DNA from: Nitrospirae bacterium GWC2_56_14
GTDB taxonomy: Bacteria; Nitrospirota; UBA9217
Reading direction: 5' to 3'
DNA: 32,374 nucleotides
NCBI GenBank assembly: GCA_001803705.1
Contig: MHDY01000247.1
Coordinates: 1-32,374, forward strand
Shown here: piece by piece, positions 1 through 32,374 of the stretch
Layout: every line of letters begins with the position of its first letter
How positions within the stretch are numbered: position 1 is the stretch's first letter
Notes under the pieces: generated by a model
Database searches by the model: none
What the model saw: only the letters and a program-made list of their open reading frames with translations
Told to the model about the DNA's origin: nothing
Position numbers and translations under genes: made by a program

Positions 1-5
1 GACCT

Positions 6-632
6 ATGGCATTATTCCCTAAATCCATCGATTTTTTCGAGATCTTCGACCGGGCGCTGGAAAACCTCTCGCGCTCGGCCAACGTCCTGGTCGACATCCT
101 GACCAACTACACCACCTTCGAGACCTTTGAAAAAAAGGCGAAGGCCATTTACGAGTTCGAGCAGGACGGCGACATGCTGACCCATGACATCATGAAGGAG
201 CTGAACAAAACCTTCCTGACCCCCATCGACCGGGAGGACATCCATGCCCTTGCCTCACGCATCGATGACGTGCTGGACCTGCTGTGGGCCGCCACGGACC
301 GCATGATGGTCTACCGGATCGACAAACCGACCTCGGAGGCCATCTCTATCGCCGAGGACCTGCAGATGACCGCCGAGATCCTGAAAAAGGCGCTCCGGGA
401 ACTGCGCGCCAAATCCTACGCCCATGTGCAGGAACACTGCATCGAGATCAACCGGCTGGAGAACCGGATCGACCGCAAGTACCGCGACGCCCTGGGCAAG
501 CTCCTCAACGGTCCCCACGATCCTGTCTATATCATCAAGTGGAAGGACATCTACGAACTGCTTGAGGACGCCTCGGACCGCTGCGAGGACATCGCCAACA
601 TTCTCGAAGGAATCGTCCTGAAACATGCCTGA
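6..632 (+). CDS. DUF47 / PhoU-like phosphate transport regulator (Pit accessory protein)
   Basis: 208 aa helical protein with E-x-x-G-D...TPIDREDI...LENRIDR...WKDIYELLEDASDRCEDIAN motifs typical of DUF47; overlaps the pit start by 8 bp. Confidence 0.92.
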   Translation: MALFPKSIDFFEIFDRALENLSRSANVLVDILTNYTTFETFEKKAKAIYEFEQDGDMLTHDIMKELNKTFLTPIDREDIHALASRIDDVLDLLWAATDRMMVYRIDKPTSEAISIAEDLQMTAEILKKALRELRAKSYAHVQEHCIEINRLENRIDRKYRDALGKLLNGPHDPVYIIKWKDIYELLEDASDRCEDIANILEGIVLKHA

Positions 633-1617
633 GATCCTCATCCTCATCATCGTCCTTGCGGTGCTGTTCGACATCGCCAACGGATGGCACGATTGCGCCA
701 ATGCCATTGCCACGGTGGTGTCGACCAAGGTCCTGTCGCCCGGGGCCGCGGTCGCCATCGCGGCGTTCATGAACATCCTCGGCGCCTTCCTGACCACGGC
801 GGTCGCCAAGACCATCGGCACGGGCATCGTGGACCCCGCGGGCATCACCGACCAGGTCATCATCGCTGCCCTGCTCTCGGCCATCATCTGGAACCTCATC
901 ACCATCCTCATGGGCCTGCCCGTCAGTTCGTCCCACGCCCTCGTCGGCGGGCTCATCGGAGCGGCGGCGGCGCACGGCGGCATAAGCATCCTGAACAGCG
1001 ACGGCATCATGAAGATCTTCACGTCGCTCCTGATCTCGCCCCTCTTCGGGTTCGTCATCGGCTACGCGTTCATGAAGCTGATCCTCTTTCTCTTCGGCCA
1101 TCTTTCCCCCGGCACCATCAGCAAGTACTTCGGCCGGCTCCAGATCGTGTCGTCCTCCTTTATGGCTTTCGGCCACGGCTCCAACGACGCGCAGAAGGCC
1201 ATGGGCATCATCACCATGGCGCTCTTCGCCTCGGGCAAGATCACGACGCTCGATGTGCCGACCTGGGTCGTCATCACCTGCGCGCTTGCCATGGGCTTCG
1301 GCACGATCTTCGGCGGGTGGAAGATCATCAAGACCCTCGGGGTCAAGATGCTGAAGCTCGAACCCATACACGGCTTTGCCGCCGAGACTTCGTCGGCCGG
1401 CATCATCATGGCTGCAAGTTATTTCGGCATGCCGGTCAGCACCACGCATGTCGTCTCGACCGCCATCCTCGGCGTGGGCGCGACAAAGCGCCTCTCTGCC
1501 GTGCGCTGGGGCATTGCCGGCAAGATCGTCATGGCCTGGCTGCTGACCCTGCCGTTCTGCATTGCCCTGGCGTGGGGCATCGAGAAAGCATTGACCGCCT
1601 ATCACATCGGCGGATAA
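625..1617 (+). CDS. pit: Inorganic phosphate transporter, PiT (PHO4) family
   Basis: NGWHDCANAIAT, GLPVSSSHALVGG, HGSNDAQKAMG and PVSTTH signatures; many TM segments. Confidence 0.95.
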   Translation: MPEILILIIVLAVLFDIANGWHDCANAIATVVSTKVLSPGAAVAIAAFMNILGAFLTTAVAKTIGTGIVDPAGITDQVIIAALLSAIIWNLITILMGLPVSSSHALVGGLIGAAAAHGGISILNSDGIMKIFTSLLISPLFGFVIGYAFMKLILFLFGHLSPGTISKYFGRLQIVSSSFMAFGHGSNDAQKAMGIITMALFASGKITTLDVPTWVVITCALAMGFGTIFGGWKIIKTLGVKMLKLEPIHGFAAETSSAGIIMAASYFGMPVSTTHVVSTAILGVGATKRLSAVRWGIAGKIVMAWLLTLPFCIALAWGIEKALTAYHIGG

Positions 1618-1774
1618 GGTCCGCCGCCCTGCCGCCGGAAAACGTCCTTCTGTCCTCCACACCATCCCTCGCACTCCTGACCCGCATTTCTCCTGTGAGG
1701 CGCCTCTGTGTGTTCAATAAGCAGGGGTGGCAGCAGTTTGTGGTCAACAAGGGAGATAAAACGGGATACAGCAT

Positions 1775-1919
1775 TGATAGACTCGTAAAAAGTCTCCAGT
1801 GCTGTCATTGCGAGGAGCGGAGCGACGCGGCAAACTCGACTTAACAGGCAGATACGAACTACGAGATTGCTTCGCTACGCTCGCAAAGACGGCTTTTTCG
1901 ACTTATTACGAATGCATCA
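1775..1919. repeat. Nested palindromic (REP/MITE-like) element between convergent genes
   Basis: Outer IR TGATAGACTCGTAAAAAGTC (1775-1794) / GACTTATTACGAATGCATCA (1900-1919), 16/20 match; inner IR GTCATTGCGAG..AGCGA..GGCAAACTC / GAGATTGCTTCGCTACGCTCGCAAAGAC. Confidence 0.75.
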
Positions 1920-1969
1920 GCACAGGCTGAAGGAACAACAGCAGAACGCATCACTGCTCAACGCGGGCG

Positions 1970-2602
1970 CTAGAACTTCATACTCAACTTCGATATTTTC
2001 CGGGTATCGATCCCCCGGTACTTCCCCGCCTTCAGCAGTCCAACAAGGTTCTCAGCGGTCACGGCATCGTCAAACTCCGTATAGCAGGCGCCGACCTCCT
2101 GCGGAGTATGGGCGTCAGAGCCCCCGGTAAAGGGGATCCCCAGCGCCGCGGCGGCTTCAATCGCCCGGGCGTTGAAGCCGTGCATGTTGCAGCCGTTATA
2201 GCCTTCCAGAGCGCAGATCCCGTCGACGCTCCTCACGAGATCGCCCAGACCGTTCACCGACCGGTAGGGATGGGAGGGGATCACGACGCCGCCCTTTCCC
2301 GTGACCACGCTGATAATGTCCCGGATCGGAGCGTATTTGAGCGACAGGCTGTCCGTATCCACGCCAAAGACCAGACAATGGCCTTCCTGCGCCGAGAACT
2401 CTACTCCGCGGAAGATCAGGATGCGGTCCCGGTACCGTTCGCGCAGCGGCTCGATCGGCTCAGAGGCGCCGTAATAATAATGCTCGGTAAACGCGATGCC
2501 CTGCAGGCCGAGTTCGATAGCCCTCAGTATCGTTTCCTCGGGCTCGGCATCGTTGTCTGTGCTGTATTTTGAATGAACATGCAGGTCGATTTTGTATTTC
2601 AT
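1970..2602 (-). CDS. PHP-domain metal-dependent phosphoesterase
   Basis: DLHVHS, FTEH, GVE, SHPY and GSDAH motifs; start moved to MKYKIDLH because the upstream ORF extension runs into a repeat. Confidence 0.9.
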   Translation of the reverse strand: MKYKIDLHVHSKYSTDNDAEPEETILRAIELGLQGIAFTEHYYYGASEPIEPLRERYRDRILIFRGVEFSAQEGHCLVFGVDTDSLSLKYAPIRDIISVVTGKGGVVIPSHPYRSVNGLGDLVRSVDGICALEGYNGCNMHGFNARAIEAAAALGIPFTGGSDAHTPQEVGACYTEFDDAVTAENLVGLLKAGKYRGIDTRKISKLSMKF

Positions 2603-2637
2603 GAATGCAGCATTACCTAACCCGGACAAGCGTGAAC

Positions 2638-2782
2638 CAAAAGGCGTCTCTCGCAAAGCGCGCAAAGAACGCCAAGAAAATCCTAAACCACGGCTTGCGT
2701 TTTGGTTTTAAACCGGAAAAGATTTTGACTCAAGGTTCCCTTTGCGTTCTTTGCGAGCTTTGCGAGACATATTCTTGCCGTT
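2638..2782 (+). repeat. ~145-bp dispersed palindromic element (9-mer CGCAAAGNN arms), copy 1
   Basis: Arms TCTCGCAAAGCGCGCAAAGAACGCCAAG / CTTTGCGTTCTTTGCGAGCTTTGCGAGA; the whole element recurs inverted at 25182-25326. Confidence 0.9.
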
Positions 2783-2834
2783 TTGAGTAGAAACTTCAGA
2801 TCCTTCACTTCGTTCAGGATGACGCCTTAAAGCG

Positions 2835-3554
2835 CTATTTCAAAAGCCTGTTGGTAACTCCCTTCGCTTCCTGCTCCCGGCCTTCGGCAACGCAACTCCC
2901 TCCGCAGGTACAGGCGAAACTTCCCGATTTCGCCTTCTCGAACGATTCTTTCCCCTCCCGGTAGCACAGGCCTCCGATGATCAGCGCACCGACCGAGTCA
3001 AGTCCGCCGATGCCGGTAAGCCGGTATCCCACGCTTGCGACCAGCAGCACCACCGAAAGCTGTAGACAGGCCCGCGTGCAGGCCGCGTCTGCCAGTATGG
3101 CCGGCGAGTTCAGCTTCGTCCCTACCGAAACCTTGGCGCGAATGAGCAGCCACATGGACAGGATGGAGATGACCGAGATGACGATGCCCCAGAAGGTGCT
3201 TTCCGGCCGGTGGCCGCCATAGAGATCGATGATCGCGGTGATTGCCAGCCCGGCGGTAAGGACGTAAAAAGCGCTTCCCGTGATCCTGAGCGCGGTCTTT
3301 TCGAACCGGTCCGGGTCCTCGGCCCCATGCCGCCTGATCCGGCGGATCATGTGCCAGATGCCGACGCCGGACACCACCTCGACAAAGGAGTCGAGACCGA
3401 ACCCGAAGAGCGACATGCTCTCATCTTCAATCCCGAAAAAGACCGAGACAAAACCTTCGGCGATGTTGTAGAAGATCGTGATAACGGCGAGCGTTGACGC
3501 CCACGCATACAGCTTGTTGTTTTTCTGCGCCGACCCCATCAAAAGCGTTGCCAT
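2835..3554 (-). CDS. Cation-efflux (CDF-like) membrane protein with Cys-rich C-terminus
   Basis: YNIAEG...SLFGFGLDSFVEVVSG...AILADA motifs, about 6 TMs, tail FACTCGGSC; ATG at 3554 after a purine-rich RBS. Confidence 0.8.
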   Translation of the reverse strand: MATLLMGSAQKNNKLYAWASTLAVITIFYNIAEGFVSVFFGIEDESMSLFGFGLDSFVEVVSGVGIWHMIRRIRRHGAEDPDRFEKTALRITGSAFYVLTAGLAITAIIDLYGGHRPESTFWGIVISVISILSMWLLIRAKVSVGTKLNSPAILADAACTRACLQLSVVLLVASVGYRLTGIGGLDSVGALIIGGLCYREGKESFEKAKSGSFACTCGGSCVAEGREQEAKGVTNRLLK

Positions 3555-3703
3555 ATTTTCCCTTCTGCTCAAGGCTCAGTACCTGCGTGGTTATAGCATG
3601 ATCGCAGTCTGTTTATCAATGCGAAAGAACCGGGTTGGCCGTGGATTTTTCAGGCGAGTCATCCGGCCGGAAAAACAGTATAAAGGGGGCCTAGGAAACA
3701 TCG

Positions 3704-3719
3704 CCACAATATGTTGTGG
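3704..3719. promoter_or_regulatory. NrdR-box-like palindrome (weaker partner at 3673-3688)
   Basis: CCACAATATGTTGTGG fits the consensus acaCwAtATaTwGtgt and resembles the boxes upstream of nrdJ. Confidence 0.55.
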
Positions 3720-3900
3720 CCTACTGCTGCCGCATAAAGATACCAATGTAAAATTAGAATTTTACGTTGATTTTATGTATGTTTCGTGATACCAACATTG
3801 TACATCGTCGACCAAAAGGGCCATGGTTCCCGGCTGGCTCTTCACATCCTGGTACGCTTTACCGTTTTATTCTCAGTTCAATTGCCCGGAGGGAGCAACC

Positions 3901-4176
3901 ATGCGTGAGATCGGTCTGGCATTACGGGAAGGAAGATTGGCCCGCGGTCTGGAGATCGGCGATATTGCAAGGAGCACCCGCATCAGCGCCCACTATCTCA
4001 AGGCCATGGAAGAAGGACGGTTCCAAACCATCCCGAACGTCTTCGACAAAGGCTATTTAAAGCTTTATGCCAAGGCCCTTGATCTGGACACCAAACCCCT
4101 GCTGGCCCTGTACGAACAGATAAAGAACAAGGCAGCAGCCCCCGTCAGCGCACCCGGAACCGGCGGCGTCAACTAA
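3901..4176 (+). CDS. Stand-alone RodZ-type (HTH_25) helix-turn-helix protein
   Basis: IGLALREGRLARGL...TRISAHYLKAMEEG...KGYLKLYAKALDLD resembles the RodZ N-terminal domain; RBS GAGGGAG before ATG 3901; no TM segment. Confidence 0.85.
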   Translation: MREIGLALREGRLARGLEIGDIARSTRISAHYLKAMEEGRFQTIPNVFDKGYLKLYAKALDLDTKPLLALYEQIKNKAAAPVSAPGTGGVN

Positions 4177-4247
4177 CAAAAAGCAGCAGCATGCCGACCA
4201 CAGGACCTTCGGCGCCCCGTATCTCGTTATGGCGGCTCCGTTGATTC

Positions 4248-5450
4248 CTAGTCGATCAGCTTGCCCGCCTCGCGTAGTCTCAGCGCCATCTCGCGCAGCA
4301 TATCCACCACGAACTCCGGATATTCATTCATCAGCAGGGCCACGTTCTCATTGTTGACGCTTACCAGCTCCACGTCGTCGGTCGCGATGGCCGTGGACAG
4401 CCGGGGTGACGCCAACAGGAACGATATCTCGCCAAAACATTTTCTTTGAGAGATCTCGACGACCGGCCCCTCGCGCTGGTGCAGTGCCACCGTTCCGCTC
4501 AGCACGGAGAACATCTCAACGCCGGGGTCGCCCTCGCGAAAGATGACGGTCCCTTTATCGAAATACCGCACATATTTTTCATATACCGCGGCAGGGACAT
4601 TCCGCTTCCCCTGCAGCAGTTTTTTTATGGACACGGTCTCGTGCTGGTGAAGGCCCGCAACGATCTCTGCGCCGAGCAGAAATACCACCAGGGAAGCGTA
4701 GATCCAGATGATGACCACAAAGAGCGACTTGAAGGAGCCGAAGGCGAAACCGTAGCCCGGATTGAAGGTCAGGAAGAGATGAAAGGCCGGCCGCATGGCG
4801 AACCAGATGAGCGCGGTGACGAGCGCACCGGCGAGAAGATAGCGGTAGCGCATCCGAGTGGAAAAGATGAAATAGAAGACAAAAACAACGGCAATGACCA
4901 GCAGGAACAGGACCACGGTCTCCATACTGCGGGGCAGCAGTCGAACCAGGTTCTCTTTCTCCAGCAGTTGGAACGCGATGCCGGCGACCATGACCGCCGC
5001 GAGCCCTACGAGGAAAACCATGCTGATAACGACGTCAAACAACTTTTCGAGCAGGAACGGCCTGCCCGTCCTCCGTCTGAAAACCTTTCCGAGCACGAAC
5101 CGCATGTCCGCCACAAAGGGCGTCATGGTCCAGAAAAGAACAACGGTGTTGACCAGTCCTACCGCCCCTTTATGGGCAGCGAGAAGACGCACTTCCTTCA
5201 CAATGTCCTGGCTGTAGGCGGGGAGCAAACGCATGAGCAGTTCCTGCGTTCGCGCCAGCGCCTGCGTTGAGGAGCCGACCGCCAGGCTGAGGAGATAGGT
5301 AAGGAGGAACAGCGTGGGAATGAGCGCCAGCATGGCCGAAAAAGCGAGCGACGAGGCAGCGGTCAGATCGTTATTCCGCCTGAACGACGACAGCGCTTCA
5401 ATGAACACCAGCCACTGCTTCTTTATTTGTTCTGCAGCCTTCTTTTTCAT
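4248..5450 (-). CDS. YihY/virulence factor BrkB family membrane protein fused to a C-terminal cNMP-binding domain
   Basis: AASSLAFSAMLALIP and FGSF..LFVVIIWIY..LLGAE (YihY); GTVIFREGD..MFSVLSG..FGEISFL..PRLSTA (cNMP); start could be 5486. Confidence 0.85.
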   Translation of the reverse strand: MKKKAAEQIKKQWLVFIEALSSFRRNNDLTAASSLAFSAMLALIPTLFLLTYLLSLAVGSSTQALARTQELLMRLLPAYSQDIVKEVRLLAAHKGAVGLVNTVVLFWTMTPFVADMRFVLGKVFRRRTGRPFLLEKLFDVVISMVFLVGLAAVMVAGIAFQLLEKENLVRLLPRSMETVVLFLLVIAVVFVFYFIFSTRMRYRYLLAGALVTALIWFAMRPAFHLFLTFNPGYGFAFGSFKSLFVVIIWIYASLVVFLLGAEIVAGLHQHETVSIKKLLQGKRNVPAAVYEKYVRYFDKGTVIFREGDPGVEMFSVLSGTVALHQREGPVVEISQRKCFGEISFLLASPRLSTAIATDDVELVSVNNENVALLMNEYPEFVVDMLREMALRLREAGKLID

Positions 5451-5506
5451 AATGAAGAGGATGGGACGTTCGAACATGCATGCCATGGGAGCCGCCAGCC
5501 TGAATG

Positions 5507-6259
5507 CTACGTGGCCCCCCGCGACCTTCCCAGGCCATGGTCAGCGATATCATGGGTCAGCTGCTCCCTGATGAAACGCCGCAGCACTGCCCGGTCAGCA
5601 TCCGCTAGCTGGACGAACTTCATGCCCATGCCGGGCTCCACCGAGGGCCCATCCCCCTGGTCGTTGATATACAGGACCAGGGCCTTCGCAATGATCTCCC
5701 GGTTATCGATGGTGATCCTGAGCGGCGTCACGGCGTTCCGGGGCTGCGGATAGCGCGTCGTGATGAACAACCCTCCTTCGGAAAGCGCTGTTGCATATTC
5801 TGTTCTGGCCGCCCCGCCTAGTACCGATCCATCCCCGACCATGACCTTAAGAGAGGTGCGCAGCCGTATGTTCGCGCGCGGCGCGGATTCTGAAGCGGCC
5901 TGTATGGTCCTATAGAGCAGGTCGGGCTCCACCGGCCTGAGGAGGTAGGCTGCGCAGCCCAGTTGCATGCAGGTATCCCTGATCCCGGGGTCGTCCTCCG
6001 CAGTGTGCATGATCACGGGCACGGCCCCGCAGTCCGGACGTTCCCTGATCTGCTTGAGCAGGGCGACACCGCTCATGGTCGGCAACGCCACATCGCTCAG
6101 AACGACCGAGGGAAGTGACTCGTCCATGAGGTGAAGCGCGTCTTCACCGGAGCGGGCCGTCACGACCCGGTATTCAAACCTCTTCAGGAGCAATCCGAGA
6201 AAGAACAGCATCGAACTGCTGCTGTCCACGACCATAACGGTGCGGACCTCTCTGTCCAT
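5507..6259 (-). CDS. Response regulator receiver + PilZ domain protein
   Basis: REC domain (VMVVD, VVLSDVALPTMSG, YLLRPV), then RANIR, ALSEGG and GMGMKF PilZ motifs. Confidence 0.85.
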   Translation of the reverse strand: MDREVRTVMVVDSSSSMLFFLGLLLKRFEYRVVTARSGEDALHLMDESLPSVVLSDVALPTMSGVALLKQIRERPDCGAVPVIMHTAEDDPGIRDTCMQLGCAAYLLRPVEPDLLYRTIQAASESAPRANIRLRTSLKVMVGDGSVLGGAARTEYATALSEGGLFITTRYPQPRNAVTPLRITIDNREIIAKALVLYINDQGDGPSVEPGMGMKFVQLADADRAVLRRFIREQLTHDIADHGLGRSRGAT

Positions 6260-6595
6260 GGCAATCTGTCCTTACCGATAGCATAAAATCGCACCGCAGG
6301 CATCCGGTCGCGAAGGAGTGCCTACAGCTTAACATGCCTGTATCTTTTGTCAAGCAAAGGGGCTGGCCTGCGGAAGGAACTGTTCCTGAAGGTGGGCTGG
6401 AGCGGGATTTTTCAGCGTTCAGAGCGCTGCGGCGAGCTGCAGCCTCTCGGTCAAGCAGGGGCAGGGAGTATGGAGCGCACGCGGAGAAACCGCTTGTGCA
6501 GTGCAACAGGAGAGGGTCCATTCCGCGAAGGACTCGCGTGAGGAAAGTACGCTGAATAATCCGGGCTGAACCAATGGGTGAACCGGCCCGCAGGA

Positions 6596-6811
6596 TCACC
6601 CCTCGATCTTGTATCCCAGTTTTTCGATGCTGTCCCTCGTGATATTCGAAAGGGTTTCCTCTTCGATCTCGGCTTCGTTGAACGTTACCGCGATCCTGCC
6701 GCTCTCCACCTCGATAGAGTCCACGCCATCCATGCCGCCGATGAACCGCCTGAGTGCCAGGGAGCACTCGCCGCAGAGATTTTTATCTACCGTAAAATGC
6801 GCTACCTTCAT
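6596..6811 (-). CDS. Heavy-metal-associated (HMA/CopZ-like) protein
   Basis: 71 aa with CGEC motif, GVDSIEV and IEKLGY; start set at MKVAHF. Confidence 0.8.
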   Translation of the reverse strand: MKVAHFTVDKNLCGECSLALRRFIGGMDGVDSIEVESGRIAVTFNEAEIEEETLSNITRDSIEKLGYKIEG

Positions 6812-6893
6812 GGACGCCGCCTTTCCTCCGTCGGCAGGCACAGCTGTATTGTCCCTCCGACCTGCCCGGTCTGCCGCGAAATACGCCACGGTT

Positions 6894-7292
6894 TTACCGA
6901 GCATCAACGTTGAACGTAGCATTGACCGGCGTCTTGCCCGGTTGCGTCACGGTCACGTCGACCTTCCACCCGCCCTCCATGGGGATATTGGCGGAAAAGG
7001 AATAACCGCTGCCCTTGAGAGCTGCCTGCGTGTTGAATTCCATGGGGGCCATGCCCGACATGGGGGGCATGTAATAGCGCACGTCGACCGTTGCATCGGT
7101 CACTGTTTTTTTGCTCTGATCGACTATCTGCACGGAAAGCGTATTGTCCCCTTTTACCAGGGGATACCGGTCGACCTTAAGCATGATCCCCACATCTCCC
7201 ACCTGCTTTTGCGATTCATACCCTTTTGTACATCCGGCCAGAACCGAGGCGGCGAGGACCACGACCATCATTACCAGGAATGTTTTTTTCAT
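6894..7292 (-). CDS. FixH/YtkA-like Met-rich lipoprotein
   Basis: Lipobox VLAG-C; YYMPPMSGMAPME and MEGGWKV; strong RBS AGGAGG. Confidence 0.8.
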   Translation of the reverse strand: MKKTFLVMMVVVLAASVLAGCTKGYESQKQVGDVGIMLKVDRYPLVKGDNTLSVQIVDQSKKTVTDATVDVRYYMPPMSGMAPMEFNTQAALKGSGYSFSANIPMEGGWKVDVTVTQPGKTPVNATFNVDAR

Positions 7293-7341
7293 TGTATTTC
7301 CTCCTTGAGGGTAGCAACTCTGTTTCTGTATTTATTATAAC

Positions 7342-7357
7342 AGCAATGCCCATGCCA
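7342..7357 (-). promoter_or_regulatory. Sigma54 (-24/-12) promoter for the lipoprotein/HMA pair
   Basis: Minus strand TGGCATGGGCATTGCT = TGGCAY-N5-TTGCW with correct GG-N10-GC spacing, about 50 bp upstream of ATG 7292. Confidence 0.75.
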
Positions 7358-7383
7358 GGAACAGAGCTGCTTTTACAACAACA

Positions 7384-7396
7384 AATCAAGGCGTTG
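7384..7396 (+). promoter_or_regulatory. IHF binding site
   Basis: AATCAAGGCGTTG is a perfect WATCAANNNNTTR match just upstream of the sigma54 promoter. Confidence 0.65.
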
Positions 7397-7532
7397 GCGC
7401 CCATAACAGCGCGCTTGTGAAGCTCCTGCTTCAGGAGGTGCAGGATTTCAGACACCCGCAACAGACCGATCAGCTTGGCATTCCAGGCTTGCTGCTTCGA
7501 AACACATTAAATTATTTCCATGAATTTTGCGC

Positions 7533-7563
7533 AAAAAAAATCAGCGCTGTATATGCGCTGATT
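7533..7563 (-). terminator. Intrinsic terminator of the tRNA operon
   Basis: Minus strand AATCAGCGC-ATATACA-GCGCTGATT followed by a T-run. Confidence 0.8.
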
Positions 7564-7577
7564 CTTGCGTGATAAAA

Positions 7578-7655
7578 TGGCGTCCCCAGCGGGATTCGAA
7601 CCCGCGTTATCGCCGTGAAAGGGCGGTGTCCTGGGCCAGGCTAGACGATGGGGAC
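7578..7655 (-). tRNA. tRNA-Glu (anticodon TTC)
   Basis: GTCCCCATCGTCTAG...CT-TTC-AC...GGTTCGAATCCC...GGGGACGCCA cloverleaf with encoded CCA. Confidence 0.97.
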
Positions 7656-7680
7656 ATGGTATTTCTGAAAATTGAAAAAC

Positions 7681-7756
7681 TGGTGAGCCGGCTGGGACTC
7701 GAACCCAGGACACCCGCCTTAAAAGGGCGGTGCTCTACCAACTGAGCTACCGGCCC
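7681..7756 (-). tRNA. tRNA-Lys (anticodon TTT)
   Basis: GGGCCGGTAGCTCAGTTGGTAGAGC...CT-TTT-AA...GGTTCGAGTCCC...CCGGCTCACCA, 76 nt. Confidence 0.97.
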
Positions 7757-7779
7757 ATCGACCTCGATGGAAGAGGCGT

Positions 7780-7809
7780 ATATTAGCAAAGAAAGCGGGT
7801 TGTTGTCAA
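7780..7809 (-). promoter_or_regulatory. Sigma70-type promoter of the tRNA operon
   Basis: TTGACA-N18-TAATAT with extended -10 TG. Confidence 0.65.
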
Positions 7810-7893
7810 CAAAAAACAAGACACAACCGGAAACACCGGTCAGGAAATCCGCAAGGCTGCATGCTCTCTGCGCGGCTTCGCGAGGGAGCCGCT

Positions 7894-9198
7894 CTACCGT
7901 TTTTTTACCGTCTGAAAGGGCCGCTCAAGAATGATGGTCTCGTCGCGGCGCGGGCCCGTCGAAACGATGGACGGCTTGACGCCACTGAGTTTGCAGAGCT
8001 TTTCCACGTAGGTCCGGGCCTTTTTCGGCAGGTCTTCGTATTTTTTGATGCCGATCGTCGTCTGCTTCCAGCCGGGCATGGTGATGTATTGCGGAACGCC
8101 CTGCTCGAGCACCGCAAGCTCCGACGGCATCTCTTCGTACAGTTTTCCCTTGTACTTATAGCCCACGCAGATCTTGAGCTCCTCAAGCGTATCGAGCACA
8201 TCCAGCTTGGTGATGGCCGCGCTCGTCATGCCGTTCACCCGCACGGCATGCCGGATAATGAGCGTATCGGCCCACCCGCACCGCCGCGCCCTGCCCGTCG
8301 TCGCCCCATATTCTTTGCCGCGCTCGCGCAGCAGTTCGCCGGTCTTGTCGTTGAGCTCCGTGGGAAAGGGGCCGCTGCCGACCCGCGTGGTGTATGCCTT
8401 GACGATGCCCAGGACCTCGGTGATCGTGTTCGGCCCGATGCCGAGCCCCGTGCAGGCGCCGCCGGCCGTGGGGCTCGACGAGGTCACAAAGGGATAGGTC
8501 CCGTGGTCCACGTCAAGGTGCGTTCCCTGGGCCCCTTCAGCCAGGACCTTCTTTTTCCCGGCGATGGCTTCGCTGAGATAGAGCGTCGTATCGGCGATGT
8601 ATTTTTTGAGTCTCCTGGCGTAACCCTGGTACTCGTCATAAACCTGGTCCTGGTTCACCAGCGGCGCGTTATAGAAACGCTCGAGCATGAAATTCGCTTC
8701 GCCGGTATTGCAGGACAGTTTTTCGCGAAAGGTCTTTTCGTCCAGGAGATCGGCCATCCGTATGCCCTTGCGGTTGATCTTGTCCGCATACGCGGGCCCG
8801 ATGCCGCGGCCGGTCGTACCGATCTTCTTATTGCCCTTCAGCTTTTCGCTGGCCACATCGAGGGCCTTGTGGTACGGCATGATGAGGTGGGCGTTTTTGC
8901 TGATGAGCAGGTTTTTATCAAATTTGATGCCCCGCTTGGTCATGGCATCCATCTCTTCAAGGAGCGCCGCCGGGTCCACGACCACACCGTTCCCGATGAT
9001 GCACTTTTTGCCTTTATGCAGGATACCCGAGGGGACCAGGTGCAGGATGAACTCGTTCATCCCCACCACCACGGTATGGCCGGCGTTGTGGCCGCCCTGG
9101 TAACGCGCGACCACGTCAGCCCGCTCCGTGAGCAGGTCTATGATCTTCCCTTTGCCTTCATCGCCCCACTGGGCGCCGACGACGACTAATACTGGCAT
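7894..9198 (-). CDS. purA: Adenylosuccinate synthetase
   Basis: GAQWGDEGKGK, GGHNAGHT, GTTGRGIGPAY, EGAQG and GATTGRARRCGW motifs. Confidence 0.99.
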   Translation of the reverse strand: MPVLVVVGAQWGDEGKGKIIDLLTERADVVARYQGGHNAGHTVVVGMNEFILHLVPSGILHKGKKCIIGNGVVVDPAALLEEMDAMTKRGIKFDKNLLISKNAHLIMPYHKALDVASEKLKGNKKIGTTGRGIGPAYADKINRKGIRMADLLDEKTFREKLSCNTGEANFMLERFYNAPLVNQDQVYDEYQGYARRLKKYIADTTLYLSEAIAGKKKVLAEGAQGTHLDVDHGTYPFVTSSSPTAGGACTGLGIGPNTITEVLGIVKAYTTRVGSGPFPTELNDKTGELLRERGKEYGATTGRARRCGWADTLIIRHAVRVNGMTSAAITKLDVLDTLEELKICVGYKYKGKLYEEMPSELAVLEQGVPQYITMPGWKQTTIGIKKYEDLPKKARTYVEKLCKLSGVKPSIVSTGPRRDETIILERPFQTVKKR

Positions 9199-9211
9199 TG
9201 GTTCTCCTCAA

Positions 9212-9296
9212 TGCAAAATGCAAATTTTAAATTGCAAATTTCAAAATCAAAAAACATTCCATTTTGCACTTTGCACTTTGCATTTTTCAATTTGCA
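9212..9296. repeat. Inverted pair of heptamer tandem arrays (TGCAAAW x5 / NTTTGCA x5)
   Basis: Five heptamers at 9212-9246, 15-nt spacer, five complementary heptamers at 9262-9296; fills the serA-purA spacer. Confidence 0.85.
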
Positions 9297-9304
9297 CTCG
9301 CTTT

Positions 9305-10882
9305 TTATATTTTTATCTGCTTCACCGACAGGACGTTCGGCATCTGCCGGATCTTCGTCATCAGCTCATCGGACACGGTGCTGTCGATGCTCACGACCGA
9401 CATGGCCATGCCGCCCTGCTTCTCGCGGCCGAACTGCATGCGCGCGATGTTGATCCCGTTCTGACCGAGCAGCGTGCCGATGCCGCCGATGACGCCGGGC
9501 TTGTCGTTGTTCATGAGCACCAGCATGTCGCCCTCGGGTACGGTCTCCATGGGGAAGTTGTCCACCTGGATGATGCGGGGCTCTTTTTTGCTGTTCAGCG
9601 TGCCGGAAACGGCAAGGTCCTTGCCGCCGGCCTTGACCTTGATCGTGATCAGGCTCGTGTATTCGGTGGTGTCCGTGGACTTGGAGACCTTGACCTCGAT
9701 GCCGCGGTCCTTGGCGATGAGCGGCGCGTTCACATAATTCACGTTCTCGTTGACGCTGCGTGTCAGCAGGCCCTTGAGCGCTGCCAGCGTGATCGGCTCC
9801 TGCTTGAGGTTCGACACCTCGCCGCTGTACTCCACGACCACCTGGGTGAGGCCGCCTTCGCAGAGCTGCGCCTGGAACAGGCCCATGCGCTCCGCAAGAT
9901 TGATGTAGGGGCTGAGCGTCGGGAGCTGGTCCGCCGGCACGGACGGCACGTTCACGGCGTTCCGCACGGTCCCGGCAATGAGATAATCCACGATCTGCTC
10001 GGCAACAGCCACGGCCACGTTCTCCTGGGCCTCCAGGGTGGACGCGCCCAGGTGCGGCGTGGCGATAAAGTTGTCGAGGGTGAGCAGCGGATGGTTCTCC
10101 GGCGGCTCCTTTTCGAACACGTCAAAGGCGGCTCCGCCGACCTTGCCGCTCTTCATGGCTTCATAGAGGTCCGTCTCGTTCACGATGCCGCCGCGGGCGC
10201 AGTTGATGATGCGCACCCCGTCCTTCATCTGGGCAAGAGTGTCCTTGTTGATCAGGTTCGCCGTTTCTTTGGTCTTGGGCGTATGCACGGTGATGAAATC
10301 CGACCGTTTGTAGATCGTCGGCAGATCGGCCAGCTCGATGCCGAGGGATTTCGCCTTCTCCGGGGAAATGAACGGATCGTAGGCCAGGACCTTCATGCCG
10401 AGCCCGATGGCGCGGTTCGCGACCACGCCGCCGATGGCGCCCATGCCGATGATGCCCAGGGTCTTGGCGTAGAGCTCGATTCCCTCGAACTTCTTCTTCT
10501 CCCACTTGCCTGCCTTGAGCGACGAGTAGGCCTGGGGGATCATGCGGGCGCAGGCGAAGATCATGCCGATGGTGTGCTCCGCCGTGGTGACCGTGTTGCC
10601 GCCGGGCGTGTTCATGACGACCACGCCCTTCTTGGTGGCCGCCGGGATGTCCACGTTGTCGAGACCGCTTCCTGCGCGGCCCACGACCTTGAGCTTCATG
10701 GCCTTCTCCAGCAGCGCGGCGTTCACCTTGGTGGCTGAACGGATGACCAGTGCGTCGTAATCGCCGATGATCTTCTCGATCTCCTCGACGGAGGTCTTGC
10801 TCCGGGCGTCCACTTCGAGCCCGGCCTTCTTTAAGATCTCCACCCCGATGGGCGAGAGGTTGTCGCTGATCAGAACCTTCAT
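9305..10882 (-). CDS. serA: D-3-phosphoglycerate dehydrogenase (long form with ASB and ACT domains)
   Basis: RAGSGLDNVD, GIIGMGAIG, INCARGG and TPHLGAST motifs; C-terminal ACT domain (NNDKPGVIG). Confidence 0.98.
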   Translation of the reverse strand: MKVLISDNLSPIGVEILKKAGLEVDARSKTSVEEIEKIIGDYDALVIRSATKVNAALLEKAMKLKVVGRAGSGLDNVDIPAATKKGVVVMNTPGGNTVTTAEHTIGMIFACARMIPQAYSSLKAGKWEKKKFEGIELYAKTLGIIGMGAIGGVVANRAIGLGMKVLAYDPFISPEKAKSLGIELADLPTIYKRSDFITVHTPKTKETANLINKDTLAQMKDGVRIINCARGGIVNETDLYEAMKSGKVGGAAFDVFEKEPPENHPLLTLDNFIATPHLGASTLEAQENVAVAVAEQIVDYLIAGTVRNAVNVPSVPADQLPTLSPYINLAERMGLFQAQLCEGGLTQVVVEYSGEVSNLKQEPITLAALKGLLTRSVNENVNYVNAPLIAKDRGIEVKVSKSTDTTEYTSLITIKVKAGGKDLAVSGTLNSKKEPRIIQVDNFPMETVPEGDMLVLMNNDKPGVIGGIGTLLGQNGINIARMQFGREKQGGMAMSVVSIDSTVSDELMTKIRQMPNVLSVKQIKI

Positions 10883-10901
10883 GAAGCCTCCTATGTAAGA
10901 C

Positions 10902-10960
10902 AGCTTATAGCTGATGGCTGATGGCGGCTGCTATGAGCTAAGAACTATGAGCCATCAACT
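10902..10960. repeat. Inverted pair of heptamer tandem arrays (RGCTGAT / ATSAGCY)
   Basis: AGCTTAT-AGCTGAT-GGCTGAT-GGC ... GCT-ATGAGCT-AAGAACT-ATGAGCC-ATCAACT in the aminotransferase-serA spacer. Confidence 0.75.
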
Positions 10961-10966
10961 AAGTCG

Positions 10967-12103
10967 TTACTTCATCAATATTTCCTGCGCCGCGCCCACG
11001 CCCGTGCCGAGCTTCACCGGATGGCCCAGGCCCTTCAGCACCATCTCGATGCCGGCGATCGCCGTGATCACGTCAAAAGTGTTCGCATAGCCCAGGTGCG
11101 CGATGCGGAAGATCTTGCCCTTGAGGTGGTCCTGGCCGCCTGCGCCGGTGATGCCGTACTTTACGCGCAGGTCCTTGTAGATCGCCTGGCCGTCCACGCC
11201 AGCCGGCGCTTCGATGGCCGTGAGCGCATTGCTCGGACTTTCCTTGGGAAAGAGCTTGAGCCCGAGCGCCAGGGCCCCTGCGCGGGTCGCCTGCGCGAGC
11301 TTCTCGTGGCGCTTGAACACGTTCTCGAGACCCTCGTCCTGAAGCATTTTAATAGCGGCGTTCAGGCCGATGATGAGCGTCACGGGAGAGGTAAAGAGCG
11401 TCTGGTTCTTGGCCAGGTTCTCGCGCTCTTTCTTGAAGTTGAAATAGAATTTCGGCGTCTTCGCAACATCGGCCATCTTCCAGGCCTTGTCGGACACGGA
11501 TACAAAAGCGAGCCCCGGGGGCAGCATCACGCCCTTCTGGGATCCGCCGATCATGACGTCAACGCCCCACTCGTCGGTCTTGATGTCATGGGCCACCAAT
11601 GCCGAGATGGCATCGACCACAAAGAGCGCGTCGGTCTTCTTGACGACTGCGGCGATCGACTTGATGTCGTGGTACACGCCCGTGGAGGTCTCGTTGGCCT
11701 GGACGAACACGGCCTTGATCTTGGGGTTCTTCTTGAGGCTCGCCTCGACCAGCTCCGGCTTTACCGCATATCCCCATTCCACCTTGACCTCTTCCACCTT
11801 CATGCCGTAGGCCTGGCAGATCTTGGTCCAGCGTTCGCCGAACTTTCCGCCGTTCAGCACGAGTACGTCGTCGCCGGGGCTCAGGAAGTTCGAGACCGCG
11901 CCGTCCATGCCGCCGGTCCCGGTGGAACACAGGATCAGCACGTCGTTCTTCGTCTGGTAGAGCCACTGCAGGCCCTTTTTCGCGGAATCGAGCACGGGCA
12001 AAAAGTCCGGTGCGCGGTGATGGATGATCGGCATGGCCATGGCCAAAAGCGCTTCAGGCGGCACCGGTGTCGGTCCAGGGGCAAGGAGATATTTTTTCTG
12101 CAT
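10967..12103 (-). CDS. Class V PLP aminotransferase (AGT/SPT type), probably the phosphoserine aminotransferase
   Basis: LLAPGPT, ETSTG, VDAIS and GSQK(PLP)G..LPPGL motifs; directly upstream of serA. Confidence 0.9.
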   Translation of the reverse strand: MQKKYLLAPGPTPVPPEALLAMAMPIIHHRAPDFLPVLDSAKKGLQWLYQTKNDVLILCSTGTGGMDGAVSNFLSPGDDVLVLNGGKFGERWTKICQAYGMKVEEVKVEWGYAVKPELVEASLKKNPKIKAVFVQANETSTGVYHDIKSIAAVVKKTDALFVVDAISALVAHDIKTDEWGVDVMIGGSQKGVMLPPGLAFVSVSDKAWKMADVAKTPKFYFNFKKERENLAKNQTLFTSPVTLIIGLNAAIKMLQDEGLENVFKRHEKLAQATRAGALALGLKLFPKESPSNALTAIEAPAGVDGQAIYKDLRVKYGITGAGGQDHLKGKIFRIAHLGYANTFDVITAIAGIEMVLKGLGHPVKLGTGVGAAQEILMK

Positions 12104-12331
12104 GGGAATTCCTCCAATTCTTACGGGTAAATAGCAATTATGGGTTAAATTTTTGTATTATCGTACACAAGCGCTGAAACACAAAAGGTTTCTGTCACAA
12201 CGAAGAAGTCACAGGCCCGCCGGGACGGGACCTATGCCCGGGGTTGGCGTGTCGCTGGGATAGTGCGGATGTCTGTGCTGTTTCACGGAGAACTGCCTTT
12301 CCTTAGGTGACTCTGGTCAAAAAGCCCCATG

Positions 12332-12361
12332 AAATTAGCACACGGGGCTGAAAATTGTCAA
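12332..12361 (-). promoter_or_regulatory. Sigma70-type promoter upstream of the aminotransferase-serA-purA leader
   Basis: TTGACA-N18-TAATTT with extended -10 TG. Confidence 0.55.
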
Positions 12362-12482
12362 GAAAATAATACGATGACACCGGGCGCCCCGGGGACAGGG
12401 GAGAAAGAAGACGCCAGGAAGAACAGCGCTTTCCGCACGCTTTCCCTTTCACCGTACAGCGGCCGGCCGGAGAACCGGACCC

Positions 12483-12893
12483 CTACGGCAGGGGTTTCCG
12501 GATAATGTCCATGGTCATAACGATCGTCCGCACCGGATTTATGCGGTCATTGGAGTAGATGGATATTTTCTTTACCAGGATACCGCCCCTGCCGGTGGTG
12601 TCCACCGTTGCCTGTATGCGGCCGGAGTCTCCCGGTTCAAGGTGATTAGAACTAATCACCGCGGCTGCGCAGCCTCAGGAAGGCTGGACCCGCTCAATAT
12701 CGAGCGCGGCATCTCCGGTGTTCCTCACCTCGAACACATGCTGCAGTTTGGCCCCCTCGACAACCTTGCCGTAGTCGTAGGTCGCCTCTTTGATCTCTAT
12801 CTGGGGCCCCTTCTGTTCCTGGGCCCAGAGCGGCTGGGCGAGAAAACCCGCTGCCACCGCCGCGAGCATGATCGCAAACACCTGTTGTTTCAT
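12483..12893 (-). CDS. DUF1573-family exported protein with in-frame UGA (selenocysteine, S-U-G-C motif), 136 aa
   Basis: RBS AAGGAG; signal peptide; YDYGKV..HVFEVRNTGDAALDIERVQPS-UGA-GCAAAVISSNHLEPGDSGRIQATVDT..KKISIYSND..TAG; the domain continues in frame past UGA (codon 73, 12675-12677). Confidence 0.85.
12641..12674 (-). promoter_or_regulatory. Candidate bacterial SECIS element
   Basis: Directly 3' of UGA: GGCU-GCGC-AGCC, then GGUGAUUA-GUUC-UAAUCACC (8 perfect bp, loop starting GU about 23 nt after UGA). Confidence 0.7.
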
Positions 12894-12928
12894 GGTATAA
12901 CTCCTTTTTCCGTCCGTCAGCACGGGCA

Positions 12929-13342
12929 TCACTCGCCCATGACCTTGACCAGAATTTCTTTTTCGCGCATGCCGTCGAACTCTGCATAATACACCGTCTG
13001 GTACACGCCCAGATCGAGCGCCCCTTCGGTCACCGGAAGCGTCAGGTTGTGGCCGGACAGGAGCGACATGAGATGCGCCCGGCCGTTCCGCCTGGCATCG
13101 GTAAGGTCATGCTTATACTCGCCGGCAGGAACGATCCTCTCCATGAGGCCCATGAAGTCCTCGGTCAGCGTTGCGTCCGAATCGCTCACGTAGACCGATG
13201 CGCTGGTGTGGTGCGGGAAGAGCAGGACCATTCCGTCCTGCACACCGCTCTTCGCGATGATCTGGGACACTTCCCGGGTGATGTCCCGGATCTCCCGTTT
13301 GTCTGCAGTCGTTATCCTGATAAAGTCCCGGTAGGTCTTCAT
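12929..13342 (-). CDS. yjbQ: YjbQ / UPF0047 family protein
   Basis: IRDIT, HTSAS, YKHD...NGRAHL and LGVYQ.VYYAEFDG.R motifs; ends VMGE. Confidence 0.93.
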   Translation of the reverse strand: MKTYRDFIRITTADKREIRDITREVSQIIAKSGVQDGMVLLFPHHTSASVYVSDSDATLTEDFMGLMERIVPAGEYKHDLTDARRNGRAHLMSLLSGHNLTLPVTEGALDLGVYQTVYYAEFDGMREKEILVKVMGE

Positions 13343-13361
13343 GTACGCCCTTCCTGAACGC

Positions 13362-14042
13362 CTACAACCCGATCTTCTTTTGGTAGATCATCTTGACCAG
13401 GTCCTCGCGGTTAATGATATTTTTTTCTATCAGCAGGGTGATAAGCGCATCAAGGCGGAGACGGTCATCCTGGGACTGGCGGGAAGCCTCGTCCTGAGCT
13501 GCCGTCGCAACCTGCACCTCATTGCTGCTCGTCATGAGGTCGCTTCCGAAGATGGTCTCCATTTTGCCCGTTTTTACGAACGAGACCTCTTTCGGTTTAC
13601 GGACCACTTCTTCGCCGTCGTAATATTTTCTGATGGCGTCATTGATCTCGGACTCCAGCGCCAGCGCCGGCTTGACCATAAGGCCCGTGCAGAACCTGAG
13701 GTCGTCAATGGCCTCCATATCCATCGGGTCGGACATGGCGATCACGATCGAGCTCCCCTCTTTCCTGACCGGCACGACCCCGTATTTCTTTGCCACATCG
13801 ACCTTGATAAGCGAGACCGATGCCGCCGGAATTTCAGGATCGAACAGATTCACATAGGGGATGCCCATTTTTTCTGCGATCACCCTGGCAAGCTCCTCCT
13901 CGCGAATGAATTCCATTTCAACGAGGATGGAGCCCAGTTTGCCCCCCCAGTTCCGCTGGTGCGACAGCGCCGTCTGGAGCTGAAAGTCATCGATGAGGCC
14001 GGCTTCTTTCAAAAAATCACCGAGCTTTTTCTTTTCAGCCAT
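13362..14042 (-). CDS. Stand-alone MshEN / T2SSE_N domain protein (putative c-di-GMP receptor, no ATPase)
   Basis: Tandem KLGDFLKEAGLI...LQTALSHQ and KLGSILVEMEFI...L motifs; AKKYGVVPV..IAMSDP; no Walker A. Confidence 0.85.
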   Translation of the reverse strand: MAEKKKLGDFLKEAGLIDDFQLQTALSHQRNWGGKLGSILVEMEFIREEELARVIAEKMGIPYVNLFDPEIPAASVSLIKVDVAKKYGVVPVRKEGSSIVIAMSDPMDMEAIDDLRFCTGLMVKPALALESEINDAIRKYYDGEEVVRKPKEVSFVKTGKMETIFGSDLMTSSNEVQVATAAQDEASRQSQDDRLRLDALITLLIEKNIINREDLVKMIYQKKIGL

Positions 14043-14095
14043 GGGCCCTCCGTATCACAATATTTATGGTTATCACAATAAATATTTAAGCCATA

Positions 14096-14125
14096 ATTAT
14101 AAGCTACGGACGCAAGGGATGTCAA
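14096..14125 (-). promoter_or_regulatory. Consensus sigma70 promoter of the MshEN-yjbQ-DUF1573 operon
   Basis: TTGACA-N18-TATAAT; downstream direct repeat TATCACAATA at 14053-14062 and 14071-14080. Confidence 0.75.
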
Positions 14126-14129
14126 CCTT

Positions 14130-14939
14130 TTATACCATTCGGCCATGGTCGGCCTTGTCGCAAGGGGGATCATGCAACGCTGCTTGCGGCATCGTCGCCC
14201 TGGTGAGCAGATGCCTGTGTTCGACGGCGCCGAGCGCTGCCAGGAGGCTGGCCTTGATGCCGGGCTGTTCCCGCTCCAGGGTGGAGAGAAGCTGTTTGAT
14301 CCGGGAACGCTTCAGGTCCTGGTCGCCGCAGGCGGGGCAGGCGCAGCAGGTAATGGGGAAACCCGCCCCTGAAGCGTAGCGGATGATCTCGTCCTCGGGC
14401 ACGTACACCAGCGGCCGGATCACGATATTGCGGCCGTCGTCCGCGGTGAGCAGCGGCGACATGGCCTTTATCTTGCCATTGTAGAACTGGTTCAGCAGCA
14501 GCGTTTCGATAAAATCCTCGCGGTGATGCCCCAGGGCGATCCTGGTGCAGCCGAGCTCCCGGGCCTGGGTGTAGAGCACCCCTCGCTTGATGCGGGCGCA
14601 GAGCGAACAAGGGGTATCGTCAGGCCCCAGTTTTTCGAGCATCAGTTCATGGACCGGCGCTTTCACGATCCGATAGTCGTATCCCTGCTCCTGAAGCCAG
14701 GCCTCCATGGGTCCGGTCTGGAATCCCGGGAAGCCGGTATGGACCGTGACCGCCACAAGCGAAAAACTGACCGGTGCCCGCTCCTGGAGCCTTGTAAGGA
14801 CACGCAGCAGGGTCCAGCTGTCCTTGCCGCCCGACAGGGCAACGAGGATGCGGTCATGGTTCTGTATCAGCCCGAAATCGCCAATTGCCTTGCCGACAAG
14901 TTTCCGGATACGTCGTTCGCGGTAATCGGTGGTGCTCAT
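14130..14939 (-). CDS. ttcA: tRNA 2-thiocytidine(32) synthetase
   Basis: PP-loop SGGKDS, CSLCAR.KRG, IALGHHRED..ET, VIRPL and CACPAC motifs. Confidence 0.92.
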   Translation of the reverse strand: MSTTDYRERRIRKLVGKAIGDFGLIQNHDRILVALSGGKDSWTLLRVLTRLQERAPVSFSLVAVTVHTGFPGFQTGPMEAWLQEQGYDYRIVKAPVHELMLEKLGPDDTPCSLCARIKRGVLYTQARELGCTRIALGHHREDFIETLLLNQFYNGKIKAMSPLLTADDGRNIVIRPLVYVPEDEIIRYASGAGFPITCCACPACGDQDLKRSRIKQLLSTLEREQPGIKASLLAALGAVEHRHLLTRATMPQAALHDPPCDKADHGRMV

Positions 14940-14945
14940 GGCCAA

Positions 14946-14974
14946 ATCCTACGGAGTGACGGAAGAGAAGTCAA
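14946..14974 (-). promoter_or_regulatory. Sigma70 promoter placing +1 at the ttcA ATG
   Basis: TTGACT-N17-TAGGAT, then 6 nt, then ATG (14939). Confidence 0.55.
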
Positions 14975-15049
14975 TATATTTATGCCCGGGAATGCATGTG
15001 GCCGCAAGAGAACGCAAAGATCACAAAGAATAACGTGAAACGGGGCAAT

Positions 15050-15082
15050 AAAAAAGGCCCCGGAGTCCTCTCCAGGGCCTTT
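15050..15082 (-). terminator. Intrinsic terminator after the H1-like gene
   Basis: Minus strand AGGCCCTGGAG-AGGA-CTCCGGGGCCT followed by TTTTT. Confidence 0.85.
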
Positions 15083-15103
15083 CAGGATGATCGCGATATG
15101 ATG

Positions 15104-15475
15104 TTATCTTCTCTTTTTCGCCTTTTTTGTGGCCTTTTTTACAGCTTTCTTCGCTGCCTTTTTCTTCACTGCTTTTTTTGCCGCTTTTTTCTTGCCTGCT
15201 TTTTTCTTGGCCGGTTTTTTTGCGGCCTTTTTAGCCGCTTTTTTCTTGGCCGGCTTCTTTGCAGCCTTTTTTGCCGCCTTTTTGGCCGGTTTCTTCCTGG
15301 CAGCAGGCTTCTTCGGCGCTGCAGCAGCAAGACCAAACTGCTCGGGCGCCTTTACGCCGGCGGCCTCCATGCCGCAGCAGTACACCGGCTCCTCGTACAC
15401 TTCGCCGGTCCTCGTTACATCGATCCTTCTGCCGCAAACCCTGCACTCATACTGCATAATTCTTTCGATACCCAT
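15104..15475 (-). CDS. Desulforedoxin-like CxxC/CC domain fused to a Lys/Ala-rich histone H1-like tail, 123 aa
   Basis: YECRVCG...VYCCG, then about 70 aa of KKPA/KKAA repeats; RBS AAGGAGGAG 7 nt before ATG; own promoter and terminator. Confidence 0.8.
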   Translation of the reverse strand: MGIERIMQYECRVCGRRIDVTRTGEVYEEPVYCCGMEAAGVKAPEQFGLAAAAPKKPAARKKPAKKAAKKAAKKPAKKKAAKKAAKKPAKKKAGKKKAAKKAVKKKAAKKAVKKATKKAKKRR

Positions 15476-15611
15476 ATGCATTCTCCTCCTTGGTAAGCTG
15501 ATGGTCCCGAGCATTCGCGCGGGGTGTGGTCACTGGTCAATGACGATAGCTTCGTGAGAATACTCAGAGAACCGCGCGTTCATGCAGTCTGCGCTTGTTA
15601 TTCTTGTTATT

Positions 15612-15640
15612 ACTGTAGAATCATATTCATAAAATGTCAA
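15612..15640 (-). promoter_or_regulatory. Sigma70 promoter of the H1-like gene
   Basis: TTGACA-N17-TACAGT. Confidence 0.65.
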
Positions 15641-15673
15641 GAATTATGTCGTTTTTGAGCGGTCTTGAAGCGC

Positions 15674-15865
15674 TTACGACCACACCCTCGGCTGTTTTTT
15701 ATTCGCCCTGACCATGGCGTTCTTCATTCTGTCCGACTGATGCACTTCCCATATCTGCTCCATCCCTTCGATGGCGGAGGAGAGCGCCTCATCAGTAACC
15801 GCGCCGTCCCATTCCTTGGTTTCGGCCAACCGGTACAATTCCAGGATCACGTCATCGAGTTTCAT
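15674..15865 (-). CDS. Small hypothetical protein (63 aa)
   Basis: RBS AAAGGAG..GAGG; helical acidic N-terminus and basic C-terminus; plausible codon usage. Confidence 0.6.
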   Translation of the reverse strand: MKLDDVILELYRLAETKEWDGAVTDEALSSAIEGMEQIWEVHQSDRMKNAMVRANKKQPRVWS

Positions 15866-15921
15866 CCTCTATCTCCTTTACATACAACAAGTTAAAGCAT
15901 ATTTCCCGGCAGGGCCCTGTG

Positions 15922-15949
15922 AAAAAAAACCGGGAGAAAACCCTCCCGG
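15922..15949 (-). terminator. Intrinsic terminator downstream of nrdJ / candidate sRNA
   Basis: Minus strand CCGGGAG-GGTTTT-CTCCCGG followed by T8. Confidence 0.85.
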
Positions 15950-16049
15950 ATAGTGTTATGCAGAGGAACTTTTCAAACCAGATACCGAGGGAGATCGTTC
16001 AAGAATGCCTCCGGACCATTATGGGTGAACTCGTACGCAGTCAAGATTT

Positions 16050-16115
16050 GCCACATAATTCACATAAGGCACATAAACAAAGGATTCTTTCTCTGTTTTT
16101 TGTGACTTATGTGGC
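16050..16115. repeat. Palindromic element with 9-mer CACATAANN arms
   Basis: GCCACATAATTCACATAAGGCACATAA ... TTTTGTGACTTATGTGGC. Confidence 0.7.
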
Positions 16116-16173
16116 TAAAAAATACTTTTTACGAATCAATGATCGATCATTGGAATGCACCTGCACTGCGATG

Positions 16174-18534
16174 CTACCCGCACTTGGAGAAACCGCAGCC
16201 GCGGCAGAAGGCGCAGCCCTCGCCGAACTCCAGAAGCCCGCCGCAGTCCGGGCACTCCGGGCAGATACCGAGATGGTTCTTGCCGTCCCCTGTTCCTGCG
16301 CCGCAGTCTGTAGACGCATAGCCCACGTTCTGCTGGGACACGGCCTTGGGCTTCGGCATGTGCTTATGGCTTGCGTCCTTGGTGTAGCGCTCCAGGGCCC
16401 GTCCGATGGCATCGGGACAGGACAGGATGGAGCCGCCCTCGACCCAGGCCGGCGACGGGCAGCGAATGCCCTTCACCTGCTTGATGATCGAATCAATGGA
16501 AACGCCGGACCGGAGGGCCAGCGATACCAGACGCGAGACCGCCTCGGACTGGCTGGCGGCGCACCCGCCGGACTTGCCCATGGTCGAGAAGACCTCGCAA
16601 ATGCCCTCGTCGTCCTCGTTGATCGTGATGTAGAGGTTGCCGCAGCCCGTGGGAAGCTTCTGCGTGACGCCCGTGGTAAGGGCCGGCCGATGGCGCGGCT
16701 TCTTTTCCTCGGCCAGTTCGGGAGAGGCGGAAGCGACCGTGACCGGATGGACCGCTGCAGCGGCTGCCGCCTTGCGTGCCTTGTCCGTGGCGCCGGTGGA
16801 GAGCACCTGCTCGTCGCGCGAACCGTCGCGGTAGATGGTCACGCCCTTGCAGCCCAGCTTGTAGGCCATCATGTACACGTTCTTCACATCGTCCTGGGTC
16901 GCGCTGTGCGGGAAGTTCACGGTTTTGGACACAGCATTGTCCGTGTATTTCTGGAACCCGCCCTGCATGCGGATATGCCACTCAGGCGTGATATCGTGGG
17001 ACGTGACGAACACGCGCTGAACGTCCTCGGGCACGGTCTTGATGCCGGTGCAGCCGCCGTGCTCGGCGATCTCCTTCATCAGGGCGTCGGAATGGAAGCC
17101 CCGCGCCTTGGCTACCCGCTCGAAGATGGGGTTCACTTCGATCAGCTCGGCGCCGTCCATGACCCTGCGGATATAGGAAAGCGCGAAGATCGGCTCGATG
17201 CCGCTGGAGCAGCCTGCAATGATGGACAGTGTGCCGGTGGGCGCGATGGTCGTGACCGTGGCGTTCCGTACCGGCGCGAGCCCTGGTTTATCGTAGATGC
17301 TCCCCTTGAAGTTCGGGAAGGGGCCGCGGTCCCGTGCAAGCTCTTCGCTCATTTTCCGGCCTTCGTCGGTAACGAACTGCATGACCTGCTCTCCGAGCTT
17401 CACCGCCTCTTCGGAATTGTAGGGAATACCCATCTCGAGCAGCATATCGGCGAAGCCCATGACGCCCAGGCCGATCTTGCGGTTGGAGCGGGTCATCTTG
17501 TCGATCTTATCGATGGGATAGCGGTTCACGTCGATGACGTTGTCGAGGAAATGGACGCCCTGCTGCACCGTGTGGCGCAGTTTGTCGAAATCCACGGCCT
17601 TGCCGTGGGGCGCCAGCATCTTCGCCAGGTTGACCGAGGCCAGGTTGCAGGACTCGTAGGGAAGCAGCGGCTGCTCGCCGCAGGGGTTGGTGGACTCCAT
17701 CTTGCCGATATGCGGCGTGGGGTTGTACTGGTTGATGCGGTCCATGAAGATGATGCCCGGATCGCCGTTCTTCCAGGCCATGTTCACCACGGTCTCGAAG
17801 ACGCGGCGGGCGCTTAAGGTGCGCACCACGTCGCGGTTCCGGGGAGACACGAGATCGTAGTCCGTGTCCTTCTCCACGGCATCCATGAAGGTGTCGGTCA
17901 TGGCAACGGAGATATTGAAGTTATTGAGCCTGTCGTTCTGCTGCTTGCAGGTCACGAAATCGAGCACGTCCGGGTGGTCCACCGACAGGATGCCCATATT
18001 GGCGCCGCGGCGCGTGCCGCCCTGCTTCACCGTTTCCGTGGCTGCGTCGAACACGGTCATGAACGAGATGGGGCCCGAGGAGACGCCCTTGGTGGACTTG
18101 ACCACGTCGTTCTTGGGGCGGATGCGCGAGAAGGAGAAACCCGTGCCGCCGCCGGACTTGTGGATCAAGGCCGCCTGTTTCACGGAGTCGAAGATCTCCT
18201 CCATGGAGTCGCCCACGGGCAGCACAAAACAGGCAGAGAGCTGGCCCAGTTCGCGGCCCGCGTTCATGAGCGTCGGGCTGTTCGGCAGGAACTCCAGCGA
18301 GGTCATGAGCCGGTAGAACTCGGCTGCGGTCTGCTCGACCTCGGCATCGGACTTGCCGTAAGCCCGGTCGGCATCGGCAATGGTCCTGGCCACGCGCGTG
18401 AACATGTCCACGGCTGTTTCGACCACGGTCCCGTCCTCGTTCCGCTTAAGATACCGTTTTTCAAGAACCTTAAGACAGTTCTCGGACAGATTCAGACCCG
18501 TGCCGGATGCTGAAGCAGATGCAGCGCTTTTCAT
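16174..18534 (-). CDS. nrdJ: Class II (adenosylcobalamin-dependent) ribonucleotide reductase with TSCPD domain
   Basis: PNSPTLMNAG, LSACFV, GGGTG, QGGTRRGANM, TNPCGEQPL, IAPTGT and KGVTIYRDGSR motifs; TGCG/SCPD domain; C-terminal Zn-ribbon; no beta subunit adjacent. Confidence 0.96.
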   Translation of the reverse strand: MKSAASASASGTGLNLSENCLKVLEKRYLKRNEDGTVVETAVDMFTRVARTIADADRAYGKSDAEVEQTAAEFYRLMTSLEFLPNSPTLMNAGRELGQLSACFVLPVGDSMEEIFDSVKQAALIHKSGGGTGFSFSRIRPKNDVVKSTKGVSSGPISFMTVFDAATETVKQGGTRRGANMGILSVDHPDVLDFVTCKQQNDRLNNFNISVAMTDTFMDAVEKDTDYDLVSPRNRDVVRTLSARRVFETVVNMAWKNGDPGIIFMDRINQYNPTPHIGKMESTNPCGEQPLLPYESCNLASVNLAKMLAPHGKAVDFDKLRHTVQQGVHFLDNVIDVNRYPIDKIDKMTRSNRKIGLGVMGFADMLLEMGIPYNSEEAVKLGEQVMQFVTDEGRKMSEELARDRGPFPNFKGSIYDKPGLAPVRNATVTTIAPTGTLSIIAGCSSGIEPIFALSYIRRVMDGAELIEVNPIFERVAKARGFHSDALMKEIAEHGGCTGIKTVPEDVQRVFVTSHDITPEWHIRMQGGFQKYTDNAVSKTVNFPHSATQDDVKNVYMMAYKLGCKGVTIYRDGSRDEQVLSTGATDKARKAAAAAAVHPVTVASASPELAEEKKPRHRPALTTGVTQKLPTGCGNLYITINEDDEGICEVFSTMGKSGGCAASQSEAVSRLVSLALRSGVSIDSIIKQVKGIRCPSPAWVEGGSILSCPDAIGRALERYTKDASHKHMPKPKAVSQQNVGYASTDCGAGTGDGKNHLGICPECPDCGGLLEFGEGCAFCRGCGFSKCG

Positions 18535-18788
18535 AAATTTTCCTCCCTGGAATAAAAATTATAAATACAAATCAATGCGGGGCGATCGTATGATCGCCCC
18601 GGCATTATGCATTATATTGCAACTTACCCGACTGACCTGCCAAAGTAAAACAGTTTTTTAGCGAGATGTTCATATGGCCCTGCCCTGATGTGTTTTCCTA
18701 GGGTGCTGCCTATTACGATATTTGATTTTAAGCTGGAAGAAGAAAAATCAATAGAAATTACTCTACTAGCTTACGCGAACTCTTAAGG

Positions 18789-18817
18789 AGTATAACTACA
18801 ACATATTGTATTGTCAA
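18789..18817 (-). promoter_or_regulatory. Sigma70 promoter of nrdJ
   Basis: TTGACA-N17-TATACT. Confidence 0.8.
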
Positions 18818-18843
18818 GGCGATTTTTATACCATATATAGTTG
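18796..18843. promoter_or_regulatory. Tandem NrdR boxes
   Basis: CTACAACATATTGTAT (18796-18811) and ATACCATATATAGTTG (18828-18843), 32 bp apart, flanking the -35 of the nrdJ promoter. Confidence 0.88.
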
Positions 18844-19042
18844 AATTTTACCAATTGATATTCGCTAAAGGGGCATAAAATCAGGACAAAAAGCACATAC
18901 AAAAAAATCACATTTTAAAACACCGCTTTAAATGCGGATATTATGAACTATAAGGAGTGAATAGGTCCGGATATTCGTGTTCAAGCTGGACGAGGCGACG
19001 GTCATTGTCGTTCGGGAGTGAAAATCTCAGGTACTAAAAACT

Positions 19043-19268
19043 TTGGCCGCAGATACCAAAAGTAGGCGCTTCTAAGCGACGCAGATCATCGCAGATAAAA
19101 CAAGGCATAAAAACTTTTGACACTGATCAGGACTGATTTTTTATGATCAAGCGGGAACAACTAAAAACCCCCTCACCTTTACCCTCTCCCCCGGGGGAGA
19201 GGGTAGGGTGAGGGGGGCATCTGTGTGCATCAGATTTCATCTGCGGCCATCTGCGAAATCTGCGGACA
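19043..19268. repeat. Composite palindrome: CGCAGAT/ATCTGCG arms enclosing a purine/pyrimidine (BoxC-like) hairpin
   Basis: CCGCAGAT..CGCAGATCATCGCAGAT ... ATCTGCGGCCATCTGCGAAATCTGCGG around CCCCTCACCTTTACCCTCTCCCCC-GGGGGAGAGGGTAGGGTGAGGGG (19168-19216). Confidence 0.8.
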
Positions 19269-19285
19269 ATCGCTTTTCCGGTTTA

Positions 19286-21982
19286 TCACTTCGCCATTCC
19301 CCGAAGCGTCTCTTCCAGCTCTTTCAGATATTTTCCGTACGCGGCAAAGTCTTCCTTCCGGAGCGCTTCGCGCGCCTTGCGCAGCTGCTCCAGCGCCCGG
19401 GAGCCCAGCTCCTTGGGAGTGATAATGACCGTCTTTGAGCCGTCCTCCGTCATCCGCATGCTCGGCAGCGTGCCGCTGAACAGGCGCTGGATCGAGGCAT
19501 CCAGCGTTTCCTCCATGACCACATCGTTCCCGTAGGCGACAATGACCCTGCGGAGCTCCGGCAGGCCCCCTTTGTCCGTGGCCACCAGGTAGAGCGGCTG
19601 CACATAGATGAGCGAGTCCTCCATCGGGATGATCAGAAGGCTGCCGCGGATCACATCGGAACCGCTCTGTCCCCAGAGCGTGAGCTGCTGCGAGATGTAG
19701 GAGTCCTGGTCGATGCGCGCGTCGATCTGGCGCGGCCCGAAGACCAGCCGGTCCCTGGGGAAGGTAAAGACCGTGACCTTGCCGTAGTTCTCGCCGTCGC
19801 ACCGCGCAGCCATCCAGGCAGCCAGGTTGTCCCGCTTTGACGGCGTAAAGGGCAGAAGCAGGATGAACTCCTCCGCCTTGTCGCCCGGAAGTTTGGTGAT
19901 GAGGTAATAGGGCTCCATGGTCTTTTCGCGGTACGACGGGATCTCCCAGAGGTCTTCTTTATTGTAGAACACCGCCGGGTCGGTCATGTGGAAGGTCGTG
20001 AACATCCTCGCCTGGATCTGGAGCAGGCCCCGCGGATAGCGGATGTGCTTCCGGAGGTCGGCGGACATTTCCGTCAGCGGCTTGAAGACGTTGGGAAAGA
20101 CCGCTGCATAGGCCCGGGCCAGCACGTCCTTTTGATCGACCACATAGAACATGACGCTGCCGTCATAGGCATCGACGACCACCTTGATCGAATTGCGTAC
20201 ATAATTGGCGCCGCCGGCAAGCGGTTTTGAATAGGGAAGGCTGCTGCTCTGCGTATAGGCGTCGATCATCCAGGACAGTCTGCCGTCGTCGCCCACGACC
20301 ATATAGGGATCGGGATCGTAGGACAGGAACGGCGCGATCCTGGCCACGCGGTCCAGGATGGTGCGGTTATAGATGATGCGGCTGTCGTCGGTCACATCGC
20401 TGGACAGGAAGATCTTGAGGTTCCCGAAGTAGGAAGCATAGAGAAGCCGTTTCAGGAACGACGAGAGCCGCACTCCCCCGCTTCCCGAGTATACGGTATA
20501 GACATTCTCCTTGGTGGTGGGATAGCTGAACTCCCTGGTCTTGGTGTTCACGATCACGTAGTCATTGGGGCTTTCGCCGTAGTAGATCTCGGGACGGGTG
20601 ACCTTCGGCCCTGCGCTCGAAACCGGCGGGATGTCCTTGATATAGAACTCCGGCAACCCTTCCTTGGTAATGCCGGAGACCGGCCCCATGGCAAGGCCGA
20701 AACCGTGGGTGAACACGAGCCGTTCGTTGATCCACGATTTGTTCGGCAGGTCCGCGTAGGACAGCTCCCGCGGGGACAGCATTGTCTGCAGATATTTGCC
20801 GTTCACGGTATAGCGGTCGTTGTCCACGTCGCTGAAGTGATAGTAGGTCCTGATCTGCTGCAGCTGACTGTAGGTCTTGAGCAGCGGGTCCTCGTCCCAG
20901 AGCCTGATGTTCTGGATCGTGGAGAGGTTCTTCCTGATGTCCGTGAAGGTCAGCTGCTTGTTCGCGGCAAAGGGCTGCAGTTCCATATGCTCCAGGCCAT
21001 AGCCGTACCGCGTGAATTTGATGTGGTCCGCGATGTAGGGCTGCTCCAGCACGCTCTCGTTCGGCGAGACCTGGAAGCTCTGGACCGTCTGGGGATAGAC
21101 CTTGAGCCCCAGAAAATAAACGGCGGCGAGCACGGCCAGGGCAATGAGCGGCACCACAAAGGACCGTCGCGGTGCAACGAACGGCAGTACGATCGCAATG
21201 GCAAGAGAAAGCACGGCCATGACGGACAGCATCATGAGCCGGACGTGCACATCGGTATAAGACGCGCCGTAAAGCACGCCGTGTTCCGTGGTCAAGAGGC
21301 CAAAGCGGTCGAGCGCGAAGCTGAACGACAGGCTGAGCAGGAACAGCGACACCAGTATGCCCAGGTGGAGTTTCACTGCCGGGTCCACGGAAAGGAATTT
21401 GCCGAGCCACACGATGCCGCCCCGGGAAAGATAGAGGACAGCGGTCAGCAGGGCGGAAAGCACGAGCATGCTGCGCACCATGGTGTTCAGCATGTCCACA
21501 AAGGGATAGGTGAAGAGATAGAATGAAATGTCCTTATTGAAGATCGGGTCCATAAGACCGGCCGGCACGCTGTTCAGAAAAAGCAGCGCCTGCTCCCAGT
21601 ACTGCGTACCCACGGTGAACGAGAGCAGGAAGATAACGCCGGACACGCCAAAAACGAGCCACCCCATGATCCGGTCCAGGTCGAGGTGCTGCAACTGCGG
21701 CGCACTCTGCCAGAGCGGGTTCACGCCGCGGAGCGGAAAGGAGCGTCGCCGGGCCATGGTCAAGTTGATGAGGAAAACAAGGAACGCTACCCCGCCGAAC
21801 AGAAACCCGGTCAGCATCTTCGCCTGAAAGGTCCTGCTGAAGACCGCGCCATAGCCGACCTCGTGGAAGAACAGCCAATCAGCCATAAAAGCGATGATCT
21901 GGCGCGAGCCGGTCAGGAGAATGAATCCCACAATAGCGGCAATGATAAGCCCCCGGTTCCCCCGTGTTTTCTTGCTTTGCAT
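19286..21982 (-). CDS. UPF0182 family membrane protein
   Basis: DWLFF.EVGY, DPIFNKDISFYLF, GASYTDV, NIRLWD, YHFSDVDNDRY, FTHGFG, RPEIYYGE and PELRRVIV motifs. Confidence 0.95.
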   Translation of the reverse strand: MQSKKTRGNRGLIIAAIVGFILLTGSRQIIAFMADWLFFHEVGYGAVFSRTFQAKMLTGFLFGGVAFLVFLINLTMARRRSFPLRGVNPLWQSAPQLQHLDLDRIMGWLVFGVSGVIFLLSFTVGTQYWEQALLFLNSVPAGLMDPIFNKDISFYLFTYPFVDMLNTMVRSMLVLSALLTAVLYLSRGGIVWLGKFLSVDPAVKLHLGILVSLFLLSLSFSFALDRFGLLTTEHGVLYGASYTDVHVRLMMLSVMAVLSLAIAIVLPFVAPRRSFVVPLIALAVLAAVYFLGLKVYPQTVQSFQVSPNESVLEQPYIADHIKFTRYGYGLEHMELQPFAANKQLTFTDIRKNLSTIQNIRLWDEDPLLKTYSQLQQIRTYYHFSDVDNDRYTVNGKYLQTMLSPRELSYADLPNKSWINERLVFTHGFGLAMGPVSGITKEGLPEFYIKDIPPVSSAGPKVTRPEIYYGESPNDYVIVNTKTREFSYPTTKENVYTVYSGSGGVRLSSFLKRLLYASYFGNLKIFLSSDVTDDSRIIYNRTILDRVARIAPFLSYDPDPYMVVGDDGRLSWMIDAYTQSSSLPYSKPLAGGANYVRNSIKVVVDAYDGSVMFYVVDQKDVLARAYAAVFPNVFKPLTEMSADLRKHIRYPRGLLQIQARMFTTFHMTDPAVFYNKEDLWEIPSYREKTMEPYYLITKLPGDKAEEFILLLPFTPSKRDNLAAWMAARCDGENYGKVTVFTFPRDRLVFGPRQIDARIDQDSYISQQLTLWGQSGSDVIRGSLLIIPMEDSLIYVQPLYLVATDKGGLPELRRVIVAYGNDVVMEETLDASIQRLFSGTLPSMRMTEDGSKTVIITPKELGSRALEQLRKAREALRKEDFAAYGKYLKELEETLRGMAK

Positions 21983-22085
21983 AGTCTCTCCTTCATGAGA
22001 TAGTTAAGATATATAAGGTTACTGTAGCGGAATTTCACGCAGGTGGCAAGGAAAAGCAGGAGAGATAAGCATAAAAGAATCTTTG

Positions 22086-22221
22086 ACACGGAAAAGTCGG
22101 ATGAACTGCGGATAAGGGCGGATAAAGCACCATTTACATCCTCTCCCCTTGAGGGAGAGGACTGAGGTGAGGGGGGCATTCACCGCCCTCCCGCATCTCC
22201 GCGTCTCAGCGTCTCCGCGGT
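22086..22221. repeat. Composite repeat cluster (CGGAT units, BoxC-like hairpin, CTCCGCGT 8-mers)
   Basis: CGGATGAACTGCGGATAAGGGCGGATAA; TCCTCTCCCCTTGAGGGAGAGGACTGAGGTGAGGGG; CTCCGCGTCTCAGCGTCTCCGCGGT. Confidence 0.7.
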
Positions 22222-22262
22222 AGAACAGGATTTTTTAAGATCACAAGAATAGCGATGAAACC

Positions 22263-23270
22263 TTATTCAAATCCAGGCAGTCCCTGCCGGATGATCCGGG
22301 AATATGCCAGGTCCCCGTCAACAACCTTGCTGCGCTCGTTGATGAGGCTGCGTTGTTTGAGCTCCGGGAAAGGGAAGGTTTGATCCATCGTTCCCAGCTC
22401 GTACGCCTTTTCTGCGACGTGGCCGCTGGCAAGAATGCGCCAGTCGAATGTTGCTTTTGGATAGTAGGGCACAATATGCTTCCAGATATCGGTGGTACAG
22501 TTCCCGGTCAGGGCGTTATACCACTCCGGCTTCTCCCTCAGCTTGTTGACGCTCCGCAGATAGTCCAGAAAGACCAGCCGGATCAGCTCAGGCGTAGCTT
22601 TCAGGCGATAGAGATAAACGTCCTCTCCTTTGCGGTAATTAGCGCGAAGCCGCACCACATCGCGCTCGTCGGCAACAACATAGGTCAGCTCGTACTGCTT
22701 GAAAAAACCCCTAGCCGATGAGTACTCCTCGCCTTTTTTCTTCCTGGTCTCGATGGAGAAACAGACGTACTCGTTCTTGCCGAACCCGAAGCTGAGCATG
22801 GTATGCGCCATATGTGGCAGACCCCAGTCAACCAGAAAAAGGTCCATACTGCGCAGGGTCCCAAGGTCGAAGGTCCGGTCATAGTGCCGCACCACATAAT
22901 CGGTCTCGGTCCGGTAATTGCAGTTCCGAATATTGTGAAGGGTAACGGTACTGCCCGATATGGCTGCAAAGGGAAGCGTTGCCACATCAGGCTGCCAGTC
23001 CCGATCGTTGCTCGGGGGCAGCCACAGCCACCATGCCAGCACCAGTGCGAATAAGGATGAAAAACAGATCGCTTTCCAGTTGTTCCGCCGGGGGAGCATG
23101 ACACTGACCAGCGCCGCTATTCCAAAAGCCGCTGCTGAAAAAAAACGCAGAGTGTCCGGGAGATTGGAGAAAACGATCGCCATGGTTCCCCAGCAGGTCA
23201 TGGCCAGGAACAGGAGCCAGGCAAGGAGCTGTTTGATCCTTACGCTAATTGTTGAAGCCACGCTGCCCAT
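22263..23270 (-). CDS. DUF4105 (Lnb N-terminal-like) domain membrane protein
   Basis: Three N-terminal TMs; PSNDRDWQPD, HNIRNC.YR, AHTMLSFGF, SIETR, ADERD and YNALTGNCTT motifs. Confidence 0.88.
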   Translation of the reverse strand: MGSVASTISVRIKQLLAWLLFLAMTCWGTMAIVFSNLPDTLRFFSAAAFGIAALVSVMLPRRNNWKAICFSSLFALVLAWWLWLPPSNDRDWQPDVATLPFAAISGSTVTLHNIRNCNYRTETDYVVRHYDRTFDLGTLRSMDLFLVDWGLPHMAHTMLSFGFGKNEYVCFSIETRKKKGEEYSSARGFFKQYELTYVVADERDVVRLRANYRKGEDVYLYRLKATPELIRLVFLDYLRSVNKLREKPEWYNALTGNCTTDIWKHIVPYYPKATFDWRILASGHVAEKAYELGTMDQTFPFPELKQRSLINERSKVVDGDLAYSRIIRQGLPGFE

Positions 23271-23307
23271 CTATTTTTCTCCGATTTCCGAAAATTGCTT
23301 CTTAAAA

Positions 23308-23398
23308 TCCCCTCCCTTCGATGGGAGGGGACTGAGGGGAGGGTGAAGTACCGCGTGATCGTCACCCTCTCCTAACCTCCCCCATCAAGGGGGAGGGA
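23308..23398. repeat. Inverted pair of BoxC-like purine/pyrimidine palindromes
   Basis: TCCCCTCCCTTCGATGGGAGGGGACTGAGGGGAGGGTGA ... TCACCCTCTCCTAACCTCCCCCATCAAGGGGGAGGGA. Confidence 0.8.
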
Positions 23399-23400
23399 TA

Positions 23401-24297
23401 TTACCTCAACTTCATCCGAATAAACTGCCCGATCTTTTCAATCGCCTGCTTCCCCTCCGCCAGCCGATAAGCAAAAGCGTGGAACACATGCCACAAACCC
23501 TCCCAGACCTCCAGCGTCACCTCGACGCCGGCGGCCTTCGCCCGCTCTGCCACGCGCCTCGAATCGTCCAGCATGATCTCGTCGCTGCCCACGTGGATTA
23601 GGAGCGGCGGTAGTCCCTGCATATCGGCATAAAGCGGCGAGATGAGCGGATGGCGCAGGTCTTTTCCGCCTGCATAGAGCGCGGCGTGATACCGGTTCAT
23701 CTCATCGGTGAGCCAGGGATCAGCCTCGGCGCGGGTCACAACCGACTCCCCGGTGCCTGCAAGGTCGGTCCAAGGCGAGATCAGCACGGCTCCTGCCGGG
23801 AGCGCAACATGAGCATCGCGCAAAGAGACCAGCGTGGACAAGGCAAGGCCGCCGCCAGCGGAAAACCCGACGAGTATGATGCGGCTGTGCGGAATGCCCT
23901 GCTCAAGCAGCCAGCGGTAAGCAACGATCGTGTCCTCAAGCGCGGCAGGAAAAGGATGTTCCGGCGCCAGGCGGTAGTCGATGACCAGCGCACGGCAACC
24001 CGAGGCAGCCGAGAGAAATGATGCGTTCACCTGGGTCGCCTTGCTCGATCCCATGGTATAGCCGCCGCCATGGAAACAGAGAATGACAGCATCCGCAGCC
24101 GCACCAGGAGCGCTGACCCATTCGCCCGGCACCCCGCCTGCCATGACCGGCTCGACCTTGGTATCAGGCTGCAGCGGCACCCAGCTCGAAAGCCCTTCGA
24201 GATTGGTTCGTGCTTCCTTGATGGAAGTCGGCAAGGGGGCGCTTTTTAAGTTCTGTTTCAACCAGCGCCGAATGCGATCCTTTTCCCGATTTATCAC
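23401..24297 (-). CDS. Alpha/beta hydrolase, HSL-type esterase (Abhydrolase_3)
   Basis: HGGGY, DYRLAPEHPFPAA, GFSAGG nucleophile elbow, GSDE and HVF motifs; GTG start after GGAG. Confidence 0.93.
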   Translation of the reverse strand: MINREKDRIRRWLKQNLKSAPLPTSIKEARTNLEGLSSWVPLQPDTKVEPVMAGGVPGEWVSAPGAAADAVILCFHGGGYTMGSSKATQVNASFLSAASGCRALVIDYRLAPEHPFPAALEDTIVAYRWLLEQGIPHSRIILVGFSAGGGLALSTLVSLRDAHVALPAGAVLISPWTDLAGTGESVVTRAEADPWLTDEMNRYHAALYAGGKDLRHPLISPLYADMQGLPPLLIHVGSDEIMLDDSRRVAERAKAAGVEVTLEVWEGLWHVFHAFAYRLAEGKQAIEKIGQFIRMKLR

Positions 24298-24365
24298 TGT
24301 TTAGAGAATCTCCCTTGATGCGCCGCTATCTGCGACCTGCTTTGAGACCACTAATTGAGCTTGAG

Positions 24366-25160
24366 TTATTTTCCCATCACCGCCGCAACAAACTCCTCCG
24401 GCTTTTCCACCTGCGGCATGTGGCCTGCACCATCGATCGTGATAAGCCTGGCTTCGGGTATCCACTTCTGGATCGCATCAGCCTGTTTCAAGGTCGAAAG
24501 ACCATCCTCTGCGCCCCAGATGAGCAGCGTCGGAGCCGTCGGCTTCGTGAGCAATGAACTATGGTTCATGATCGTGTCAAAGGAAATCCTGGAATAAGCC
24601 ATGGTGTTCTGCTCGATCTTTTCGAGGAAACCGGCAGGCAGTTTGGGAGGGTTTGCAAAGGACCGGTTCAGGGTCTTTCTGGAAAAAGTAGCGTTGCGGA
24701 TAAGCGCGCGAAATCCCTGGTTCACACCGGGCAGCGAAATAAGTTTTCTCATGAAACCGGGAATGATCGGCATATATCCACCGTCCACAAGCACAAGGTG
24801 GGAGACCATCTGAGGATGATCGTTCTCGAACTTGATTGCCGCTCCCGCGCCAAAAGAGTTTCCAACGACCGTAACACGGTCCAGATGCAGAGCACCAAGA
24901 AGTTCCTTGAGCATCGTTGCCATGCCTGACAACGTGGGCGTGGATAGTTTTTCCGACTGGCCGAACCCCGGGAGGTCGGGCGCAATGACGGTGTAGGATC
25001 GCGAAAGCCGGTCCCATACCCCGCTCCAGGACATTTCAGCGTCTCCCCATGCTGCATGGAGCAAGAGCAGAGCCGGGCCTGAGCCGCCTTTCCAGAAGTG
25101 AACCTTTTGTCCCAAAAGCGTGAGAGACTGCTCTTGTACGATTGATGATCGCTCGCTCAT
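24366..25160 (-). CDS. Alpha/beta fold hydrolase (Abhydrolase_1/6)
   Basis: APDLPGFGQS, VGNSFG, IWGAED and GAGHMPQVE motifs; start MSERS after RBS AGGAGG. Confidence 0.9.
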   Translation of the reverse strand: MSERSSIVQEQSLTLLGQKVHFWKGGSGPALLLLHAAWGDAEMSWSGVWDRLSRSYTVIAPDLPGFGQSEKLSTPTLSGMATMLKELLGALHLDRVTVVGNSFGAGAAIKFENDHPQMVSHLVLVDGGYMPIIPGFMRKLISLPGVNQGFRALIRNATFSRKTLNRSFANPPKLPAGFLEKIEQNTMAYSRISFDTIMNHSSLLTKPTAPTLLIWGAEDGLSTLKQADAIQKWIPEARLITIDGAGHMPQVEKPEEFVAAVMGK

Positions 25161-25181
25161 AAGGGCCTCCTGACCAGGATC

Positions 25182-25326
25182 AACAGCAAGAATTTTTCTC
25201 GCAAAGTACGCAAAGAACGCAAAGGAAACCATGAAGTAAAGTCTTATTGTGGTTTAAAACCTAAAGCAAGCCGTGGTTTACGCTTTTCTTGGCGACCTTT
25301 GCGAGCTTTGCGAGAGACGCCCTTTG
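25182..25326 (-). repeat. ~145-bp dispersed palindromic element, copy 2 (inverted relative to 2638-2782)
   Basis: Reverse complement aligns end to end with copy 1, including the spacer TAAACCACGGCTTGC..GGTTTTAAACC; about 85% identity by hand count. Confidence 0.9.
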
Positions 25327-25337
25327 CCTTGACCTTT

Positions 25338-25826
25338 TTAGCTCCTATTTCCCGGTGCGTGCTCCGCCATGAACAACGCCCGCATTCTCAAATAGCGCCA
25401 CATGAACAGGAGCGCAAAGGATATGGGCCAGAGCAGCAGAAAGGGCCAGTGGACTTGAGAGCCCTGCTGCGCAGAGACAATGAGTACAACGGCGCTCGAC
25501 ATATAGTAGAGAACAACGCCGGACATGAACACCCACATATTCCTCCACCATGCTGTCAGGAACAACATGGCCAGGGGAATGCCGAACAGAGGCGGATCCA
25601 TGCTCCCCTGCAGCACATAGATCATGGAGATGCACATAAGCGGCCAGACGACCGCCAGTATCGTGCTGCGCCAGTCCCCGTGCCGCCGATGGTCCCAGAC
25701 GATCATGACGATCTGAAAGATCGGGAACCAGGGACCTGAAAAGAACACCTTTGCGCCGATCAACCACCAATAAGTCCCAACCATTATACCCCCAGACAAG
25801 CAAAACCATTTTTGCCACGAAGGCAC
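25338..25826 (-). CDS. Hypothetical multi-pass membrane protein
   Basis: Trp/Phe/Met-rich ORF with about 5 hydrophobic segments filling the gap; start uncertain (GTG 25826 lies in a repeat; ATG 25784 is an alternative). Confidence 0.5.
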   Translation of the reverse strand: MPSWQKWFCLSGGIMVGTYWWLIGAKVFFSGPWFPIFQIVMIVWDHRRHGDWRSTILAVVWPLMCISMIYVLQGSMDPPLFGIPLAMLFLTAWWRNMWVFMSGVVLYYMSSAVVLIVSAQQGSQVHWPFLLLWPISFALLFMWRYLRMRALFMAEHAPGNRS

Positions 25827-25917
25827 TAAGGCACTAAGAGAACCTTAGACTAAATGTTTAATAAAAACCAGGATCATGATCCGGCATTTCTTCGTGCCTT
25901 CGTGCCTTCGTGGCAAA
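25811..25917. repeat. Palindromic element with 8-mer CACKAAGG arms
   Basis: TTTGCCACGAAGGCACTAAGGCACTAAG ... CTTCGTGCCTTCGTGCCTTCGTGGCAAA. Confidence 0.85.
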
Positions 25918-25940
25918 GCTATTGTTTCCATTTTGCTTCT

Positions 25941-25976
25941 AAAAACAAAAAGGGCTGAGAAAAACTCTCAACCCTT
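25941..25976 (-). terminator. Intrinsic terminator after hemerythrin
   Basis: Minus strand AAGGGTTGAGA-GTTTT-TCTCAGCCCTT followed by TTTGTTTTT. Confidence 0.8.
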
Positions 25977-25997
25977 ATAAAGACCATCCCTGTCCTT

Positions 25998-26405
25998 CTA
26001 CATTTTCATCTTCAGATACATACCAAGCGCCCGGTCGGAATACTTGATATGGTTGACCAGCCAGTCGACGCAGAGGTCCTTGATCTCCTGAGCAAGAGGG
26101 GCATTGATGCCCTCCATCATAAGCCGGTCCTTGAGCTTCATGAAGGTCCTCACGAACTGTTCGTGCTGGGCCTTGTGCGCCGTGGCGCTGGAGTAGTTGT
26201 ATTTCGCCATATACTTCTCTTCGTTCCCGAAATGGAACACCACGTAGTCGGTCAGATACTGAACGATCTTTGAGATCTCTTCCCTGGCCGTGGTCCCCTT
26301 GTCAACGGCAAGAAGCAGGCTGTTCACGCGTACGATCAGTTCCTTGTGCTGGGTGTCGATGTCCGACGAGCCCGATGCAAGATTTTCACTCCACTGTAAT
26401 GACAT
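25998..26405 (-). CDS. Bacteriohemerythrin
   Basis: W..L.SG...IDTQHKEL, HFGNEEKYM, HKAQH and WLVNHI...D di-iron ligand set; RBS AAGGAG. Confidence 0.95.
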   Translation of the reverse strand: MSLQWSENLASGSSDIDTQHKELIVRVNSLLLAVDKGTTAREEISKIVQYLTDYVVFHFGNEEKYMAKYNYSSATAHKAQHEQFVRTFMKLKDRLMMEGINAPLAQEIKDLCVDWLVNHIKYSDRALGMYLKMKM

Positions 26406-26511
26406 ACCAACTGTTCTCCTTAGATCGATGTTTTTTCCACGGCATACTATAGCATAGCCTGGCCTCCGGCCACAACCAGAGAATATACCCTTTGACAGGG
26501 ACAATCCCGCC

Positions 26512-27498
26512 CTACCCCTGTTTCCTGCGGTTGGCATAACCGGGATACAAACGGGTTATGCAGTCGGGGCAGAGGCCGTGGGTGAACTCGGCGTCGGTAT
26601 GCTCGCTGATATAGGATTCGATGGTGTTCCAGTATCCCTTGTCATCGCGGATCTTTTTGCAGCCGGCGCAGATCGGCAGCAGCCCTTGCAGCGTCTTGAC
26701 GTCATCGACGGCCTTTTGCAGGTCCTTGATCAGTTTTTCCCGCTCCGCCGTCGCCTGCTTCCGCTCGGAAATATCGATGCAATACTCGATGACCTGCACG
26801 AGCGTTCCCCGGTCGTCAAAGATGGGGAAGCAATGTACCTCCATGTCGCGGCATTTTCCGTCAGCGCCGCAATGCGTATGCTCCACGGTAACGGGCTGGC
26901 CCGTTTCCTTGACCTTTTCAAAGGGGCAGGGATGATCGCTGCCGCTGCAGGGGGCATCGCTGAGGTGAGAAAGCTCATGACAGGCCATATTCTCCGGCAG
27001 TTTGCCCGGGTAGGCGGCGTAGTTCGCCAGTTTGAGATGGTGGGTTTCGGCGTCAATGACCGTGAAGGGGTGCGGCAGCGCATCGATCACCGCGGTCAGA
27101 AAGACATTCTGCTTCCGGATCTTTTCCTCGGCGACCTTGAGGTCCGTAACGTCCTTGATGATCAGCACTGCGCCGACACATTCTTCTTTTTCATAAAAAG
27201 GCGAGATCGAGATCTGCGTCTGGCGCACCTCTCCGGACTTGGTCCTCGTCTCCGCGTCCTTGTGCAGGACCGGCGTCTGTTCCTGCATGACGCGCCTCGG
27301 CGGACAGATGCCGCTGCAGAGCGCCGACCGCTCGCAGAAGATATCGTGGCAAACCTGCCCCACGGATTCCTGCGGAGAAAAGCCGGTCAACCGCTCAGCC
27401 GCCGGGTTTGAATAAAGGATGTCCATGTCCCGGTCGACAACATACACCGCTTCGCTCATGCTGTTCAGGATCGCTTTATGGAGATTGATGAATTTCAT
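26512..27498 (-). CDS. Tandem PAS-domain sensor with C-terminal Cys/His (putative Zn-binding) domain
   Basis: Two PAS domains (SNPAAERLTG; DALPHPFTVID), coiled coil, then LPICAGCKKIRDDKGYW...THGLCPDC; no kinase or GGDEF domain. Confidence 0.85.
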   Translation of the reverse strand: MKFINLHKAILNSMSEAVYVVDRDMDILYSNPAAERLTGFSPQESVGQVCHDIFCERSALCSGICPPRRVMQEQTPVLHKDAETRTKSGEVRQTQISISPFYEKEECVGAVLIIKDVTDLKVAEEKIRKQNVFLTAVIDALPHPFTVIDAETHHLKLANYAAYPGKLPENMACHELSHLSDAPCSGSDHPCPFEKVKETGQPVTVEHTHCGADGKCRDMEVHCFPIFDDRGTLVQVIEYCIDISERKQATAEREKLIKDLQKAVDDVKTLQGLLPICAGCKKIRDDKGYWNTIESYISEHTDAEFTHGLCPDCITRLYPGYANRRKQG

Positions 27499-27691
27499 AT
27501 GCTGGTACCCCTGTGTTGTCCACTTTTCGGGAACGTGCAGCCCTTCCTGAAGGACTTTAGTATCATACAACTTCGAGGGGTGGTTCCGCACTAGTTTTTT
27601 CAGGGGTTATGCTGAATGACAAGCAGGAATTGACGGAATGAAGAATGCGTGAGACGTTGTTTTATTTTGGCTTTGGTTCCAGTTGTCCCGG

Positions 27692-28243
27692 CTAAGTGGT
27701 TTTCCTGAGGATCGCCGACCTGCTGATACTCACCGGGGGGGCCTCTCCAACCGTAAACCCGGCGTCGCGGGCAAGCGCAACGATCCTTTGAAATTCCCGC
27801 TCCGTGACATGAATGCGCGGCTCGACCAGGAGCACGCTTCCAGACGGCTTCAGCGTCGAAAAAATCTGGTCTAATAATTTTTGTACATCAGCGACCTCGT
27901 GCGCCATCCAGAAGGCAAGGGCGAAATCAGCCGGACCGGTCGCGTGAATATCGTCCCGGGTTGCCCGCTGGAGAATGATGCGTTCCGAAAGCCCGGCGCG
28001 CTCAGCGCGTTTCCGAAGGGCATCGAGCATTTCCTGCTGAAGATCGACGCAGATGACTTTCCCCTGCGCTCCCACGAGCCCAGCCATTGCCAGGGAGAAG
28101 AACCCCATACCGCTGCCGAGGTCAAGCACGGTCATTCCGTCTCGAACAAAGGGAGCAAGGATCTTTTCAGGTTCATGCATGATGCGTCGGAACGGATTGG
28201 CAAGGGCATAGCCCAGCCACCAGGGACAGGTATGATGCTGCAT
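27692..28243 (-). CDS. Class I SAM-dependent methyltransferase
   Basis: HTCPWW N-terminus; VLDLGSGMGFF, VDLQQEML and LKPSG motifs; RBS AAAGGAG. Confidence 0.9.
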   Translation of the reverse strand: MQHHTCPWWLGYALANPFRRIMHEPEKILAPFVRDGMTVLDLGSGMGFFSLAMAGLVGAQGKVICVDLQQEMLDALRKRAERAGLSERIILQRATRDDIHATGPADFALAFWMAHEVADVQKLLDQIFSTLKPSGSVLLVEPRIHVTEREFQRIVALARDAGFTVGEAPPVSISRSAILRKTT

Positions 28244-28266
28244 GGTCTCTCCTTTATTCTTTTCTA

Positions 28267-28350
28267 CTTCACACTTCTCACTTCTCACTTCACATTTCAA
28301 ACCTCTCACTTCACACTTCCCACTTCACCCTTCTCACTTCTAACTTCTCA
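28267..28350. repeat. Heptamer tandem array (CTTCWCA x12)
   Basis: Twelve in-register units at 28267-28350; the last unit contains the USP stop codon. Confidence 0.9.
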
Positions 28351-28824
28351 CTCCACCACCCAGACAGCGCAGTTCTTTGCTTCGTGGATGAGGCGATTCG
28401 AGGTGCTGCCGAAGAGGAACTCCTCGGTCTTGGTCTTGTGGTGGCGGCCCACGACCACCGTGCAGCACGTAAGGTCGCAGCGGATCGCAAGAATGGCGTC
28501 GGACAGCGACTTTGCATCTCCCACGCAAACGTGAACGCGTACTTTGTCCTCGGGGAATCCGGATTGGATCAGGATCGTCCGGTAATGCTCCAGCAGTTTA
28601 TTCGCTGTACCGGTTTTTTCCTCGATCCAGGCCTTCAGCTCCGCTTCGGTCTCGTAAAAATCCTGTTCCGGTTCTGGGATAACGCTCAGGAGGGTGAGCG
28701 TGAAACCGGGGAAACCGCCGAGAAAATCGGCAACGTACAGCACGGCACGGCGCGAACTGTCCGATTCGTCCACCGCAATCAGAAGGTGTTTGTCTTTTAC
28801 GGGATTCTCAGGCTGGGTATCCAT
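28348..28824 (-). CDS. Universal stress protein (USP)
   Basis: LLIAVDESDSSRRAV...VVVGR...FGSTSNRLIHEA..CAVWVVE. Confidence 0.92.
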   Translation of the reverse strand: MDTQPENPVKDKHLLIAVDESDSSRRAVLYVADFLGGFPGFTLTLLSVIPEPEQDFYETEAELKAWIEEKTGTANKLLEHYRTILIQSGFPEDKVRVHVCVGDAKSLSDAILAIRCDLTCCTVVVGRHHKTKTEEFLFGSTSNRLIHEAKNCAVWVVE

Positions 28825-28855
28825 ACAAATACTCCTTTCAAAGACCCTCGGTCTT

Positions 28856-28890
28856 CAATCCGCATTCCGAAATCCGCAATCCGCAATCGA
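28856..28890. repeat. Heptamer tandem array (CAATCCG x5)
   Basis: CAATCCG-CATTCCG-AAATCCG-CAATCCG-CAATCGA abutting the kinase stop codon. Confidence 0.8.
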
Positions 28891-29850
28891 TTACAGCTCT
28901 CCCAGATCATCGAGCAGCTCCTGCGTCGTTTCATAGTACACCGGTGCGCTGACGGCAAAGTGCATCAATACCCGGTTCAGCTTTTCCGGGACATAGGGAT
29001 ATACCTTTTTAAGATTGTTCACCCGGTTATGAAAGACGATGTTCACATCGTCCTCCGTAAGGCGGTCGAACACGTCGGGGCGCTCCCGCAGGAGCCGATA
29101 GGTAGTAACATCGCCCCGTCCCGCAAGGAACAGGAGCACGTTCCCGAGGCCGAACAGGTCGTAGCCGAACCGGCTCTCACCGTGGCGGTAGTTGAAATCG
29201 AAGTCGATCCACCGGTAATGCCCGGTAGCATCGTCTTTGATGATGTGGTCGCGCCTGATGTCGCCGTGCTTCTCATTATGGTCGTGCAGAAAACGGATCG
29301 CCTCGGTGAGCCCCATGAACTCAGCAAGCAGCGCGGGAAAGTGATTATGGAAGTAATCCTCATGGTCCGATCCCAGTTCCAGCGCCACCTGGCCCAGGGT
29401 CTTGCCCCTGATATAGTCCAGGATGCGAAGCTGATTGCCTGCCGTATCGAGCACGGTCTTTCCCTGCATGAATGCCGGCTTGCCGCTCACCAGTTCGAGG
29501 ATCCGCGCCTCTTTCTGCGGGCTGCGCACGCAGTCGAATACCAGGTTCCCGATCCGTGCCTCGAACCGCTCCCGGAAGACCCATTTCAGGATCTTGACGT
29601 CGCCGGTCAGGAGGTTCCTGGCGCGCTTGACCCAGAACTTCTGCTCGTCATCGATCCCGAACCTGCCTTCGCGCTCGTTGTTCCTGACGAAGTAGGGCAC
29701 CTTGTCGAGCACGACCACGTCATCGTAGTCCACGCGAAAAAAGTCCGCCGTGTCCTTGATCCGCACCCGCTTCGGCACGCGTTCCCGCGGCACCCACTTG
29801 CGGATCATGCGAAGGAGCTCCTTTTCTGAATAGCCGTCCGATTCTCCCAT
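28891..29850 (-). CDS. Protein-kinase-like (atypical Ser/Thr kinase fold) protein
   Basis: KILK, KEARIL, LDYIRG, HGDIRRDH catalytic loop, WIDFD and DLFGLG motifs. Confidence 0.8.
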   Translation of the reverse strand: MGESDGYSEKELLRMIRKWVPRERVPKRVRIKDTADFFRVDYDDVVVLDKVPYFVRNNEREGRFGIDDEQKFWVKRARNLLTGDVKILKWVFRERFEARIGNLVFDCVRSPQKEARILELVSGKPAFMQGKTVLDTAGNQLRILDYIRGKTLGQVALELGSDHEDYFHNHFPALLAEFMGLTEAIRFLHDHNEKHGDIRRDHIIKDDATGHYRWIDFDFNYRHGESRFGYDLFGLGNVLLFLAGRGDVTTYRLLRERPDVFDRLTEDDVNIVFHNRVNNLKKVYPYVPEKLNRVLMHFAVSAPVYYETTQELLDDLGEL

Positions 29851-30064
29851 GAATGTTCTCCAGCTGGAAATAGTATACCATTTTCGTACACGTTACGATG
29901 ATTAAGTGGAGTGCGGGAGTTTTTTAAAACGGAAAGGAACGCTGACAAGTGAAGGGGAAACAGCTGCGGAAAGAACGACGGCAAGAGGCAGATTGCACGG
30001 GCTTTTCCCGTTCAGGGATCAGGGCTTTTCCTGAAAAAGCAGGGCGGCCGGGTCCGGAGCATCC

Positions 30065-32374
30065 TCACCTGTCCAGGACTTTCCGTATGTCCCTTGCAAG
30101 ACTCGCTTCGGTAAAGGGCTTGGACATCAGATCGATGTCCTCGTCCAGCACGCCGTGGCGCGCGATCATGCCGTCCTCATAGCCCGACATATAGAGCACC
30201 CTCGTCTCCGGATGGATCTCCCGCACCCGTGCGGCAAGCTCCCGTCCCCCCAGCTTCGGCATGATCACATCGGTGAGGAGAACATGCACCTTGCCGCGGT
30301 AGCGCCTGCAGAGATCCAGGGCAACCATGCCGTCCTTTGCCTCCATCACCGTATACCCCAGGTCGGAAAGGAGGTCCACCGCAAGCTCACGCACCACCTC
30401 CTGGTCCTCCACAACAAGCACGGTTTCCAGACCGCGCAGCAGGTCCTTGTCCTCCCGGTCCTTTTTCTCCTGTTCCACCGCATCCATGACGCGCGGCAGG
30501 TAGATCCGGAAGGTGGTCCCCTCGCCTACCACGCTGTGCACGGTTATGTGCCCCCCGTTCTGCTTCACGATGCCGTGGACCATGGCCAGCCCCAATCCCG
30601 TGCCCTTTCCCTGCTCCTTGGTCGTGAAGAAGGGTTCGAAGAGATGCGTCTTGACCTCGGCGGTCATGCCCTGCCCCGTATCCGACGCCGAGATCAGGAC
30701 GTATTCCCCCGGCAGGACGTCGAGCGCACTTTGCGCGTAGGTTCTGTCAATGCAGACGTTGGAAGTCTGGATCGTCAGCTTTCCGCCCGCGGGCATGGCG
30801 TCTTTGGCATTGACGACAAGGTTCATGAGCGCCTGCTCGAGCTGACCCGGGTCCGCCTTCGCATTGCCGAGGTCCGGAGCGAGCAGCACTTCCAGCTCGA
30901 TGTCCTCCTGGATGATGTGTTTGAGCATGCGCACGCTCTCTTCGATGACCATGTTGATGTTCATGACCTTGGGCCGGATCACCTGTTTGCGGCTGAACGC
31001 CAGCAGTTGCCTCGTGAGATTGGCGGCCATCTTGGCCGCCTTGATCATGGTTTCCATGCCCTTGAGGGCGCGGGCATCCTTGAGGTTCTTCATCACCACG
31101 CCGCTGTAGCCGAGGATGGCGGTCATGAAGTTGTTAAAATCGTGGGCAATGCCGCCGGCAAGCCGTCCGATAAGCTCCATCTTCTGCGCCTGGGCAAGCT
31201 GTTCCTCGAGGCGCCGTTCCTTCGTCATGTCCCTCCGGCTGGCCACGAACTGCATGACCTCTCCCCGTTCGTTGCGAACGGGGACCACGGTCATATGCTC
31301 CTGATATTTCGATCCGTCTTTTCTCCTGTTGTTCAAGACCCCTGACCACAGAGCGCCCTGAAGAATGGTCGCCACCGTCTGCGGCAGGAGCTCGCCGGGC
31401 AGTATCTGGGCGTCCATGGCCGTACCGATCAGCTCCTGCCGGGAGTAGCCCGTCAGCCGTTCCAGGGCGGGATTGATGTAGCTGATGATGCCGCTGCGGT
31501 CCGCGATCATGATGCCTTCCCCGGATTCCTCAATGGCCCGGGTGATCAGGTGCTCACGCTCCGCGTGCTTTTTAATGACCAGGGACTTCGTGACCAGGAG
31601 CGAGACGGCATCGATAAAACTTCGCTCCATGTCCCCCAGCGCGTTTTCTTCCTCAAAATAGAGCGAGATGATCCCCAGGACGGTCTGCTCGTGTTTGATG
31701 GGCAGACAATAGTGGCCATGCGGGGAGTCGTTCCCGTGGGTATGCTGATGATCGTCCCTGGAAAAATAGCCGTACACCAGTTCCCCGCTTCGGGCCGCCT
31801 GTCCGCAGATGCACGTACCCAGGGCGACCCGTGCGCAGGCGCTTTTCTGGGATGGTGAGAAGTTCTTCTCCGCCCTGAGGACGAGGGTGTTCGGATCGAT
31901 ATCATCCACCAGGAACACGCTGCCTTTTCCCATGATATTGAGCCATTTGAGGGAGAGGATCGTGTCGAGGACTTTCGCGAGGAACCGGTCGACGTCCTCA
32001 GCCTCCTGCGACGCCTTCAGGATATCGGAAAAAGCATTCTGCATCTCCAAGCGCTTGGAAAGGGCCTCGTTGCTCTGGTAAAGTTCCCTGAGCGTCTGAT
32101 TGGTGAATTCCGAAAGCCTGCCGATCTCGTCCTCGACGGGATAGATACTGATGGTCTTCTTTTTTCCGTCCCGAACGTCCTTGATCTCCGCGCTCAGGGT
32201 CAGGATCGGACCGATGAAGTACCGGTAGAGGCCCATCAGCACGAAGAGGATGCCGGTGCCCCCGGTCAGGTAGAGGAAGAGCACAATGTTCTTCTTTACC
32301 CTCCGCTCCTGCTCCGATCTGCGGCCAAAGGCCTCCCGGAATGCGGCTGTGGAGGTCTCGATCTTCGCCAGTTC
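30065..32374 (-). CDS. Hybrid sensor histidine kinase (TM-HAMP-GAF-PAS-HisKA-HATPase-REC), 5' end outside the window
   Basis: GGIAHDFNN H-box, NLVVNAKDA, DTGQGM, FEPFFTTK, GTGLGL and a REC domain (LLTDVIMP, KPF); the frame stays open to position 32374. Confidence 0.95.
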   Translation of the reverse strand, partial: ELAKIETSTAAFREAFGRRSEQERRVKKNIVLFLYLTGGTGILFVLMGLYRYFIGPILTLSAEIKDVRDGKKKTISIYPVEDEIGRLSEFTNQTLRELYQSNEALSKRLEMQNAFSDILKASQEAEDVDRFLAKVLDTILSLKWLNIMGKGSVFLVDDIDPNTLVLRAEKNFSPSQKSACARVALGTCICGQAARSGELVYGYFSRDDHQHTHGNDSPHGHYCLPIKHEQTVLGIISLYFEEENALGDMERSFIDAVSLLVTKSLVIKKHAEREHLITRAIEESGEGIMIADRSGIISYINPALERLTGYSRQELIGTAMDAQILPGELLPQTVATILQGALWSGVLNNRRKDGSKYQEHMTVVPVRNERGEVMQFVASRRDMTKERRLEEQLAQAQKMELIGRLAGGIAHDFNNFMTAILGYSGVVMKNLKDARALKGMETMIKAAKMAANLTRQLLAFSRKQVIRPKVMNINMVIEESVRMLKHIIQEDIELEVLLAPDLGNAKADPGQLEQALMNLVVNAKDAMPAGGKLTIQTSNVCIDRTYAQSALDVLPGEYVLISASDTGQGMTAEVKTHLFEPFFTTKEQGKGTGLGLAMVHGIVKQNGGHITVHSVVGEGTTFRIYLPRVMDAVEQEKKDREDKDLLRGLETVLVVEDQEVVRELAVDLLSDLGYTVMEAKDGMVALDLCRRYRGKVHVLLTDVIMPKLGGRELAARVREIHPETRVLYMSGYEDGMIARHGVLDEDIDLMSKPFTEASLARDIRKVLDR

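What the first reader, a model, noticed from the sequence alone, without database searches (positions are those of the whole stretch)
12483..12893. Hidden exported selenoprotein: DUF1573-family gene read through an in-frame UGA with a SECIS-like hairpin
Seen: the ORF track stops at ...IERVQPS (UGA at 12675-12677), but the frame continues for 63 more codons (GCAAAVISSNHLEPGDSGRIQATVDTTGRGGILVKKISIYSNDRINPVRTIVMTMDIIRKPLP) to TAG at 12483. A perfect hairpin GGUGAUUA-GUUC-UAAUCACC follows the UGA, with its GU-starting loop about 23 nt downstream. It uses AT-rich codons (ATT AGT TCT AAT) atypical of neighbouring genes. Known: DUF1573 domains carry S-C-G-C-T then (I/L)xPGxxGx(I/L) and SND, so the UGA falls exactly on the first Cys. 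Bacterial SECIS elements lie immediately 3' of the UGA with a G early in the apical loop. Inference: a Sec-containing U-x-C, signal-peptide-bearing Ig-like protein that standard callers would split or call a pseudogene. I cannot verify whether Sec forms of this family are already catalogued.
Basis: partly seen in the sequence, partly recalled or inferred. Interest (0 to 1): 0.88.

Follow-up and report, generated by a model that had tools for sequence, protein, structure and literature searches.

The report
Selenocysteine DUF1573 gene, already-known kind
This is a genuine small exported selenoprotein gene whose in-frame UGA is read as selenocysteine with the help of a conserved RNA hairpin, but the protein family was already catalogued as a selenoprotein, so it is a solid annotation fix, not a discovery.

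Summary
A minus-strand gene (12483-12893) has an in-frame TGA at 12675-12677, 63 further sense codons and a perfect 8-bp/4-nt hairpin starting 14 nt after the UGA.

It is a real selenoprotein gene. The read-through product is one DUF1573 Ig-like domain. All 24 stop-bearing homologues examined have the TGA in the same column, and distant homologues have Cys there. In the window's own taxonomic family, 22 of 22 genomes with a match carry a TGA copy. The hairpin covaries (5 of 8 pairs) and meets the published bacterial SECIS rules. dN/dS downstream is 0.14-0.34.

The host is a 74.6%-complete Nitrospirota MAG. It has tRNA-Sec and a second conserved selenoprotein gene. selA, selB and selD were not found in it but are present in 5 of 5 relatives.

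Novelty is low. "DUF1573 domain-containing protein, motif UGC" (originally OS_HP2, 2007) is listed in reviews from 2022 and 2026. What is new is modest. This Nitrospirota clade scores below NCBIfam's OS_HP2 cutoff, and the public protein collection holds it only as fragments ending at the UGA. Its function is unknown.

The parts
12483..12893 (-). Complete selenoprotein gene: 136 codons including UGA(Sec)73, plus the TAG stop at 12483-12485
   Evidence: sequence and translation. (DUF1573, 2.7e-22, across residues 32-122). (orthologues with one TGA).
12901..12906 (-). Shine-Dalgarno-like AAGGAG, 7 nt before the ATG at 12891-12893
   Evidence: Read directly; pattern only.
12822..12893 (-). Putative Sec-translocon signal peptide (residues 1-24), with an inferred cleavage after L-W-A
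   Evidence: Inference from the sequence. The model shows an N-terminal helix at residues 4-18 with low pLDDT. The hydrophobic stretch followed by x-A-Q-E recurs in homologues. No signal-peptide predictor was run.
12528..12800 (-). DUF1573 / HYDIN-VesB-like Ig domain (residues 32-122), interrupted by the UGA
   Evidence: AlphaFold model with pLDDT 87.8 and an eight-strand sandwich. Best PDB match is 2qsv.
12669..12677 (-). U-G-C motif (codons 73-75); the Sec codon UGA is at 12675-12677
   Evidence: Sec/Cys, Gly and Cys are invariant in 30 of 30 aligned homologues. The motif sits in the turn between strands 64-71 and 76-80 of the model.
12641..12660 (-). Bacterial SECIS hairpin: 8-bp stem and GUUC loop, with the loop starting 22 nt after the UGA; it encodes V-I-S-S-N-H
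   Evidence: -8.2 kcal/mol. (covariation). (first loop Ser codon is AGT in 26 of 27 distinct Sec forms). (published constraints, all four met).
12411..12441 (-). Two overlapping terminator-like stem-loops about 45-70 nt after the stop codon
   Evidence: consensus scan only: 3 sites found against 1.9 expected, so this is weak.
12929..13342 (-). Upstream UPF0047 gene on the same strand, 35 nt away; it ends in a genuine TGA stop
   Evidence: Seen at this position in 8 of the 39 relatives' loci scanned (about 6 genomes).
13362..14042 (-). Upstream MshEN-domain gene on the same strand; a conserved neighbour across the family
14096..14125 (-). Perfect sigma-70 consensus (TTGACA, 18 nt, TATAAT) upstream of the MshEN gene; a possible promoter for MshEN-UPF0047-DUF1573
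   Evidence: a 12 of 12 match; pattern only.

Best explanation
The gene at 12483-12893 (minus strand) encodes a 136-residue selenoprotein.

Recoding. During translation, the hairpin at 12641-12660 acts as a bacterial SECIS element. SelB carrying Sec-tRNA(Sec) binds its G-U-starting apical loop and delivers selenocysteine to the UGA 22 nt upstream, so the ribosome continues for 63 more codons instead of stopping. This step is inferred from conservation, not shown physically.

Product. It is a single DUF1573 Ig-like beta-sandwich behind an N-terminal signal peptide, so it is probably exported to the periplasm by the Sec translocon (inferred).

Chemistry. The U-G-C motif sits in a turn between two strands. 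I think the most likely chemistry, at roughly 45%, is a redox-active selenylsulfide/selenol-thiol couple of the CxC type, because Sec/Cys exchange between homologues is the usual signature of a catalytic redox cysteine. Soft-metal or metalloid binding is the main alternative, at roughly 25%. The remainder is unknown.

Classification. The family was already catalogued as a selenoprotein (OS_HP2, now listed as DUF1573 with motif UGC). This gene is a member of a Nitrospirota-wide single-domain clade that current annotation models miss.

The confidence given (0.92) is for the recoding claim, that this is a genuine Sec-encoding gene with a SECIS element. It does not cover the chemistry.
For: Shown by computation:
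- The full-length read-through is one DUF1573 domain, and the two halves each match their half of the model.
- In relatives, 27 of 39 listed matches have exactly one TGA, and 22 of 22 same-family genomes with a match carry such a copy.
- In the 24 TGA forms examined, the TGA is in the same column ([ST]-U-G-C). Six phylum-level relatives and 64 loci from other phyla have Cys there.
- The hairpin recurs in the 24 Sec forms: 90.6% of cells are paired, 5 of 8 pairs change on both sides, and 0 of 500 shuffles reach the score. No equivalent hairpin is seen in the Cys forms.
- The compensatory changes link amino-acid changes (I to V, N to D) with synonymous changes on the opposite arm.
- The first Ser codon of the loop is AGT in 26 of 27 distinct Sec forms. 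AGT is 6.3% of Ser codons genome-wide and occurs in 1 of 9 Cys forms that have Ser-Ser at the same place.
- All four printed bacterial SECIS constraints are met.
- dN/dS downstream of the UGA is 0.14-0.34 in 10 same-genus pairs.
- tRNA-Sec with anticodon UCA is in this genome: 63.2 bits against a threshold of 47, and ARAGORN agrees.
- selA, selB and selD are present in 5 of 5 relatives tested, two of them from the same genus.
- The same MAG has a second selenoprotein gene, a rhodanese with the TGA at the active-site position in 6 of 6 loci examined.
- TGA is an ordinary stop for the adjacent UPF0047 gene.
- The literature lists DUF1573 with motif UGC as a selenoprotein family.
Against: - selA (PF03841), selB (PF09107) and selD (TIGR00476; the best hit is a ThiL-like protein) were not found in the window's own genome. 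The assembly is only 74.64% complete in 259 contigs, so this is weak evidence against.
- Three common selenoprotein families in this genome (FdhA, FlpD/MvhD, NiFe hydrogenase) carry no in-frame stop.
- The single-sequence fold z-score is only -1.94.
- The closing A-U pair of the stem is unpaired in 10 of 24 sequences, so the loop is often 6 nt.
- There is no physical evidence of selenium incorporation.
- Nothing supports the functional part directly. Gene neighbourhoods are housekeeping genes in all three lineages examined. The only solved relative, 2qsv, lacks the CGC motif. The four DUF1573 papers found by the search were seen only as a listing (two of them also as table passages), and those showed nothing on function.
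Confidence: 0.92

Rival explanations
1. The TGA is a recent nonsense mutation or an assembly or sequencing error, making this a pseudogene, and the downstream frame is a decaying remnant.
For: The genome is a fragmented MAG (259 contigs, 74.64% complete). It does contain at least one such private TGA: an APH-family gene on contig C44 whose 18 matches in 17 other genomes have no stop.
Against: The TGA is in the same column in 24 of 24 stop-bearing homologues examined, which come from independently assembled genomes of many genera. In the phylum survey, 63 of 101 listed matches carry one TGA (my hand count). Downstream dN/dS is 0.14-0.34. The APH control shows what a private TGA looks like, and this case is the opposite.
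Confidence: 0.01
2. Translation really stops at the UGA and yields a 72-residue exported peptide. The hairpin serves another purpose (attenuator, stability element or pause site), and the downstream ORF is translated separately, for example from the GTG at 12659, or not at all.
For: the ORF listing does give a 58-aa ORF from a GTG inside the hairpin (12483-12659). A terminator-like pattern overlapping the region was flagged at 12673-12658.
Against: The UGA cuts a single Ig-like domain between strands, and neither half would fold alone. Cys forms are continuous through this point. The hairpin occurs only where there is a TGA and never in Cys forms. It fits all the SECIS rules. There is no Shine-Dalgarno sequence before the internal GTG.
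Confidence: 0.03
3. The UGA is read through without selenocysteine, by near-cognate suppression (Trp or Cys) or by a lineage-specific code in which UGA is a sense codon.
For: selA, selB and selD were not found in this MAG.
Against: TGA ends the adjacent UPF0047 gene and the rhodanese genes of relatives, so it is a normal stop. A tRNA-Sec gene is present. Five of 5 relatives have the full Sec machinery. The UGA aligns with Cys, the expected partner of Sec. A structured SECIS is conserved immediately downstream.
Confidence: 0.03
4. This is a real selenoprotein, but the U-G-C site binds a soft metal or metalloid (Cu, Hg, As or similar) in the periplasm and does no thiol-disulfide redox chemistry.
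For: The reviews' tables place the DUF1573 family beside predicted metal-handling selenoproteins attributed to the same 2007 source: MerT-like, a cation-transporting ATPase and a putative mercuric reductase. That CxC motifs bind metals in other proteins is recalled knowledge, not tested here.
Against: There are no metal-resistance or metal-transport genes in the neighbourhoods of Nitrospirota, Binatia/deltaproteobacterial or Ignavibacteria homologues. No additional invariant His, Cys or Met is evident: the invariant columns are Gly, Leu, Asp and Pro plus the motif.
Confidence: 0.25

Closest known systems
DUF1573 domain-containing selenoprotein (PF07610, motif UGC). First reported as OS_HP2 from the Olavius algarvensis symbiont metagenome (Zhang and Gladyshev 2007, PMC1976440); listed in PMC9312934 (2022) and PMC13188914 (2026).
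   Same: The same Pfam domain, the same U-G-C motif with Sec in the first position, Cys homologues in the same column, and a stem-loop immediately downstream of the UGA.
   Different: The source is a Nitrospirota MAG, where the original came from deltaproteobacterial symbionts. It scores 83.9 bits against NCBIfam's OS_HP2 model, below the 100-bit cutoff, and 0 of 201 Nitrospirota genomes surveyed reach that cutoff. So it is probably a sister clade. I could not retrieve the original OS_HP2 sequences or the accessions printed in the reviews to compare them directly.
Cys-form DUF1573 proteins of Ignavibacteria, Binatia, Myxococcota, Bdellovibrionota and some Nitrospirota families
   Same: The same domain, the same S-C-G-C-T-A-A-V core and the same downstream P-G and S-N-D motifs, at 30-45% identity.
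   Different: They have Cys where this gene has Sec, and no downstream hairpin. The two representatives scanned with Pfam are two-domain proteins of 238 and 365 aa, against a single 136-aa domain here.
E. coli fdhF-type bacterial SECIS and the consensus bSECIS model
   Same: A hairpin within the coding sequence just 3' of the UGA; a small apical loop beginning G-U; spacing within 16-37 nt; and MFE at or below -7.5 kcal/mol.
   Different: The loop sequence (A)GUUC is specific to this family and is encoded by a fixed Ser-Ser pair (AGU UCN). SelB binding was not tested.
2qsv, an uncharacterised Porphyromonas gingivalis protein and the only solved sequence relative
   Same: An Ig-like, PapD/ASH-like sandwich. 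Foldseek E = 5.2e-07, TM 0.67 normalised to the query, rmsd 2.0 over 107 columns. Profile match E = 9e-06.
   Different: It lacks the CGC motif at the aligned position, so it says nothing about the active site.

Membership tests
Bacterial selenoprotein gene (SelB/SECIS-dependent UGA recoding) | An in-frame UGA aligned with Cys in homologues, with sequence conservation on both sides | tested here: met
   the same column holds TGA in 24 of 24 stop-bearing forms examined and Cys in 70 other forms. Both halves match DUF1573.
Bacterial selenoprotein gene (SelB/SECIS-dependent UGA recoding) | A downstream stem-loop that meets the consensus bSECIS constraints: loop of 3-9 nt, upper stem of 4-16 bp, G in the first two loop positions, 16-37 nt from the UGA, MFE at or below -7.5 | tested here: met
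   The constraints come from the PMC13188914 Fig. 2 legend. Here: 4-nt loop GUUC, 8 bp, 22 nt, -8.2 kcal/mol. Covariation is seen in 5 of 8 pairs. bSECISearch itself was not run.
Bacterial selenoprotein gene (SelB/SECIS-dependent UGA recoding) | Purifying selection on the sequence downstream of the UGA | tested here: met
   dN/dS is 0.14-0.34 over the 52 downstream codons in 10 same-genus pairs, against 0.07-0.65 upstream.
Bacterial selenoprotein gene (SelB/SECIS-dependent UGA recoding) | The host genome encodes selA, selB, selC and selD | tested here: inconclusive
   selC was found. selA, selB and selD were not found in this 74.64%-complete MAG. All three are present in 5 of 5 relatives, including 2 of the same genus. 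A second conserved selenoprotein gene is present in the MAG.
Bacterial selenoprotein gene (SelB/SECIS-dependent UGA recoding) | Selenium physically incorporated at the UGA position | not testable with these tools
   Needs 75Se labelling or mass spectrometry.
Pfam PF07610 (DUF1573) | Score at or above the gathering threshold (26.1 bits) | tested here: met
   79 bits, residues 32-122 against model positions 1-91 of 98.
Catalogued DUF1573 selenoprotein family (reviews PMC9312934 and PMC13188914) | PF07610 domain with the Sec-containing motif U-G-C | tested here: met
NCBIfam NF041425, OS_HP2 family (seleno)protein | Score at or above the curated cutoff (100 bits) | tested here: not met
   83.9 bits; the best of 30 homologues reaches E = 5.9e-25; 0 of 201 Nitrospirota genomes are over the cutoff. 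It is the closest NCBIfam model, but this clade lies outside its trusted range.
Exported (Sec-translocon) protein | A cleavable N-terminal signal peptide | not tested
   Judged by eye from the sequence and the alignment.

The most novel reading that the evidence does not exclude
The Nitrospirota single-domain Sec-DUF1573 proteins are a distinct, phylum-wide and so far unannotated subfamily. In them, the U-G-C turn on an Ig-like sandwich would be a catalytic periplasmic selenylsulfide centre: a CxC-type oxidoreductase built on a non-thioredoxin fold. They would be kept in one transcription unit with a c-di-GMP-type MshEN-domain protein. If so, the roughly 100-residue DUF1573 domain, which is widespread in Bacteroidota, Ignavibacteriota, Planctomycetota and others, would acquire its first assigned chemistry.
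Probability: 0.3. Interest if true: 0.55.

Novelty: new member of a known kind. Interest (0 to 1): 0.3.

Why it matters
The practical value is for annotation. In the public protein collection searched, the only near-length versions of this gene found are 74-85-residue stumps. NCBIfam's only selenoprotein-aware model for the family does not reach its cutoff in any of the 201 Nitrospirota genomes surveyed. Yet the Sec form is nearly universal in the window's family, being found in 41 of the 44 other genomes surveyed. It also occurs in about ten other Nitrospirota families. A lower cutoff or a new model would recover these genes.

Biologically, this is a clean example of an RNA structure shaping a protein sequence. 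The V-[IV]-S-S-[ND]-[HR] segment and its rare AGU codon are held in place by the SECIS element. It also marks the first Cys of the DUF1573 CGC motif as probably redox-active, which gives a starting point for a domain of unknown function.

It does not change what is known about selenocysteine decoding or about the list of selenoprotein families.

Tried and rejected
- **Pseudogene or sequencing error.** Rejected on conservation. The contrast is a private TGA in an APH-family gene of the same MAG.
- **Alternative genetic code.** Rejected because TGA ends neighbouring genes.
- **Rfam.** At gathering thresholds the window gave only two tRNAs and no SECIS family hit.
- **Function from context.** The Nitrospirota synteny is PP-loop ATPase, MshEN, UPF0047 (present in some genomes only), DUF1573, class-V aminotransferase, SerA. 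The neighbourhoods of Cys forms in the Binatia/deltaproteobacterial loci (aroQ, accB, accC, mfd) and in Ignavibacteria (PglZ response regulator, tsaE, tsaB, accD) are housekeeping genes. None gives a redox or metal partner.
- **Function from structure.** The fold is a generic Ig/PapD/ASH sandwich, and the only solved sequence relative lacks the motif.
- **Function from the literature.** Four papers hold both "DUF1573" and "domain". I saw them as a search listing only (two of them also as table passages), and nothing seen there bears on function.
- **A second selenoprotein through common families.** FdhA, FlpD and NiFe hydrogenase in this genome have no in-frame stop.
- **My own crude TGA/SECIS scan.** It gave 155 candidates after the coding filter and 29 with a hairpin. 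I tested 22 of the 28 candidates other than the finding with Pfam; 20 had no family and look like antisense frames. The other 6 were not examined.
- **Comparison with true OS_HP2 members.** Not achieved. No protein over the NF041425 cutoff was ever retrieved, and I had no confirmed Desulfobacterota handle.
- **Taxonomic spread of Sec forms.** The genome-contig scan used one pattern that requires Cys, so its result of 16 TGA loci, all Nitrospirota, out of 80 cannot show that Sec forms are confined to Nitrospirota.
- **Not attempted.** No tree was built. Read-level or expression evidence was not sought. Supplementary tables of PMC9312934, PMC13188914, PMC1976440 and the BSepDB paper PMC13326102 may already list Nitrospirota DUF1573 selenoproteins. 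The BSepDB main text has no occurrence of DUF1573, Nitrospir or OS_HP2.
Full report
**Observation.** On the minus strand, an ORF starts at the ATG at 12891-12893, preceded by AAGGAG at 12901-12906. It runs 72 codons to a TGA at 12675-12677, then stays open in the same frame for 63 more codons to a TAG at 12483-12485. Fourteen nucleotides after the UGA lies a perfect hairpin: an 8-bp stem (12653-12660 with 12641-12648) and the loop GUUC (12649-12652). Alone it folds at -8.2 kcal/mol. The hairpin is built from codons that are rare in this genome: AGT is 6.3% and TCT 6.8% of Ser codons, and ATT is 18.6% of Ile codons. By itself the fold is not very unusual: z = -1.94, and 9 of 200 shuffles fold as well.

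**What the protein is.** Read through with Sec, the 136-residue product matches Pfam DUF1573 across residues 32-122 (79 bits, cutoff 26.1). It also matches the related HYDIN/VesB Ig-like model. The fragment before the UGA matches model positions 1-41 and the fragment after it matches 43-91, so the UGA interrupts a single domain. An AlphaFold model built on 30 homologues is confident (mean pLDDT 87.8). It shows an eight-strand Ig-like sandwich behind a low-confidence N-terminal helix. Its nearest solved structures are 2qsv (an uncharacterised Porphyromonas gingivalis protein), HYDIN PapD-like domains and the Ig domains of the Vibrio VesB and VesC proteases. The N-terminus has a Lys-containing start, a hydrophobic run and then L-W-A/Q-E. 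It looks like a Sec-translocon signal peptide, and the x-A-Q-E motif recurs in homologues. This is an inference by eye, since no predictor was available.

**Comparative test of recoding.** I ran a six-frame search of 41 genomes (the window's own plus 40 relatives) with stops read through. It gave 39 matches: 27 with exactly one TGA, 11 with no stop, and one partial match with a TAG. Every one of the 22 same-family genomes that had a match carried a TGA copy. I extracted 30 of these loci. In all 24 stop-bearing ones the TGA is in the same column, [ST]-U-G-C-[TAS]-A. The six without a stop, from other families of the phylum, have [SP]-C-G-C-T. Sec/Cys, Gly and Cys of the motif are invariant in 30 of 30 aligned sequences. 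A scan of named genomes returned 80 loci. Sixteen had TGA, all from records titled Nitrospirota, Nitrospirae or Nitrospiraceae. The other 64 had TGC or TGT and came from Ignavibacteria, Binatia, deltaproteobacterial, Myxococcota, Bdellovibrionota and other MAGs. One of the two search patterns required Cys, so this scan cannot show that Sec forms are restricted to Nitrospirota. A survey of 201 Nitrospirota genomes with NCBIfam's OS_HP2 model found matches in 88. By my hand count, 63 of the 101 listed matches carry one TGA and 38 carry none. TGA forms occur in the window's family (41 of 44 other genomes have a match) and in about ten further families. Five families have Cys forms.

**The hairpin is a conserved RNA structure.** On the 24 TGA forms, the eight proposed pairs are formed in 90.6% of cells, and 5 of 8 pairs show changes on both sides (22 cells). 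None of 500 column shuffles reaches the covariation score. Sliding the register by 1-3 nt drops pairing to 26-54%. The compensation crosses the protein/RNA boundary. An Ile-to-Val change on the 5' arm goes with a synonymous AAT-to-AAC change on the 3' arm. An Asn-to-Asp change on the 3' arm goes with a synonymous ATT-to-ATC change on the 5' arm. The loop nucleotides A-G-U-U-C are nearly invariant and are encoded by Ser-Ser. The first Ser is AGT in 26 of 27 distinct Sec forms, but in only 1 of 9 Cys forms that have Ser-Ser at the same place. Cys forms show no equivalent hairpin. The element meets all four constraints of the consensus bacterial SECIS model, as printed in the Fig. 2 legend of PMC13188914 (passages read): loop of 3-9 nt, upper stem of 4-16 bp, G in the first two loop positions followed by G or U, 16-37 nt from the UGA, and MFE at or below -7.5.

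**Selection.** In ten pairwise comparisons among the five same-genus genes, dN/dS over the 52 codons after the UGA is 0.14-0.34. Over the 40 codons before it, dN/dS is 0.07-0.65. The downstream half is therefore translated.

**Does the host decode Sec?** The window lies on contig C247 of a MAG of 3.16 Mb in 259 contigs, 74.64% complete. Its nearest named relatives are Nitrospirota MAGs. A tRNA-Sec gene is present on C143: 63.2 bits against Rfam's 47, and ARAGORN calls SeC with anticodon TCA. selA and selB were not found. The best selD-model hit is a ThiL-like protein below the cutoff. In five relatives, two of the same genus and three of the same family, selA, selB and selD are all present over their cutoffs. 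selD itself carries an in-frame TGA in each. FdhA, FlpD/MvhD and NiFe hydrogenase in the window's genome have no in-frame stop.

**A second selenoprotein and a negative control.** I scanned the genome for TGAs with coding potential on both sides and a downstream hairpin that obeys the SECIS rules. This gave 155 candidates, 29 of them with a hairpin, and the finding's gene ranked third. I tested 22 of the 28 others with Pfam. Twenty had no family, and two had a domain spanning the TGA. One is a rhodanese/rubrerythrin-like protein on C160. Its TGA is at the active-site position in all six loci examined ([AVC]-Y-U-[GAS]-S-G-V-R-S-R), and 8 of 10 matches in other genomes carry at least one TGA. 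This is a known kind of selenoprotein (rhodanese-like, UxxG; table in PMC13188914), and it shows a second conserved Sec gene in the same MAG. The other is an APH-family gene on C44. Its TGA is private to this MAG: all 18 matches in 17 other genomes have no stop, and five orthologues examined have Cys, Ser or Tyr at that position. That is what a nonsense mutation or assembly error looks like, and the DUF1573 case is the opposite.

**Rivals.** A pseudogene or sequencing error is excluded by the conservation. Termination with a separately translated downstream ORF is unlikely. The UGA splits one domain, Cys forms are continuous, and the hairpin is present only where there is a UGA. A sense-codon reassignment is excluded because TGA ends the adjacent UPF0047 gene. 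I put the selenoprotein reading at about 0.92.

**Function.** This remains inferred. Synteny is conserved across the family: PP-loop ATPase, MshEN-domain protein, UPF0047 (present in some genomes only), Sec-DUF1573, class-V aminotransferase, SerA. A perfect sigma-70 consensus lies upstream of the MshEN gene, and terminator-like stem-loops follow the DUF1573 stop (patterns only). That suggests a three-gene transcription unit, but none of these neighbours points to a chemistry. Cys-form homologues in other phyla sit among acc, aro, tsa and mfd genes. The only solved sequence relative lacks the CGC motif. The U-G-C lies in the turn between strands 64-71 and 76-80 of the model. Sec/Cys exchange is the usual mark of a redox-active cysteine (established knowledge in the selenoprotein field, recalled). 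I therefore favour an exported selenylsulfide/selenol-thiol redox centre of the CxC type, at about 45%. Soft-metal binding is the main alternative, at about 25%.

**What is known already.** NCBIfam holds a model named "OS_HP2 family (seleno)protein" (NF041425). The window's protein is its best NCBIfam match, but it scores 83.9 bits against a cutoff of 100. OS_HP2 was one of six new selenoprotein families reported from the Olavius algarvensis symbiont metagenome in 2007 (PMC1976440; I read section 12 and Table 2). Two review tables (PMC9312934 from 2022 and PMC13188914 from 2026; table passages read) list "DUF1573 domain-containing protein, PF07610, motif UGC", attributed to that 2007 paper (reference checked for the 2022 review only). 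That OS_HP2 and the DUF1573 entry are the same family is my inference. It rests on the tables' order, the shared source paper and the NCBIfam match. The family, the motif and the Sec position are therefore already in print. The main text of the BSepDB database paper does not mention DUF1573 or Nitrospirota. I could not see any supplements.

**What is left that is new.**
- The Nitrospirota clade lies outside NCBIfam's trusted cutoff: 0 of 201 genomes are over it, and the best of the 30 aligned homologues reaches E = 5.9e-25.
- Public gene calls hold it only as N-terminal stumps: all 7 hits are 74-85 aa and cover 53% of the query, and one is named "hypothetical protein".
- The Sec form is close to universal in the window's family.
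- The SECIS covariation and codon constraint are documented here.

**Verdict.** The gene is a new member, probably of a sister clade, of a known selenoprotein family. Interest is modest.

Noticed in passing
G000 contig C160:7782-8726 (+), locus L140/L153 (outside the window): A second selenoprotein gene in the same MAG: a 314-aa rhodanese (residues 50-140) plus rubrerythrin-like protein with a TGA at codon 108, on the rhodanese active-site Cys position. The TGA is in the same column in 6 of 6 loci examined, and 8 of 10 matches in other genomes carry at least one TGA. This is a known kind (rhodanese-like UxxG selenoprotein).
   Followed up: partly
G000 contig C44:4662-5741 (-), locus L151/L159 (outside the window): An APH-family phosphotransferase gene with an in-frame TGA at codon 109 that is private to this MAG. 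All 18 matches in 17 other genomes have no stop. Five orthologues examined have Cys (three of four same-genus genomes), Ser or Tyr there. Most likely a nonsense mutation or assembly error, though a very recent Cys-to-Sec change is not strictly excluded (my scan found a hairpin downstream).
   Followed up: partly
window 14096-14125 (-): A perfect sigma-70 consensus promoter pattern (TTGACA, 18 nt, TATAAT; 12 of 12) upstream of the MshEN-domain gene. It suggests that MshEN, UPF0047 and the selenoprotein gene are transcribed together.
   Followed up: no
window 12929-13342 (-): In one search's scan of 39 relatives' loci (which include duplicate fetches of some genomes), the UPF0047 gene between MshEN and the selenoprotein gene appears in only 8 loci, about 6 genomes. 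In the others the DUF1573 gene follows MshEN directly, so UPF0047 is a variable insertion in a conserved syntenic block.
   Followed up: partly
relatives G004, G005, G010, G014, G021: selD carries an in-frame TGA in all five relatives tested, so it is itself a selenoprotein in this family. In G004 selA is split across two frames with extra stops, and in G010 selD is split. These look like frameshifts or assembly indels.
   Followed up: no
L015/L050 and L049, L056 (relatives' loci): In some relatives' assemblies the flanking aminotransferase and SerA genes come back from tblastn as several abutting pieces, as if frameshifted. These are probably assembly indel errors. The DUF1573 TGA is nevertheless present there.
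   Followed up: no
window 7578-7655 and 7681-7756 (-): Adjacent tRNA-Glu(UUC) and tRNA-Lys(UUU) genes.
   Followed up: yes
G000 contig C143:10427-10525 (+), locus L004: The tRNA-Sec gene sits between a rhomboid-like membrane protein gene and multihaem cytochrome c genes, not next to selB. The 2026 review says selC overlaps selB in some Nitrospirae, but no selB is nearby in this locus.
   Followed up: no
L073, L076 (Binatia and Ignavibacteriota loci): Two representative Cys-form homologues from other phyla are two-domain proteins (DUF1573 plus a second DUF1573 or PapD-like domain, 238-365 aa). Each lies in a conserved housekeeping block: aroQ-accB-accC-DUF1573-mfd in one lineage, and PglZ response regulator-tsaE-tsaB-DUF1573-accD in the other.
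   Followed up: partly
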